A stretch of DNA of 64,000 nt from Candidatus Komeilibacteria bacterium (lineage in GTDB: Bacteria > Patescibacteriota > Patescibacteriia > UBA1558), in contig JBLYPX010000001.1 in the NCBI GenBank assembly GCA_048538235.1, positions 200,013 to 264,012 on the forward strand, in the 5' to 3' direction. The notes under the pieces were generated by a model, which was not told the origin of the DNA, did no database searches, and saw nothing but the letters and a program-made list of their open reading frames with translations. The translations under genes and the position numbers were made by a program. Below are positions 1-64,000 of this stretch, one piece after another (positions within the stretch are counted from its first letter, which is position 1; each line of letters opens with the position of its first letter).

Positions 1-1305
1 GAAGAGGAAGAAGTAGTTTCTACACCAACAGATAGAGATAGGCAAAGATTAGACGATGTTGCTAGTATTCGCTCAGCTTTGGCTTTATACTATCAAGAAA
101 TGAAAGCATATCCAGATATAATAGATGATTTATTAGAAAATTATTTGGATACTATTCCTATTAATCCAAATCCAGGCGGCAATTCATATATCTATGTACC
201 GCAAGATAGTAATCAATCATATAAATTAACCTTTACACTTGAAGAGGGTGGTAAGGTTGGTGCTTTAACCTTGAAAGAGGGTGAGTATCAAGCGAATCCT
301 ACAATGATTGAACCTTTGGTAGAAGTAGATAATGAACAGCAGACAGAAGAAAATCCAGACGCAAATGTAGAACTATTATCAGGATTGGATTCAGATTCTG
401 ACGGTTTAACAGATATTGAAGAAAATCTTTATGGAACAGATTCAACTTTGGTAGATAGTGATGAAGATGGCTATTCAGACGCTAGTGAACTTACAAATCT
501 ATACGATCCAGCTTCAGCTGCTACATTATTAGCAGATACGGAAAAAGTTACTCAATACATCAATACTGAATATAACTATTCAATACTTTATCCAAGTGAA
601 TGGACAGTAAGAGCTTTAACAGAAGATAAGATGGAAGTAATATTTAATTCCAAAACTACTGAGTTTATTCAGATATTAGTGTTAGAAAATCCATTAGGCT
701 TATCTGCTAAGAACTGGTATTTAAGTTACAATAAGGATGCGGATCCAGAAGAACTTAAAGAAGTGGTATTAAATAATATAGTTGGCATTCAAACAGGTAA
801 TGGTCGTTATACATATTTAGCCTTGGGTAGTAATGTTTATTCTATAATATACAATGTTGGTACAACCAATCAGTTAAACTACCAAGCAACTTATGAAATG
901 ATGCTTAATAGTTGGGAATTAATAACCGTAGACGAGAATACGCCTGCAGAAGAGAGAGATGCACAAAGATTAAAAGATATAACAGATATTCGTTTCTCAT
1001 TATTAGATTACCAAGTAACAAATTTAAGCTTCCCAGATTCATTAGATAGTGATGTAGATACCTACCAGATGATTGGAACATCTGCAGGGGATTGTGCTGT
1101 AGCTTGCGATAATATTTCAACTGCAGCTCAATGTGTAGATTTATCTACCATCTTAGTACCAGACTATTTAACAGCTATACCATATGATCCATTAGATGGT
1201 ACAGATGAAAATACAGGGTATTATTTAAATGTATTAACGGATGGAACTTTAATAGCGGGTGTGTGCCAAGCAGAACAGGAGTCTAAGATTGAAATAGATA
1301 ACTAA
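1..1305 (+). CDS. Type IV pilin/pseudopilin-like secreted protein, 5'-partial. It has acidic thrombospondin-type-3-like Ca-binding repeats and a 4-Cys C-terminal region.
   Basis: The frame is open from base 1 with no stop. A GspG-like pilin core is visible: SALALYY...YPD...PINPNPGG..YIYV. Repeats of the form DSDSDGLTD / DSDEDGYSD follow, and the C-terminus carries CAVACD...C...C. Confidence 0.5.
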   Translation, partial: EEEEVVSTPTDRDRQRLDDVASIRSALALYYQEMKAYPDIIDDLLENYLDTIPINPNPGGNSYIYVPQDSNQSYKLTFTLEEGGKVGALTLKEGEYQANPTMIEPLVEVDNEQQTEENPDANVELLSGLDSDSDGLTDIEENLYGTDSTLVDSDEDGYSDASELTNLYDPASAATLLADTEKVTQYINTEYNYSILYPSEWTVRALTEDKMEVIFNSKTTEFIQILVLENPLGLSAKNWYLSYNKDADPEELKEVVLNNIVGIQTGNGRYTYLALGSNVYSIIYNVGTTNQLNYQATYEMMLNSWELITVDENTPAEERDAQRLKDITDIRFSLLDYQVTNLSFPDSLDSDVDTYQMIGTSAGDCAVACDNISTAAQCVDLSTILVPDYLTAIPYDPLDGTDENTGYYLNVLTDGTLIAGVCQAEQESKIEIDN

Positions 1306-1306
1306 T

Positions 1307-1723
1307 ATGATAGGTAATGTAAGTTTTGTATATACAGAAAAACTAGATAAGAAGCTATTATCTTCTTTACAATCAGCAGCTAAAATTGCTGTTAAGAAAT
1401 TAAAGCTTTCAAAAATAGATATTAGTGTAATTTTTGTTACCGAAGCTAAGATTAAACAGCTAAATAAATTGTATAGAAAAAAGGATAAGATTACAGATGT
1501 TTTATCTTTTTTTTATGGCAATGAAGGTGAAATATTTATCTGTCTAAAACAAGCAAGAAGACAAGCTAAAGAAAATAATGTAAGCATTGAATCTGAGCTT
1601 GTTAAATTAACAATACATGGGCTAGCACATATAGCTGGTCATGATCATGAAAAAGAAGAAGATTATATTAAAATGAATAAAGTAGAAATAGAAATCAATG
1701 ATTTATTTCAAAAAAACAATTAG
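1307..1723 (+). CDS. ybeY: rRNA maturation endoribonuclease YbeY
   Basis: The H-x-x-x-H...H zinc motif is present as HGLAHIAGHDHE. The size of about 138 aa fits, and dgkA follows as in the conserved ybeY-dgkA arrangement. Confidence 0.8.
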   Translation: MIGNVSFVYTEKLDKKLLSSLQSAAKIAVKKLKLSKIDISVIFVTEAKIKQLNKLYRKKDKITDVLSFFYGNEGEIFICLKQARRQAKENNVSIESELVKLTIHGLAHIAGHDHEKEEDYIKMNKVEIEINDLFQKNN

Positions 1724-2063
1724 AAGTATTAATAGAGCCTGGCACGGACTTATTAAAGTTTGGCAAGATGAACAGAATTTTAGAATAGAACTATTTATAT
1801 CTGTTATAGTAGTTGCTTTGATGTTCTATTTACACATAACATTAAAAGAAGCGGTTATATTAATACTTGTCATATTTACAGTCTTAATATTAGAAATCAT
1901 AAATACTGTAATGGAAAGAATGGCAGACATTCTTAAACCAAAAATTCATCACTATGTTGCTGTTTTAAAAGATATGATGGCAGCAGCAGTATTACTGGCA
2001 AGCATTGCAGCAATAATAATTGGAGTTTTAATTTTCTACCCATATATAGTTGGTAGTATCTAG
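1698..2063 (+). CDS. dgkA: Diacylglycerol/undecaprenol kinase (DgkA family)
   Basis: Three TM helices and the motif EIINTVMERMADI...KDMMAAAVLL, typical of DgkA. It overlaps the ybeY stop by 26 nt. Confidence 0.75.
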   Translation: MIYFKKTIRSINRAWHGLIKVWQDEQNFRIELFISVIVVALMFYLHITLKEAVILILVIFTVLILEIINTVMERMADILKPKIHHYVAVLKDMMAAAVLLASIAAIIIGVLIFYPYIVGSI

Positions 2064-2108
2064 TATTTTTAGTATAATAAACATATTAATAAAGTTTTTT
2101 AGGAGGTC

Positions 2109-4319
2109 ATGGCTTTGATGCAATCATTACCGTTATTATCAGCAATCTTTGTTATAGGATTGGGTTTTTTTATTTTGTTTAAAAATATTAAATCTCGTTT
2201 AAATATTATATTTTTCTTTTTAGCAGTTACTGTTTCTATTTGGTTACTTGGTACATATAAACTATTCATTAGCATAACAGAACCAGAAATAATACTTTGG
2301 GATAAATTCATATACATTGGCATTTGTATGATGCCTGCTTTGTTTTATCATTTCTCAGTACTGTTTACTAAAAATAATAAGTCAGGACAATCAATATTAT
2401 TACCATATATTATTGGATTGTTTTTTATCATCATGCTCAAAACACAATATTTTGTAGCAGATGTTTTCTACTATGATTGGGGAGCTCATACTAAAGCTCA
2501 ACTATTTCACCATTTGTTTGTAATATATTATGGCTTATTCATAATTTTACTCTTTAATGATTTATACAAATACTATAATAAAACCAAATCTGGTTTAGCT
2601 AGAGCTCAGTCTAGATATATTCTTTTTGCTTTTGCAATACTTTCGATATTTGGCATAACAGGTTTTTTACCAGCCTACAGTATTTCTTTTTATCCAATTG
2701 CTTACCTTGGTGGTTTAATCTTTATGGTAGTACTTGCCTATGCAATTATTCGCCACAGATTTATGGACCACAGATTAATGATACAAAGAAGTCTAGTTAA
2801 TATATTTGCTTTTTTAGTAGCTATTGGTTTAAGTAGATTCGTATTCAATATTTTTAGTTGGAATTTTCCTAGAATAGATAATTGGGAGATTTTAGGCTTA
2901 CTAGTGGGTTTGTTAACAATACAACCATTACGTAATCTATTCTCAAGTATTGCCAATAGATACTTTTTTACAGACATGTATGATTACCAAGCTGTTTTAA
3001 GAGATTTAAGTCATCATTTAACTTCAATTATTAATTTAGAAGATATTGTAGATTCAATCATTAATACTGTTAATGATTCTTTCCGTTTAGAAAGCTCGGG
3101 ACTCATTATTTGTGAAGATATTAATAATACACCCAGCTGTGATGTTATGATGGCCTATGGTGTTAAAGTTAATGAAATTGAAGATATTGTTAAGAATAAT
3201 TATTTACTTAAATATTTAGCTTTATCTAGGGCTCCATTATTAGCGGATGAAATACCAATAATTACTAAGTCTATTCTAGATACTAGTACTGTTAATAGCC
3301 TTAAAAAGGCTCAAGAAGCTATGAATAAGAGTAATATAGCAATGTTAACACCACTTGTTAAAGAAGATAGCTTAATAGGTATTATTGCCCTGGGTAGTAA
3401 ATTATCTAAAGAAAGTTATTCAAGTGAAGATTTGGAATTAATAGATATACTTGCTAATCAAGCATCAGTGGCAATAGATAATGCACAGCTGTATGAACAA
3501 GTTAAACAATTTAACACCAAGCTTAAGAAAAAGGTTAGAGAGGCTACCACAGATCTGCAAAATACAAATAAGAAATTAACTTATGCGAACGATAATCTGC
3601 AACAATTAGATAGAGCTAAGTCAGAGTTTTTATCTATTGCTTCTCATCAATTAAGAACGCCACTGTCTGGTATTAAAGGATACCTATCTATGCTTATGGA
3701 AGGGGACTTTGGTAGACTTCCTAAAGATGCTCAAGCTGTTATTAAAGATCTATTCTCTAATGCAGATAGAATGTCTAGACTTATTAATACCTTCTTAAAT
3801 ATTTCTAGAATAGAAGCTAATAGATTAGTTATTGCTAAGAAACAGGTAGATATAATAGACTTGGTTAAATCTACAGCTAGAGATTTTGACATGACAGCTA
3901 AGAAGAAGAATTTGAAATATACATATAATTTGCCAAAGAAAAAAATAATGGTATCTGCTGATGGAGATAAGATTAGAGATGTGGTTGGTAATTTTATAGA
4001 CAACTCCATTAAATATACTCAAAAAGGTTTTGTAAAAGTTTCTATTGAAACATCACCTAAACAAGTAAAGATATTTGTTGAAGATTCAGGTATGGGTATT
4101 TCAAAGAAAGATATAGATAAATTATTTGAAAAGTTTGCTAGAGGAACAGATATTACTAAAGTAGATACTAATGGTTCAGGTTTGGGATTATATATTGCTA
4201 AGAAAATTATTGAAGCTCATGATGGTGTAACCTTTGTTTCTTCACCAGGTAAAAATAAAGGTAGTAAGTTTGGTTTTTCATTACCATTACCTGATAAAAA
4301 GAAATCTAAGAAAAAATAG
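2109..4319 (+). CDS. Multi-pass membrane sensor histidine kinase (N-terminal polytopic domain, GAF-like region, HisKA, HATPase_c). No cognate response regulator is in the window.
   Basis: H-box SHQLRTPLSGIKGYLSML. N/G boxes NFIDNSIKYT and GSGLGLYIAKKIIEAHDG. About eight N-terminal TM helices. AGGAGG lies 2 nt upstream of ATG 2109, so the true start may be ATG 2118. Confidence 0.85.
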   Translation: MALMQSLPLLSAIFVIGLGFFILFKNIKSRLNIIFFFLAVTVSIWLLGTYKLFISITEPEIILWDKFIYIGICMMPALFYHFSVLFTKNNKSGQSILLPYIIGLFFIIMLKTQYFVADVFYYDWGAHTKAQLFHHLFVIYYGLFIILLFNDLYKYYNKTKSGLARAQSRYILFAFAILSIFGITGFLPAYSISFYPIAYLGGLIFMVVLAYAIIRHRFMDHRLMIQRSLVNIFAFLVAIGLSRFVFNIFSWNFPRIDNWEILGLLVGLLTIQPLRNLFSSIANRYFFTDMYDYQAVLRDLSHHLTSIINLEDIVDSIINTVNDSFRLESSGLIICEDINNTPSCDVMMAYGVKVNEIEDIVKNNYLLKYLALSRAPLLADEIPIITKSILDTSTVNSLKKAQEAMNKSNIAMLTPLVKEDSLIGIIALGSKLSKESYSSEDLELIDILANQASVAIDNAQLYEQVKQFNTKLKKKVREATTDLQNTNKKLTYANDNLQQLDRAKSEFLSIASHQLRTPLSGIKGYLSMLMEGDFGRLPKDAQAVIKDLFSNADRMSRLINTFLNISRIEANRLVIAKKQVDIIDLVKSTARDFDMTAKKKNLKYTYNLPKKKIMVSADGDKIRDVVGNFIDNSIKYTQKGFVKVSIETSPKQVKIFVEDSGMGISKKDIDKLFEKFARGTDITKVDTNGSGLGLYIAKKIIEAHDGVTFVSSPGKNKGSKFGFSLPLPDKKKSKKK

Positions 4320-4331
4320 TGTTATTAAATA

Positions 4332-4358
4332 AAAACAGCCTGTATAGGCTGTTTTGTT
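4332..4358 (+). terminator. Rho-independent terminator downstream of the histidine kinase
   Basis: Hairpin AACAGCCtgtatAGGCTGTT followed by TTGTT. Confidence 0.65.
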
Positions 4359-4359
4359 A

Positions 4360-4388
4360 TTGACAAAATAGCAGAAATAGTGTACATT
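4360..4388 (+). promoter_or_regulatory. Sigma70-like promoter (TTGACA, 17 nt spacer, TACATT) for the small ORF at 4455
   Basis: Read directly from the sequence; AAGGAGG RBS at 4443-4449. Confidence 0.5.
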
Positions 4389-4454
4389 ACTATATTCCTA
4401 AAAAGTATAGGGATTCCAGTTATGGATGAATAGCACATTCAAAAGGAGGTCCAA

Positions 4455-4658
4455 ATGGACGAAAAGAGAAAAGGGGAAATTGCACTCGCATTGATAAAAA
4501 TGAGAGTAAAGGACAAAGGCCCCAGGCTTAATCATGCAGAGATGAAACGTGAGTTTGGTAATTATGCCAAAGATCTCAACATTCCAATCAATGAATTGTT
4601 TGAATTTTTTGAAATCATCATTCGAGAATTGGTTGATGAAGCCTTTGTGAAGGATTAA
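4455..4658 (+). CDS. Hypothetical small protein (67 aa)
   Basis: Strong SD AAAGGAGG 6 nt upstream. GC is elevated relative to the flanks. No recognisable motif. Confidence 0.5.
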   Translation: MDEKRKGEIALALIKMRVKDKGPRLNHAEMKREFGNYAKDLNIPINELFEFFEIIIRELVDEAFVKD

Positions 4659-4659
4659 T

Positions 4660-4775
4660 CCTTTGCTAATTTCAAGGTGATAAGGTGAGACTAAGTCTCC
4701 TAAACGGGTAATTGCACCTTCCTTCTAATAGAAGGCGATTGGGCAGAATAAGAACCGCTCCTCTCATCTTGATCT
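4660..4775 (+). ncRNA. Candidate structured RNA or 3'UTR element. It is GC-rich with several nested hairpins and ends at the terminator 4776-4804.
   Basis: An AAGGTG...CACCTT long-range stem encloses the hairpins GAGACtaaGTCTC and CCTTCTaatAGAAGG. Local GC is well above the intergenic background. Confidence 0.3.
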
Positions 4776-4804
4776 AGCCCTACGTGAAAACGTAGGGCTT
4801 TTAA
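4776..4804 (+). terminator. Rho-independent terminator
   Basis: AGCCCTACGtgaaaaCGTAGGGCT followed by TTTTAATTT. Confidence 0.7.
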
Positions 4805-4847
4805 TTTCCAAATAGCTAAATAACCTAATTTCTGCTAAAATACTGGT

Positions 4848-7820
4848 ATGGAAATCAAACTAAATCAAGAGCAAAAAGCAGCTGTAGAGCACGATAAAGG
4901 CCCTCTTTTAATAGTAGCTGGTGCTGGAACAGGTAAAACAGCAGTTATTACTGAAAGAATAAGCCATCTATTATCTACTCAGAAATTAAAACCAGATAAT
5001 ATATTAGCTTTAACATTTACAGAAAAGGCTGCTGAAGAAATGGAGGTTAGGGTAGATAAAACATTGCCATATGGTTATGTAGATCTTTGGATTTCTACCT
5101 TTCATTCTTTTTGTCAAAAGATTTTACAAACTCATGGTTTAGATATTGGCCTTCCTAATGATTTTAAGGTTTTAACTCAAACAGATGCTTGGCTACTGGT
5201 TAGAGATCATTTAGAAGAATTTGAGCTAGACTATTACAAACCATTGGGTAATCCAACTAGATTTATCCATGCTTTAATACAACATTTTGGTAGAGCTAAA
5301 GATGAAGTTGTTTATCCTCAAGATTATTTAAATTATGCAGAGAAGCTGCAATTAGATTTAGATTCTACTGGTATTAAAACAAAGAAGGTAAAAGATGAAG
5401 ATAGAGCAGATTTAGAAACAGAGATGGTAAGAGCTAAAGAAGTTGCTGAAGCTTACCATAAATACCAACAATTGTTATTAGATAATAATGCTTTAGATTT
5501 TGGAGATTTGATAAATTATACTTTAAGACTATTTCAAGAAAGGCCAAATATTTTAAAGAAGTATAGGGAACAGTTTAAATATATTTTAGTAGATGAGTTT
5601 CAAGATACTAACTATGCACAGTATGAGTTAATTAAATTATTAGCAGCGCCTGCTAATAATATTACAGTAGTGGGTGATGATGATCAGTCTATATATAAAT
5701 TTAGGGGAGCCAGTATTTCCAATATTTTAGAGTTTAAAAAAGACTATCCTAAGTCTAAAGAAGTATATTTGAATAAGAATTACCGTTCAGGACAAAAGAT
5801 ATTAGACGTATCATATAATTTTATACAATTAAATAATCCTAATAGATTAGAAGTAAAATTAGCAACGGGTAAGGGTAAGAAATTATCTAAGAAGCTAACC
5901 TCTCAAATTAAAGATAAAGGTGAGATAGAAGCTTTTGTAGGAAATAGTTTAACAGAAGAAGTTGCGTGGGTGGTGAATAAAATAGGGAGTGTTTTTAAAG
6001 CAGAAGCAGATACTAATTGGAGTGACTTTGCTATTTTAGTTAGAGCTAATGATAGTGCTAAGCCTTTTCAAGAGGCTTTGCAGGCTGCTAATATTCCAAA
6101 TTATTTCTTAGCTTCTTATGGGCTATACAATAAAGCGGTGGTTAGAGATATTGTAGCTTTCTTAAAATTATTAGACGATTACCATGAATCACCAGCATTA
6201 TGGAGAATTTTAAGTTTATCTTTCTTAGAAATACCAGATAAAGATTTAATTAAATTATCTCATTGGGCTAGTCGTAAACGCTGGTCTTTATATGAAGCTC
6301 TATTACAAGTAGGCGTCGGTATTAAGTTTTCTGAACCAACAGTTAAGAAATTTAAACAGGTTGCAGATTTAATAGGTAAATATACAGCTCTAGCTAGGGA
6401 TAAGAATGTTTGGGATGTTATATATAATTGGTTAACAGATAGTGGTTATTTAAAGTATTTAGATAAATTAAATGAATATGATAGACAAGAACAGTTTAAT
6501 TATTTAAATAGTTTCTATAAAAAAGTAAAAAGCTTTGAGAATAAAACAGATGATCCAAGTGTTAAGAATTTCATAACAGAGTTTAATTATGAGATAGATT
6601 CAGGAGAAAAGGGAGCTATTTCTTTTGACAGTAGTACAGGTCCAGACACTGTTAAATTAATGACAGTTCATAGTGCTAAGGGATTAGAATTTAAATATGT
6701 CTTTGTTGTTAATATGGTTGAACAAAGATTCCCAACTATTAATAGAAGTGATGCTATTGCTTTGCCAGATGAGTTGGTTAAAGAAATAATTCCTGAAGGG
6801 GATGTACATATTGAAGAAGAGAGAAGACTATTTTACGTAGCTGTTACTAGGGCTAAGAAAGGGTTATTCTTAACAGCTGGTGAAGATTATGGTGGTGCAA
6901 GAAAGAAAAAACCATCACGCTTTTTAGATGAGATAGATTATACCAAGTATATGGCAAAGGCTAAGACTGTTTCTTCTAAAGATAAATTAAAAGAAGGTGA
7001 GGTTAAAAAGGTTAAAGATGCTAAAGATATAGATTACTTAGCAATGCTACCTAATTATTTTTCATTCTCACAGTTAAAAGCATTCGAAACCTGTCCGTGG
7101 CAGTACTATTACCAATATATATTAAAAGTTCCGGTTAGAGGTAATCATGTATTTAGTTATGGTAAGTCTATGCACAGTGCCTTGCAAAAGTTTTATGAAC
7201 TAGTACAGCAAAGGTCTGGCTCTGAGCAAGCAGATTTATTTGCTAAAAAAGCTAAGCCTACTAAAGGACCAATTGTTTCTTTAAAGGAACTACTAGAGCT
7301 TTATGAAGAAAGTTGGATAGATGATTGGTATGATAGTAAAAAGCATATGGCAGAGAGAAAAGCTTTTGGTAAAAAACAATTAACAGAATATTATAATATT
7401 ATTAAAGATAAGATACCTGTTCCAATTGCTTTGGAAAAGAGTTTTTATTTAAAGATAAAAGATTATACTGTTAGGGGATTTATTGACCGTATAGATGAAT
7501 TACCAGATGGTAGTATAGAAATAATAGATTACAAGACGGGTAAGACTAAAGATAAGCTGACAGCTGAAGATAAAGAACAGTTGCTTATATACCAAATTGC
7601 TGGTGAAGAAGTATTAGGTAAAAAGGTTGGTAAATTAACTTTCCATTATTTAGATACAAATAAAACAACATCGTTTATTGGTACAAAAGAAGAGCTTAAA
7701 AAGACTAAAGTAAAAATCGTAGATTTAATTAAAAAGCTTGAGAATACAGACTGGGCGGCAACACCAGGATTTCAATGTCAGTACTGTAATTTTAAAGATA
7801 TTTGTGACTTTAAACAATAA
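4848..7820 (+). CDS. UvrD/PcrA-type superfamily-1 helicase fused to a C-terminal PD-(D/E)XK (RecB/Cas4-like) nuclease domain with a 4-Cys cluster
   Basis: Walker A GAGTGKT. UvrD motifs VDEFQDTN and TVHSAKGLEF. The C-terminus has CPWQYYYQY, a (G)FIDRID...EIIDYKTGK nuclease core, and C-x2-C-x5-C. Confidence 0.85.
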   Translation: MEIKLNQEQKAAVEHDKGPLLIVAGAGTGKTAVITERISHLLSTQKLKPDNILALTFTEKAAEEMEVRVDKTLPYGYVDLWISTFHSFCQKILQTHGLDIGLPNDFKVLTQTDAWLLVRDHLEEFELDYYKPLGNPTRFIHALIQHFGRAKDEVVYPQDYLNYAEKLQLDLDSTGIKTKKVKDEDRADLETEMVRAKEVAEAYHKYQQLLLDNNALDFGDLINYTLRLFQERPNILKKYREQFKYILVDEFQDTNYAQYELIKLLAAPANNITVVGDDDQSIYKFRGASISNILEFKKDYPKSKEVYLNKNYRSGQKILDVSYNFIQLNNPNRLEVKLATGKGKKLSKKLTSQIKDKGEIEAFVGNSLTEEVAWVVNKIGSVFKAEADTNWSDFAILVRANDSAKPFQEALQAANIPNYFLASYGLYNKAVVRDIVAFLKLLDDYHESPALWRILSLSFLEIPDKDLIKLSHWASRKRWSLYEALLQVGVGIKFSEPTVKKFKQVADLIGKYTALARDKNVWDVIYNWLTDSGYLKYLDKLNEYDRQEQFNYLNSFYKKVKSFENKTDDPSVKNFITEFNYEIDSGEKGAISFDSSTGPDTVKLMTVHSAKGLEFKYVFVVNMVEQRFPTINRSDAIALPDELVKEIIPEGDVHIEEERRLFYVAVTRAKKGLFLTAGEDYGGARKKKPSRFLDEIDYTKYMAKAKTVSSKDKLKEGEVKKVKDAKDIDYLAMLPNYFSFSQLKAFETCPWQYYYQYILKVPVRGNHVFSYGKSMHSALQKFYELVQQRSGSEQADLFAKKAKPTKGPIVSLKELLELYEESWIDDWYDSKKHMAERKAFGKKQLTEYYNIIKDKIPVPIALEKSFYLKIKDYTVRGFIDRIDELPDGSIEIIDYKTGKTKDKLTAEDKEQLLIYQIAGEEVLGKKVGKLTFHYLDTNKTTSFIGTKEELKKTKVKIVDLIKKLENTDWAATPGFQCQYCNFKDICDFKQ

Positions 7821-7831
7821 TTTTAAATATT

Positions 7832-7860
7832 TGTTAGAATAGATAAAATATTGTATAATA
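7832..7860 (+). promoter_or_regulatory. Sigma70-like promoter (TTGTTA, 17 nt spacer, TATAAT)
   Basis: Read directly upstream of ORF 7886. Confidence 0.45.
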
Positions 7861-7885
7861 AGCATACTTTTAGTGTATTTATATA

Positions 7886-8269
7886 ATGACAACGAGAAAA
7901 TATTTAGTATATTTAAGTTTAATAACAGTTATTGCTTGGATTTTGTGGGTGATGGTGGTAAAGTATATTGACCCCACTACTGGTTCAACGCTTGCTCTGT
8001 TATTATTTTATTTATCTCTGTTTTTCAGTTTAGCTGGTAGTTTTACAATAATAGGGTATTTCTTAAGAATGTTAACAGCTGGCAATGAGATTACTAGGCA
8101 TAGATTAAGTATATCTGGACGTCAGGGAATACTATTTTCTATTCTGGTAATTATTTCCCTAATTTTAAAAGCCGCTGGTCAGCTTAATTGGTTAACAGTA
8201 GTAATTACAATATTAATATTATCCTTAATTGAATTTTTGTTCTTATCTTTATCTGGTAAACAAGAATAA
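7886..8269 (+). CDS. Hypothetical membrane protein (4 TM)
   Basis: Hydrophobic helices; no motif. Confidence 0.5.
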   Translation: MTTRKYLVYLSLITVIAWILWVMVVKYIDPTTGSTLALLLFYLSLFFSLAGSFTIIGYFLRMLTAGNEITRHRLSISGRQGILFSILVIISLILKAAGQLNWLTVVITILILSLIEFLFLSLSGKQE

Positions 8270-8274
8270 AATAT

Positions 8275-9285
8275 ATGCTTGATGATTTAAAAAAAATTAA
8301 AACAAGAGCTTTAAAAGAGTTCAATAATATTAAAAACAGTGAAGAACTGGAAGAGCTTAAGGTTAAATACTTAGGACGTAATGGTGAACTAACAAAGCTT
8401 TTAAAGAATTTAAAAGATATTGCTGAAGAAGAAAAGCCTAAGGTGGGAAAGATAGCTAATGAAATTAAAGAAAGTTTAGGATCTGCATTAAATAAAGTGG
8501 CAGATAATTTTGACGATTCTAGTGGTAGTGGAGAAGAGTTTTCTAATTTAACCTTGCCTGGTATTCAAAAGGGGAAAGGAAGCCTTCATCCTAATACTTT
8601 AATGCAAAATGAATTAGAGCAAATTTTTACTGCTATGGGCTTTAAAGTTATTGAAGGTCCAGATATTGAGTCAGAGTATTTTAATTTTACAGCTTTGAAT
8701 ATTCCAGAAGATCATCCAGCTAGAGATACACAAGATACTTTTTGGCTTTCTGATGGTAATTTATTAAAAACACACACCTCTCCAATGCAAGTCAGAGCAA
8801 TGAGAAAATATGGCGCACCCTTAAGAGCTGTATTTCCTGGTAGATGTTTTAGATTTGAAGCTACTGATGCTTCTCACGATTCAACCTTTTACCAATTAGA
8901 GGGTTTGATGATAGATAAAGATATATCTATTGCTAATGTTATTGCTGTTATGAAAGAGCTTTTACGAGCTGTGTTTAATAAAGAAGTTAAGGTTAGACAA
9001 AGACCTGGGTATTTTCCTTTTGTAGAACCTGGTTTTGAATTAGATATTAATTGTTTAATTTGTGAAGGTGACGGTTGTTCTGTTTGTAAACAGTCTGGAT
9101 GGCTTGAACTATTACCATGCGGTCTTGTTCACCCTAATGTAATTAAAGCCGGCGGTCTTGATCCTAAAGAGTATAGCGGTTTTGCCTTTGGTTTAGGCCT
9201 AACAAGGCTTGTTATGATGAAATATGGCATAGATGACATTAGACTGCTACAAGGCGGAGATTTAAGGTTTTTAAAGCAATTCTAG
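8275..9285 (+). CDS. pheS: Phenylalanine--tRNA ligase alpha subunit
   Basis: Class II motifs FRFEATDASHDSTFYQLEGL and GFAFGLGLTRL. Confidence 0.95.
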   Translation: MLDDLKKIKTRALKEFNNIKNSEELEELKVKYLGRNGELTKLLKNLKDIAEEEKPKVGKIANEIKESLGSALNKVADNFDDSSGSGEEFSNLTLPGIQKGKGSLHPNTLMQNELEQIFTAMGFKVIEGPDIESEYFNFTALNIPEDHPARDTQDTFWLSDGNLLKTHTSPMQVRAMRKYGAPLRAVFPGRCFRFEATDASHDSTFYQLEGLMIDKDISIANVIAVMKELLRAVFNKEVKVRQRPGYFPFVEPGFELDINCLICEGDGCSVCKQSGWLELLPCGLVHPNVIKAGGLDPKEYSGFAFGLGLTRLVMMKYGIDDIRLLQGGDLRFLKQF

Positions 9286-9286
9286 T

Positions 9287-11713
9287 ATGTATATATCTTT
9301 AAATTGGTTAAAACAATACGTAGATGTTCCAGCTAGTCTGGACCCTAAAGAGCTTGGTCTTAAAATGACCATGGCTACTGTTGAAGTTGAAGAAGTAAAA
9401 GCTTTGGGAGCAGATTATGACAAGATAGTAGTTGGACAAGTAAAAGAAATAGTTAAGCATCCTGATGCAGATAAATTACAAGTTTGTCAGGTAGATATTG
9501 GGGCTAAAGAAAGAGCTACTATTGTTTGCGGTGGTATTAACTTAGAAAAGGATATGTATTGTGTAGTGGCTTTGCCAGGAGCAAAAGTAAGATGGCATGG
9601 TCAAGGAGATTTAGTAGAGCTAGCAGAAACAAAGATTAGGGGTGTTAAATCTTTTGGTATGATATGTGCAGCTGAAGAAGTAGGACTTGATCATATTTTT
9701 ACTCAGAAAGAAGAAGCGGAGATTATTAACTTAGGTAAAGGAGATTTTAAAGCAGGGGACAATATTGCTAGTGCATTACATATTGATGATGTTATTTATG
9801 ATATAGACAACAAGTCATTAACTCATAGACCAGATCTATGGTCACATTTTGGTATGGGTAGAGAAGTGGCTGCTATTTTAAGAAAACCATTAAAGATGCC
9901 AGATATATATGAGATAAAAGAAGGCAGTGGTAGTAAATTAAAAGTAGAAGTTAAAGATCATGAACTTTGTCCTCGCTACCAAGCAGTGGTAATGTCTGGT
10001 GTAAAGATAGATGAGTCTCCTGAATGGTTAAAGAATCATTTACAGTCTATTGGTGTTAAATCTATTAACAATATTGTAGATATTACTAATTATGTTCTAT
10101 TTGACTTAGGTCAACCATTGCATGCTTTTGATGCTAATACTATAGATAATAAGATAATTGTAAGAAGAGCAAATAAAGGGGAGAAGATTATTACTCTAGA
10201 TAAAGAAGAGTATGAATTAAATGAAGAAAATTTAGTAATAGCAGATAGTAAAAAAGCAATAGCTGTTGCTGGTGTTATGGGTGGAGCTAATTCAGAGATA
10301 AACGATAATACAGATACAATTGTTATTGAGTCAGCTAATTTTCATCCAGCTAATGTAAGAAGAACAGCTATGCAATTGGGTATGCGTACAGAAGCATCAA
10401 TGAGATTTGAAAAGAGTTTAGATCCAGAGCTTACAGCACTTGCTCTTGCAAAAGCTGCTCAACTTGTTAAAGAATTATGTCCTGACGCTAAAGTAATTTC
10501 TAAAGTAATAGATATAGATAAGTCTAAAAAGGATGGGGTGATTATTAAACTTACTTACCCTTGGTTAATTAAACGTATTGGTACAGACATACCATTAAAA
10601 CAGGTTGTAGAGATTTTAGAAGCTTTACAGTTTAGAGTTAAAGTAAAAGATGGGGATATTACTGTAACTGTGCCAAGTTGGAGAGCTACTAAAGATATTA
10701 GTATTCCTGAAGATATTGTAGAAGAAGTAGCTAGAATATATGGTTATGATCAAATACCAGATGAATTACCAAGAATACAATTAGCTCAAACAGATATTCA
10801 ACCAATTAAAAAAGCAGAACGAAAAGCTAAGACTATACTGTCTGAACATTTTGATTTAAATGAAGTATATAATTATTCATGGCAATCTGAGGAATATCTA
10901 AAAGCTATTAATTTAGATGTTAAAGATTGTATTAGTTTAAAAAACTATCTATCTCCAGAACAACAATATTTAAGAATTAGTTTAATACCAAATTTGTTAA
11001 AGAATGTTGTAGATAATTTGCGCTGGTTTGATGAAATAAATATTTTTGAATTAGGTAGAATTTTTACAAAGCAGTCTGGTAAAAAACCTGTAGATAATGA
11101 TTCAGATAAAATGCTTCCTTACCAACCAAAAATTTTAAGTTGGTTAAGATATAATAAAGAGGATCTATTCTATAATGTTAAAGGTGAGATTGAATATCTA
11201 TTAGATAAGCTAGCCATTAGTTATAAATGGGAAAAAATAACTAAGCATGAATATTATGATGTAAATAGAACCTTAGCACTATATGCTCAAGATGAGCTAT
11301 TAGGTTATTGTGGTGTTTTAAAGAATCAAGTATTAAAGAATCTAAAATTAAAGAATAATATTACAGTTGCTGAAATTAATTTTAGCGAAGCTATTAAATA
11401 TATAGCTGATGCTAAGAAATATATTCCACTTGCTAAATATCCAGTTGTTACAAAAGATTTCTCAGTAATTTTGAAAGAAGATGTAGATTGGCAGTTACTT
11501 GTTAAAGATATTTTAAGTTTAGATGATGAAATTAAATCTGTAGATTTATTCGATAAGTATCATAATAAAAAGACAGGGGAGTTTTCTGTAGCATTTCATG
11601 TTAGAATATATAGTGATAATAAAACATTAACTACTAAAGAAATTGAAGGCTTTACTTCAAAGATAATGAATCTTTTAGAAAAAAAATATAAATTAACTAT
11701 TAAAAAACAATAA
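9287..11713 (+). CDS. pheT: Phenylalanine--tRNA ligase beta subunit
   Basis: About 808 aa with tRNA-binding, B3/4 and B5 domains. It is adjacent to pheS and 1 nt away from it. Confidence 0.9.
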   Translation: MYISLNWLKQYVDVPASLDPKELGLKMTMATVEVEEVKALGADYDKIVVGQVKEIVKHPDADKLQVCQVDIGAKERATIVCGGINLEKDMYCVVALPGAKVRWHGQGDLVELAETKIRGVKSFGMICAAEEVGLDHIFTQKEEAEIINLGKGDFKAGDNIASALHIDDVIYDIDNKSLTHRPDLWSHFGMGREVAAILRKPLKMPDIYEIKEGSGSKLKVEVKDHELCPRYQAVVMSGVKIDESPEWLKNHLQSIGVKSINNIVDITNYVLFDLGQPLHAFDANTIDNKIIVRRANKGEKIITLDKEEYELNEENLVIADSKKAIAVAGVMGGANSEINDNTDTIVIESANFHPANVRRTAMQLGMRTEASMRFEKSLDPELTALALAKAAQLVKELCPDAKVISKVIDIDKSKKDGVIIKLTYPWLIKRIGTDIPLKQVVEILEALQFRVKVKDGDITVTVPSWRATKDISIPEDIVEEVARIYGYDQIPDELPRIQLAQTDIQPIKKAERKAKTILSEHFDLNEVYNYSWQSEEYLKAINLDVKDCISLKNYLSPEQQYLRISLIPNLLKNVVDNLRWFDEINIFELGRIFTKQSGKKPVDNDSDKMLPYQPKILSWLRYNKEDLFYNVKGEIEYLLDKLAISYKWEKITKHEYYDVNRTLALYAQDELLGYCGVLKNQVLKNLKLKNNITVAEINFSEAIKYIADAKKYIPLAKYPVVTKDFSVILKEDVDWQLLVKDILSLDDEIKSVDLFDKYHNKKTGEFSVAFHVRIYSDNKTLTTKEIEGFTSKIMNLLEKKYKLTIKKQ

Positions 11714-11714
11714 T

Positions 11715-12212
11715 ATGAAAGAGATCGTCAAAATTGATGCTGTCTCTCTAGCCAAAGTAATTGGATTAATAACTGGGGGGATATATTTGTTAATTGGTAT
11801 CATTATTAATCTGATTGTATTAATATTTGGACTTGGGTCTATTACCGGCCTAGACTTTTTAGGTTTTGGTTCAGGACTTATTGCTACTGTTTTGGTTAGT
11901 ATTATTATTGGTTTCTTATCCTTTGTAATTGGTTTGCTGGCTGGGTTTGTATACAATTTTGTAGCTAATTATTTCGGTGGTGTGATTGTACTATTTGAAG
12001 ATAGATCTATAGTAGAGGAAAGATTAAGAGAAGCAAGGGCTGCTAAAGATGCTTTAAAGGCAGAGAAGAAACGTTTACAGTCTGAAAAGAGAAGAATAGA
12101 GCTTGAGGAAAAGAAAAAGAAGCAGGAAAAAAAGCTTGCAAAAGAAAAGGAAAATATGGTTAAAAAAGAGGAAGAGAAAAAGGAAGATAATATGAATATT
12201 CCTACGCCTTAA
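11715..12212 (+). CDS. Hypothetical membrane protein with a K/E-rich coiled C-terminal tail
   Basis: Two to three TM helices, then EERLREARAAKDALKAEKKRLQSEKRRIELEEKKKKQEKK. Confidence 0.5.
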   Translation: MKEIVKIDAVSLAKVIGLITGGIYLLIGIIINLIVLIFGLGSITGLDFLGFGSGLIATVLVSIIIGFLSFVIGLLAGFVYNFVANYFGGVIVLFEDRSIVEERLREARAAKDALKAEKKRLQSEKRRIELEEKKKKQEKKLAKEKENMVKKEEEKKEDNMNIPTP

Positions 12213-12239
12213 AAACATTCAATTTTTACTCTAAAATAG

Positions 12240-12272
12240 CCCCCTTTTTACACACAAAAGGGGGTTGTTTTT
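12240..12272 (+). terminator. Rho-independent terminator
   Basis: CCCCCTTTTTacacacAAAAGGGGG followed by TTGTTTTTT. Confidence 0.75.
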
Positions 12273-12369
12273 TACCCTAAAACATGCTATTATATACGTA
12301 TAGAAATACAGTATTTCTTGAAGAAATGAATAATAGTAATTATTATTTTTTTTGCATTAAATTATATAA

Positions 12370-14439
<2,070 letters not shown>

Positions 14440-14447
14440 TTTTCAGA

Positions 14448-14482
14448 TAAAAAAAGAGGTGCTTAGATAAGCACCTCTTTTT
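14448..14482. terminator. Bidirectional hairpin terminator between convergent gyrB and the GT-C gene
   Basis: AAAAAGAGGTGCTTAgatAAGCACCTCTTTTT. Confidence 0.75.
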
Positions 14483-14490
14483 ATTTAGTC

Positions 14491-16170
14491 TTATTTTAAT
14501 TTTTCAAGAAGTGAGGGGCTAGGTGTTCCGCCAAGTTCAATCATTTTATCTATATACTCTTTAGCCTTATCTAACTTGTCATTATTAACATAGTGAGCAG
14601 CTAAATATTCATAGGCTGCAAAATAATATGGATCAATAGAAATAGTTTTATTCCACTCTTCAAGTGCTTTATCTATATTATCTGTATTGTAAAGAAGTAA
14701 GCCTAAATTGAAATGAGTATTAGGATAAAGTGGATTAATTTTTAATTCCTTATTATATGCATTGTATGCCTTTTCGTATTCACCTTTGCCAGCATAAATT
14801 AAACCTAAGTTATTTTGTACTAATTTTTCTTTGGGATTTATTTTAGAAGCCTTTAACCATTCTTGTTCCGCTAAACTATATTTTTTATTTAAATAATACA
14901 TAGCACCAAGGTTGTTGTGATTAAAAGCAGAAGATGGTGAATATTCTACAGCATTATGCCAAAAACTTATCTCATCTGTGTAAACTTTAGCATGAGTAAT
15001 AGTTTTAGTAGTAAATATACATAGTAGTAATATGACCAATCCTATGGAAATATTTTTATACACTCTTCTATTCAAAGGTATATTTATTTGTGAAAGTATT
15101 ATTAATAATCCAAATAATGCTAAGTAAACTCTATGCTCTGCAAACTCTACTATTTGTGCCTGGTTGGCAACTGTTTTTATTAATGAAGGGGCAAGTGTTC
15201 CTAAAAACCATAAAGTACCAAAGATTATATATTTCCAGTCAACCTTTTTACTAAAGTATATTAAGGTAGATATTATACAAAAAACTATAATGCCATATAT
15301 TATTGGTAGATCAGGTAATACAGGAAAGACAGATAGATTGTGAACAAATAATATTTTACCTAAATAGGTGAAGATGGCAGGGGAGTTTAACCACATGCTA
15401 TGGATAATATTATATTCAGCAGCTAGGGGGTTACCTATAATAGCGGCGTGAAGTATTAACCAACCAATAGTTATAGCTACTAATACACAAGCGTTTATTA
15501 TACTAAACTTTGAAAATATTTTTTCTTTATGTATTAAATACGTATAGATTAATATTAGTATTGGGAAAGCAAGAGCTGTTTCCTTTGTTAAAAGACTAAG
15601 AATAAAAAAGAATATATACAATATATACTGCCAAACCTTCTTAGATTTAAGATAATTTAAAAAGAATAGAAAACCCGCTAAAAAGAAAACTGTTAGTAAA
15701 GGATCATTTCTACCCGGTATCCAAGCAACTGCATGTTCATTAATTGGATGAATAACAAAGAATAGACTAAGTAACCAAGCTAGTTCTTTTTTTATTTTTA
15801 GTTTTATTAAAAGCAAATATATTAAAATAGCTGAGATAATATGTAGAACTATATTTGTAATGTGGAATGATTTAATATTTTTTCCATCACTAAATTGTGC
15901 ATCTATTACAAAACTTGTAGTTAAGATTGGTCTATAATATGTTTCATTATTTCCAGAATAGGGAAATACACCTTCTTTAAAACTATGTTTAATGTGCGAA
16001 AGGTTTTGTATTTTGTAGAAATTATCTTTTATTAATGCATTATCATCTAAGTAGTGATAACTATCATTAATTGTTGGTATATACAAAACAAAGCCTATTA
16101 CAGCTAATAATAGAATTGGTTTCCACCAGGAATTAAAAAATTTGATACTAATTTGTTTTAATTTATTCAT
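14491..16170 (-). CDS. Polytopic membrane glycosyltransferase (GT-C fold, PMT/ArnT-like) with C-terminal TPR repeats
   Basis: About 11 TM helices followed by three to four TPR units (AMYYLNKKYSLAEQEWLKA...). Its stop overlaps the start of the upstream GT-C gene. Confidence 0.6.
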   Translation of the reverse strand: MNKLKQISIKFFNSWWKPILLLAVIGFVLYIPTINDSYHYLDDNALIKDNFYKIQNLSHIKHSFKEGVFPYSGNNETYYRPILTTSFVIDAQFSDGKNIKSFHITNIVLHIISAILIYLLLIKLKIKKELAWLLSLFFVIHPINEHAVAWIPGRNDPLLTVFFLAGFLFFLNYLKSKKVWQYILYIFFFILSLLTKETALAFPILILIYTYLIHKEKIFSKFSIINACVLVAITIGWLILHAAIIGNPLAAEYNIIHSMWLNSPAIFTYLGKILFVHNLSVFPVLPDLPIIYGIIVFCIISTLIYFSKKVDWKYIIFGTLWFLGTLAPSLIKTVANQAQIVEFAEHRVYLALFGLLIILSQINIPLNRRVYKNISIGLVILLLCIFTTKTITHAKVYTDEISFWHNAVEYSPSSAFNHNNLGAMYYLNKKYSLAEQEWLKASKINPKEKLVQNNLGLIYAGKGEYEKAYNAYNKELKINPLYPNTHFNLGLLLYNTDNIDKALEEWNKTISIDPYYFAAYEYLAAHYVNNDKLDKAKEYIDKMIELGGTPSPSLLEKLK

Positions 16171-17747
16171 TATTTTTTCTTATACATCAATAAACTGGAT
16201 GCATTAAATTCTTCCTGAGTATTTATTGGTTCTTGCCAATTACCTATATTATTATCCCACACATATCCACCAATTAAAATATAGTCATTGTTAATAATAT
16301 TATTTATGTAGTCTAAGAATATATACGGACTACCCTCTTCCCAAAGGCTGCTAGTTTGTAATCTAGAAATTACAATTACTTCTGGCGAGTCATTTTTTAA
16401 ATTTTCAACAGTTAATGTCTGATAATTTTCTCTAGATGGCGTTTCAATATTTAATGGATAGGTAATAATAAACCTGGAAGAACTTAATCTTTTGCTGTAA
16501 TAGTATATTTGAGGTTCAGAACCAGCTATAAATATTTTATCTTCAGGACCGGTTATTTCTTTAATTTTATTTGCTACCGTTTGTGATTCTGCAAAAGGTG
16601 AGCTGTATCCATAAACCCATACATTTAATTCTTGTGGAGATAGGAAGTATTGTTTTTGAATGGGTAGTATCATTGAAATAATAATGATGCTACTAGATAA
16701 GAATATAATAACTCTTTGCCAATCGGCGGAATATTTATTTATTTTAATTTTATCTAATAAAGATTTTATTGAAGTGATGGATATTATTATCCAGAAAGGC
16801 ATAATTAATAAATAGTAGTGCCTAATAGGGGAGGTAAATATAGTTAAAAGAGAAATTAGTAATAAAGATAAATAAAACCACCACTGTTTTGGTCTTTTAA
16901 TTAAATACCAAATAAATAATATGAATAAGGCTGGCCAGATAGACCAGAGTATTTTTATATTACTTATTAATGCACTGGGAATGTATTTTTTCATGTGTTG
17001 AGCATACTGCGCATTATAATGAACAATAGATTCCCACATAAAAGTACAAACACTTTTAATTAGAAAAGGAATTAATATTATAAACGTTGCAGATAAACTA
17101 CCAATAAGTATTAATAAAATATTAAACAGCGTTTGTTTTAAATCTTTACTCCTGTTCCAGTTTTGATACAGCCATACTAAAAATATAAAAATAAGAACAA
17201 ATAAAACAATCGGTTTATATAATAGTGCAATAGCTGAGTAAGCACCGGCTAATACCCATGGCCATTTTTTATTATTATCTTTATTATAAACGTAAAGTGC
17301 TAAAACAGTAACTAGTGGTAAAAGCATAAACCTTTCTGTGTTCGCGGCTAATAATGACAGATGTGGTAGTGACATCATTAAAGTGGCTAGCCAAGCAGCA
17401 AGTAAGGCCATTTTATTACCAAGTTCTTTTTTTACAATTAAACTAATAATAAATATTGTTAATATTGTAAAAACAAAAGCTATTGCTCTGGCTGGCCACA
17501 GAGCATCAGGGTTGATTTTGTATGCCAACCAGTATGTATAAATAATCATTGGTGGCTTTTGCAGAAAAGAGTTTTCGTATGGTGTAATATTTTGATCAAG
17601 TAGCCAAGCTGAATATGCATATTCACCCTCATCTCTTTCAAAAGGTGTATTAAAACTATTCCAATAGGTAAGTGTTACAAAAAGACACAACCCAATAATA
17701 GAGAGTAGTGTCCAAACAGAAATAGTATGTTTAATTTTTAAATTCAT
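16170..17747 (-). CDS. GT-C family glycosyltransferase (GT39/GT83-like, ArnT/PMT type)
   Basis: FERDEGEYAYSAW lies in the first extracytoplasmic loop (a DE motif), and there are more than ten TM helices. Confidence 0.65.
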   Translation of the reverse strand: MNLKIKHTISVWTLLSIIGLCLFVTLTYWNSFNTPFERDEGEYAYSAWLLDQNITPYENSFLQKPPMIIYTYWLAYKINPDALWPARAIAFVFTILTIFIISLIVKKELGNKMALLAAWLATLMMSLPHLSLLAANTERFMLLPLVTVLALYVYNKDNNKKWPWVLAGAYSAIALLYKPIVLFVLIFIFLVWLYQNWNRSKDLKQTLFNILLILIGSLSATFIILIPFLIKSVCTFMWESIVHYNAQYAQHMKKYIPSALISNIKILWSIWPALFILFIWYLIKRPKQWWFYLSLLLISLLTIFTSPIRHYYLLIMPFWIIISITSIKSLLDKIKINKYSADWQRVIIFLSSSIIIISMILPIQKQYFLSPQELNVWVYGYSSPFAESQTVANKIKEITGPEDKIFIAGSEPQIYYYSKRLSSSRFIITYPLNIETPSRENYQTLTVENLKNDSPEVIVISRLQTSSLWEEGSPYIFLDYINNIINNDYILIGGYVWDNNIGNWQEPINTQEEFNASSLLMYKKK

Positions 17748-18448
17748 TATTTTTTAAAAATAAACTTTAACATTTCACCTAGAGTTTGTAACCCATACTT
17801 TATACTACGTTTAACATTAATACTGGAGGCTTCTGCAAAATATCTAACTGGTACGGGTATGTCTCCAATTTTGAAATCCTTTTTAACAATATTAAATAAC
17901 ATCTGGCTATCAAAAACAAAATCATCAGATAGTTTCATGTAATCTATTTTCTCCAACACTTCTTTGCTGTATGCTCTCATACCAGTATGCCATTCAGAAA
18001 GGTTTTGACCAGTTACAATATTTTCCAACAAAGATAAACTTCTGTTAAAGAAATATTTATATTTAGGCATACCACCAGCTAATGCTTCTTTCCTAGAGCG
18101 TATTCTTGAGCCAAGCATGACATCAAAATAACCATCGCGGATAAATTCAACAAAGTATTTAATTAATTTAGGGTCATACTGGTAGTCTGGGTGAAGCATA
18201 ACAATAATATCTGCATTATGCTTAAGAGCAATATTGTAGCAGGTCTTTTGATTAGCTCCGTATCCTTTATTGGCATTATGCTTTTCAATAATAAGACCCA
18301 ACTCTTCAGCAATTTGAATAGTTTCATCATTACTATAATCATCTACGAGAATAATTTCATCCACATATTCAGAAGGGATGTCTTTAATTGTCTTAGCTAA
18401 TGTTTTAGCTGCATTATATGCAGGTAGAACCACTATTGTTTTAGGCAT
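17747..18448 (-). CDS. GT2 polyprenyl-phosphate glycosyltransferase (Dpm1/ArnC-like)
   Basis: [12 protein letters not shown]...[11 protein letters not shown] (DxD-type GT-A N-terminus). It is coupled head-to-tail with the GT-C genes. Confidence 0.8.
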
Positions 18449-18610
18449 AAGCGTAATATTTATGACATAATTTTAGCACATAATACCAACTTAGTCTTTT
18501 GTTTGTGGAAAACTTTATGCCCTTGATTTATTTTTAAATATATTGTATTATCTCATCAGATGGCCCTAGAGGCTGTTTTTAAAACCTTAAATTTCTAAAT
18601 AATAAGAAAA

Positions 18611-18790
18611 ATGGGTAATTTTATACAATATTTGAAGGATAGTAAGGCTGAATTAAAGAAAGTTGCTTGGCCTACTAAAAAAGAGGTACTTAGACACTCT
18701 GCTGTTGTTATTGGCGTGTCTTTATTTGTAGCTATCTTTTTAGGACTAGTAGACTACCTATTGAATTTAGCAATTGGATTAATAATTTAA
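18611..18790 (+). CDS. secE: Preprotein translocase subunit SecE (59 aa). It falls below the 60-aa cutoff and so is absent from the ORF track.
   Basis: MGNFIQYLKDSKAELKKVAWPTKKEVLRHSAVVIGVSLFVAIFLGLVDYLLNLAIGLII. It sits immediately upstream of nusG, the canonical position. Confidence 0.75.
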   Translation: MGNFIQYLKDSKAELKKVAWPTKKEVLRHSAVVIGVSLFVAIFLGLVDYLLNLAIGLII

Positions 18791-18811
18791 TCATAATTTA
18801 TTTAAATAATT

Positions 18812-19357
18812 ATGCCAAAACAAACTTTACAACAAGGTCGTCGTTGGTATGTCTTACATACATATTCTGGTTATGAAGAGAATGTTCAAAGAAATTTGAA
18901 ACAGAGAATCGAATCTATGGATATGGAAGACAGAATTTTTGACGTCCTTATTCCAACAGAGACTAAGATTAAAATTAGAAACGGTAAAAGAAAAACAGTT
19001 AGAGAAAAGATTTTCCCTGGCTATGTTCTTGTTAATATGATCGTAACAGACGATTCATGGTACGTTGTACGTAATACACCAAATGTAACTGGTTTTGTCG
19101 GTTCTGGAACAACACCAACTCCAATCTCTGAAGAAGAGGTTAAATCTCTACAAAAGAGAATGGGAGTAGAAGAGCCTGTTTACAAGATAGATGTTTCCAA
19201 GGGTAGTCCTGTTAAGATTGTTGATGGCCCATTCAAAGATTATGAAGGTAAGGTGGCAGATATTGATGAAGCAAGGGGTAAAGTTAAGGTTCTTGTTTCA
19301 ATGTTTGGTCGTGAAACACCTGTCGAATTAGACTTTTTACAAATTAAGAAAATATAA
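18812..19357 (+). CDS. nusG: Transcription termination/antitermination factor NusG
   Basis: NGN domain plus a KOW motif (GPFKDYEGKVADID...VKVLVSMFGRETPVEL). Confidence 0.95.
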   Translation: MPKQTLQQGRRWYVLHTYSGYEENVQRNLKQRIESMDMEDRIFDVLIPTETKIKIRNGKRKTVREKIFPGYVLVNMIVTDDSWYVVRNTPNVTGFVGSGTTPTPISEEEVKSLQKRMGVEEPVYKIDVSKGSPVKIVDGPFKDYEGKVADIDEARGKVKVLVSMFGRETPVELDFLQIKKI

Positions 19358-19436
19358 TAGTTTATGAGTTGTTGGGTTAAAAAATTCAACGCTTCTAGCT
19401 TATAAACAATTAACTATAAACTATTAATATAAATAT

Positions 19437-19862
19437 ATGGCAAAAGAAGTTAAAGCATTATTAAAATTACAAATTCCTGCTGGTAAAGCAAATCCAGCTC
19501 CTCCTGTAGGTCCAGCTCTTGGTCAGCACGGTGTGCCTATTCAAGACTTTTGTACTCGTTTTAATGATGCAACAAAAGATAAAGGCGGAGATATTATTCC
19601 AGTTGAAATTACAATTTATGAAGATCGTAGTTTTGACTTTAAATTAAAGACTCCACCGGCAGCTGAACTATTAAAGAAAGCAGCTGGTATTAAAAAAGGT
19701 TCTGGCTCACCATTAGCTGAAAAGATAGGTAAGATTTCTCAAGATAAAATTAGAGAGATTGCTGAGATTAAAATGCCTGACCTTAATGCGAATGACATTG
19801 AAGCAGCAATGAAGATTATTGAAGGTACTGCCCGTCAAATGGGTTTGATAGTAGAAAAATAA
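19437..19862 (+). CDS. rplK: 50S ribosomal protein L11
   Basis: [24 protein letters not shown] is diagnostic. Confidence 0.95.
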
Positions 19863-19883
19863 TTAATAATTAACTTCAAAACT

Positions 19884-20324
19884 ATGAAGGATAATTTTAT
19901 TAGAACAATTTATTTGTATTTGTTCGCACTAGTGGGATTAGCAGTACTTGTTATTGGTGTAGGACAATTAGTAGATCTAGGATTAAAAGTATTTGTATTT
20001 AAATATGCTGATGCTAATCAGTACCAGTATGATTACGGTAGACCAGTATCATTAGCATATGATATGGAATTATCTAAAGTAGAAAATTTGAGTGAGTGTG
20101 GAGCAGACTGTAATTTAACAGAGTCTCAGCTTGAACAAATAGATAATTGGCTTGTAGATTATAAGACATGGCAAGAGAATCAAAAAGATATGGAAAAGAT
20201 AGATTATCGTAGACAGTCTAGAGAAAGACAGGCAAGTCGTGCTATTTCTCTAATTTTAGTAGGCCTACCATTATATCTTTATCATTGGACTGTTATTAAA
20301 AGAGATAGAAAGCGTTTAGCTTAA
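19884..20324 (+). CDS. Hypothetical 2-TM membrane protein inserted between rplK and rplA
   Basis: ORF of 146 aa with an N-terminal and a C-terminal TM helix and a CxxxC pair (ECGADC). Confidence 0.5.
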   Translation: MKDNFIRTIYLYLFALVGLAVLVIGVGQLVDLGLKVFVFKYADANQYQYDYGRPVSLAYDMELSKVENLSECGADCNLTESQLEQIDNWLVDYKTWQENQKDMEKIDYRRQSRERQASRAISLILVGLPLYLYHWTVIKRDRKRLA

Positions 20325-20385
20325 AATATATTAATTAAAGTGGGACCCATATTTTGGGGTTTGAACCACAGAAAGGGACAATTTT

Positions 20386-21060
20386 ATGTCAAAAAGATTA
20401 AAAGAAGCAAAAGAAAAAATAGATAAGGAAAAGAAATATCCTGTCGAAGAAGCTGTAGCACTTGTTAAAGAAACAAGTAAAGTTAAATTTGATGCTACTG
20501 TAGAAGTTCACGCTAACTTGAACATTGATCCAAAGAAATCTGATCAACAGATGCGTGCATCTTTAACATTACCTCATGGTACTGGTCAAACAAAGCGTAT
20601 TGCTGCTTTTGTTAGCCCAGATAAAGTTAAAGAAGCAGAAGCTGCTGGAGCAGTTGCAGCTGGTGGTGAAGATTTAATAAATGACATTAAGAAAACTGGT
20701 AAGACAGATTTTGATGTAGTTATTGCTACTCCAGACATGATGCCAAAATTAGCAGTAATTGCAAAAAATCTTGGGCAAAAAGGTTTAATGCCTAATCCAA
20801 AAGCTGGTACTATTACTCCAGACCCTGCTAAGGTAATTAAAGATCTTAATTCAGGAATGATTAGTTTTAAGAATGACACTAGTGGTAATTTACACATTGC
20901 AGTTGGTAAAGTTTCATTTGAGGATAAGGTTTTAGTAGATAACGTTAATGCTTTTACAGAAGAACTTAAAAAGAGTAAGCCAGAAGGTGTTAAAGGTTCT
21001 TTTATTAAGACCATACATTTAACTTCTTCAATGGGACCAAGTATTAAAATAGAATTTTAA
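20386..21060 (+). CDS. rplA: 50S ribosomal protein L1
   Basis: The FDATVEVHANLNIDPKK..DQQMRASLTLPHGTGQ family signature. Confidence 0.95.
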   Translation: MSKRLKEAKEKIDKEKKYPVEEAVALVKETSKVKFDATVEVHANLNIDPKKSDQQMRASLTLPHGTGQTKRIAAFVSPDKVKEAEAAGAVAAGGEDLINDIKKTGKTDFDVVIATPDMMPKLAVIAKNLGQKGLMPNPKAGTITPDPAKVIKDLNSGMISFKNDTSGNLHIAVGKVSFEDKVLVDNVNAFTEELKKSKPEGVKGSFIKTIHLTSSMGPSIKIEF

Positions 21061-21082
21061 GATATATACTGTTTAGAATATA

Positions 21083-21108
21083 AAAAACCGCCTTATAGGC
21101 GGTTTTTT
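21083..21108 (+). terminator. Rho-independent terminator after rplA
   Basis: AAAAACCGCCttatagGCGGTTTTTT. Confidence 0.8.
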
Positions 21109-21192
21109 GGTTATTATTTGCTTATATTTATTTTTTATGATTAACTAATGTAATATTTGAACATTGTAATATATTAATAAGGAGGATACGTT

Positions 21193-21381
21193 GTGCTTAA
21201 AAAGATCAATTTTCCCTCACAAGGCGAAAAACAAGAACAGTCGGGTTTTGATAATGATGTTCGTGAGCTTGCCAAAGCCACGGTAGATATAATCAGGGGC
21301 ATGAACCCGGGAAAGTTTATTCCTACTGGAGAGGAGTTAGCTAAAAAATTAGCCGAGAAAAAGGAGAATCAAGATGAGTGA
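21193..21381 (+). CDS. Hypothetical small acidic protein (62 aa, GTG start)
   Basis: AAGGAGGA RBS at 21179-21186. The stop overlaps the next gene's start (ATGAGTGA). GC is elevated. Confidence 0.5.
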   Translation: MLKKINFPSQGEKQEQSGFDNDVRELAKATVDIIRGMNPGKFIPTGEELAKKLAEKKENQDE

Positions 21382-21805
21382 TAATGTAAGGGTGTTTAGT
21401 CAGTTTTCAAAAGAAGAAGCTGAAGCATTAAGACCTATGCCAGTATATTATGTGCAATTGACACATAATTTGGCTGGCAGGTTTCCTGCTGTGCGTGCAA
21501 GCAATAATGAGATGGTTGTTTGTACGGACAGGGCAGTGATTGAAAAAGTATGGCGAACATTGCGGGTTCGTGCTAGTGACGTAGAGACGGTACAAGCTTT
21601 GGTAGATCCTGAAAACAAATTTGCTTTTGAAGCTGGCAACATGAATGCTGAACAGTTTCCAATCATCAACAATGATGATTTTGACAGTATCATGGCGGAT
21701 GAAAATGATTCCTTTAAATGGGCTCCGGGGCTTTTATCTTTTAAAAAAGAACCCACCCCTGAAGAAATGGACAAGTACATTACGAAATCAATTGCTGATT
21801 TGTAG
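21374..21805 (+). CDS. Hypothetical protein (143 aa), translationally coupled to 21193
   Basis: GGAG lies 6 nt upstream. GC is clearly above background. No recognisable domain. Confidence 0.55.
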   Translation: MSDNVRVFSQFSKEEAEALRPMPVYYVQLTHNLAGRFPAVRASNNEMVVCTDRAVIEKVWRTLRVRASDVETVQALVDPENKFAFEAGNMNAEQFPIINNDDFDSIMADENDSFKWAPGLLSFKKEPTPEEMDKYITKSIADL

Positions 21806-21828
21806 CGACAACTATCAATTATCAACAA

Positions 21829-21860
21829 AGACCAGGTGTTAAATTGCCTGGTTTTTTTTG
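21829..21860 (+). terminator. Rho-independent terminator
   Basis: ACCAGGtgttaaattgCCTGGT followed by TTTTTTTT. Confidence 0.75.
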
Positions 21861-21954
21861 TTGTAAAAATAAGGTATTTTAAGAATTCTTATCCACATTT
21901 GGTCAGACCTGTATATATTTGGTAAAATGGTGAAAGAATATTAATTAAAATACT

Positions 21955-22455
21955 ATGGCTAAAGAAAAATATATACGCCCTAATTGGGATGAATATTTTA
22001 TGAGAATAAGAGAAGCTGTTTCTTTAAGGGCAACTTGTGGTAGGGGAAGAGCTGGTTGTGTTATTACCAAAGATAATCATATTTTATCTACTGGTTATGT
22101 TGGTGCGCCTTCTGGATTACCAGATTGTGATGAGGTTGGGCATTTAATTACACAATCAACAGTTGAAAATGATGATAGTGGTGAATTGCACGATCATTGT
22201 GTGAGAACACTACACGCTGAACAAAATGCAATAGTTTATGCAGCTCGTAAAGGAGTGTCTTTAGAGGGAGCTTCAATATATATTAGTATGGAGCCTTGTC
22301 CAGTTTGTGCTCGTTTAATTATAGCTTCTGGCATTAAAAGAGTAGTGTGTGAGAAAAGATATCGTACAGCAGATTATACTAGAGATATGTTAAAACAAGC
22401 TGGTGTTCAATTAGATGTTTTAAGTGAAGAGGTACAAAAATATGAAGGCGAATAA
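21955..22455 (+). CDS. comEB: dCMP deaminase (ComEB/T4-cd family zinc deaminase)
   Basis: The HAEQNAI and PCPVCARLI zinc-binding motifs. Confidence 0.85.
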   Translation: MAKEKYIRPNWDEYFMRIREAVSLRATCGRGRAGCVITKDNHILSTGYVGAPSGLPDCDEVGHLITQSTVENDDSGELHDHCVRTLHAEQNAIVYAARKGVSLEGASIYISMEPCPVCARLIIASGIKRVVCEKRYRTADYTRDMLKQAGVQLDVLSEEVQKYEGE

Positions 22456-23032
22456 ATTAGTATGCATTGTTGGCTTAACAGGTTCTGGTAAAACTGAAAT
22501 AGCAGATTATTTTAAGGACCAAGGTTATTCATATGTTAGGTTTGGTCAGATTACCTTGGATGAGGTTGCTAAAAGAGGATTAGAACCTACTGAGGCTAAT
22601 GAAAGACCTATTCGTGAAGCGTTTAGGGCTGAGCATGGGCCAGCAGCTTTTGCTATTTTAAATATGCCTAAATTCAATGAGGGTTTAGAAAAAGGTAATG
22701 TTATTGGAGATGGGCTATATAGTTGGTCAGAGTATAAAGTTTTGAAAGAGAAATATGGTGAGCAGTTTATTGTAATTGCCGTTATTGCTTCACCTAATAT
22801 ACGTTATGCTAGATTAACAAATAGGGCAGATAAGTATGGTGATGATCCTAAGATGATACATCGGTCTGCAACCCTTGAGGCAGCTCAGGCAAGAGATTAT
22901 GCTGAAATTGAAAACATTGAAAAGGCAGGACCTATTGCAATGGCAAATTACACAATATTAAACGAAGGAACCTTGGAAGAGTTTCAAGAAAAGATTAAAG
23001 AAGTTTTTAATAAAATAAACAATGAAGATTAA
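22442..23032 (+). CDS. P-loop nucleoside/nucleotide monophosphate kinase-like protein (dNMP-kinase-like). The start could alternatively be 22424.
   Basis: Walker A GLTGSGKTEIAD. It sits inside the dTMP-synthesis operon, so its context resembles T4 gp1. Confidence 0.4.
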   Translation: MKANKLVCIVGLTGSGKTEIADYFKDQGYSYVRFGQITLDEVAKRGLEPTEANERPIREAFRAEHGPAAFAILNMPKFNEGLEKGNVIGDGLYSWSEYKVLKEKYGEQFIVIAVIASPNIRYARLTNRADKYGDDPKMIHRSATLEAAQARDYAEIENIEKAGPIAMANYTILNEGTLEEFQEKIKEVFNKINNED

Positions 23033-23444
23033 GATAAAAAAATTACATCCCGATACTAAATTACCAAGTTATGCAAATAAGGGTGATGCTGGTATGGATG
23101 TTTTTTCTTTGGAAGACAAAGCAATAAAACCTGGAGAGAGGTATTTATTTAAATTAGGCTTTGCCATGGAAATTCCAGATGGCTATGTGGGTTTGTTTTG
23201 GGATAAATCTGGTATAGCATCTAAACATGGTATTCATACATTAGCAGGCGTTATTGATTCAATTTATAGAGGAGAGTTTGGTGTTGTTATGTTAAATACT
23301 AGTGACGAAAGTTACGAATTTAAAAAGGGAGATAAATTGGCTCAACTTCTTATTCAGCCAATAGTTAGCCCTGAACTTGAAGAAGTTGAAGAGCTTTCAG
23401 ATACAAATAGGGGTGATGGAGGTTTTGGTAGTACAGGCAAATAA
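23022..23444 (+). CDS. dut: dUTP diphosphatase
   Basis: [17 protein letters not shown] and the C-terminal [10 protein letters not shown] motifs. Confidence 0.9.
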
Positions 23445-23458
23445 TTAATTTATATACT

Positions 23459-24355
23459 ATGAAGCAATATTTAGATTTATTACAGAAGATAATGGACGAG
23501 GGTGTAGATAAGGGCGATCGCACTGGTACGGGCACGAGAAGTGTTTTTGGACAGCAGATGAGATTTGATTTGTCTGAAGGATTTCCATTGTTAACAACAA
23601 AAAAGGTACATCTTAAATCTATCATTCATGAACTCATATGGTTTATCAGCGGTGATACTAGTATTAAATATTTAGTTGAAAATGGTGTTAGGATATGGAA
23701 TGAGTGGCCATTTCAAAAGTATTTAGAAGCAAATAGTTTGGCAGATAAATTTCCAAAATACACACCAGAGTGGGATGAAGAAATGAAAAAGTTTGTAGAA
23801 AGGATTAAAGAAGATGATGAATTTGCAAAAAAGTGGGGCCACATAGGTCCTGGTTACGGTAAACAGTGGAGAGACTTTGGAGGTGTTGATCAATTAGCAG
23901 AGGCAATAGATAAGATAAAGAACAATCCTAATGATAGAAGAATAATTGTTTCAGCATGGAATCCGGCCGAAGTGGATAAAATGGCTCTACCTCCATGTCA
24001 TATGTTCTATCAATTTTATGTAGCAAATGGTAAATTGTCATGTTTAATGTATCAAAGAAGCTGTGATACATTTTTAGGCGTGCCATTCAATATTGCATCA
24101 TATGCCCTACTTACTATGATGGTAGCTCAGGTAACCGGATTAGAACCGGGGGAATTTGTACATGTGTTGGGCGATACTCATATTTATAGTAATCATTTTG
24201 ATCAAGTTAAAGAACAGTTAAGTCGTGAGCCGAGAAAATTACCAACTATGAAAATAAATCCAGATGTTAAAAATATAGAAGATTTTGTATATGAAGATTT
24301 TGAGCTCGTTGGTTATGATCCGCATCCATTAATTAAAGCACCTATTTCTGTGTAA
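23459..24355 (+). CDS. thyA: Thymidylate synthase (ThyA)
   Basis: [23 protein letters not shown] and YQRSCD. Confidence 0.95.
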
Positions 24356-24356
24356 T

Positions 24357-24836
24357 ATGCCAAGATTAAGTACAATTGTAGCTATAGATAAAAAAAGAGG
24401 CATTGGTAAAGATAATAAATTGCTTTGCCATATTTCTAATGATTTAAAAAGGTTTAAAAAGATAACTACTGGTCATACAATATTAATGGGCAGTACAACT
24501 TATGAGTCGATTGGAAAACCTTTGCCAAACAGAATCAATGTTGTGGTAGCTTTTGACCCGGACTATAAAGCCGAAGGATGCGTGGTTTTTAACGATTTAG
24601 ATGAGGCTATTACTTGGGCAAAAAATAATGAACCAGAGGAAGTGTTTATTACAGGTGGTGCTTCAATTTACAAACAAACCATAGATAAAGTAGATAGGTT
24701 GTATTTAACAATAATAGATGAGGAGTTTGAAGCAGATACTTTTTTTCCAGAATATGATCAATTCACAAGAGTTATTAAAGAGGAGTCTGGTAAGGACGGA
24801 GAATATAATTATAAATTTATTATTTTAGAGAAATAA
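24357..24836 (+). CDS. folA: Dihydrofolate reductase
   Basis: IVAIDKKRGIGKDNKL...MGSTTYESIG. It immediately follows thyA. Confidence 0.85.
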   Translation: MPRLSTIVAIDKKRGIGKDNKLLCHISNDLKRFKKITTGHTILMGSTTYESIGKPLPNRINVVVAFDPDYKAEGCVVFNDLDEAITWAKNNEPEEVFITGGASIYKQTIDKVDRLYLTIIDEEFEADTFFPEYDQFTRVIKEESGKDGEYNYKFIILEK

Positions 24837-24838
24837 AA

Positions 24839-25447
24839 ATGAAAAGTGTGTTTATTAATTTTGAGGGTATTGATGGTTGTGGTAAAGATACGCAAATTGC
24901 ATTGTTAACAAAACGTTTACAGGAAGAAGGTTATCAGTTATTTGTTGGCCTTGAGCCCACCTATACATTTGAACCGGGTAAAAGGATTCGTAAAATTTTA
25001 ACTCATGAATTGCCAGCACCAGAACCTGAAGAGATGCAGTATTTATATTATGAGGATAGAAAAGAGCATGTAGATAAAATGATTAGGCCAGCGCTTAATG
25101 CAGGTGTTGTTGTTGTGGAAAACAGATATATGTTTTCTACTATGGCCTATGGCACGGCTTTTGGAGTGGATTATGATTTAATAAGAAGCTGGCATGATAA
25201 TATGCCCATTCCAAATTTAAATTTTTACTTAGACATTCCTGCGGAGGTTGGGGTAAAAAGGGTGGCTAGTAATGGTAAGCCAGAATATTTTGATAAAGTA
25301 GAGTTTTTGGAAAAAATAGACAGGTCATATAAAGAAATATGGCTGAAAGATGAGTGGAGAGATTCAGTGATCATTATAGACGGTGAAAAGAGTATTGAAG
25401 AGATACATGAAAAAATTTGGGAAATAGTTAAAGAAAAGCTGGTCTAA
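24839..25447 (+). CDS. tmk: Thymidylate kinase
   Basis: P-loop FEGIDGCGKDTQ; the LID and DR/Y motif region is present. Confidence 0.9.
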   Translation: MKSVFINFEGIDGCGKDTQIALLTKRLQEEGYQLFVGLEPTYTFEPGKRIRKILTHELPAPEPEEMQYLYYEDRKEHVDKMIRPALNAGVVVVENRYMFSTMAYGTAFGVDYDLIRSWHDNMPIPNLNFYLDIPAEVGVKRVASNGKPEYFDKVEFLEKIDRSYKEIWLKDEWRDSVIIIDGEKSIEEIHEKIWEIVKEKLV

Positions 25448-25483
25448 AGGCCAGTTTTTTTTATCCTCAAAATATGCTAAAAT

Positions 25484-26053
25484 ATGCATATGTTATATGA
25501 AGTAGAGGTTAGTAGCCTCTTAAAACCAGCTGGTTTTAAGAAGGTATATAAATATTTAAAAAGATCTGGAAAACTGTTAAAGGAAGAACAAACTGAGACA
25601 GTTGTTTTTGAAACCTCAAAGGGGGATTTAAGATTGGTTAAGAATGAAGAGCAAGTTAAGCTTATTTGTAAAATCGGAAATGTATTTCATGAGGTTAGGC
25701 CAGAGATGGAAGTGCTAGCGGATATTAAAGATATGGATGAGCTAGAGAAGATATTTATTGCTTTAGGTTTTAAAGTTGCTTGCCGGTATAAAAAGAAAAG
25801 AGTACATTTTAGATGGCAGGGAACAACTATAAGTTTAGATAATGTTAAAGGCTTTGGTTTGATTATGGAGATGGAGAAATTAGTTGATGGTCGTTTGGTT
25901 AAAAAGGCAGAAGAAGATATTCGTGAAAAGCTTACAAAACTTTTAGATAAGTTTAGTATTGCTGTAACACCAGTTAGTGAATTAAATAAAATGTACAAAC
26001 ATTATTTAAATAATTGGAGTAAATTAATTAAGAAGAATTACACGAGAATATAA
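25484..26053 (+). CDS. CYTH-domain protein (class IV adenylate cyclase / triphosphatase-like)
   Basis: N-terminal EVEV (an ExExK-like motif). The size and the beta-rich pattern are consistent with CYTH. Confidence 0.4.
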   Translation: MHMLYEVEVSSLLKPAGFKKVYKYLKRSGKLLKEEQTETVVFETSKGDLRLVKNEEQVKLICKIGNVFHEVRPEMEVLADIKDMDELEKIFIALGFKVACRYKKKRVHFRWQGTTISLDNVKGFGLIMEMEKLVDGRLVKKAEEDIREKLTKLLDKFSIAVTPVSELNKMYKHYLNNWSKLIKKNYTRI

Positions 26054-27546
26054 TGGAATTCGATGTCATCATAGGATTAGAAACACATATACAGCTTAAA
26101 ACAAGGTCTAAGCTTTTTTGTAGTTGTTCAAATAGTAGTGAAGATTTAAATCCAAATACTGCTATTTGCCCTGTTTGTATGGGTCATCCTGGTGTTTTAC
26201 CAGTTTTAAATAAACAAGCTTTAGATTGGGCAATATTAATGTCGCTTGGTTTAAATATGGAAATTGCTAAAGAAACAAAGTTTGATCGTAAAAACTATTT
26301 TTATCCAGACTTGCCAAAGGGTTACCAGATTTCTCAGTTCGATAAACCAGTTGGTGAGCATGGTTCTATTATTATTAATACAGACAAAGGTGAGAAAAAG
26401 ATTGGTATTACCAGGCTTCATTTAGAAGAAGACGCTGCTAAGAACTTACATTTTGAAGATAAAACATTAGTAGACTATAACCGTTCTAGTACGCCACTGG
26501 TTGAAATAGTTTCAGAACCAGAGATGAGAACCCCAGCCGAGGCTAAGGCATATATGCAAGAGATAAGATTGATTGCTCGTTATTTGGGTATATCTGATGC
26601 AGATATGGAAAAAGGTAATTTAAGGTGTGATGCTAATATTTCTTTAAGGCCAGTTAATGAAAAGAAATTAAGCCCAAAAACTGAGATTAAGAATATTAAT
26701 TCTTTTAAGAATGTAGAAAAAGCTTTAACCTATGAAGTGGAAAGACAGAAGCAATTATGGCTATCTGGTGAGCCACCAGCTAGTGAAGAAACTAGAGGTT
26801 GGGATGCAGATAAAGGTATAACTTATTCACAAAGATCTAAAGAAGGATCAGATGATTACAGGTATTTCCCTGAACCAGATTTACCATTGTTTAAAATTAG
26901 TTCTGGCATGATAAAACAAATTGAAGAAGATATGGTTGAATTGCCAATTCAAAAAAGACAACGTTTTGCTCAAGAATATGGATTAGCTATGAAAGATATT
27001 GAAGTTTTAATTGAATCAAAGGCTCTTGCTAATTATTTTGAAAAAGTGGTAACAGAATTAAGAAGTTGGTTAGAGACAGAGGTTGAAGGTGATCATGATG
27101 AAGTTTGGGAGAAGAATAGAAAGAAAGTGGTAAAGCTTGCTAATGGTTGGATTACTACTGAATTGTTTAAATTGATGAAGGAAAATAAACTTAAGATTAA
27201 TGATGTTAAAATAACACCTGAGAATATGGCAGAGTTTATAACCCTTATATATTTAAGTAAGGTTAATAGTTCAGCTGCTCAAATAATTTTAAAAGAGATG
27301 TTTGATACTGGTGCTGACCCAACTCATGTTATGGATGACAAAGACCTTGGTCAAATGGAAGCAGGGGAGGAGCTAGATAAGATAATAGATTTAATAATTG
27401 AAAGTAATCCTGATCAGGTTGCTGAGTTTAAAGCAGGTAAGGATCCTATTATTAAATATTTAATAGGACTAGGCATGAAGGCTACTAAAGGTAAAGGTAA
27501 TCCTGCAGATTTAGAAAATATATTTAGAGAAAAATTAAAAGATTAG
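26053..27546 (+). CDS. gatB: Asp-tRNA(Asn)/Glu-tRNA(Gln) amidotransferase subunit B
   Basis: MEFDVIIGLETHIQL..., CPVCMGHPGVLPVLN, and a C-terminal GatB/YqeY domain. Confidence 0.95.
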   Translation: MEFDVIIGLETHIQLKTRSKLFCSCSNSSEDLNPNTAICPVCMGHPGVLPVLNKQALDWAILMSLGLNMEIAKETKFDRKNYFYPDLPKGYQISQFDKPVGEHGSIIINTDKGEKKIGITRLHLEEDAAKNLHFEDKTLVDYNRSSTPLVEIVSEPEMRTPAEAKAYMQEIRLIARYLGISDADMEKGNLRCDANISLRPVNEKKLSPKTEIKNINSFKNVEKALTYEVERQKQLWLSGEPPASEETRGWDADKGITYSQRSKEGSDDYRYFPEPDLPLFKISSGMIKQIEEDMVELPIQKRQRFAQEYGLAMKDIEVLIESKALANYFEKVVTELRSWLETEVEGDHDEVWEKNRKKVVKLANGWITTELFKLMKENKLKINDVKITPENMAEFITLIYLSKVNSSAAQIILKEMFDTGADPTHVMDDKDLGQMEAGEELDKIIDLIIESNPDQVAEFKAGKDPIIKYLIGLGMKATKGKGNPADLENIFREKLKD

Positions 27547-27547
27547 A

Positions 27548-27946
27548 ATGAAGTATTTAAAAACAAAGTATAAAAATATTAGGCATTTGCCTGTTTTTAT
27601 TTTCATCTGGTTGCCTTTTGCTTTTATTATAGTGCTAGATATTATTATTGAAATTTATCATCGTATATCTTTCCCTATATACAAAGTTCCCTGTATTGTT
27701 AGAAGTGAATATATCAAAATAGATAGACACAAATTAAGTTATTTAAGTTTTAGACAAAAAATATATTGTGTTTATTGTGGTTATGTAAATGGTGTATTTG
27801 CATATTGGGTAAAGATTGCTGGTGAAACAGAAAAATATTGGTGTGGAATAAAACACAAACCATCAGCAAATTTTCATGAACCAGCTCATCATAGCGAATT
27901 AGTAGATTATGGTGATGAACAGCAGTTTATTGAGCAATATAAGTAG
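27548..27946 (+). CDS. Hypothetical membrane-anchored Cys/His-rich protein
   Basis: An N-terminal TM helix. Motifs CVYCGY..W..C and HEPAHH. No family assigned. Confidence 0.45.
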   Translation: MKYLKTKYKNIRHLPVFIFIWLPFAFIIVLDIIIEIYHRISFPIYKVPCIVRSEYIKIDRHKLSYLSFRQKIYCVYCGYVNGVFAYWVKIAGETEKYWCGIKHKPSANFHEPAHHSELVDYGDEQQFIEQYK

Positions 27947-27965
27947 TAAAAGCTATTCCTGGCTA

Positions 27966-27994
27966 TTGACAATACTCGCAAAACGTGTATAATG
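27966..27994 (+). promoter_or_regulatory. Consensus sigma70 promoter (TTGACA, 17 nt spacer, TATAAT) with a 5'UTR of about 130 nt for the RRM protein gene
   Basis: A perfect match to both hexamers, read directly. Confidence 0.6.
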
Positions 27995-28126
27995 CACGGG
28001 TAAGTATACTCAATATTATTCGTGTTATATATAACCTGGGCAGTGCGGGGTAATAGATAATGCATTTAAGGTAGTATTTAGAGAAGGTCGTCTTGCATAC
28101 TTAATTAAGATCAATTATTTTTACAA

Positions 28127-28387
28127 ATGGAAAAAAAATTATACGTTGGTAACCTTTCATATAGTACTACTGAAGAAAGTCTTTCTGAAGCATTTGCTCA
28201 GTCTGGTACTGTAGAATCTGCAGTTGTTATTAAAGACAAAATGTCAGGTCGTTCAAAAGGATTTGGTTTCGTTGAGATGTCTTCACCAGAAGAAGCTCAA
28301 GCTGCTATTGAACTTTGGAATGACAAAGAACTTGACGGTCGTGCAATTAAAGTGAACGAAGCAAGACCAATGGAAGATCGTCGTTAA
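28127..28387 (+). CDS. RRM-type RNA-binding protein (Rbp/glycine-less type)
   Basis: RNP2 LYVGNL and RNP1 KGFGFVEM. Confidence 0.85.
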   Translation: MEKKLYVGNLSYSTTEESLSEAFAQSGTVESAVVIKDKMSGRSKGFGFVEMSSPEEAQAAIELWNDKELDGRAIKVNEARPMEDRR

Positions 28388-28409
28388 AATACAATTTACG
28401 ATATATAAA

Positions 28410-28438
28410 AACAGAGTGCGCACGACTCTGTTTTTTTG
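28410..28438 (+). terminator. Rho-independent terminator
   Basis: CAGAGTgcgcacgACTCTG followed by TTTTTTTG. Confidence 0.75.
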
Positions 28439-28500
28439 TTTGACTATAATTATTATGGATGTTAATTTATACTTAGAACATTCAATAAAAGGAGGAAAGG

Positions 28501-28671
28501 ATGAGAAAGCTGATCTTTAATTCAGTGTTTATAGTAGTAGTATTTGTCTGTATTTTGCTAGGTTTTATGGAGAATTGGTTTCATGCTATAACTGGGCTAG
28601 CTCTTGGATCTTGGTTGGGGTTTAGCCTGGCCATTGCAATTGATTGTCTATTACCAAGCAAAAAGAAATAA
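28501..28671 (+). CDS. Hypothetical small membrane protein (56 aa). It is below the cutoff and so absent from the ORF track.
   Basis: AAAGGAGGAAAGG sits directly upstream of the ATG. The product has two TM helices. Confidence 0.4.
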   Translation: MRKLIFNSVFIVVVFVCILLGFMENWFHAITGLALGSWLGFSLAIAIDCLLPSKKK

Positions 28672-28705
28672 AAGCTATGTATTTATATAATATATAGCTT
28701 TTTTA
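28672..28705 (+). terminator. Hairpin terminator
   Basis: AAGCTATgtatttatataatatATAGCTT followed by TTTT. Confidence 0.55.
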
Positions 28706-28880
28706 GTAAAAAAATGCCCTTAGCGGATGCTAAGGGCGGTGCAGGACAGAAGGAGTAATTAGTTTTACTCCCGGTGCAGGGGTTGTTTGCTTTTAAAGCA
28801 ATAAATGTACGATATTGGCTTTTATTCTATAATTTATTTAAATTAATGTCAAGAGCGCTTCTTTATGTTAAAATATTGGT

Positions 28881-29561
28881 ATGAATTGGAGTAAAAAAAT
28901 ATATCCTTGTATTACAACAGGACCCAAACAATCATGGCAGTCTAAAATCTGGGAGTGCGATAGACTTAATATTCAAGAGGTGTCTGTTTTTCCAACCTTT
29001 CTTAAATTAAATGAAAGAAAGAAGCTTTATGCTGCTTTGGAAAAAAGTAATATTAAGCACATTCCCCATGTACACATTAGAGATGACTTTAAGAAATGGG
29101 AGATGGATTTCTTTTTTAAGAAATATGGTACTAGATATTTTAATATTCATGAACATTCTTTTGATGATTTACATAATTATCCAGAGTATAAGAAATATAT
29201 ATATTTAGAGTATAACTATAATAATCGTATACCAAAGATGGTAAAGGTTAATAAGATTGCTGGCTTGTGTATAGATTTTTCACACATGTGGGCTGCTAAA
29301 AATAGAAGTGCTAAAGAATTTGATGAGATAAATAAAAATATAAAAAGTTTTAAGGTTGGCTGTAATCATTTAAATGGTTATTCGTATAGGTATAGAAGAG
29401 ATGTTCATTTTATTACAGATAAAAAGCAATTAGATTATTTAAAAGATATCCCAAATAAATATTTTGGCAATGTAATATCATTGGAGATGCAGAATAGTAT
29501 AGTTGAGCAGCTTAAATATAAAAAATATATTGTAAGTATTTTGAGTAAAAAAAGTAATTAA
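28881..29561 (+). CDS. Hypothetical protein, possibly a xylose-isomerase-like TIM-barrel (AP endonuclease 2 / sugar-phosphate isomerase) fold
   Basis: AGLCIDFSHMWAA and CNHLNG...RRDVHF resemble the Nfo-like motifs vgvClDtcH and hlNDs. GC is very low. Confidence 0.35.
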   Translation: MNWSKKIYPCITTGPKQSWQSKIWECDRLNIQEVSVFPTFLKLNERKKLYAALEKSNIKHIPHVHIRDDFKKWEMDFFFKKYGTRYFNIHEHSFDDLHNYPEYKKYIYLEYNYNNRIPKMVKVNKIAGLCIDFSHMWAAKNRSAKEFDEINKNIKSFKVGCNHLNGYSYRYRRDVHFITDKKQLDYLKDIPNKYFGNVISLEMQNSIVEQLKYKKYIVSILSKKSN

Positions 29562-29582
29562 ATTAGGTAAAATTGTATATAA

Positions 29583-29615
29583 ATAGCGGTGTTTTTAAAT
29601 ACCGCTATTTTACTT
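29583..29615 (+). terminator. Hairpin terminator
   Basis: AATAGCGGTgtttttaaatACCGCTATT followed by TT. Confidence 0.5.
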
Positions 29616-29653
29616 GTTAAATTACCTAAAAAATATTATAATATCTACATATT

Positions 29654-30943
29654 ATGGAAGAATTTAGAACAAATATTGCTAAGGACTTTGTAGGTCAAAA
29701 AGTCACCCTAAAAGCTTGGGTGGCTAATTTTCGCAGTAGTGGAAAAATATCCTTTTTACAACTAAGAGATGGTTATGGAATTATGCAGGCTATTGTAGCT
29801 GAATCTGAGGTTGATAAAAAAGTTTGGGAAGAAGTTTCTAAATTAACCCAAGAGAGTTCTGTAATAGTTAAAGGTACTATTAGTAAGCATCCTAAAAAAG
29901 AAGAGTATGAACTACAAGTTTCAGATTTAGAAATAGTTCAACTTGCAGATGAGTATCCAATTAGTAATAAGGAGCACGGCCCAGAGTTTTTATTAGATAA
30001 CCGTCATCTATGGTTAAGATCTTCAAGGCAGGTTGCTATACAAAAAGTTCGTAATACTATTATCAATGCCATTTACGAGTATTTAAACTTAAATGGTTTT
30101 ACTAAAATAGATTCACCAATTCTTACACCTAATGCTTGTGAAGGAACAACAGAGCTATTTGAGATGGATTATTTTGGTGAAAGAAAAGCTTATCTTTCTC
30201 AATCTGGTCAATTGTATTTAGAAGCAGCTATATCTGCTCATTCTAAGGTTTTTGACTTTGGTCCTGTATTTAGAGCAGAGAAATCTAAAACTAGAAGACA
30301 CCTGACAGAATTTTGGATGATGGATGCAGAAATGGCTTGGTATGAACATGAAGATAATTTAAGAGTTCAGGAAGAATTAATTTCTCATGTAGTTAAAAAG
30401 GTTCTGGAAATTAATATGACAGAACTTGAAATACTAGAAAGAGATATTGGAGCTTTGCAAAAGATAAAAGCGCCTTTTGTACGCATGACTCATGCTGAAG
30501 CTGTTAAGAAATTAAATAAATTAGGATCAGATATTAAATCTAATGAAGATTTGGGTGGTGACGATGAAACATTATTGACATCAGATTTAGATGTACCTGT
30601 ATTTGTTACTCATTGGCCAGCTGAAATTAAAGCTTTTTATATGAAAAGAGATGATAAAGGAAAGCTTGCTCTTTGTGATGATATGATAGCACCTGAAGGT
30701 TTTGGTGAGATTATTGGTGGTTCACAAAGAGAAGATAATTATGATGAATTATTAAAGAGAATTAAGGAACATAAATTACCAGAGAAGGAATTTCAATGGT
30801 ATTTAGATATACGTAAATATGGTAGTGTGCCACATTCAGGTTTTGGTATTGGTCTGGAAAGACTTGTTGGATGGATGTGTGGCACAAAACATGTTAGGGA
30901 AACAATTCCTTTCCCAAGAATGATTAATAGATTAGAACCATAA
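29654..30943 (+). CDS. asnS: Asparagine--tRNA ligase
   Basis: Class IIb motifs FRAEKSKTRRHLTEFWMMDAE and GFGIGLERLV. There is an N-terminal OB fold. Confidence 0.85.
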   Translation: MEEFRTNIAKDFVGQKVTLKAWVANFRSSGKISFLQLRDGYGIMQAIVAESEVDKKVWEEVSKLTQESSVIVKGTISKHPKKEEYELQVSDLEIVQLADEYPISNKEHGPEFLLDNRHLWLRSSRQVAIQKVRNTIINAIYEYLNLNGFTKIDSPILTPNACEGTTELFEMDYFGERKAYLSQSGQLYLEAAISAHSKVFDFGPVFRAEKSKTRRHLTEFWMMDAEMAWYEHEDNLRVQEELISHVVKKVLEINMTELEILERDIGALQKIKAPFVRMTHAEAVKKLNKLGSDIKSNEDLGGDDETLLTSDLDVPVFVTHWPAEIKAFYMKRDDKGKLALCDDMIAPEGFGEIIGGSQREDNYDELLKRIKEHKLPEKEFQWYLDIRKYGSVPHSGFGIGLERLVGWMCGTKHVRETIPFPRMINRLEP

Positions 30944-30948
30944 ATAAT

Positions 30949-32367
30949 ATGCAAAGAATAAAAACAATTGAAACAGTTGAACAGGAGGGGAAAGAAGTAT
31001 TAATTAAAGGTTGGGTAAATGCCAGGCGTAATATGGGCAAAATTGCCTTTTTAGATGTACGTGATCGTTGGGGTATTGTACAAGTAGTTGGTGTACCAGC
31101 AGAATTAGATGATAATTCTCAAGAAGAATTAAAGAGGATAAGACCAGAGTACGTTGTAAGTATTAAAGGTATTGTAAATAAAAGAGGGGAGAAACAGATT
31201 AATAAAGATGTGCCAACTGGCAGTATTGAATTACTTGCTAAAGAAATAGTAGTTTTAAATGAATCTGAAACACCACCATTTGAAATAGATAATGAAGAAA
31301 GACAAGCTGGTGAAGAATTAAGACTTAAGCATAGGTACTTAGATCTTCGACATGAACGTATGAAGAATAACATGGTAATTAGAGATAAGGTGATGTCTTT
31401 TGTTAGAAATTGGCTTCATGCAAATGATTTTATTGAAATACAAACTCCTATTCTTACTAAATCTACACCAGAAGGCGCTAGAGATTATTTAGTACCATCA
31501 CGTGTACATAATGGTAAGTTTTTTGCTCTACCACAATCTCCTCAGCAGTATAAGCAATTACTAATGGTAGCTGGTATGGATAGATATTTCCAAATAGCTC
31601 CATGTTTTAGAGATGAAGATGCTAGAGCAGACCGATCACCAGGAGAGTTTTACCAAATAGATATGGAGATGAGTTTTATGACTCAGGATGAGATATTAGA
31701 TTTAGTTGAGGAAATGTTTAAGGAATTAATTAAAACACATTTTCCTGAAAAGAAATTAACCTTTGACAAGTTTCCTCGTTTAAACTATGACGATGTAATG
31801 AAAGAGTACGGCTCAGATAAACCAGATTTAAGAAAAGATAAGAATGATCCTAATGAATTAGCTTTTGCTTTTGTTATTAATTTCCCTTTATTTACAGAAC
31901 AGTCTGAAGAAGATCATTTTCATGGAGCGGGAGATAAGTGGGCTCCTTCACATCATATGTTTACAGCCCCAAAACCGGAAGATATAGATATGCTAGATAA
32001 AGATCCAGGTAAGGTTAAATCTTTGCAGCATGATCTAGTATTAAATGGTTGGGAAGTTGGTGGTGGTAGTGTTAGAATTCATGATCCTAAGATTCAGGAA
32101 CAGATTTGGGACTTAATTGGTTTTAATGAAAAACAGAAAAAGCAATTTGCTCATCTAATTGAAGCTTTTAAATATGGTGTTCCACCACACGGTGGTATAG
32201 CACCAGGTTTTGATAGATTAGTATCTATTCTAGCTGGAGAAAAAAGTATTAAGGAAGTAATAGCTTTCCCATTAACTGGAGATGTTAGAGATCCTTTAAT
32301 GGACAGTCCATCAGATGTAGATAAGAAGCAGTTAGATGAATTAGGGATTAGTATTAAGAAGAGTTAA
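30949..32367 (+). CDS. aspS: Aspartate--tRNA ligase, a short bacterial-type enzyme lacking most of the GAD insertion
   Basis: FRDEDARADRSPGEFYQIDMEMSF, QSPQQYKQLLM and GGGSVRIHD. Confidence 0.9.
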   Translation: MQRIKTIETVEQEGKEVLIKGWVNARRNMGKIAFLDVRDRWGIVQVVGVPAELDDNSQEELKRIRPEYVVSIKGIVNKRGEKQINKDVPTGSIELLAKEIVVLNESETPPFEIDNEERQAGEELRLKHRYLDLRHERMKNNMVIRDKVMSFVRNWLHANDFIEIQTPILTKSTPEGARDYLVPSRVHNGKFFALPQSPQQYKQLLMVAGMDRYFQIAPCFRDEDARADRSPGEFYQIDMEMSFMTQDEILDLVEEMFKELIKTHFPEKKLTFDKFPRLNYDDVMKEYGSDKPDLRKDKNDPNELAFAFVINFPLFTEQSEEDHFHGAGDKWAPSHHMFTAPKPEDIDMLDKDPGKVKSLQHDLVLNGWEVGGGSVRIHDPKIQEQIWDLIGFNEKQKKQFAHLIEAFKYGVPPHGGIAPGFDRLVSILAGEKSIKEVIAFPLTGDVRDPLMDSPSDVDKKQLDELGISIKKS

Positions 32368-32377
32368 GAATAAAATT

Positions 32378-32695
32378 ATGCGTCTTTCCGATTTGCAAAA
32401 ATATATTCTGAAAGAAATTTGGGATGCAAGGAAAGTAAAAGTTGGTAGAACAAGATTTGCAAAATTTTATGATTCTCAAAAAAAGGCACCAGCTAAAAAA
32501 TTACAGACAAAGATTATTACTCAGAGTATAGAGAGATTAATAGATAAGGGGTTATTAGTTGGTTATGGTGAAAGAACAAGATTTAAGTGGTTTATTAAAG
32601 AGGTTAAATTTACTACAGCTGGTAAGAAATTAGCCACTAAATTACAAGGTGAGCAAGTAGAGCTACCATTTAAAAAAAGACGACTTAAAAAATAA
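32378..32695 (+). CDS. Hypothetical small basic protein
   Basis: ORF only; K/R-rich. Confidence 0.4.
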   Translation: MRLSDLQKYILKEIWDARKVKVGRTRFAKFYDSQKKAPAKKLQTKIITQSIERLIDKGLLVGYGERTRFKWFIKEVKFTTAGKKLATKLQGEQVELPFKKRRLKK

Positions 32696-32704
32696 TATAC
32701 ACAT

Positions 32705-33256
32705 ATGGCTATTCCAAAGAAATTGATAAAAAAGCTAGACGACATGTCAGCAAAGTATGAGGTAATTGCACACCGTAAGGTATACACTGCATATGATGCA
32801 GCTCAAACCACTAAAAAGAAATTAGAACAGATTGTTAAAACATTAATGGTAAAGGCTGGTGGTACATACTATTTAATACATGTGCCAGCTAATAAAAATA
32901 TTAATTTAGAAAAGCTAGCTAAAGTTCTAGATGTTAAGAAAGTAACAATTCCTAGTGAAAAGCAAATAGCTAAAGCTTTAAATATTAAACCAGGGTCATT
33001 AACAGCCTTTGGTTTTATGCATAAAGTAGAAACAGTAATAGATAAAAGCTTACTTAAGGTTAAGAAAGCTGTTTTTTCATCTGGTTCATTAACTGAAAGT
33101 ATTGAAATGCCAGTAAAAGAATTTGCTAAATTAACAGACGATTACATAGATGGTGTATTTACCATAGCTAAGAAGATAAAAAAACAAAAAATAGTAAAAC
33201 CAAAAAAGAAAAACGTTAAGAAAAAGCCTAAAGCAAAGCCAAAGAAACGTAAATAA
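32705..33256 (+). CDS. YbaK/ProX-type aminoacyl-tRNA deacylase-like protein with a lysine-rich C-terminal tail
   Basis: The central pattern GGTYYLIHVPANKNINL...GSLTAFG fits a YbaK domain. The tail is KKIKKQKIVKPKKKNVKKKPKAKPKKRK. Confidence 0.5.
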   Translation: MAIPKKLIKKLDDMSAKYEVIAHRKVYTAYDAAQTTKKKLEQIVKTLMVKAGGTYYLIHVPANKNINLEKLAKVLDVKKVTIPSEKQIAKALNIKPGSLTAFGFMHKVETVIDKSLLKVKKAVFSSGSLTESIEMPVKEFAKLTDDYIDGVFTIAKKIKKQKIVKPKKKNVKKKPKAKPKKRK

Positions 33257-33963
33257 TGTACGAGATAAAACTTGAGAAATTTGAAGGTCCTTTAGATCTA
33301 TTATTGCAACTTATTGAAGGACAGAAATTACCCATTACTGAAGTATCATTAACACAGGTTACAGATCAGTATGTGGAGTATATTCACACAGCTACTGCTA
33401 TTAACCCAGAGGAGATAGCAGATTTTTTAATGGTAGCTGCTAAATTACTATATGCTAAGTCAAAAGAAATATTACCATCGGCTATTTGGGAAGAGGAAGA
33501 AGATGGCATAGATTTAGCCGAACAATTAAAGATATATAAAGAGTATCATGACGCTAGTAAGTTAATAGATAAGATGGCTAGGAAAGAGATTTTTACATAT
33601 TCAAGAATTGCACCTATTACTAAAAAAGCAGAAGAAGGTTTTTATCCTCCGCATAAACTTACTAAGTCTTTAATGAAAGAATTATTTAGTACAGCTATAA
33701 AGAAATTAGAACCGGTTATATATATCCCAAAAACAATTATTGAGAAGACTATTACTATTACAGAAAAGATTAAAGAAATAAAGCTTGCGATTAAAGAAGC
33801 AGTATCAATGGATTTTAAAAAATTATTAAGTAAGGGTGGTAAAACAGATACTATTATGAGTTTTTTAGCTATGCTTGAGCTGATTAAACAAAGAGATATT
33901 GAAGTAGATCAAAATAGCTTATTCGATACCATAACTATTAAGAAAACAGAGAGTTTAAACTAA
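33256..33963 (+). CDS. scpA: Segregation and condensation protein A
   Basis: The FEGPLDLLLQLIEGQKL N-terminus is diagnostic. Confidence 0.85.
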   Translation: MYEIKLEKFEGPLDLLLQLIEGQKLPITEVSLTQVTDQYVEYIHTATAINPEEIADFLMVAAKLLYAKSKEILPSAIWEEEEDGIDLAEQLKIYKEYHDASKLIDKMARKEIFTYSRIAPITKKAEEGFYPPHKLTKSLMKELFSTAIKKLEPVIYIPKTIIEKTITITEKIKEIKLAIKEAVSMDFKKLLSKGGKTDTIMSFLAMLELIKQRDIEVDQNSLFDTITIKKTESLN

Positions 33964-34661
33964 TGAAAAATATTAAATTACAAATTGAGAGTCTATTATT
34001 CGTAACAACTAAACCTTTAAAGATAACAAAGATTAAGGATTTAATAGAGGGTGTTACATTGGATGAGGTTAAAAAAGCAGTTGAAGAATTAAAAGAGAAA
34101 TTTAATACAGATGAGTCTGGTTTAAGAATAATTGAGAATAATGGTGTTATTCAGTTTACAACTGCGCCTGAAGCAGCAGACTTAATTAAAAACTTTATTA
34201 AAGACGAAACAACTGGTGAGTTAACTAGGCCATCACTTGAAACCTTAACTATAATTGCTTATCGTCAACCAATTACTAAGGCAGAGTTAGAACAGATTAG
34301 AGGAGTTAATTGTAGTATGATTCTTCGTAATTTAATGATACGTGGACTTGTTATGAAGAAAGACGATAAACAAATGTTGGCTAGTTACTATTTTGTAACT
34401 GTAGAATTTTTGAAATTCTTAGGTTTAACAGATGTATCTGAATTACCAGATTATGAGAAGCTTAATAATAATGAGCATTTGAATAAATTATTTAATCCAG
34501 ATAATGAAGATGATGAAGGTATGAGTAATTTTGTTTCAGACAAAGATATGAATGAAGAAGAAAATAGTGAAGACAAGGACGATAGTGAAGAGAAAGAAAA
34601 TCCATCCGAAGACGAATCTTCAGATGAACCAGTTCGTTTAACAGTTAATGTATATTCATAA
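33963..34661 (+). CDS. scpB: Segregation and condensation protein B, with an acidic C-terminal tail
   Basis: IESLLFVTTKPL and PSLETLTIIAYRQPITKAELEQIRGV (winged helix). Confidence 0.85.
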   Translation: MKNIKLQIESLLFVTTKPLKITKIKDLIEGVTLDEVKKAVEELKEKFNTDESGLRIIENNGVIQFTTAPEAADLIKNFIKDETTGELTRPSLETLTIIAYRQPITKAELEQIRGVNCSMILRNLMIRGLVMKKDDKQMLASYYFVTVEFLKFLGLTDVSELPDYEKLNNNEHLNKLFNPDNEDDEGMSNFVSDKDMNEEENSEDKDDSEEKENPSEDESSDEPVRLTVNVYS

Positions 34662-35341
34662 TGCGATTGCAAAAATTTTTAGCTAGTGCTGGTATTGCTT
34701 CTAGACGTGGAGCAGAAGAGATTATTAAAAGAGGGCTTATTACTGTCAATGGTGAAGTTGTTACTGAAATGGGTGTTAAAATAGACCCAGATAAAGATAA
34801 AGTGACTGCTTATGGTAAAAAAGTAAGTCTGCCAAAAGAGCATGTCTATTTAATGGTTAATAAGCCAGCAGGATATATAACTACAGCTAATGATCCATAT
34901 AATAGAAAAACTGTTTATGATTTAATACCAGAGAAGTACCATAATTTATTTCCAGTTGGTAGATTAGACAAAGATTCAGAAGGATTATTACTTTTTACAG
35001 ATGATGGAGAATTAGCTCAACAATTAACCCATCCAAAATTCGAACACAGTAAAGAATATTTTGTTAGGTTAGATAAAAAAATAACTAGAGAATTATTCAC
35101 TAAATTAAAATATGGCATTAAACTTGATGAAGGTGTTGCTAAAGTAGATAAATTAGATAAAAAAGGTACTAAAGAGTTAAGTTTAACCCTGCACCAAGGT
35201 TGGAAAAGACAAATAAGAAGAATGATGGAAGAGGCTGGTTTTGAGGTAGAGCTTTTACAAAGGACAAAGCTGGCAAATTATAATATAGAAGATTTAAAGA
35301 ATAAGCCATATAAATTAATAGATAAACAAGAAATAATATAA
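34661..35341 (+). CDS. rluB: 23S rRNA pseudouridine synthase (RluB/RsuA family)
   Basis: An S4 domain (RLQKFLASAGIASRRGAEEII) plus the catalytic GRLDKDSEGLLL. Confidence 0.85.
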   Translation: MRLQKFLASAGIASRRGAEEIIKRGLITVNGEVVTEMGVKIDPDKDKVTAYGKKVSLPKEHVYLMVNKPAGYITTANDPYNRKTVYDLIPEKYHNLFPVGRLDKDSEGLLLFTDDGELAQQLTHPKFEHSKEYFVRLDKKITRELFTKLKYGIKLDEGVAKVDKLDKKGTKELSLTLHQGWKRQIRRMMEEAGFEVELLQRTKLANYNIEDLKNKPYKLIDKQEII

Positions 35342-36264
35342 TGGTATTTTGGGAATTTTTATTAAATCTAGTAGTTGTTGGACAGCTGTCTATTATGCCG
35401 ACAGCTTGGTTTAGTACGCTAAACTATCAATCAGATATAAATAGGATAGACTATATTTTACAGCAGGGGCAAGATAATTATCCTAAGAAAGTATTAAATG
35501 ATTCATTGGGTGTAGATATAACAGCTAGCTCAGCTATTGCATTAGATATGGATTCTGGAGCTATTTTATGGCAAAAGAATATAGATAATAAACAATCCAT
35601 TGCTAGTTTAACAAAATTAATGACTGTTCTTGTTTGGCAAGATTTTGGTCCCGGCCTAGACACTGAAATGACTATTTTAGAGTCAGATTATAGAGAGGGT
35701 GGAAGATTCTATTTATTCAAAGGAGAGAAAGTTTTAACAGGGGATTTATTAAAATCTGTTTTAATAGCATCAGATAATACAGCAGCTATTGCGTTGGCTA
35801 GATCAACTGGACTTTCTTTAGAAGAATTTATTGTCAAAATGAATGAAAAAGCAATTGAGCTTGGTATGACAAATTCTATTTTTGTTGAGCCAACCGGATT
35901 AGATATTGGTAATCAGTCTACAGTAACAGACTTGGTATTATTAGCCGAAGAAGTTTTTTCAGATAAAAATATTTTACAAATAGCTGGCACTAAAGAAACT
36001 AGCTACAAAATATTAAATAATAATAGATATAATAGAGTAGAAACAACAAATTCTTTGTTAGGAACATATTTAAATATAGTCGCAGGTAAAACTGGTTTTC
36101 TAGATGAGGCTGGTGGTTGCTTAATAACAATTACTAAAGGAGATAAGGGTCAAGAAATACTAAGCATAACTTTAGGTTCTGAAGATAGATATGTTCGCTT
36201 TCAAGAAGGTAAAGCTTTAATACAATGGGCCTTAGATAATTATATTTGGCCAGATAATAAATAA
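35341..36264 (+). CDS. D-alanyl-D-alanine carboxypeptidase (serine peptidase S11, PBP5-like)
   Basis: SIASLTKLMT (SxxK), SDN and KTGF motifs. Confidence 0.8.
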   Translation: MVFWEFLLNLVVVGQLSIMPTAWFSTLNYQSDINRIDYILQQGQDNYPKKVLNDSLGVDITASSAIALDMDSGAILWQKNIDNKQSIASLTKLMTVLVWQDFGPGLDTEMTILESDYREGGRFYLFKGEKVLTGDLLKSVLIASDNTAAIALARSTGLSLEEFIVKMNEKAIELGMTNSIFVEPTGLDIGNQSTVTDLVLLAEEVFSDKNILQIAGTKETSYKILNNNRYNRVETTNSLLGTYLNIVAGKTGFLDEAGGCLITITKGDKGQEILSITLGSEDRYVRFQEGKALIQWALDNYIWPDNK

Positions 36265-36266
36265 TT

Positions 36267-36740
36267 ATGTTAATTTTAAAACCATACATTTTAGCCTTTT
36301 GGCTTTCCATGTTACCAGTAACAGAATTAAGAGCAACTGTCCCTTGGATTATATTCACTTACAATGATCAGTGGCTTTCATTAGTTATTACAGCTATTAT
36401 TGGAAATATTATTCCAGCTATTTTACTCTTATGGGGTTTGTCTTATGTAGATAAACTTTTAATAGACAGAATGAATATTTTAGCAAAGGTATATAATAAA
36501 GTTATCCAAAGAACAAGAAGGAAGACTCTAACTAAAATGAATAAATATGGTTATTTAGCTTTGTTACTTTTTGTAGCTATTCCATTTCCTGGCACAGGTG
36601 TTTGGACCGGCTCTATTGGTGCTTGGCTATTTGGTTTACCAAAAAAACAATCTTTAATTGTAATATCTTTAGGAGCAGTTCTTGCTGGTATTATTATGAC
36701 ACTTGTTTCTAAAGGAATATTTTTAAACTTAAATATATGA
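36267..36740 (+). CDS. Small polytopic membrane protein (COG2426 / putative small multidrug-export-like)
   Basis: The ELRATVPW motif and 4 TM helices. Confidence 0.3.
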   Translation: MLILKPYILAFWLSMLPVTELRATVPWIIFTYNDQWLSLVITAIIGNIIPAILLLWGLSYVDKLLIDRMNILAKVYNKVIQRTRRKTLTKMNKYGYLALLLFVAIPFPGTGVWTGSIGAWLFGLPKKQSLIVISLGAVLAGIIMTLVSKGIFLNLNI

Positions 36741-37492
36741 GTAAAACATATATAATTGCTAATTGGAAAATGAATTTAATGCCAGAGCAGGCAATTAAAC
36801 AGGCAAAGGCAATTACTAAAATATATAGTAAAAAGAAAAAGGACTTAGAATTGGTTATTTGCCCTAGCTTTACTGAAATAGCAGCAATTGCTAAAATAGT
36901 ACAGCCTAGCATAGCAATAGGCGCTCAGGACGTATTTTGGGAGAATAAAGGGTCATATACAAGTGGTATTAGTGCAGATGCGCTAAAATACTATGGTTGT
37001 CAGTATGTAATTATTGGTCACTCAGAAAGAAGACAATATTTGCATGAAACAGATGAGATTGTAAATTTAAAAGTAAAAGCAGCGCTTAGTGCTGGTCTTA
37101 CACCAATATTATGTATAGGTGAAACATTTGCTGAAAGGCAAGAAGGTAAAAAAGAATCTGTTCTATTTGATCAATTATCTGCTGGATTAAAAGATGTTTG
37201 GTTAAACAAAGCAGATAAGTTACTTATTGCTTATGAACCTGTTTGGGTAATAGGTTCTGGACAGGCAGTAGATCCAGATGAAGCAGAAATAACTCACGCT
37301 GCTATTAAACGTTCATTGCTAGAATTTATGCCAGCGGGTATTGTTGCAGACAATATTGCAGTATTATATGGTGGTAGTGTAAATGGAATGAATGTTAAGA
37401 GCTTTTTAGAAAAACCATCAATTGATGGTGTGTTAGTTGGGGGAGCTAGTTTAGATAAAGATAAATTTGAATCAATAATAAATTATAAATAA
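36737..37492 (+). CDS. tpiA: Triosephosphate isomerase
   Basis: ANWKMN, GHSERR and the catalytic E in YEPVWVIGSG. Confidence 0.95.
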   Translation: MSKTYIIANWKMNLMPEQAIKQAKAITKIYSKKKKDLELVICPSFTEIAAIAKIVQPSIAIGAQDVFWENKGSYTSGISADALKYYGCQYVIIGHSERRQYLHETDEIVNLKVKAALSAGLTPILCIGETFAERQEGKKESVLFDQLSAGLKDVWLNKADKLLIAYEPVWVIGSGQAVDPDEAEITHAAIKRSLLEFMPAGIVADNIAVLYGGSVNGMNVKSFLEKPSIDGVLVGGASLDKDKFESIINYK

Positions 37493-37495
37493 TAT

Positions 37496-38359
37496 ATGTT
37501 AGTACATATTAAAGAAATAGTTAAAAAAGCTAGAGAGGGTAAATATGGTATTGGTGCTTTTAATGTTGCTAATTTAGAAACAACATTGGGTATAGCCAGG
37601 GCTGCTGTGAAAGCTAAAGCTCCAGTCATTATTCAGGTTTCTGAGAAAACTATTGAGTATGCTGGTTTAAAACCAATTACACACATTGTTCAGACCATTG
37701 CTAAAAATGAAGCCTCTGGCGTACCAGTAGCTCTTCATTTAGATCATGGTCATTCATTTAAATCTGTATCAGAATGTATAAATGCTGGGTTTTCATCCAT
37801 CCATATTGATGCTTCAGATTTACCATTTGATGAGAATGTAAAAATTACTAAAGAGTCTGTAGACTATGCACATAAGCATGGTGTTTGGGCTCAAGGTGAA
37901 TTAGGTAGAATATTTGGTAAAGAAGGGTTAACAGATGCGCATCTTGAGAATATGGAAGAATTTTTAACAGATCCTCAGCAGGCAGTTGAGTTTGTTAAAA
38001 AAACTGGCGTAGATACTTTAGCCATTTCTGTTGGTACATACCATGGTAGGTTTAAAGGAAAAGAAAAGATATATTTTGATAGATTGGATGAGATTCGTAA
38101 AGCAGTGGATGTGCCATTGGTTTTACACGGTGCCTCTGGTATTCCAGATGATGAATTAAGCAGGGCTATTGAACATGGCGTTAGTATTGTTAATATAGAC
38201 ACATCTTTAAGGGTTGCATTTACAGACAAATTAAAAGAGACTGTTAAAGAAGAGTCTGACTATGTTGATCCAAGAAAAATATTACAACCATCTATTGATG
38301 CTGTTTCTGAGGTTGTAGTTAGAAAGATTAATCATTTGGGTTCAAATAATAAAGCATAA
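37496..38359 (+). CDS. fba: Class II fructose-bisphosphate aldolase
   Basis: HLDHGHSF, GELG and LVLHGASG motifs. Confidence 0.9.
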   Translation: MLVHIKEIVKKAREGKYGIGAFNVANLETTLGIARAAVKAKAPVIIQVSEKTIEYAGLKPITHIVQTIAKNEASGVPVALHLDHGHSFKSVSECINAGFSSIHIDASDLPFDENVKITKESVDYAHKHGVWAQGELGRIFGKEGLTDAHLENMEEFLTDPQQAVEFVKKTGVDTLAISVGTYHGRFKGKEKIYFDRLDEIRKAVDVPLVLHGASGIPDDELSRAIEHGVSIVNIDTSLRVAFTDKLKETVKEESDYVDPRKILQPSIDAVSEVVVRKINHLGSNNKA

Positions 38360-38360
38360 T

Positions 38361-39236
38361 ATGTTTATTTTACTTCTAGTTATAATTCTAATTTGCGCCT
38401 TAATAATAGGGTATATTATTATTAGCAAATTTCCTCAATTAACTTTAGTGGAAACTGCTTCTTCTCCAGACGATAAACAAGAAGATTTAAAAAAGGCATT
38501 GCTTGAACAAAGATTAAAAAGACAGTTCTTGAGTGGTTTTAAAATTATTCTATCTGCCTTAACTCCAGTTTGGGATAAAATAGTATCTTTATTTGAAAGT
38601 ATAATAAATAGTTTTAAGAAGAAAGAAGAAGAGTATAGACATAAACTATTACATGCAGATTTTAAAGAAGAAGTAGATAAAGAACAAAAAATATCTAAAT
38701 TAATGATGGAAGCACAAGAGCTTACAGCAAATAATATAAAAGAGGCAGAGGATAGATATATAGATGTATTAAAGCTAGATCCTAAGAATAAAGAAGCGTA
38801 CATGAAGCTAGCTAAAATATACTGGGAGCAGAAAGATTATGAGCATGCTATTGAATTATATAATTATCTATTAAAAATCGTTGAGGATGGTCAAATATAT
38901 TCAAACCTTGGTGCTATTGCAGAAGAAAGAGGTAATTTAAAAGAAGCTGAAGATAATTATTTATCTGCTTTAAAGTCAGATGAAGCTGCAGATGATGTAT
39001 ATTTTAACCTAGCTAAGATATACAATGAGCAGGAAGAAATGGAGAAAGCTTTAGAAATGATACAAAAATCTTTACAAATAGAACCTAATAACCCTAAATA
39101 TCTTGACTTTTTGCTACAGATAAGTATAATAGTTCAAGACAAAAAATTAGCTAATGATACTTGGCAAGCATTAGCTACAGCAAATCCAGATAACCAAAAA
39201 TTGGAAGAGTACAAAGAACTGGTAGATGAGTTATAA
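38361..39236 (+). CDS. Membrane-anchored TPR-repeat protein
   Basis: An N-terminal TM helix plus at least four TPR-like units (AYMKLAKIYWEQKDYEHAIELY...). Confidence 0.6.
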   Translation: MFILLLVIILICALIIGYIIISKFPQLTLVETASSPDDKQEDLKKALLEQRLKRQFLSGFKIILSALTPVWDKIVSLFESIINSFKKKEEEYRHKLLHADFKEEVDKEQKISKLMMEAQELTANNIKEAEDRYIDVLKLDPKNKEAYMKLAKIYWEQKDYEHAIELYNYLLKIVEDGQIYSNLGAIAEERGNLKEAEDNYLSALKSDEAADDVYFNLAKIYNEQEEMEKALEMIQKSLQIEPNNPKYLDFLLQISIIVQDKKLANDTWQALATANPDNQKLEEYKELVDEL

Positions 39237-39240
39237 TAAT

Positions 39241-39315
<75 letters not shown>

Positions 39316-39333
39316 CAACTAGCTATATATAAT

Positions 39334-39419
39334 GGGTCGGTACCGAAGCGGTCAAACGGGACAGACTGTAAATCTGTTGGCTTTCGCCTTCGTTGGTTCG
39401 AATCCAGCCCGGCCCACCA
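39334..39419 (+). tRNA. tRNA-Tyr (anticodon GTA), class II with a long variable arm and encoded CCA
   Basis: Acceptor GGGTCGG/CCGGCCC, anticodon stem-loop ACAGA-CTGTAAA-TCTGT, T-loop TTCGAAT. Confidence 0.85.
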
Positions 39420-39422
39420 TTA

Positions 39423-39455
39423 AAAAAACATCCTTTATTCAAGGACGTTTTTTAT
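39423..39455. terminator. Bidirectional hairpin terminator (tRNAs on +, ZIP gene on -)
   Basis: CATCCTTtattcAAGGACG followed by TTTTTTATTTT. Confidence 0.6.
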
Positions 39456-39470
39456 TTTATTATCTATTAT

Positions 39471-40217
39471 TTATTCAAATAGTATTAGTAGAAACATTAA
39501 CCCAATACCAATGAATAACATTATCTGTTGTTTTATGGATTCTTTAGTATTAGTTGTTTTTTGTAATTCAGGTATAAGGTCAGAACCAGCAATGTATACA
39601 AAACCACCAGCAGCTAGTGCTAAAGCATAGGTTGTTATATCTGTTACACTATTGCCAATTATTAAAACCAGAAGAGCACCAATAAAAGCCAGAGAAGCAG
39701 ATAATAGATTTAAAAATAAAGCTTTAACTTTAGAAAAGCCAGCGTGCAACAGTAAGCCAAAATCACCAATCTCTTGAGGTATTTCATGAAGTATAACAGC
39801 AATTGTAGTTGCTATACCAACTTCAATATTAACCATATAGGCAGCGCCAATAATAATACCGTCTATCAGATTGTGTAACCCGTCAGATATTAAGTTTAAG
39901 TAACCAAATGGTTTAATATGATCTTCTTTATTATGGTGATGATGTTCGTGGTGCCAATGTAAGAATTTCTCTAAAGTAAAGAAAACGCCAATACCAATTA
40001 ATATACTTAAAGAAATATAGGTAGGATTATCTGCTTCAGCAAAAGCAGTAGGTATCATGTGTACAAAAGCTCCGCCAAATAAAGCGCCCGTTGCTAGACT
40101 TACCAAATAAGAGATGAGTTTACATAATTTCTTACCACTAGCAAACAATGTTATAATACCAACTAGCGAAATTATACTAACAATTAATACGCTAACCAAA
40201 GTATATATCCAAATCAT
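39471..40217 (-). CDS. zupT: ZIP-family metal (Zn/Fe) transporter (ZupT-like)
   Basis: A histidine-rich loop (HWHHEHHHHNKEDH) plus HNLIDGIIIG and HEIPQEIGDFG. Confidence 0.8.
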   Translation of the reverse strand: MIWIYTLVSVLIVSIISLVGIITLFASGKKLCKLISYLVSLATGALFGGAFVHMIPTAFAEADNPTYISLSILIGIGVFFTLEKFLHWHHEHHHHNKEDHIKPFGYLNLISDGLHNLIDGIIIGAAYMVNIEVGIATTIAVILHEIPQEIGDFGLLLHAGFSKVKALFLNLLSASLAFIGALLVLIIGNSVTDITTYALALAAGGFVYIAGSDLIPELQKTTNTKESIKQQIMLFIGIGLMFLLILFE

Positions 40218-40279
40218 AATTTTACGGTTTTAATTAAATAATCGTATACATCATACAAATAATTAATATATTAAGCAAT

Positions 40280-40993
40280 ATGTTCACAAATAAAATATAT
40301 TTAAAAAGTAAAGAAGAAGTAGCTGCGGGTACTTTAAAGCTTGTTTTTAATAAACCAGCTAATTTTAATTTCATAGCTGGTCAATACGTGCTTTTTGGCA
40401 TTGAACAAAACGATAAACCAATAGCTAGATCTTTAACCATAGCTTCAGCTCCATTTGAAGATCATTTAGAGTTTATTGTTCGTTTATCTGATTCTGACTT
40501 TAAACAAGCTGTAAATAAATTAAAAGTAGGAGACGAAGCATATATTGGTAATGCTATTGGCAATTTAATATTAGGAGATAATGCAGATTCAATTGTATTC
40601 TTAGCTGGAGGTATTGGTATAACACCTTTTATTAGCATACTAAGACAAGCAGAACACGATAAATCTAGAAAATCTTTCACATTATTCTATTCTAACAGAG
40701 CTGAAGATACTTCTGTAGATCTAGTAGATTTAAAGAGTATGGGCATACAAAATTACAAAACAGTATTTACTTTAACAGATGCGAATAAAAATGTGTGGCT
40801 TGGTGAAACTGGTAGAATTAACAAAGCTATGTTACTTAAATATTTACCTCAATTATCTGCCCACACTTACTATATTGTAGGAACACCTTCATTTGTTAAT
40901 GCAATGGTAGAAATACTAGAAAGCTCTCAAGTTCCTAAGAGTCAAATAAGAACAGAACAATTTAGTGGATATAAAAATGCCGGAACTTCCTGA
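40280..40993 (+). CDS. FNR-type FAD/NAD(P)-binding oxidoreductase
   Basis: RSLTIASAP (RxYS-like FAD site) and the LAGGIGITPF NAD-binding motif. Confidence 0.55.
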   Translation: MFTNKIYLKSKEEVAAGTLKLVFNKPANFNFIAGQYVLFGIEQNDKPIARSLTIASAPFEDHLEFIVRLSDSDFKQAVNKLKVGDEAYIGNAIGNLILGDNADSIVFLAGGIGITPFISILRQAEHDKSRKSFTLFYSNRAEDTSVDLVDLKSMGIQNYKTVFTLTDANKNVWLGETGRINKAMLLKYLPQLSAHTYYIVGTPSFVNAMVEILESSQVPKSQIRTEQFSGYKNAGTS

Positions 40994-41837
40994 AGTAGAA
41001 ACAATTTGTAGAGATTTAGAAAAAAAGATTATTAATAAGAAAATAATAAGTGTTAGTGTTAAAAAACCAAACCTTATTAAACAATCTGCAACCACTTTTA
41101 AAAAGAAATTAATAGGTAATAAAGTAATGGGTGTAGATAGAAGAGGGAAGTTAATAATTCTAAATTTAAAATCTAAAGACTATTTACTAATTCATCTTAA
41201 AATGACCGGTCAGTTAATTTATCAGGTAAAGGATAATATTACAGCTGGCGGTCATGGATTGCCCAGACCAGAGCAAGGACTTCCTAATAAGTTCTCACAC
41301 ATTATTTTTACATTTTCAGATAAATCTCAATTATTCTTTAACGACATGAGACAATTTGGGTATATGCAGATTGTTAATAAAAAAGAATTAGATAATATAT
41401 TAAATGGCTACGGTATTGAGCCCGGTCTAAAAAATTTCACATTAGATAATTTTAATAATGTTCTAAAAAATAGATCAACTAGTATTAAGGCATTATTATT
41501 AAATCAAAAGATAGTAGCTGGTATTGGTAATATATATGCAGATGAAATTTGTCATAAATCTGGTGTTAAACCCATGAGAAAGGTTAACACCTTAACAAGT
41601 CAAGAAAAGAGGAAACTATATCAGAATACTAAATTAGTAATAGCTAGTGCTATTAAAAAAAGAGGCACAACCTTTTCAGATTATGTTGATGCAGATGGAC
41701 ATAGTGGTTCTTTTGTAAATCATCTTAGGGTTTTTGGAAGGCAAGGAGAAAATTGCAAAACATGTAAAAAAGGTGTGATTAAGAAAATAAAGCATGCTGG
41801 CAGAGGCACACATTATTGCCCAAACTGTCAGAAATAA
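40977..41837 (+). CDS. mutM: Formamidopyrimidine-DNA glycosylase
   Basis: An MPELPEVE N-terminus, H2TH, and a C-terminal C-x2-C...C-x2-C zinc finger. Confidence 0.9.
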   Translation: MPELPEVETICRDLEKKIINKKIISVSVKKPNLIKQSATTFKKKLIGNKVMGVDRRGKLIILNLKSKDYLLIHLKMTGQLIYQVKDNITAGGHGLPRPEQGLPNKFSHIIFTFSDKSQLFFNDMRQFGYMQIVNKKELDNILNGYGIEPGLKNFTLDNFNNVLKNRSTSIKALLLNQKIVAGIGNIYADEICHKSGVKPMRKVNTLTSQEKRKLYQNTKLVIASAIKKRGTTFSDYVDADGHSGSFVNHLRVFGRQGENCKTCKKGVIKKIKHAGRGTHYCPNCQK

Positions 41838-41878
41838 AAAAGCCTATCCACGATGTTCTGTGGATAGGGTTCTTTTTG
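41838..41878. terminator. Bidirectional terminator
   Basis: CCTATCCACgatgttctGTGGATAGG followed by GTTCTTTTT. Confidence 0.7.
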
Positions 41879-41883
41879 TGGTT

Positions 41884-42543
41884 TTAGGGTTCTTTTGCAA
41901 TCATGAAATTGCCAAACTTTGCCCAAATTTTTCTATTGGTTATTAGTTTTACTGCTATGCCAATAGCGCTACCAAGTAGATAGCATATCAGGCATAGCAT
42001 CCCAATATACAGACTCAGTATTAATGCAGCTGGAAGTGTAATCAAGAATGCAAGTGGTAATATATACCAGTCTGTAACTGATTTGCTGATTGGTATTTCT
42101 GGATCAATTTTAAGTGCAAGCAAGAAGCCAGCAAAACACATTCCACCAAGTACAACGAACATTGAATTGGATGTATGAATTATGAAACCCACTATACATA
42201 CCAGAGATATACCAAATAGTGCTATAAACACAGATAGGTCATTATCAGAAAGTGTTTTTACCAAGCTTAAATCTTCTCTGACTTTTCTACGATCACTTTT
42301 AAGACTTAACGTTTCGTCGTCTTTATAAAGGGTGATGATAAAAAAGTAAGGCCAGATTATCCCGATGAACAAATCCCACAACCTGCTCATTCTGAAAGGC
42401 AGTTCGAGAGAAAATTTTTCAGTTATAATGAGAGTATCTACGGTTGGAACTACTCTAAAAATTGAGTAAACTCCCCAAAAGGCAGCAATTAAAACTGTGG
42501 CTAAAAAAGTCCACCGATTTGTAACTTTAAATCTCCTACTCAT
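41884..42543 (-). CDS. Hypothetical polytopic membrane protein
   Basis: Six TM helices; no motif. Confidence 0.45.
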   Translation of the reverse strand: MSRRFKVTNRWTFLATVLIAAFWGVYSIFRVVPTVDTLIITEKFSLELPFRMSRLWDLFIGIIWPYFFIITLYKDDETLSLKSDRRKVREDLSLVKTLSDNDLSVFIALFGISLVCIVGFIIHTSNSMFVVLGGMCFAGFLLALKIDPEIPISKSVTDWYILPLAFLITLPAALILSLYIGMLCLICYLLGSAIGIAVKLITNRKIWAKFGNFMIAKEP

Positions 42544-42618
42544 TTAAGACTCCTTCTCCTATAAAATAGGATTTTGTTGTTGTTTAAATGTTCTAATGAA
42601 TAATATACAGTAGCATAT

Positions 42619-42654
42619 ATAGTTATTTTTGTCAATGTTCATGTTAATAACTAT
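42619..42654 (+). promoter_or_regulatory. A 9-bp perfect inverted repeat (ATAGTTATT-N18-AATAACTAT) spanning the putative fur/perR promoter, proposed as the operator
   Basis: Read directly. It overlaps TTGTCA (17 nt spacer) TATATT. Confidence 0.5.
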
Positions 42655-42709
42655 ATTTGACAATATAATATATTCATATATACTATTAGTAATCATTCCT
42701 AATAAGAAT

Positions 42710-43105
42710 ATGGACATAAAGACTAAAATTAACAAAACAGGGGATCGGCTTACAAAGCAAAGACAAGCAATACTCGAGTATCTTGAATCTGTGTATTCTC
42801 ATCCTACTGCTGAAGTAGTATATAAAAATGTTAAAAAAAGAGTACCTAATATTAGTTTGGGTACAGTCTATAGGAATCTTGAATACTTACATTCTCATGG
42901 ATATATTTTAGAGATAACTTCTTTAGATAATAAGAGTCATTATGATGCGCTAACGCAAAATCATGATCATTTTATCTGTGAGTCTTGTAATAGTATTTTA
43001 GATCTAAAGTCTAAGATTAAGACAAAGACTAAGTGTTCTGTTGGAAAGATAAAGTCTAATATTAACTACTATTTTGGAATTTGTAATAAATGTTTAAATA
43101 AATAA
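42710..43105 (+). CDS. Fur-family metalloregulator, likely PerR-like. The ORF-track start at 42629 is judged to be an upstream extension.
   Basis: TKQRQAILEYL..HPTAEVVY, the HxH and HDH metal sites, and C-terminal CxxC...CxxC. Confidence 0.8.
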   Translation: MDIKTKINKTGDRLTKQRQAILEYLESVYSHPTAEVVYKNVKKRVPNISLGTVYRNLEYLHSHGYILEITSLDNKSHYDALTQNHDHFICESCNSILDLKSKIKTKTKCSVGKIKSNINYYFGICNKCLNK

Positions 43106-43108
43106 ATT

Positions 43109-43288
43109 ATGGGAAGTACAACAAGTAAATATATTTGTAAACCTTGTGGCTATATCTATGATCCTGCAAAAGGAGATCCAGATAGTGGTATAGAACCAGG
43201 TACTAGATTTTCAGACATACCAGATGATTGGTATTGTCCTGAATGTGGAGTTTCAAAAGACATGTTTGAACCCTACATTGAAGAATAA
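43109..43288 (+). CDS. Rubredoxin (59 aa, missing from the ORF track)
   Basis: [10 protein letters not shown]...WYCPECG are two CxxCG knuckles. Confidence 0.85.
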
Positions 43289-43307
43289 GTTAAATAATAA
43301 TAAAATT

Positions 43308-43895
43308 ATGGAAAATGAAATAAATAACAGACCAAGATTAGTTGGTCAAAAATTGCCAGATTTTGAATTCGAGGCATATCAAGATGAACAGATTAAAAAA
43401 ATGAAGTTCTCAGATTTAAAAGGAAAGTGGACAATACTATTCTTTTATCCAAAAGATTTCACATTTGTTTGTCCCACTGAGCTTGAGGATATGGCAAATC
43501 ATTATGATGAATTTAAAAAAGCTGGAGCTGAGGTTATTAGTTTTTCAACTGATACAGTTATAGTTCATAAAGCTTGGCATGATCATTCAGAGGCTATTGC
43601 TAAGGTAAAATATCCTATGGCAGCAGATCCTACTGGCGCAATTTGTAAATCATTAGGAACATATATTGAAGAAGAAGGCGTTTCTCTACGCGGTACATTC
43701 ATTGTAGATCCAGATGGTGTTATTCAAGTCTATGAAGTACACAATGATGGTATTGGCCGTAATGCAACTGAACTATTAAGGAAATTACAAGCTGCTGCTT
43801 TTGTTAGAGAGCACGGCGATCAAGTATGCCCTGCTAATTGGAAGCCGGGTGATGCAACACTAAAACCAGGTTTAGATTTAGTAGGTAAAATATAA
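43308..43895 (+). CDS. Typical 2-Cys peroxiredoxin (AhpC/Tsa family). The ORF-track N-terminal extension is rejected.
   Basis: FTFVCPTEL (peroxidatic Cys) and VCPANW (resolving Cys). Confidence 0.9.
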   Translation: MENEINNRPRLVGQKLPDFEFEAYQDEQIKKMKFSDLKGKWTILFFYPKDFTFVCPTELEDMANHYDEFKKAGAEVISFSTDTVIVHKAWHDHSEAIAKVKYPMAADPTGAICKSLGTYIEEEGVSLRGTFIVDPDGVIQVYEVHNDGIGRNATELLRKLQAAAFVREHGDQVCPANWKPGDATLKPGLDLVGKI

Positions 43896-43913
43896 TCATT
43901 AAAGAATAATTCT

Positions 43914-44306
43914 ATGGTTAAGAACAAGGCTGAAGTATACAAATGTTCAGTTTGCGGTAACATTGTAGAAGTAAACCACGTTGGTGGTGGAGAATTACAT
44001 TGTTGTGGCAAACCAATGAATCTATTAGCAGAAAACACCGAAGATGCAGCTACAGAAAAACACGTACCCGTTATTGAAAAAGTAGATAATGGTATTAAAG
44101 TAATAGTTGGTGAAGTAGAGCATCCAATGGAAGATTCTCACTATATTCAGTGGGTAGAGCTAATAGTTGGAGATAAGATATATAAAGAATATCTATCGCC
44201 AGGTAATAAGCCAGAAGCTGTATTTGAGCTAAATGTCTCAGGTAAGGTAATAGCTCGTGAATACTGTAATTTACACGGCTTGTGGAAAGCTGAAGCTGAA
44301 ATTTAA
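43914..44306 (+). CDS. dfx: Desulfoferrodoxin (2Fe superoxide reductase)
   Basis: An N-terminal desulforedoxin CxxC...CC centre (CSVCGN..HCCG). The SOR centre has EKHVPV, H.., and C..H. Confidence 0.85.
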
Positions 44307-44330
44307 ACATATATTCTAGATTTATACTAA

Positions 44331-44360
44331 AATCCCTCCTATTTAACGATAGGAGGGATT
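44331..44360 (+). terminator. Hairpin after dfx. No clear T-run follows, so it is a weak terminator.
   Basis: AATCCCTCCTATttaacgATAGGAGGGATT. Confidence 0.4.
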
Positions 44361-44403
44361 GACATTTATTACATAATTTATTATTATGTTGAGGCATAAT
44401 TTG

Positions 44404-44479
44404 GCCACCCTAGCTCAGCTGGTAGAGCATCGGTTTTGTAAACCGCAGGTCGTCGGTTCGAGTCCGACGGGTGGCTCCA
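44404..44479 (+). tRNA. tRNA-Thr (anticodon TGT), with encoded CCA
   Basis: Acceptor GCCACCC/GGGTGGC, anticodon loop TT-TGT-AA, T-loop TTCGAGT. Confidence 0.85.
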
Positions 44480-44506
44480 GTTTTAATTAAGTATTACAAT
44501 AAAGAT

Positions 44507-44662
44507 ATGTCACAGGACAACATGATAAAGTTCGAATGCACTGAATGTAAGAGAGTTAACTATCATAGTCGCAAGAACAAGAAGGTGATTAAGGATAGAT
44601 TAGAATTAAAGAAATTCTGTACTCACTGTAAAAAACACACATTGCATAAAGAAACTAAATAA
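44507..44662 (+). CDS. rpmG: 50S ribosomal protein L33. The ORF-track start at 44471 overlaps the tRNA and is rejected.
   Basis: CTECKRVNY...[19 protein letters not shown]. Confidence 0.85.
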
Positions 44663-44663
44663 T

Positions 44664-45107
44664 ATGGCACGAAAGCTTTTTATCTTAGCTATAGTATTAA
44701 TCGCAGTAAATTACTTTTACGGCGATCAAATTGATGCTTGGTGGCAAGGTTGGCGTAGTGGTGATAAAGTGCAAGAAATTGGACAAGATATTGCTGGTCA
44801 AGTTGCAAATGAGATAACAGGTGGTATTAAGAATTATTCAGCAGATGAAATTGAAGGTTTAGCAGATAATTTACCAAAAGATATTCAATTACAAATAGAT
44901 AATTGGTTATTATCTCAGAACTTAAATGAATATGGTGATCCAGAAGGTACGATGTATACTGGTGGAACACCAACCTTTGATGAAGCAACCGGTGAGGTTA
45001 AGGATAGATTTGAATTAGTGTTTAATAAATTTCCAGAATTAATAGATAAGTTTAAACTATCTATTGAAGAATTAAAAGAAACCGTAGATCAAGCAGCGAC
45101 TAAATAA
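44664..45107 (+). CDS. Hypothetical secreted or membrane-anchored protein
   Basis: An N-terminal TM or signal helix; no motif. Confidence 0.45.
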   Translation: MARKLFILAIVLIAVNYFYGDQIDAWWQGWRSGDKVQEIGQDIAGQVANEITGGIKNYSADEIEGLADNLPKDIQLQIDNWLLSQNLNEYGDPEGTMYTGGTPTFDEATGEVKDRFELVFNKFPELIDKFKLSIEELKETVDQAATK

Positions 45108-45116
45108 GAGAGTAAT

Positions 45117-45190
45117 GGGGGCGTCGTATAGTGGTAGTACATGGGTCTCCAAAACCTATAGCGTGGGTTCGATTCCTACCGCCCCTGCCA
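45117..45190 (+). tRNA. tRNA-Trp (anticodon CCA), with encoded CCA
   Basis: Acceptor GGGGGCG/CGCCCCT with G1-U72, anticodon loop CT-CCA-AA, T-loop TTCGATT. Confidence 0.85.
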
Positions 45191-45205
45191 TTTCTTTAAA
45201 CCTTT

Positions 45206-45228
45206 AGACCTTTTAAGGTCTTTTTTTA
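45206..45228 (+). terminator. Rho-independent terminator
   Basis: AGACCTTttAAGGTCT followed by TTTTTTTATTT. Confidence 0.7.
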
Positions 45229-45288
45229 TTTGACATAAACAATTATCTTTGTTAAATCATATATAAGACAAATATAGGAGAAATAATA

Positions 45289-45504
45289 ATGGGTAATCCA
45301 ATTGTTACATTTGTTGAAGATGGTGGTAGTCTTAAGACTAAGGCTGGAGAGAGAATTGTAAAGGATTCTTTAGACACAGAAATTAAAGTAGCAATGCTTA
45401 ATGATTTGTGCGTTGGTCAATTAACAACTTTGCTTAATTCGACCAAAGATCCAGATCTACACCAAAGACTGTTCAGACTGTCTGAAGAGTTAAACCAGAA
45501 ATAG
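45289..45504 (+). CDS. Hypothetical small protein (71 aa)
   Basis: RBS TAGGAG. It lies upstream of the ICMT-family methyltransferase and is coupled to it. Confidence 0.5.
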   Translation: MGNPIVTFVEDGGSLKTKAGERIVKDSLDTEIKVAMLNDLCVGQLTTLLNSTKDPDLHQRLFRLSEELNQK

Positions 45505-45530
45505 TACCTTAAAAATAATGAGGAGGGAAT

Positions 45531-46172
45531 ATGTTAGAGAAGCTTTACATTCTTGGTTTCTTTTTTTTGATCTATTGCCTCCGCTATCATTTGGTGTGGG
45601 CAAGGTGTTTTAAAAGAGAGAAGAACCAATATATTAACCTTAATAGATTAAATCATCAACCTGAAAAGGATGAAGATGAAATGATTAAGGCTTTCTGCTT
45701 GGTTGTTGTATTGGTTTTCTACCTGTTTAAGGCAGAATTTCCATCTATCCTAGATATAATTATCGGTTTCTCTATTGTAATAGTTGGTGCTTCTTATTCA
45801 TCTGTTGCTAGAATTCATCTAAATGGATCATGGGCAAATATGGAAGAAGTTACTAAAGATTACAAACCTTTGGTTACAACCGGTGTTTATTCAAGGGTGC
45901 GCAATCCAATTTATGTTGGCCTCATTATTCAATCAATTGGCTATGGTTTTAGCATGGGTATTATGAGTTGGCAAATTGAGATGATGATTCCAGCTTTAAC
46001 ATATTTTGGCTTTGCCGTTGGTAATTATCATTCGGAAATCATTGCAGAGGAGAAGTTTCTTGCAAAAAGGCATGGTGATAAATTTAAAAATTATTGCCTG
46101 CATACTGGTAGATATATACCAAAGATTATTGCAGTTAAACCAATAACTAAAATGTGTACAGAAATACAATAA
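45531..46172 (+). CDS. ICMT/PEMT-family integral-membrane carboxyl methyltransferase
   Basis: The C-terminal signature TTGVYSRVRNPIYVG...EEKFLAKRHGDKFKNY and RBS GAGGAGGG. Confidence 0.7.
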   Translation: MLEKLYILGFFFLIYCLRYHLVWARCFKREKNQYINLNRLNHQPEKDEDEMIKAFCLVVVLVFYLFKAEFPSILDIIIGFSIVIVGASYSSVARIHLNGSWANMEEVTKDYKPLVTTGVYSRVRNPIYVGLIIQSIGYGFSMGIMSWQIEMMIPALTYFGFAVGNYHSEIIAEEKFLAKRHGDKFKNYCLHTGRYIPKIIAVKPITKMCTEIQ

Positions 46173-46173
46173 A

Positions 46174-46206
46174 ACAGCTATATTAATAATATGGCTGTTT
46201 TTTTGC
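46174..46206 (+). terminator. Rho-independent terminator
   Basis: ACAGCTAtattaataatatGGCTGT followed by TTTTTTT. Confidence 0.65.
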
Positions 46207-46340
46207 TAATATTAGGTAAATTATTTAATAAAAGTTATACACAGTTGCTGAAAGTATGCATGTATTGCTATTTTTTGACCATTTGCAGTATAATAGTACC
46301 CAGTTAAGCATTAATTTTACTAATAATTAAGCAAAAAATT

Positions 46341-46631
46341 ATGGCAGCTCCAAAAATTACTAAAAAGGATTTAGGCCAAATGATGGCAGATAAATTCGAA
46401 GAAGTAAACAAAAAGACTGGCGTTGAAATCGTCGAATGGTTATTCGAAGAATTCAAGGCTCAAATGCAAAATGGAATGGAAGTATTTATCAAAGACTTTG
46501 GTAAATTCAAGGTTTTCGAAAGTAAAGCTAGAATGGGTATTAATCCAATCACTAAGGAAAAGATCCAGATCTCAGCTAAAAGAAAAGTTAAATATTATCC
46601 AGCTAAGGCTGTTAAAGATTTAGCTAAATAA
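46341..46631 (+). CDS. hup: HU/IHF-family DNA-binding protein
   Basis: An ARMGINPITKEKIQISAKRKVKY beta-arm. It has a -10 TATAAT upstream and a terminator downstream. Confidence 0.9.
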   Translation: MAAPKITKKDLGQMMADKFEEVNKKTGVEIVEWLFEEFKAQMQNGMEVFIKDFGKFKVFESKARMGINPITKEKIQISAKRKVKYYPAKAVKDLAK

Positions 46632-46650
46632 ATAGAAATATTTATTTTAT

Positions 46651-46690
46651 ACACCCGATTCTCATTGTGCTGAGAATCGGGTGTTTTATT
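46651..46690 (+). terminator. Rho-independent terminator
   Basis: ACACCCGATTCTCAttgtgcTGAGAATCGGGTGT followed by TTTATT. Confidence 0.8.
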
Positions 46691-46745
46691 AGCCAATATC
46701 GCTATTTTAATATAAAATATATATACAATTAGTAAATAAATAATT

Positions 46746-47786
46746 ATGGATTTTTTAAGCTTTATTTTTTGGGGAAACTCAATTCAGGAATATTTGGTAG
46801 CATTAGCTATTCTAATTGGCGCTGTTATTGTATTTAGAGTATTTAAATTAATTTTAGTTGCCAGATTAAAGAAAATTGCTAAAAAAACAAGCACAGATTA
46901 TGACGATGCTTTTATAGCGGTGTTGAATAAAATAACATGGCTTTTTTATTTGGTTTTATCTGCATTCATTGCGATGCAATTTTTAAATGTAGGTGATAGA
47001 TTTGATAGAATTGCTAATTATGTATTTGTAATAGTGTTTGGTTGGCAGGTTATTAAATCTATTTTAGTTGTTGTAGATTTTATTTTACACAAAGCTTTGT
47101 CAAAGGGTGAGGAAGAACCAGATGCCCATAAGATAGACTTGTTTAGTAAATTAATTAAAATAATTGTTTGGGTTGTGGGCCTAGTATTAGTAATATCTAA
47201 TTTAGGTTATGATGTGACAGCCTTAATAGCTGGGCTTGGAGTCGGTGGTATTGCCATTGCTTTTGCTCTGCAGAATGTATTAGAAGATATATTTTCTTCC
47301 TTTTCTATATATTTAGATCAGCCATTCAAAATTGGTGATTATATTGTAGTAGGTAAAGAAATGGGAACAGTTACTAAAATAGGTATTAAGACAACTAGAC
47401 TATTATCTGTGCAGGGTGAAGAGGTGGTTGTTTCTAATAAGGAGTTGACTAATGCACACATTCAAAACTATAGGAAGATTAAAGAGAGAAGAACTCAATT
47501 TGATATTGGAGTAGCTTATGAAACAAGTAATGATAAATTGAAAAAGATTCCGGATATAATTAAGAAAATTATTTCTGATAATAAGGATTGTAGGTTTGAA
47601 CGTTGTACGTTTAAAGAGTTCGCGGATTTTAGTTTAAATTATGATATTGTATTTCATTATAGCGATAATGATTATAATAAATATTTATTAGCTAGAGAAC
47701 AAATTAATTTAAATATTAAAAGTGAGTTTGAAAAGGAAGGGATTGAGTTTGCTTATCCTACACAAACTGTTATAGTGAAAAAATAA
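46746..47786 (+). CDS. mscS: MscS-family mechanosensitive channel
   Basis: Three TM helices plus the pore-helix motif GLGVGGIAIAFALQNVL and a beta domain. Confidence 0.85.
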   Translation: MDFLSFIFWGNSIQEYLVALAILIGAVIVFRVFKLILVARLKKIAKKTSTDYDDAFIAVLNKITWLFYLVLSAFIAMQFLNVGDRFDRIANYVFVIVFGWQVIKSILVVVDFILHKALSKGEEEPDAHKIDLFSKLIKIIVWVVGLVLVISNLGYDVTALIAGLGVGGIAIAFALQNVLEDIFSSFSIYLDQPFKIGDYIVVGKEMGTVTKIGIKTTRLLSVQGEEVVVSNKELTNAHIQNYRKIKERRTQFDIGVAYETSNDKLKKIPDIIKKIISDNKDCRFERCTFKEFADFSLNYDIVFHYSDNDYNKYLLAREQINLNIKSEFEKEGIEFAYPTQTVIVKK

Positions 47787-48052
47787 TGAAAATATTAAAG
47801 TTTGGAGCAGTGTGGTGTCCTGGATGTCTTGTGATGAGACCACGTTGGGAAAAAATTGAAAAAGAAAATGATTGGTTAAATACTGAGTATTTTGATATTG
47901 ATGAATTTCCAGAAGTAAAGGAAAAATATGAATTAAAGGAGTATCCAACATTTATCTGGTTAGATAAAAATGAACAGGAGATTGACCGTAGACAAGGAGA
48001 AATCTCTGAGGATGAAATTTTAGATTTAATTAATAAGTACAAGGAGAAATAA
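47786..48052 (+). CDS. Thioredoxin-family protein
   Basis: WCPGC active site. Confidence 0.8.
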   Translation: MKILKFGAVWCPGCLVMRPRWEKIEKENDWLNTEYFDIDEFPEVKEKYELKEYPTFIWLDKNEQEIDRRQGEISEDEILDLINKYKEK

Positions 48053-48055
48053 TAT

Positions 48056-49270
48056 ATGAAGAAGTTAATATTTTTAGTATTTGCTTTTGTTATATTTGCA
48101 TCTGTATTAGCAGCTTTGCCAATAAAAGCAGCACCAGCTTTGCAGGAAGTTAAGATTAATTATTTTTGGGGTGATGGTTGTCCTCATTGCGCTGAAGCAA
48201 AACCTTTTTTAGATGATTTAGAACAAAGAAAGCCAAATGTAGAGATTAGAAGGTTTGAAGTTTGGAATGATAGGGCAAATGCTAAGCTTATGGGTGAAGT
48301 TGGTAGGTATATGCAAGCAAATGTTGGTGGCGTCCCTTTTTTTACCATTGGAGATAAATATGTAACTGGTTTTGGAACAGCTGAAACAACTGGTAGGCAG
48401 ATAGAACAATTGGTTGAGATTTGTGAGGTTCGTGGTTGTATAGATGTATTAGAAGAAATGGGGGTAACTAATGCAATTCCTAAAGAGGAAGTAAAAGAAG
48501 AAAAGGTTAATGAAAAATTATTAGGTCATAAAGTAGATTTGCCACTGTTTGGCGAGATAGATGCAGGTACCACTTCTTTGATTGGTTTAACAACAGCTAT
48601 TGCTTTTTTGGATGGATTTAATCCTTGTGCAATGTGGGTTCTGTTATTCCTAATTTCATTATTATTAGGAATGGAGAATAAGCGCAGAAGGTGGGCTTTG
48701 GGCCTTGCCTTTATAATTGCCTCAGGTCTTGTATATTTCTTATTCTTAGCAGCTTGGTTAAACTTTTTCCTATTCGTTGGTATGATTGGAATTATTCGAA
48801 TGATTATTGGAATTGTAGCTGTAGCTTCTGGCTATTTTAGTTTAAGGTCATGGCACAAGCATAGAACAGGTTGTATTGCAGAGGAAAGTGATAACAGAAA
48901 AAAGATTTTTGCTAAGTTAAAAGAAATGGTTGCAAAGCAGAATTTTTGGTTAGCTTTGATTGGAATTATCTTATTAGCAGGAGCTGTCAATTTGATTGAA
49001 CTTATGTGTTCAGCTGGATTGCCAGCAATATATACTCAAGTTCTATCTTTATCTGAGTTACCAAGTATTAGCTATTATGCTTATCTACTGTGGTATATAT
49101 TTATTTATATGATAGATGATATCATTGTTTTTGTGGTAGCTATGGTTACTTTGCAAGCATTTGGTATTAGTAATAAATATGCATTATGGGTTAAGTTTGT
49201 AGGCGGTATTATTATCTTAATGTTAGGTATATTACTATTGTTTAAACCAGAACTATTAATGTTTGGTTAA
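48056..49270 (+). CDS. Thioredoxin-fold (CPHC) periplasmic domain fused to a CcdA/DsbD-like polytopic thiol-disulfide membrane domain
   Basis: A signal peptide, WGDGCPHCAE, then TM helices with FNPC and CSAGLP cysteines. Confidence 0.45.
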   Translation: MKKLIFLVFAFVIFASVLAALPIKAAPALQEVKINYFWGDGCPHCAEAKPFLDDLEQRKPNVEIRRFEVWNDRANAKLMGEVGRYMQANVGGVPFFTIGDKYVTGFGTAETTGRQIEQLVEICEVRGCIDVLEEMGVTNAIPKEEVKEEKVNEKLLGHKVDLPLFGEIDAGTTSLIGLTTAIAFLDGFNPCAMWVLLFLISLLLGMENKRRRWALGLAFIIASGLVYFLFLAAWLNFFLFVGMIGIIRMIIGIVAVASGYFSLRSWHKHRTGCIAEESDNRKKIFAKLKEMVAKQNFWLALIGIILLAGAVNLIELMCSAGLPAIYTQVLSLSELPSISYYAYLLWYIFIYMIDDIIVFVVAMVTLQAFGISNKYALWVKFVGGIIILMLGILLLFKPELLMFG

Positions 49271-49282
49271 ATTAAATATTTG

Positions 49283-49310
49283 AAACGCCCCTTGTTTAAG
49301 GGGCGTTTTT
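49283..49310 (+). terminator. Rho-independent terminator
   Basis: AAACGCCCCTTgtttAAGGGGCGTTT followed by TTT. Confidence 0.8.
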
Positions 49311-49346
49311 TAATTTAAGGTAAAAATGGTATAATATACACAACTT

Positions 49347-50255
49347 ATGACAAAGAATAAAATAAAAGATCTTATCATTGGAGTAGATATTGGTGGTACA
49401 AAAGTTAAACTAATACTATTACAAAGAGGTAAGGTAATTGAAGAAGATAAATATTTAGTTAAGAGTTTTAAAACTTCTAGACAGTTTTTAGCTACTCTAA
49501 TTGCTAATATTGAATTACTTATAAAAGATTATCCAAAGGGTAGGATTAAAGGTATTGGTATTGGACTACCTGGTGTTTTAGATGAGAAGAGAGAAAAGAT
49601 AGTTATTCCTCCAAATTTAAAGATAATCAAGAATATAGATTTTATTAAAGAATTAAAGTCTAAATTTAATTTACCTGTTAAATTAGAAAATGATACTAAT
49701 TGTATGGCACTGGCAGAAATGTTGTGGGGAGCGGGTAAGAATAAACAATCTATGGTATTACTATCTTTAGGAACAGGTGTTGGTGGTGGTATTGTTTATC
49801 GTCGCGGTAATAAAGTTCAGCTTTTAACTGGTCATAGAGGGGCAGCGGGTGAGATTGGACATATGCTTATTAACTTTAACGGTGTAGAAGGATCTAGAAA
49901 ACCAGGTGAGCTTGAGCAGTATGCATCAATTAAGTTTTTAAAAAGACGTTCAGCTAAACCTGCTTTAACAATTCAGAAAGAAGCACAAGCTGGTAATAAG
50001 TCAGCACAAAAGATATATGCAGAGCTTGGTCACTATTTAGGGTTTGGTCTTGCAAATATTGTTAATATATTTGATCCAGAAATAATAGTTTTAGGAGGAG
50101 GGGTTTCAGAAGCATATAAGTTATTTATTAAGCCAGCAAAAGCTTCTATGAAGAAAAATATTTTGTCTATTAAGTCTGCAGGTTTACCGGTTTTAAAAAC
50201 TAAATTAAAAGGCGATGGTGGTGCTATGGGTGCAGCAGCTTTGTGGTTACAATAA
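49347..50255 (+). CDS. ROK-family sugar kinase (glucokinase-like)
   Basis: N-terminal GVDIGGTK and the ROK zinc motif region GHRGAAGEIGH. Confidence 0.8.
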   Translation: MTKNKIKDLIIGVDIGGTKVKLILLQRGKVIEEDKYLVKSFKTSRQFLATLIANIELLIKDYPKGRIKGIGIGLPGVLDEKREKIVIPPNLKIIKNIDFIKELKSKFNLPVKLENDTNCMALAEMLWGAGKNKQSMVLLSLGTGVGGGIVYRRGNKVQLLTGHRGAAGEIGHMLINFNGVEGSRKPGELEQYASIKFLKRRSAKPALTIQKEAQAGNKSAQKIYAELGHYLGFGLANIVNIFDPEIIVLGGGVSEAYKLFIKPAKASMKKNILSIKSAGLPVLKTKLKGDGGAMGAAALWLQ

Positions 50256-51592
50256 TGCCAATTTCAAATAAGAAAAAAGAAAAGATACGATTACATCAAG
50301 ATAATAAGTCTCACGAAGAGGCTGTTTTAAAATTCCCACCTAATTTTTTATGGGGATCTTCAACATCTTCACATCAAGTAGAAGGAGATAATAAAAACAA
50401 TGATTGGTGGGCATGGGAGCAAGAAGGTTTAGCAGATGATCATCAGGTGTCTGGTAAAGCAGCAGATTTCTATAACAAGTATGCTGAAGATTTTAAAATG
50501 GCAGCAGATTTAAATCAAAACGCTCATCGTTTATCTATTGAATGGAGTAGGGTAGAACCAGAAGATAATAACTGGGATATGAAAGAAATAGAGCATTATA
50601 GAAAGGTATTACAATCTGCTAAAGATAATGGTTTAACAACAGTTGTTACTTTGCATCACTTTACTAATCCAATGTGGTTTGTAAACGATGGCGGTTGGGA
50701 ACAGAAAGACGCTCCAGAAATATTTCAGTCTTATGTTTTAATGATCATTAAACACTTAGGAGATTTAATAGATATGTGGATGACCATTAATGAACCTATG
50801 GTTTATGCATCACAAGGCTATTTAGCAGCAGCTTGGCCTCCACAAGAGAAGTCACCATTGAAAATGTATAAGGTTATAAATAATATGGCTAAGGCGCACA
50901 TATTAGCTTATCGCTCAATTCATAATATGTTAGATACTGAAGATTTTACAGCAAGGGTTGGTTTTGCAAATAATGTTTCTTCTTACCAAATATATAATAA
51001 GCACTCATTAAAAGATTTAGCTTTTATGCAAACTGTAGATAGTGTTTGGAATCATTGGTTTATGAGGCAAACGAAGGGTTGTAATGATTTTCTTGGGCTT
51101 AATTACTATTTTCATTACCGTATTGCTAAAGCTAAATTTTCTCATGTTCAGTTTTTTACAGACATTAGAAAAGAGAGAAGAGAAGCATCGGATGTTGGTT
51201 GGGAAATATATCCACCTGGTATTTTTGATGTAGTAATGGATATGTCAAAGTATAAGTTGCCAATATATATTACTGAAAATGGTATTGCAGTTGAAAAAGA
51301 TAATAAGAGAAGTAGATTTATAGTTTCTTATGTAAAAGAACTTTATCATGCTATTCAAGCGGGTGCTCCAGTCAAAGGATATTTCTATTGGTCATTGCTA
51401 GATAACTGGGAATGGGAAAAGGGATATAATGCTCGTTTTGGTCTTGTTAATGTAGATTTTAAAACTCAGAAAAGAACAGTTAGAGAATCTGCCAAAGTTT
51501 ACGCAAGTATTGCGGGACATAATGGCATACCTCATGATTTATTAAAGTTTGTTGGACATATAACATTAGGTGAAATAACAGTTAAAGAATAA
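50243..51592 (+). CDS. Glycoside hydrolase family 1 beta-glucosidase
   Basis: F.WG..TS.HQ.EG, TLHHFTNP, the acid/base NEP and the nucleophile ITENG. Confidence 0.9.
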   Translation: MVTIMPISNKKKEKIRLHQDNKSHEEAVLKFPPNFLWGSSTSSHQVEGDNKNNDWWAWEQEGLADDHQVSGKAADFYNKYAEDFKMAADLNQNAHRLSIEWSRVEPEDNNWDMKEIEHYRKVLQSAKDNGLTTVVTLHHFTNPMWFVNDGGWEQKDAPEIFQSYVLMIIKHLGDLIDMWMTINEPMVYASQGYLAAAWPPQEKSPLKMYKVINNMAKAHILAYRSIHNMLDTEDFTARVGFANNVSSYQIYNKHSLKDLAFMQTVDSVWNHWFMRQTKGCNDFLGLNYYFHYRIAKAKFSHVQFFTDIRKERREASDVGWEIYPPGIFDVVMDMSKYKLPIYITENGIAVEKDNKRSRFIVSYVKELYHAIQAGAPVKGYFYWSLLDNWEWEKGYNARFGLVNVDFKTQKRTVRESAKVYASIAGHNGIPHDLLKFVGHITLGEITVKE

Positions 51593-51593
51593 T

Positions 51594-52481
51594 ATGTGGA
51601 TATTAGTTGTTACAATTGGATATTTATTAAACGGCGCTTCTTCAGTAATTAATAAATCTTTATTAAATAAAGATATACCAAATCCAGTGGTATATACTTT
51701 TTATATTACAGCTTTGGGTTTATTTGTATTTGTTTTAGCACCATTTGGTTTTTCTTGGATAGGTCTTAATATGTTTTTAGTAAGTGCTTTAGCTGGTATA
51801 TTATTTACCCTTGGTTTGCTATATATGTTTATAGCACTTGTAAAAGATGAAGTGTCTAGAGTTACTCCATTAATTGGTGGTTTGCAACCAATATTTGTTT
51901 TTGCTTTAGCATTTTTTCTTTTAGATGAGAGATTATTATTTAACCAAATATTAGCTTTTGCATTAATATTGATTGGCGGAATATTAATTACTATTCAGTC
52001 TGGCAAAAGTACAAAATCTCAAGCTAAAATGTTTTGGCTTTCAGTATTATCTTCCTTTTTATTTGCAGCTTCATTTGTTTTAACAAAGTTTGTATTTAAT
52101 AATGTAGATTTTATATCTGGATTTATTTGGATTAGAATAGGTTCATTTATTGCGGCTTCAATATTTCTATTAAGTAAAAAGCAAAGACAAGCAATATTCT
52201 ATAATACTGGTAATGCTAAACAGGGTGTAACGCTAGCTTTCATACTTGGACAGGGAGCTGGTGCTTTATCTTTTATTATGATTAACTGGGCTATTTCAAT
52301 GGGAAGCGTAACACTAGTAAATGCTTTACAAGGCCTTCAATATGTCTTTTTATTTGTTATAGTATTTGTTCTTGCTAAGAAATATCCTCAACTACTAGAT
52401 GAGGATTTACATAAAAAAGTGGTTATACAAAAAATTATAGCTATACTATTAATAGCAGTTGGAATGTATTTTATTGTTTAA
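51594..52481 (+). CDS. EamA/DMT-superfamily transporter
   Basis: Ten TM helices with a duplicated EamA pattern. Confidence 0.7.
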   Translation: MWILVVTIGYLLNGASSVINKSLLNKDIPNPVVYTFYITALGLFVFVLAPFGFSWIGLNMFLVSALAGILFTLGLLYMFIALVKDEVSRVTPLIGGLQPIFVFALAFFLLDERLLFNQILAFALILIGGILITIQSGKSTKSQAKMFWLSVLSSFLFAASFVLTKFVFNNVDFISGFIWIRIGSFIAASIFLLSKKQRQAIFYNTGNAKQGVTLAFILGQGAGALSFIMINWAISMGSVTLVNALQGLQYVFLFVIVFVLAKKYPQLLDEDLHKKVVIQKIIAILLIAVGMYFIV

Positions 52482-53520
52482 TATGTTTAGAAGATTATTA
52501 GATATAATACAGAGAAAAAAAGTACTAAGGTTAAAAAAAAGATACCTTATTCTTTTAACAGCTATTATTATAATATTAATATTATTAATTATTATTTATT
52601 CTCTAAGCTTTAATCCAGGTAATATTGAATACGGTATGACCTTTAGTCATAAATATGCTAAAGAGCTAGGAATAAATTATCAGGATGCATTTGTTAATTT
52701 AGCAGATGATTTAGGTATAAAGAAATTTAGGATGATGGCCTATTGGGATAGTATTGAAATGGATAAAGGTGTCTATGATTTTACAGAATTAGATTGGCTT
52801 ATTAGAAGGGCAGATTATAGTGGAGCTGAAGTTATTCTAGTAGTTGGTAGAAGACAGCCACGTTGGCCAGAGTGTCATCAACCAGAATGGGTAGAAGATT
52901 TAACCAGATCTGAACAAATGCAAGAAGAGCTGGCAATGATTAAAGAGGTTGTTAATCATTTTAGGAAGTACGATAATATTATTGCTTGGCAAGTAGAGAA
53001 TGAACCATTTTTATCTGTATTTGGAGAATGTCCAGAGACAACAGATGAATTCTATATTGAAAAACTTAATTTAGTTAAAAGTTTAGATAGTAGACCAACC
53101 ATTATTACAGATAGTGGAGAATTATCTACATGGAAAAAATCTGCTAAATTAAATCCAATATTAGGCTCTAGTATTTATAGATATGTGTGGAATCCACTAT
53201 ATGGTGATTTTATTTACCCATTACCACCCGCATATTATAATTTTAAAGCAAAGGCTCTATACAAAACTACTCAATTAAGAGAGGTGTTCATATCTGAACT
53301 GCAATTAGAGCCGTGGACTTCTAAAGCTATTATTGATGTTTCTTTAGAAGATCAATTTAAGAGCATGAATATTAATAGATTTAATGATAGTATTCGCTAT
53401 GCCAAACGTATAGGTTTTGATAACATTTATCTATGGGGTGGTGAATGGTGGTATTGGCTAAAAACAACTCAAGGTGATGATAGTTTTTGGCGAGCAGCTA
53501 AAGAATTAATAAATAAATAA
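52459..53520 (+). CDS. Membrane-anchored GH-A clan glycoside hydrolase (GH5/GH42-like)
   Basis: An N-terminal TM helix, WQVENEP (the NEP acid/base) and an ELQLEPW-type nucleophile region. Confidence 0.5.
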   Translation: MECILLFNMFRRLLDIIQRKKVLRLKKRYLILLTAIIIILILLIIIYSLSFNPGNIEYGMTFSHKYAKELGINYQDAFVNLADDLGIKKFRMMAYWDSIEMDKGVYDFTELDWLIRRADYSGAEVILVVGRRQPRWPECHQPEWVEDLTRSEQMQEELAMIKEVVNHFRKYDNIIAWQVENEPFLSVFGECPETTDEFYIEKLNLVKSLDSRPTIITDSGELSTWKKSAKLNPILGSSIYRYVWNPLYGDFIYPLPPAYYNFKAKALYKTTQLREVFISELQLEPWTSKAIIDVSLEDQFKSMNINRFNDSIRYAKRIGFDNIYLWGGEWWYWLKTTQGDDSFWRAAKELINK

Positions 53521-53521
53521 T

Positions 53522-54358
53522 ATGAAACAAGTATATATATTAAAAGCAGATGGTAGTACAAGACAATTTAGTTTTAAAAAATTAGTAAAATCTGTTAATA
53601 GATCTGGCGCATCAAGAGAGCAGGCTAATGCAATTGCTAAAGCTGTGCTAGATAAATTACCACCAAAGGTAACTACTAATCAGATTTATGATTTAATATA
53701 TAAAGAGTTAAGAGGTGCTAAGATGCACCCAACAGCTCAGTTATATTCTTTGCGTAAATCTTTATCTGATCTAAAGCCAGAAGAGTGGGAAAAATATACT
53801 GCTAAACTATTCTCATACTACGGGTATAAAACAGAGTGGAATAAAATAATACCAGGTGCAGCAGTTGAGCATCAGGTGGATGTAATAGCAACCAAAGGTA
53901 ATAAACAATGGTTAATTGAATGTAAGCACCATTATGATTACCATAACGATACAGGTCTTGGTGAGGTGTTAAGAGTACAAGCAAGACTTGAAGATATACA
54001 AGATGGGTTTAAAAAGAAAACAACTAAGTATAATTTTACAGGTGCATGGCTAGTCGTTAACACAAAGTTTTCTGATCATGCTAAAAGATATGCAGCTGCT
54101 AAAAAAATGAATCTTAGCGGTTGGAAATATCCAGATCAATATAGTTTAGAAAGACTTATCCAAGATCAATCTGTATTTCCAGTTACAATTTTAAATGTAG
54201 ATAAAAAGACAAAGAATTTCCTACTACACAATGGTATTTTTACAATTCAAGATATTTTAGAAATGCCACCAAAATTGAGTAGAATATTAGATAATAAGAA
54301 GTTAGACAGATTGGTTAAACAGGTAAATCAACTATTAGAATATTCAGGTAATTTGTAA
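53522..54358 (+). CDS. ATP-cone domain fused to an Mrr-cat (restriction-endonuclease-like PD-(D/E)XK) domain, with a C-terminal HhH-like segment
   Basis: An N-terminal ATP-cone (VYILKADGSTRQFSFKKLVKSV...). The Mrr-cat core is FSYYGY...VDVIATKGNKQWLIECKHH. Confidence 0.6.
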   Translation: MKQVYILKADGSTRQFSFKKLVKSVNRSGASREQANAIAKAVLDKLPPKVTTNQIYDLIYKELRGAKMHPTAQLYSLRKSLSDLKPEEWEKYTAKLFSYYGYKTEWNKIIPGAAVEHQVDVIATKGNKQWLIECKHHYDYHNDTGLGEVLRVQARLEDIQDGFKKKTTKYNFTGAWLVVNTKFSDHAKRYAAAKKMNLSGWKYPDQYSLERLIQDQSVFPVTILNVDKKTKNFLLHNGIFTIQDILEMPPKLSRILDNKKLDRLVKQVNQLLEYSGNL

Positions 54359-54669
54359 TGTTTTTTAGAAAGTTTAAACGGACTATAGAAGATTTTGTTT
54401 GCGAGAATTGTGAACAAGAAGTGAAGGGTAATGGCTATACTAATCATTGTCCTAATTGTTTGTATTCAAAACATGTAGATATATATCCTGGAGATAGAGC
54501 AGAAGAGTGCCAGGGCATGATGAAACCAATAGACTCTGTTATGGAAAAAGGAGATATATATATTGTTCATGAGTGTGTTAAGTGTGGTTTCCAAAAAAGA
54601 AATAAATTTCAAAAGCAAGATAGTCAGGAGGCATTACAAAATATTAATAAAGAAAAAATATATGGTTAA
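54358..54669 (+). CDS. RNHCP-domain zinc-binding protein
   Basis: The GYTNHCPNCLYSKHVD signature and further CxxC pairs. The start overlaps the upstream stop (ATGTAATG). Confidence 0.65.
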   Translation: MFFRKFKRTIEDFVCENCEQEVKGNGYTNHCPNCLYSKHVDIYPGDRAEECQGMMKPIDSVMEKGDIYIVHECVKCGFQKRNKFQKQDSQEALQNINKEKIYG

Positions 54670-55186
54670 AATATCTGTGGGTAGTGCTAACCCAGTTAAA
54701 ATTAAAGCTTGTGAAGAGGTTGCGAAAAAAGTTTGGCAAGATGTTGAAGTGGTAAATCATGATGTAGATTCTGGAGTATCAGATATGCCAATGAATGAAG
54801 AGGAGTCAATTAAGGGAGCTATTAATAGAGCTAGCGGTGCTAGAGAAAAAGCAGACGCAGATTATGGTTTTGGTTTGGAAGGTTCTGTTACAGAAATTGA
54901 AGATAAAATGTTTTTAACTGGTTGGGTTGCTGTTGTTAATAGAGAAGGGGAGATTGGTATTGGTTCTGGTGGACACATATTATTACCAGAAGCAATTGCA
55001 GACAGAATAAGAGGTGGAGAAGAATTAGGACCTGTTATGGATGATATCTTACATAAGACAAATACAAAGCAAGGACAAGGTGCAGTTGGAACACTAACTG
55101 GTGGTCTTAAACCCAGACAACAATCATTTGAAGATGGTGTACTATACGCCTTAACAAAATTTATTAAACCAGATTTATATAAGTAA
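54662..55186 (+). CDS. yjjX: YjjX-family non-canonical purine NTP phosphatase (ITPase/XTPase). The ORF-track start at 54563 is rejected.
   Basis: EELGPVMDDI, GAVGTLTGG and LPEAIADRIRGGEE match YjjX. The ATG overlaps the RNHCP stop. Confidence 0.75.
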   Translation: MVKISVGSANPVKIKACEEVAKKVWQDVEVVNHDVDSGVSDMPMNEEESIKGAINRASGAREKADADYGFGLEGSVTEIEDKMFLTGWVAVVNREGEIGIGSGGHILLPEAIADRIRGGEELGPVMDDILHKTNTKQGQGAVGTLTGGLKPRQQSFEDGVLYALTKFIKPDLYK

Positions 55187-55189
55187 AAG

Positions 55190-55219
55190 AAAAACCCTCG
55201 AACATTGTCGAGGGTTTTT
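55190..55219. terminator. Bidirectional terminator
   Basis: AAAACCCTCGAcattGTCGAGGGTTTTT. Confidence 0.8.
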
Positions 55220-55229
55220 GTAAAAAAGC

Positions 55230-55499
55230 CTATTTTCCAGATAAATGTCTTGCGCTAACACCGAAACCTCTGAAACCAGAGTAGATGAGTAACATTACTC
55301 CAATTACCATGAGCCAGGGGTGGTCGAATAGCAATTCTAGCGAATCACCGAAATTGCTACCATTATCGTAGCTATTACCGGGGTCGAAATAGAAGGCAAG
55401 AGAGACAAAGCAGGCGAGTATCCACGCGATTGTCAGGGTTGAATACACACTGGTTAAAACCTGGATTGTTTTGGCTAATCTGCTGAAAAAAGTTGTCAT
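55230..55499 (-). CDS. Hypothetical small membrane protein (89 aa)
   Basis: Three TM helices. AAGGAG RBS. A minus-strand promoter (TTGACA, 17 nt spacer, TATACT) lies at about 55540-55570. Confidence 0.5.
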   Translation of the reverse strand: MTTFFSRLAKTIQVLTSVYSTLTIAWILACFVSLAFYFDPGNSYDNGSNFGDSLELLFDHPWLMVIGVMLLIYSGFRGFGVSARHLSGK

Positions 55500-55539
55500 G
55501 TAAGACTCCTTTGTTTTTTTTGTGAAATGTTCAAATCAA

Positions 55540-55570
55540 TAATAACAGTATAGCATATATATACTAATTT
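55540..55570 (-). promoter_or_regulatory. Sigma70-like promoter on the minus strand (TTGACA, 17 nt spacer, TATACT) for the 55230-55499 gene
   Basis: Reverse complement of CAGTATAGCATATATATACTAATTTGTCAA. Confidence 0.5.
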
Positions 55571-55574
55571 GTCA

Positions 55575-55601
55575 ATAGTAAGCAAAACTCCGTAGATTAT
55601 A
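55575..55601. terminator. Hairpin terminator
   Basis: AAAACTCCGTAgattaTACGGAGTTTT. Confidence 0.7.
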
Positions 55602-55608
55602 CGGAGTT

Positions 55609-55839
55609 TTAGTATTGTTTGTGGCAATGTTCGTCTTCCCAGCGTGCATAACGCATTAAAGCGGTAAATGCTAGGAAAGCAACAACAACGCTCAATATCC
55701 ACCAATTTTTGGCGAAATTTAGGGTGTATGTAACCCATTCTATCTCGTATTTACTCTCATGTTGAATAAGAAGAGCAAATAGGACGAAACCAGTGCAAAT
55801 ACTAGCTAGTATTTGTAAAACAGTGTAGATGGTTTTCAT
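55609..55839 (-). CDS. Hypothetical small membrane protein (76 aa)
   Basis: Two TM helices and C-terminal EDEHCHKQY. GC is elevated. Confidence 0.5.
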   Translation of the reverse strand: MKTIYTVLQILASICTGFVLFALLIQHESKYEIEWVTYTLNFAKNWWILSVVVAFLAFTALMRYARWEDEHCHKQY

Positions 55840-55994
55840 CTTAGCCCCCTTATTTTTTTAAGAACTATTACTTAATAATTAGCATGTAATAAGAGTTTTG
55901 TCCATTTTTTGTTTATTGACAATAGTTAGGTGTACATATTATTCTCTTAGTAGAGGTTAATTTGATCTTTGAAAAAAATAGGGAGGAAAAATAA

Positions 55995-56963
55995 ATGAAT
56001 TCAAAATGTGTTTTGGTTATATCCAATAAAGTAGATGTGCATGCAGATAGTGTTATTGATGCACTCTATACTCTAGGCGCAGAAGTTGTTCGGCTTAATA
56101 CAGAAGATTTTAGGCAGGCTAGATATTGTCTAAGTATAGGTAATAATGGACTAGCCTTTGATTTTGAAACGTCAGGTGGTAGGGCAATAGCTCCTAAGGA
56201 TGTTCACAGTGTCTATGTTAGGAGGATTAGTCGAATAAATACTGACGATGTTGAGGATGATTACAAACAGTTGGTTAGTGATGAGAGCGAGGTTTTATTA
56301 AATGCCTTTTGCGAGCTTTTCTCAGAATCTAAATGGCTTGATTTTCCTCAGTATAGAATCGCTGCTTCAAACAAAATCTTGCAGTTGATGGCTGCAAGGG
56401 AAAGTGGGTTTGCAATACCTTCAAGTGTCATAACTAATAATGAAGAATCAGCTAAAAAGTTTTTAGCAGAAGGCGAGTCAATATTCAAGACATTACGATA
56501 TCCAATAGTTGATTTTGGTGAGAGGGGTGTAGGAATGATAAACACCACTCTTATTAGAGATGATTTGATTGACTCAGTTTGTAGTCAGGTTTCCGTGACT
56601 GCAAATTATTTTCAACACTATGTCTCTAAATTGTATGAATTACGCGTTCATGTAATAGGAGGAGATATAGTTGCTGTGAAAATAGAATCTCAAAGTAATG
56701 CAGATTCTAAAATTGATTGGAGGGTTGCTGATTTTGATTATTTAGATTATGAAGAGGTGGTATTGCCAGGTCGTGTGCAAGGAATGATTCTTGAATTTAT
56801 GGCCAGATTGCGTCTCAATTTCGGGGTATTAGATATGATTGTAACCCCTGAAGAGGAATATGTTTTCTTAGAAATCAACCCAAATGGTAATTGGACTTGG
56901 TTGGAGCCGCACCTGAACACTTCTGTGAGCCACAAAATTGCCAGTTGGTTGGTTAAAGAATAG
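55995..56963 (+). CDS. ATP-grasp peptide ligase of the microviridin MdnC/MdnB (graspetide) type
   Basis: ELRVHVIGGDIV and DMIVTPEEEYVFLEINPNGNWTWLE closely resemble MdnC-type ligases. RBS GGGAGG. Promoter TTGACA at 55915. Confidence 0.75.
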   Translation: MNSKCVLVISNKVDVHADSVIDALYTLGAEVVRLNTEDFRQARYCLSIGNNGLAFDFETSGGRAIAPKDVHSVYVRRISRINTDDVEDDYKQLVSDESEVLLNAFCELFSESKWLDFPQYRIAASNKILQLMAARESGFAIPSSVITNNEESAKKFLAEGESIFKTLRYPIVDFGERGVGMINTTLIRDDLIDSVCSQVSVTANYFQHYVSKLYELRVHVIGGDIVAVKIESQSNADSKIDWRVADFDYLDYEEVVLPGRVQGMILEFMARLRLNFGVLDMIVTPEEEYVFLEINPNGNWTWLEPHLNTSVSHKIASWLVKE

Positions 56964-56976
56964 AAAGGAGGTTAGT

Positions 56977-57132
56977 ATGAGACCGGTAGCGGCTCTCTTT
57001 GTTGGTAGACCCATAAAAAAAAGTTTACCCAAATTGAGTTACGACAGCAGTCGGCAACTAAATAGCAACTGGAAGGAGGTTGCTGAAAGAACGCCGACTT
57101 ACCGAAGTGATACAGATGATCATGACGCATGA
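56977..57132 (+). CDS. Candidate graspetide precursor peptide (51 aa) with a C-terminal core TPTYRSDTDDHDA
   Basis: AAAGGAGG lies 5 nt upstream. It is directly downstream of the ATP-grasp gene. The core mirrors the microviridin motif T-x-K-Y-P-S-D-x-E-E. The leader PVAALFV resembles PFFARFL. Confidence 0.6.
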   Translation: MRPVAALFVGRPIKKSLPKLSYDSSRQLNSNWKEVAERTPTYRSDTDDHDA

Positions 57133-57149
57133 TCGTATTGCTCAACAAT

Positions 57150-57185
57150 AAGAGCGCAGTCTAATGTACTGCGCTCTTTTTCTGT
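57150..57185 (+). terminator. Rho-independent terminator closing the ATP-grasp/peptide unit. It overlaps the 3' end of the convergent gene.
   Basis: AAGAGCGCAGTctaatgtACTGCGCTCTT followed by TTTCTG. Confidence 0.7.
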
Positions 57186-58072
57186 AATATCTTTTTTGCC
57201 GGATAACTTGAATTTAACTGATCACTTTCTGCTATAGTGTTTATCAGTTTTATTAGATCTTCATTCAGCAGTAGTAAGTGGTTTGGCAGTAATGACATTA
57301 GTGATAGGGCTTTGTTTCTAACAGCTGAACAGGGTAGGTATAGTGTTTTTGTTGTTAATATATTTAGTATTTTACTTTGCATTTTGGTTTCTAGCTTTTG
57401 CATTATGGGAATTAACATTAACAGAACTATGTTTTTATTGTGCTCGTTCTTTCCATTCAAGACACTAATTATTGTATTTAATAGTTTGTTATTTTTTGTT
57501 GCCCATTGCATTGCATACAAATCGTTGTAAGATATATTGTTTGATTCTAAATAGGGGTTGTAGTTTTTGTCTGTAACAAGCTCATGAATTTTATTTTCTA
57601 TAGATTTCAATTTCTTATCTTGAGAATAGAGTATGTTATTAATAATAGAGTATTGAATATTGGATGAGTTTTTTTCAAATAGCTCTGATGATAGCTTTTT
57701 GTGGCGTTCCACTAAAGTGTTTATTTTAGCACTTTTTGAAAGAGTTTGGTGTTTGTTAGGGTCTTGTGGATCTTTAGATATATCAATGCTTATTACTGTG
57801 AATCCTTTATCTGGGTATAGTGGATTCATTGTTGCTAACACTTGCCAATCATCTTTGTTTAATTGGTCGCGTATGTTATTTAGTAGATTGTCAAATTCTG
57901 TTACAGAGTATTTTTTGCTTATATATTGATCAACAAGCAGAGTATTTTTAAATAGTTTGGGAAGATTTTGTCCGTCATATTCCCATAATTCGATGTTTTT
58001 TAGCAGATATTTCATGTATATATTATAGCACCATTTTTTTATTATTGAATTATCCACAACTTTAGTTGACAT
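57161..58072 (-). CDS. Hypothetical N/K-rich low-complexity protein (303 aa)
   Basis: ORF only. It is divergent from hrcA. Confidence 0.5.
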   Translation of the reverse strand: MSTKVVDNSIIKKWCYNIYMKYLLKNIELWEYDGQNLPKLFKNTLLVDQYISKKYSVTEFDNLLNNIRDQLNKDDWQVLATMNPLYPDKGFTVISIDISKDPQDPNKHQTLSKSAKINTLVERHKKLSSELFEKNSSNIQYSIINNILYSQDKKLKSIENKIHELVTDKNYNPYLESNNISYNDLYAMQWATKNNKLLNTIISVLNGKNEHNKNIVLLMLIPIMQKLETKMQSKILNILTTKTLYLPCSAVRNKALSLMSLLPNHLLLLNEDLIKLINTIAESDQLNSSYPAKKILQKKSAVH

Positions 58073-58093
58073 AAATTATACAGTTGCTACAAT
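58066..58093 (+). promoter_or_regulatory. Sigma70-like promoter (TTGACA, 16 nt spacer, TACAAT) for the hrcA operon
   Basis: Read directly. Confidence 0.6.
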
Positions 58094-58096
58094 ATA

Positions 58097-58123
58097 TTAG
58101 CACTCTTAAGTAGAGAGTGCTAA
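58097..58123 (+). promoter_or_regulatory. CIRCE operator (TTAGCACTC-N9-GAGTGCTAA), the HrcA binding site
   Basis: A perfect match to the CIRCE consensus, 10 nt upstream of the hrcA ATG. Confidence 0.9.
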
Positions 58124-58133
58124 TGAAAGAATT

Positions 58134-58838
58134 ATGGAATTAGACAAGAGAAAGTCACAATTATTCAATACTATTGTAACAGAGTATATTAAAACCGCAG
58201 AACCTGTTGGTTCTAAACCTTTGGCTGGTAAAGGTAAGTTAAAAGTATCATCAGCAACTATTCGTAATGAGATGGCTGAGCTTGAAAAACAAGGACTTGT
58301 TTGTCAGCCACATACTTCAGCTGGTCGTATACCAACAGAAGATGGTTGGAAGTACTATTTAGACAACTTTCTTAAAAAATCTAAATTAAGTAGTGCTGAT
58401 CAAAAAAAGATAGAGAAGTTTATTAGTAAATTAAAAAAATCTGAACTAGAAATATTAATTAAAGAAATGGCTAAAGATATCGCAGATATGGTAGATGGAG
58501 CAGTCGTGGTTGCTCTTTCACCGAATCATGTATATTACACAGGCATTAGTAATATTTTTAAGCAGCCAGAGTTCTTTCATCCAGACATGGTACTTAATAT
58601 GAGCCAGATTATTGATCATTTAGATTCTGTAATGGGAAATATTTTTGACAAAGTTTCAGAACCAACTATTTTGGTTGGTAAAGATAATCCTTTTGGACAT
58701 GACACTGGAGTTGTTTTAACAAAGTATAGTTTGAATAATGAGGTTGGTATATTCGGAATACTTGGTCCAGTTAGAATGGATTACCAGAGGAATTATAATA
58801 TTATTAATTTTTTAACAGATAGTTTTCAAAATGCCTAA
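58134..58838 (+). CDS. hrcA: Heat-inducible transcription repressor HrcA (a short form)
   Basis: The N-terminal wHTH segment SKPLA...SSATIRNEMAELEKQGLVCQPHTSAGRIPT. It is CIRCE-adjacent. Confidence 0.85.
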   Translation: MELDKRKSQLFNTIVTEYIKTAEPVGSKPLAGKGKLKVSSATIRNEMAELEKQGLVCQPHTSAGRIPTEDGWKYYLDNFLKKSKLSSADQKKIEKFISKLKKSELEILIKEMAKDIADMVDGAVVVALSPNHVYYTGISNIFKQPEFFHPDMVLNMSQIIDHLDSVMGNIFDKVSEPTILVGKDNPFGHDTGVVLTKYSLNNEVGIFGILGPVRMDYQRNYNIINFLTDSFQNA

Positions 58839-59355
58839 AGAAAAAAAATTAAAAAAGAAAAAACTAAATTCAGAAGAGTTAGAACAAAAACTTGGTGAAT
58901 ATATGCAAGGTTGGCAAAGAGCTCAGGCAGATTACCAGAATTTGCAAAAAGAAACAGACAAGTGGAAAGGTGAATTTGCTCAATATGCTAAAGCAGATTT
59001 TATTCTAGAATTATTACCAGTGTATAGTAATTACAAAATTGCTTTAGAGCATATTCCAGAAGAAGATAAGCAGAAAGATTGGGTACAAGGAATACAACAT
59101 ATATTTCAACAGCTTAAAACACTATTAGATAAATTTGACGTAAAAGAAATTGAAACAGTTGGAAAGGAATTTAATCACGAATTACATGATGCGGTGGGTA
59201 CTGAATATAATGAGTCAAAAGAAGAGGATATTATTTTAAAACAAACAATGCCTGGCTATATGTTAAAAGATAAGGTTTTACAACCAGCTAAGGTAATTAT
59301 TAATAAAAAAGATATAAATTCTGATGCAGACCAGAGGTCTGCAAAGGATGAATAA
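58831..59355 (+). CDS. grpE: Nucleotide exchange factor GrpE
   Basis: ADYQNLQKE (the ADxxN(Y/F)xKR region), DPxxHEA-like HELHDAV, and the C-terminal beta domain. Confidence 0.9.
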   Translation: MPKEKKLKKKKLNSEELEQKLGEYMQGWQRAQADYQNLQKETDKWKGEFAQYAKADFILELLPVYSNYKIALEHIPEEDKQKDWVQGIQHIFQQLKTLLDKFDVKEIETVGKEFNHELHDAVGTEYNESKEEDIILKQTMPGYMLKDKVLQPAKVIINKKDINSDADQRSAKDE

Positions 59356-59367
59356 GGAGACAATATT

Positions 59368-59793
59368 ATGGCAATTATTAAATGGACACCAATGCTTGAT
59401 CCATTTGAAGAAATGGATGGAATGCTAGACATGTGGTCTGGCGCACGTGTGCCACAAGCATTTGTACCCTCAATGGACATTTACCAAACAGATAAAGAAG
59501 TAGTAGCTGAAGTTTCATTACCAGGTATTGATCCAAAGAATGTAAATGTATCTGTAGAGAACAATGTGTTAACAATCGATGGTAAATCTGAACAGCAATC
59601 TGAAGTAGATGAGAAGAATTATTATCGTAAAGAAGTACGTTGTGGTTCATTCCATAGAAGCGTGGCCTTACCAACATCAGTTGAAGCAAGTAAAGCACAA
59701 GCTGAGTATAGTGAAGGTATTTTAAAAATTAATATTCCAAAGGTAGAAAAAGAACTACCTAAGTCTATTAAAGTAGATATTAAAAAGAAATAA
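59368..59793 (+). CDS. Small heat-shock protein (Hsp20 / alpha-crystallin family)
   Basis: An alpha-crystallin domain with GILKINIPK (IxI-like) and AEVSLPG. Confidence 0.9.
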   Translation: MAIIKWTPMLDPFEEMDGMLDMWSGARVPQAFVPSMDIYQTDKEVVAEVSLPGIDPKNVNVSVENNVLTIDGKSEQQSEVDEKNYYRKEVRCGSFHRSVALPTSVEASKAQAEYSEGILKINIPKVEKELPKSIKVDIKKK

Positions 59794-60116
59794 TGGATTT
59801 TAATAAACATTCAATTAGATTGGTGCAGAATTGTCCAGTCTGCGATAGAAAGTACCAACCAAATAGAGTTCAAATTATAGATGAATTTGGTAATTCTTTC
59901 TTAGCATACTTGACTTGTAACTTTTGTCATTCTAATTTGATTGTTAAAGTTATTAGCATGCCACAAGGACTGGTGGGTAATGCAATATTAACAGATCTTA
60001 CTCCTGAAGAAGTTTTAAGATTTTCAGATGGAGCTAAAGTATCTGGTGATGACATATTAAACGTTCATCAAAGTTTAAGTAATAATGAAATATATAATTA
60101 TTTTTTAACAAAGTAA
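59793..60116 (+). CDS. Hypothetical zinc-ribbon protein inside the dnaK operon
   Basis: CPVCD...CNFCH. Confidence 0.5.
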
Positions 60117-60120
60117 AAAT

Positions 60121-62034
60121 ATGGGAAAAATATTAGGAATAGATTTGGGTACAACCAATTCAGCTATGAGTATAATCGAAGGTGGACAACCTAAGATATT
60201 GGAAAATGCTGAAGGTAATCGTACTACACCGTCCGTCATTACGGTTAATAAAAGTGGCGAAAGATTAGTAGGACAGGCTGCTAAAAGACAGGCTGTTACT
60301 AATCCAGAGAATACTCTATTTTCAATTAAGCGTTTAATTGGAAGACATTTTAATGATGAGGAAGTTCAGGAAGATGTCAAAACTATGCCATACAAGATTG
60401 TACAGGCAGGTGAGGGTATTAAAGTTAAGATGGGAGATAAAGAACATACTCCACAAGAAATATCTGCTATGATTTTACAGAAATTAAAGGCAGATGCAGA
60501 AGCTAAGCTTGGTGAAAAGATTACAGAGGCTGTTATTACTGTGCCAGCATATTTTGACGATTCACAAAGACAAGCTACAAAAGACGCAGGTACAATTGCA
60601 GGACTGGATGTTAAAAGAATTATTAATGAGCCTACAGCTGCAGCGCTTGCTTATGGTTTTGACAAGAAAAAAGATCAACAAGTAGCTGTCTATGACTTGG
60701 GTGGTGGTACCTTTGACATTTCTATTCTAGAAGTAGCAGCAGATACTGTTGAAGTTAAATCTACTAATGGAGATACTCATCTTGGCGGTGATGACTTTGA
60801 TCAGGTATTAATTAAGTATTTAATAGATGAATTTAAGAAAGATCAAGGTATAGATTTATCTGGTGATCAAATGGCTTTACAAAGGTTAAAGGAAGCTGCT
60901 GAAAAAGCAAAGATTGAATTATCTACACAGAATGAAACAGAAATTAACCAACCATTTATTACAACAGACGCTTCTGGCCCAAAGCATTTAGTTCTTAAGA
61001 TGACTAGAGCAAAACTTGAAGAACTAGTTGGTGATCTTGTAAAAAGAACACTTGAACCAGTTAAGAAAGCTATTGAAGATTCAGGATTTAAAAAAGAAGA
61101 TATTGATGAAGTAATACTTGTTGGTGGTATGACTAGAATGCCACTTGTGCAAAAAACAGTAGAAGAATTCTTTGGTAAAAAGCCAAATATATCTATGAAT
61201 CCAGATGAAGTAGTTGCTATGGGAGCAGCTGTACAAGCTGGTGTTCTGCAAGGTGATGTTAAAGATGTACTATTATTAGACGTTACTCCTTTAACACTTG
61301 GTATTGAAACATTAGGCGGTGTATCTACACCACTTATTGAAAGAAATTCAACTATTCCAACTTCAAAGTCACAGATATTTTCTACAGCTGCAGACAACCA
61401 AACATCTGTAGAAATACATGTATTACAAGGTGAAAGACCAATGGCTCAAGATAATAAGACATTAGGTAGATTTATCTTATCTGGTATTCCACCAGCACCA
61501 AGAGGTGTTCCTCAAGTTGAGGTTAGTTTTGACATTGATGCTAATGGAATTTTAAATGTTAAGGCGCAAGATAAAGCAACTGGTACAGAACAATCTATTA
61601 CAATTACAGCTTCTTCTGGACTTTCAGAAGATGAAGTAGAGAAGATGAAGAAAGAAGCTGAAGCTCATGCAGATGAAGATAAGAAAAAGAAAGAAGAGAT
61701 TGAAACACGTAATAATGCAGAAGCTGTTATCTTTAATACAGAAAAGATATTAGAAGAGAATAAAGAGAAAATACCAGAAACTGTTAAAACAGAAGTTAAT
61801 GAAAAACTAGAAGCCTTAAAGAAAGTTAAAGATGGTTCAGATACAGAAAGTATTAAGAAAGCCTTAGATGAGCTTAATAAGACTGTAACTAAGATTGGTG
61901 AAGCAATGTATCAACAACAGCCAAAGAGTCAACCTGGCCCAGGTGCAGATAATGCTGAACAAAAGGCTTCTGAAGATAATAAGGATACAGTGGAAGGGGA
62001 GTATGAAGAGGTTAAAAAAGAAGAAACTAAATAA
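60121..62034 (+). CDS. dnaK: Chaperone DnaK (Hsp70)
   Basis: [16 protein letters not shown] and the [11 protein letters not shown] signatures. Confidence 0.97.
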
Positions 62035-62039
62035 AATAT

Positions 62040-62324
62040 ATGGAAAATAAACCAAAGCAAGAGATTAAGATTGCTGACAATATTCCTGGTGCTGAATACA
62101 GCAATATGATGCAGGTAAGACATAATAAAGATGAATTTCAACTTATCTTTATGAATGTTATGCCACCATCAGGTAGGGTAGTTGCTAAGATTATGACTAC
62201 ACCAGGTCATATGAAAAGAATAGTAGCAGCTATGCAAGAAAATTTAAAAAAGTATGAAGATCAATTTGGAGCTATTGATGAAGCAGAGGCTCCTTCAGGT
62301 CTTGGTTTTGAAGAAAAGAAATAA
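62040..62324 (+). CDS. DUF3467-like small protein between dnaK and dnaJ
   Basis: The AEYSNMMQVRHNKDEFQLIFMNVMP pattern. Confidence 0.5.
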   Translation: MENKPKQEIKIADNIPGAEYSNMMQVRHNKDEFQLIFMNVMPPSGRVVAKIMTTPGHMKRIVAAMQENLKKYEDQFGAIDEAEAPSGLGFEEKK

Positions 62325-62334
62325 ATAAAACTTA

Positions 62335-63420
62335 ATGAGTAAAGACTACTATAGTATTTTAGGTGTAGATAAAAGTGCTTCTAAAGACGATATTAAAAAA
62401 GCTTTTAGAAAACTGGCGCATGAGCATCATCCAGATAAGGGTAATGGTAATGCAGATAAGTTTAAGGAAATAAACGAAGCTTACCAAGTATTGTCTAATG
62501 ATGATAAAAGGCATCAGTATGACCAATTTGGTTCATCTGGGCCTTTTGGTTTTGACGGAGCTCGTGCTAATTCTGGTCAAGGTGGTTTTGGTGGTGGTTT
62601 TAGCGGTGGTTTTAATATGGACGATCTGGGGGATATATTTGGTGGTTTTGGAGATATATTCGGAGGCGGCGGCAGAAGAAGATCAGGACCACAAAGAGGT
62701 AGAGATATTGAATCTAGTTTAAATATTTCTTTTGACGATTCATATTATGGAGCTGAAAAAACTATTCAATTAAGAAAACCAGTAGCTTGTAATCATTGTA
62801 AGGGAAATGGAGCAGAGCCTGGTGCCAAAGTTGAGACTTGTAAAACTTGTAATGGTTCTGGTCAAGTAAGACAAGTTCAGAATAGTATTTTTGGACAAAT
62901 GGCTACAGTTGGTATGTGTCCAGATTGTCATGGTGAAGGCAAGTCTTATTCACAGAAATGTACTAAGTGTAGTGGCCAAGGCTTAATAGATGGCATTGAA
63001 CAAATAAAAGTAAAAATACCAGCTGGTATTGGTAATGGACAAAGTCTTAAATTATCTGGTAAGGGTGAGGCAGGCGTTAAAGGTGGCTCAAATGGAGATT
63101 TATATATTACATTACAAGTCTCACCATCTGCTAAGTTTAAAAGGCAAGGTGAGAATTTATATACCAGTGTTCCTATTAGCATTACTCAGGCAACTTTAGG
63201 AGATAAGATTGATGTTAGTACCGTTGAAGGTGAAGTTAAGTTAAAGATTCCTGCTGGAACAAAATCTGGTAAGCAGTTTATTATTCGTGGTAAGGGTATG
63301 CCAAAACTTAATGGAAGAGGTAATGGCAGCTTATATGTAGAAGTGGAAATTAATATACCAAGTAAGTTAACTCGTGATCAAAAGAAATTACTTGAAAAAT
63401 TACAAAAAGAAGGATTATAG
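62335..63420 (+). CDS. dnaJ: Chaperone DnaJ
   Basis: A J domain with HPD, a G/F region, and four CxxCxGxG zinc repeats. Confidence 0.95.
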   Translation: MSKDYYSILGVDKSASKDDIKKAFRKLAHEHHPDKGNGNADKFKEINEAYQVLSNDDKRHQYDQFGSSGPFGFDGARANSGQGGFGGGFSGGFNMDDLGDIFGGFGDIFGGGGRRRSGPQRGRDIESSLNISFDDSYYGAEKTIQLRKPVACNHCKGNGAEPGAKVETCKTCNGSGQVRQVQNSIFGQMATVGMCPDCHGEGKSYSQKCTKCSGQGLIDGIEQIKVKIPAGIGNGQSLKLSGKGEAGVKGGSNGDLYITLQVSPSAKFKRQGENLYTSVPISITQATLGDKIDVSTVEGEVKLKIPAGTKSGKQFIIRGKGMPKLNGRGNGSLYVEVEINIPSKLTRDQKKLLEKLQKEGL

Positions 63421-63445
63421 TTTTTACTTGTGATATAATACAGTT

Positions 63446-64000
63446 ATGAGTGAAGAATTAACTGTAGCTACAAATCAATTAGCAGATGGAGTATCAACAC
63501 TTGGCTGGGCATCGCCCAGCTGGGATATTATGTTGATACTTATTTTTATTGTAGCAGCTCTTGTTTTTAGCATGTCCTTTGGTAGAAGAAGAGTAGTGGT
63601 TTTATTATTTTCAATATACATATCTTTAGCAGTTGTAAATACTTTACCATATTTAGAAAATATATTTTCAGACAATTGGTTAGATAAATTATTTGCTGTT
63701 AAGATAGCAGTTTTTCTAACAGTGTTTATAGGTCTATATATTTCTTTGAATAGATCAGCTCTATTAAGATATATGCGTGGCTCTTCTCAGTTTACGCCCT
63801 CTTGGCAAGTAATGGCTTTATCTTTATTACACACCGGTCTATTAATATCTATTACTCTATCTTTTTTACCGCTAAATTTGGTAGAGTATTTATCCTTTTT
63901 TACAAAGTCAGTATTTGTATCTGAAGGTGGTCAATTCTTTTGGATGGTAGCACCTATTATTACTTTAGGGTTAATAAAAAAGCCGTCTAAAAGACAGCTT
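63446..64000 (+). CDS. Hypothetical polytopic membrane protein, 3'-partial with no stop before the window end
   Basis: The frame is open from ATG 63446 to the edge. Several TM helices. Confidence 0.4.
   Translation, partial: MSEELTVATNQLADGVSTLGWASPSWDIMLILIFIVAALVFSMSFGRRRVVVLLFSIYISLAVVNTLPYLENIFSDNWLDKLFAVKIAVFLTVFIGLYISLNRSALLRYMRGSSQFTPSWQVMALSLLHTGLLISITLSFLPLNLVEYLSFFTKSVFVSEGGQFFWMVAPIITLGLIKKPSKRQL

Follow-up and report, generated by a model that had tools for sequence, protein, structure and literature searches.

Does the ATP-grasp ligase gene that stands beside a short open reading frame (ORF) in this Candidatus Komeilibacteria genome mark a graspetide locus, and if so, which genes belong to it? 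Graspetides are a fast-growing class of RiPPs. Here we describe the locus within a window of 64,000 nucleotides, which is the whole stretch of DNA that was analysed. An initial annotation had proposed a minimal microviridin-like cluster made up of a ligase and a precursor peptide. We consider it about 80% probable that the locus represents a graspetide (omega-ester RiPP) module found in Candidate Phyla Radiation (CPR) bacteria and made up of three genes, in which the ligase and precursor are joined by a convergent gene for a protein with predicted POTRA and ARM/HEAT-like folds (Table 1).

Table 1. Features of the graspetide module, with positions in the window
Feature	Position	Strand	Remarks
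Sigma-70-like promoter candidate TTGACA-18-TATTCT	55916..55945	+	~50 nt upstream of ligase ATG
Predicted graspetide ATP-grasp macrocyclase, 322 aa	55995..56963	+	MvdD-type pre-ATP-grasp domain, ATP-grasp core, D-W-R motif
Shine-Dalgarno AAAGGAGG of precursor ORF	56964..56971	+	5-nt spacer to ATG
Graspetide precursor peptide, 51 aa	56977..57132	+	leader P-V-A-A-L-F, mid-region Y...Q..N.NW, C-terminal core TPTYRSDTDDHDA
Intrinsic terminator hairpin	57150..57178	+	11-bp stem, T-run; between convergent peptide and partner genes
POTRA-ARM partner, ~284 aa (from Met20 of 303-aa ORF reaching 58072)	57161..58015	-	

Ligase and precursor

Both members of the proposed pair are present in the sequence, the 322-aa ATP-grasp ORF with its two quoted motifs (ELRVHVIGGDIV and DMIVTPEEEYVFLEINPNGNWTWLE) and the small ORF downstream. 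Over its full length the ligase matched the NCBIfam models TIGR04185 (MvdC, 1.2e-61) and TIGR04187 (SAV_5884, 1.6e-61). The MvdD pre-ATP-grasp domain PF21068 was also detected (2.4e-9, 37.7 bits, cut-off 27), and the identical protein at NCBI is labelled 'MvdC/MvdD family ATP grasp protein'. Its best relatives in the PDB, all of them graspetide ligases, were MdnB (4e-39), aMdnB (1.5e-36), CdnC (5e-31) and MdnC (4e-29), with PsnB (7DRM) only distant (E = 4e-6), and the DWR motif was aligned. The profile check suggested in the initial annotation favoured a RiPP ligase: the RimK model reached 6.6e-10 and 38.8 bits where the RiPP maturase models gave 208, so that a RimK/LysX-type primary-metabolism ligase was rejected. 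Its sequence thus marks the enzyme as a graspetide (RiPP) maturase, not as RimK. Its description as an MdnC-type, ester-only ligase calls for correction, as it scored 138 bits with MdnB (5IG8) and 105 with MdnC (5IG9), and the MvdC model scored above the MvdD model. As the amide-forming MdnB is its closer relative and the ester-forming MdnC the more distant one, similarity is no guide to the chemistry of the protein. It also fell below the equivalog cut-offs, with 208.6 bits against 425 for TIGR04185 and 155.3 against 475 for TIGR04184.

In the mechanical ORF list the small ORF appears as a frame of 64 aa that begins with TTG (56938-57132). It had been suspected of being mis-started, and rightly so: the sensible start is the ATG at 56977, which yields a 51-aa peptide, MRPVAALFVGRPIKKSLPKLSYDSSRQLNSNWKEVAERTPTYRSDTDDHDA, and is preceded by the ribosome-binding site that had been pointed out, AAAGGAGG. 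Neither the 51-aa nor the 64-aa product was found as an exact entry in a collection of 15 billion proteins that includes the contig's two flanking proteins; the peptide is therefore unannotated.

Some 17 different homologues, each 51-56 aa long, were collected; searches of neighbouring genes yielded nine of them and a profile search added more. Each adjoins the 3' end of a ligase gene or directly precedes the convergent partner in every readable locus. In 8 loci a conserved precursor follows the ligase, and in every locus with enough sequence the small ORF is kept beside a homologous ligase (39-61% identity), as a genuine precursor had been expected to be. Compared with the peptide of a second Komeilibacteria genome (locus L017), that of the window differs by 16 synonymous codon changes (among 29 conserved residues) and 22 non-synonymous ones, as coding sequence would. 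The motif AAAGGAGG also precedes the precursor in L017 and L003, GGGGAGG takes its place in L006, and across the loci the precursor starts either have a Shine-Dalgarno motif or overlap the stop codon of the ligase by 4 nt. Conservation, Shine-Dalgarno sites and synonymous changes rule out a chance frame, and on these sequence grounds we take the small ORF to be a true precursor gene.

Its leader is of the Phhx(1,2)h / PFxAxF type, and the likeness to the microviridin element PFFARFL noted for the window peptide extends to the family, in which PFxAxF is found. The leader P and the mid-region Y and Q are invariant among the homologues. Around the module in the window lie an NTPase, the hrcA operon and small membrane ORFs that are not conserved; the membrane ORFs at 55230-55499 and 55609-55839 were rejected as module parts, as no two loci have the same upstream genes. 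No second ATP-grasp gene, GNAT or ABC transporter was found at the locus, and no leader protease or exporter was conserved across the module loci.

The convergent partner gene

The picture of a minimal two-gene cluster had to be given up, as ligase and peptide are accompanied by a third conserved gene in convergent orientation. AF2 models of its product, made from shallow alignments of 5 and 20 sequences, predict an N-terminal POTRA fold (beta-alpha-alpha-beta-beta), joined by a helix/beta-hairpin linker to a C-terminal ARM/HEAT-like solenoid, that is, a right-handed alpha-solenoid of helical hairpins/triplets. At the sequence level two members out of 20 in the family matched PF07244 (POTRA), with E = 5e-4 at best, and the partner in the window gave no match. 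No signal peptide or lipobox was found in the partner. An enzymatic role was rejected given the lack of Pfam, NCBIfam and PADLOC matches and of a conserved catalytic triad. The protein belongs to an orphan family with 33 representatives among 1.84 billion clusters. Its His105 is not conserved in distant members.

POTRA and ARM folds are peptide-binding modules. Partner proteins have a pI of 8.3-9.8, while ligases have a pI of 4.8-5.6 and the cores are acidic. From the modelled folds we infer that the partner is a peptide-binding protein. It would be cytoplasmic, basic and non-enzymatic, would bind the acidic peptide by POTRA beta-augmentation and/or in the ARM groove, and may either assist the ligase by presenting or stabilising, or bind the product (self-protection or receptor).

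The partner stands beside the peptide in all 10 loci with downstream sequence, always convergently, with the two stop codons -4 to 51 nt apart, and this arrangement recurs in at least six different genomic contexts. The ligase adjoins the peptide in 8 of the 9 loci with upstream sequence, and in pairwise comparisons the identities of ligase, peptide and partner rise and fall together (r = 0.79-0.87). Being always on the opposite strand, the partner is not co-transcribed with the other two. Full-length family members with a readable neighbourhood all adjoin a peptide or ligase, save those of L009/L011. A more distant CPR ligase (33% identity) has no partner alongside, and a DUF6624 and a radical SAM gene instead. 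A scan of GTDB representative genomes returned one Parcubacteria contig only, which was already in the set.

A few loci are incomplete. L009/L011 carry an intact partner with neither ligase nor peptide, and L019/L020 an intact peptide and partner, with a P-type ATPase in the ligase's place and no ligase within 4 kb; these partners without a ligase disfavour a purely biosynthetic role. An internally deleted ligase of 185 aa (P0027), which lacks the ATP-grasp core, and an intact peptide (P0091) both come from 41,312-bp contigs, presumably one and the same. It is possible, at odds well short of even, that the functional unit is the peptide with the POTRA-ARM protein, in a ligand-receptor or toxin-immunity-like arrangement in which the ligase is accessory, losable or supplied in trans. 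The loci just named fit such a unit, the lone partner of L009/L011 recalling orphan immunity genes, as does the closer attachment of the partner than of the ligase to the peptide (10/10 and 8/9 loci). However, the case comes from one or two independent loci, the shared contig of P0027 and P0091 is itself presumed from equal length only, ligase, peptide and (by frameshift) partner are all decaying together in L014, and the invariant Thr/Asp pattern of the peptide would be hard to explain without ligase-dependent cross-linking.

We keep to the three-gene module as the preferred reading. In a bolder reading, less likely than not, the POTRA-ARM protein would be a dedicated cytoplasmic receptor or chaperone of the cross-linked peptide, with the peptide-partner pair, and not ligase and peptide, as the functional core of a CPR-specific system. 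That would account for the persistence of peptide and partner where the ligase is absent or broken. If so, the pair would serve, for instance, in self-protection against, or in sensing or delivery of, a graspetide in the episymbiont-host interaction, and the partner would be the first case of a POTRA domain recruited to RiPP biology.

Core motif and predicted ring pattern

The precursor homologues end in T.T[YW]..[WD]T[EDQ]D.D[AK], with the family consensus TxTYxKWTEDxDA and the invariant core T-x-T-[YW]-x-x-x-T-x-D-x-D-[AK]-COOH (T1, T3, T8, D10, D12). In the proposed pathway the 51-aa precursor would be translated from its strong ribosome-binding site right after the ligase gene, and its leader, a P-h-h-A-h-F element akin to the microviridin helix PFFARFL, would be bound by the ATP-grasp ligase. 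The ligase would then activate the side-chain carboxylates of core Asp residues as acyl phosphates, and Thr hydroxyls would capture these to give side-chain-to-side-chain macrolactones. Because the window core, TPTYRSDTDDHDA, has no Lys, only ester links would be possible in it.

The invariant T1, T3, T8, D10 and D12 point most readily to a conserved beta-hairpin in which a T3-D10 ester is nested within a T1-D12 ester, with the turn at residues 6-7; this predicted topology is deduced solely from conservation and hairpin register. Extra lineage-specific links in the window peptide, from Ser6 or Thr8 to Asp7 or Asp9, are possible. Plesiocin (group 2) and thuringinin (group 3) are hairpin-type graspetides. 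The window family would share with them Thr...Asp esters across a beta-hairpin and the use of one ligase, and differs in its single-copy C-terminal core and TxT/DxD spacing, its own topology being a prediction. The nested-hairpin model gives the invariant T8 no role.

Microviridins (graspetide group 1) comprise an MdnA precursor, an MdnC/MvdD ester ligase and an MdnB/MvdC amide ligase. The initial annotation had aligned the window core with TxKYPSDWEE residue for residue, which implies a true microviridin analogue: a serine-protease inhibitor of tricyclic microviridin topology with T1-D7, S6-D9 and T3-D10 esters, made by an MdnC-like enzyme. In the window alone the register does fit at T1, Y4, S6, D7, D9 and D10, and L017 keeps T1, K6, D7, E9 and D10. 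The leader is of the same kind, the solved relatives nearest to the ligase are microviridin ligases of common superfamily and domain layout, and the Thr/Asp-rich C-terminal core is acidic in both, with T1, Y4 and E/D9-D10 alignable across the family. The fit fails at Ser6, found in the window core only, and at Asp7, found in the window and L017 only. Position 6 is K, A or T and position 7 is W in most relatives, so that T1-D7 and S6-x9 links are not the conserved function. The Lys3 and Pro5 of the microviridin core TxKxPSDx(D/E)(D/E) are absent from the precursor family, leaving no conserved PSD or Lys, and position 9 is Gln in L003/P0080. The invariant T8 and D12 have no microviridin counterpart. 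The module further differs in having one ligase instead of two, nearer to MdnB than to MdnC and under both the TIGR04184 and TIGR04185 equivalog cut-offs, in lacking a GNAT acetyltransferase and an ABC transporter, and in its CPR host and POTRA-ARM partner. A true microviridin analogue is therefore unlikely.

Extent, origin and related systems

Ligase and peptide together have a GC content of 38.4%, where the mean over the window is 32.2% (sd 2.4, same-size windows), which places them in the top 0.3%; the peptide alone has 44.9%, and the GC3 of the ligase is 0.29 against ~0.20 in neighbouring housekeeping genes. The GC-rich islet reported earlier is thus real but modest. The terminator claimed to run into the end of the convergent gene is strong indeed (-25.5 kcal/mol, z = -5.6 against shuffles), with a G+C-rich 11-bp stem followed by TTTTCT, and it overlaps the partner's stop codon. 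As to the promoter said to belong to the unit, the TTGACA site is present and matches 10 of 12 positions, but the region holds 14 promoter-like sites where 12.2 are expected from shuffled sequence. Because such sites are no commoner than in shuffles, the promoter is a candidate only.

The earlier suggestion of a horizontally acquired module could apply at most to an ancient event. In L017 the module occupies the same hrcA-adjacent site, and its ligase and peptide are only 61% and 57% identical to those of the window; so diverged an orthologue weakens the case for recent acquisition. A phage- or plasmid-borne module was likewise rejected: no homologue of the partner was found in IMG/VR, and the plasmid ligase matches were ~30%-identical generic graspetide ligases.

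That the cluster has only two genes, with no tie to the neighbouring convergent ~285-aa gene, as the latter's opposite strand, its background GC content (30.3%), its abutment on the hrcA-grpE-hsp20-dnaK heat-shock operon in Komeilibacteria and its presence without a ligase in L009/L011 might suggest, is very improbable in view of the identical convergent layout across genomic contexts, the tiny family whose full-length members otherwise adjoin a peptide or ligase wherever readable, and identities that co-vary with those of the ligase. A heat-shock-related role, suggested by the adjacent hrcA and CIRCE, was rejected as a general explanation because hrcA adjacency is limited to Komeilibacteria-type loci (the window, L017 and L009/L011).

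Earlier studies already report graspetide clusters in CPR bacteria (Makarova et al. 2022, PMC8939145; Carter et al. 2026, PMC13097080), so that a graspetide locus here is no surprise, contrary to the initial annotation, which called it unusual. The CPR loci of the former (ATP-grasp branches 1 and 2) likewise have a ligase and a short adjacent precursor in Parcubacteria-type genomes, a Phhx(1,2)h leader, and minimal clusters with proteins of unknown function nearby. Their branch-1 core is TxxxTx(6-10)Dx(1-4)D, whereas the window family has TxT....TxDxD at the extreme C-terminus. In the searchable part of the supplementary alignments (174 precursor clusters; PMC8939145), neither the core strings (DHDA context, WTEDSD, TYLKWT) nor the partner motifs occur. 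The 'cluster 23' proteins of that study are described as lipoproteins with signal peptides encoded in the same directon; membership of the partner among them is not supported, as it is convergent on the opposite strand, lacks both signal peptide and lipobox, and has motifs that do not occur in those searchable supplements. The Komeilibacteria example of PMC13097080 (group 42, DUF6624) has a precursor that differs from the window family.

Within the searchable literature and supplements, the compact precursor family with its extreme C-terminal T.T[YW]...T.D.D[AK] core, the strictly co-localised orphan protein with a POTRA domain and ARM/HEAT solenoid but no signal peptide, and the signs of a peptide-partner pair outlasting the ligase all appear new. 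The partner may be the more interesting part of the cluster than ligase and peptide. Partner-dependent graspetide biosynthesis was first demonstrated in 2026, for rosaritide (PMC13097080), whose MirC pairs a chaperone domain of the SurA-like type with an RRE-like N-domain and is required for ligase activity; like MirC in the MirABC system, the protein described here is a strictly co-occurring, non-catalytic and chaperone-like neighbour of ligase and precursor. It differs in combining POTRA and ARM/HEAT folds where MirC is SurA-like/PpiC-like, with no sequence relationship, in being convergently transcribed, and in its ability to persist without a ligase. If a second partner of unrelated structure were at work in organisms with ~1-Mb genomes, helpers of this kind would be seen to recur, and the three-gene system (~2.1 kb) would offer an experimentally tractable route to the roles of RiPPs in obligate episymbionts. 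Both SurA and POTRA form part of the envelope machinery by which cells handle polypeptides, which here looks redeployed in a cytoplasmic RiPP context.

Graspetide ligase and locus organization

The most fitting description of the locus is a CPR-specific graspetide variant with three genes, namely an ATP-grasp ligase, a precursor peptide and a convergent partner gene. We put the probability of the graspetide assignment at about 0.9. The initial annotation had read ligase and precursor in this way, and the maturase models (E about 1e-61) and the conservation of the precursor in relatives bear it out. In NCBIfam, the window ligase matched TIGR04185 (MvdC; E 1.2e-61, 208.6 bits) and TIGR04187 (SAV_5884 type; E 1.6e-61, 208.2 bits) over its full length, followed by TIGR04184 (MvdD; E 2.1e-45, 155.3 bits) and TIGR04192 (grasp-with-spasm; E 9e-33, 113.9 bits). 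The model of the RimK family of primary-metabolism ligases also matches, at 38.8 bits (E 6.6e-10) against 208.6 bits for MvdC, which disposes of that alternative. Since the scores lie under the equivalog cut-offs, the ligase belongs to the superfamily but is no microviridin orthologue.

With Pfam, an MvdD pre-ATP-grasp domain was detected above threshold, and the D-W-R motif aligned with solved relatives. Among solved structures (identities of the MdnB, aMdnB, CdnC and MdnC entries from PMC10452190), the ligase scored highest against MdnB (5IG8, 138 bits), then aMdnB (7M4S, 130), CdnC (7MGV, 111), MdnC (5IG9, 105) and PsnB (30). The protein is thus a graspetide ligase, slightly closer to amide-forming MdnB/MvdC than to ester-forming MdnC/MvdD; the earlier label 'MdnC-type, ester-only' therefore cannot be read from similarity. 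Nearly all homologous ligases at 39-61% identity come from MAGs of CPR lineages (Komeilibacteria, Falkowbacteria, Parcubacteria) or from metagenomes.

Features of the graspetide locus and its surroundings, in window coordinates
Feature	Position	Strand	Remarks
ATP-cone/Mrr protein and following ORF	53522-54669		278 aa, ATP-cone + Mrr-type restriction endonuclease + AF1548-like C-terminal domain; then 103-aa RNHCP zinc-ribbon protein
Two small predicted membrane ORFs	55230-55839	-	89 and 76 aa
Promoter-like site	55916-55945		TTGACA-18-TATTCT, candidate
Ligase ORF	55995-56963	+	322 aa, carries the motifs quoted in the initial annotation
ORF-finder frame	56938-57132	+	TTG start, 64 aa
Peptide ribosome-binding site	56964-56971	+	AAAGGAGG, 5-nt spacer before ATG
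Precursor ORF	56977-57132	+	ATG start, 51 aa, MRPVAALFVGRPIKKSLPKLSYDSSRQLNSNWKEVAERTPTYRSDTDDHDA
Terminator-type hairpin	57150-57178		11-bp G+C-rich stem, then T-run
Partner gene	57161-58015	-	convergent, ~285 aa
TATAAT context of partner	58016-58030	-	TGCTATAAT
Near-consensus promoter	58066-58093		TTGACA-16-TACAAT
CIRCE operator	58097-58123		TTAGCACTC-N9-GAGTGCTAA, 0 mismatches
hrcA	58134-58838		followed by grpE-hsp20

The small ORF was rightly said to be mis-started in the ORF track and to carry its own ribosome-binding site. The proposed terminator also held, the hairpin having a fold energy of -25.5 kcal/mol (z = -5.6) and overlapping the stop codon of the convergent partner gene, while the proposed unit promoter is a candidate; similar sites are no more frequent in the region than in shuffled sequence. 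Raised GC was likewise confirmed: ligase plus peptide has 38.4%, where the window averages 32.2% (sd 2.4), and ranks in the top 0.3% of stretches of its size. GC3 of the ligase is 0.29, that of neighbouring housekeeping genes ~0.20; the islet is genuine, yet modest. Proteins identical to the window ligase and partner are present in NCBI, where they belong to a Candidatus Komeilibacteria MAG, confirming the genome as CPR. The 51-aa peptide is absent from a collection of 15 billion proteins and is therefore unannotated.

The two membrane ORFs directly upstream of the ligase also have raised GC (43% and 38%), which lengthens the GC-rich stretch past the ligase-peptide pair; the other loci do not conserve them. 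Just upstream of the module, the 278-aa protein combines its domains in an unusual manner.

Precursor family and predicted ring pattern

A 51-56-aa ORF lies directly 3' of the ligase at every locus with downstream sequence, in agreement with the conservation expected of a precursor in the initial annotation (homologous loci L003, L005, L006, L007/L008, L013, L015/L016, L017, and L002, where the contig end cuts it). Searching 5.8 billion proteins with a profile built from nine peptides gave 14 clusters, all of 51-56 aa, one of them annotated Moraniibacteriota. Coding status is supported by Shine-Dalgarno motifs (AAAGGAGG is shared unchanged by the window, L017 and L003), by peptide starts overlapping the ligase stop by 4 nt in L007 and L015, and by the 16 synonymous codon differences, alongside 22 non-synonymous ones, that separate the peptide genes of L017 and the window.

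The leader Pro is invariant within P-[FLV]-[GA]-[AVI]-x-[FC] (i.e. PFxAxF), and the leader also conforms to the Phhx(1,2)h signature (PMC8939145). Also invariant are a Tyr and a Gln in the mid-region and, in the core, T1, T3, T8, D10 and D12 together with the aromatic character of position 4. The core reads T-x-T-[YW]-x-[KSAT]-[WD]-T-[EDQ]-D-x-D-[AK]-COOH, the peptide stopping one residue past D12. The peptide following a 48%-identical ligase at L002 (1206-1358) has the family leader and mid-region, with a different, longer, Thr/Ser-rich core (…LTSDTSTSLPHT…) truncated by the contig end; it may be a core variant.

Because the window core has no Lys, any links in the window peptide must be esters. 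A hairpin turning at residues 6-7 would set T3 opposite D10 and T1 opposite D12, so that nested T3-D10 and T1-D12 esters are predicted and would form the conserved connectivity. Within the family, only the two peptides from Komeilibacteria could form a microviridin-like tricycle. The window core can indeed be matched to TxKYPSDWEE, as originally aligned, but most relatives have Lys/Ala/Thr and Trp in place of the Ser6 and Asp7 on which that alignment depends, and T8 and D12, invariant in the family, are lacking in microviridins. The module is not a microviridin cluster.

A convergent partner gene

The cluster had been described as having two genes, but a convergent gene of ~285-320 aa lies beyond the peptide in 10/10 loci with sequence there (window, L003, L005, L006, L007/8, L012, L013, L015/16, L017, L019/20), with stop-to-stop distances of -4 to 51 nt. 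Flanking genes are hrcA-grpE-hsp20 (window, L017), Ham1/NUDIX/PGK (L003), dihydroorotase/DHODH (L007), PolA/DHH (L015), CHAP/histidine kinase (L006) and P-type ATPase/TspO (L019); as the flanks vary by lineage, ligase, peptide and partner travel as a trio. Their pairwise identities co-vary (r = 0.79-0.87 over 15 non-independent pairs), and the partner is likely to be functionally part of the module. Its family is very small: word-indexed searching turned up 5 members among 5.8 billion proteins, and exhaustive searching with a profile 33 among 1.84 billion representatives. The family profile starts at residue 20 of the 303-aa ORF, which makes Met20 (58015) the likely start.

The window partner had zero matches in Pfam, NCBIfam and PADLOC. 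Its AlphaFold model (pLDDT 78.5 overall, 84.9 for the N-domain) has three parts, a predicted POTRA-fold domain, a helix and beta-hairpin linker, and a predicted ARM/HEAT-like solenoid; weak Pfam POTRA (E 5e-4) and HEAT_2 matches of distant homologues agree with these predicted folds. Foldseek matched no solved structure to the combined architecture. The protein is basic (pI 8.3-9.8) and lacks a signal peptide. No recognisable catalytic set is formed by the residues that are invariant (Y3, E9, P65, Y67, N195, R233-N234-K235, Q266, N268; Met20 numbering). The three invariant Asn, which follow one another at intervals of 34-39 residues, would correspond to one per solenoid repeat.

A TATAAT hexamer ends 6 nt before the probable ATG in the window and in L017 (upstream of 1772; context TGGTATAAT), and neither has a Shine-Dalgarno motif there, which suggests a leaderless partner mRNA in Komeilibacteria. 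The partner gene diverges out of a ~120-bp intergenic region that holds the near-consensus promoter and, behind it, a perfect CIRCE operator shortly before hrcA.

Decayed loci and known graspetide systems

In L014 (2006-2968), a decayed L006-type module, all that is left of the ligase is its first 37 residues, which abut a partner frameshifted near residue 50, and the peptide is deleted. The window's placement of the partner beside hrcA recurs in L009 (1159-2115) and the identical region of L011, where the homologue (46% identity) is intact; the next 1.5 kb contain no ligase and no peptide, and an 81-aa ORF and a 245-aa GLAIGSA-repeat membrane protein stand downstream. L019 (4001-5090) and L020 (1821-2910) hold an intact peptide (P0086) and partner, with a 912-aa P-type cation ATPase in the usual ligase position and no ligase found within 4 kb. 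The 185-aa ligase homologue P0027 has an internal deletion that fuses the pre-ATP-grasp domain to the last ~50 residues and removes the ATP-grasp core and DWR motif; it and the intact peptide P0091 each lie on a 41,312-bp contig, apparently the same one.

These few cases suggest that the peptide-partner link is no looser than the peptide-ligase link, which suits a binder (receptor or protection) no less than a helper confined to biosynthesis. For the latter, MirC, the SurA-like protein of the first partner-protein-dependent graspetide ligases (Carter et al. 2026), provides a mechanistic precedent in the form of a non-enzymatic helper. Any specific role is unlikely when taken singly.

A graspetide module in CPR, initially considered unusual, is no surprise, as clusters and precursors have been reported in two CPR branches (Makarova et al. 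2022, PMC8939145); the new and testable element is the POTRA-ARM partner. The core signature in that study is TxxxTx(6-10)Dx(1-4)D, whereas the window family has a C-terminal TxT....TxDxD, and its 'cluster 23' associates are described as lipoprotein-like and in the same directon, unlike the convergent partner. In the Komeilibacteria example that Carter et al. 2026 show, a group 42 system, the precursor differs. Neither the core strings of the window family nor its partner motifs were found in the incomplete supplementary material available from either study (for PMC8939145 including per-cluster precursor alignments), which is suggestive only, and our literature search found no paper tying graspetides to POTRA in the partner sense. 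A distant CPR ligase at L018 (3377-6332; Vogelbacteria, 33% identity) lacks the POTRA-ARM partner and has a DUF6624 protein and a radical SAM enzyme as its neighbours, an architecture resembling group 42, with which DUF6624 is associated (Carter et al. 2026).
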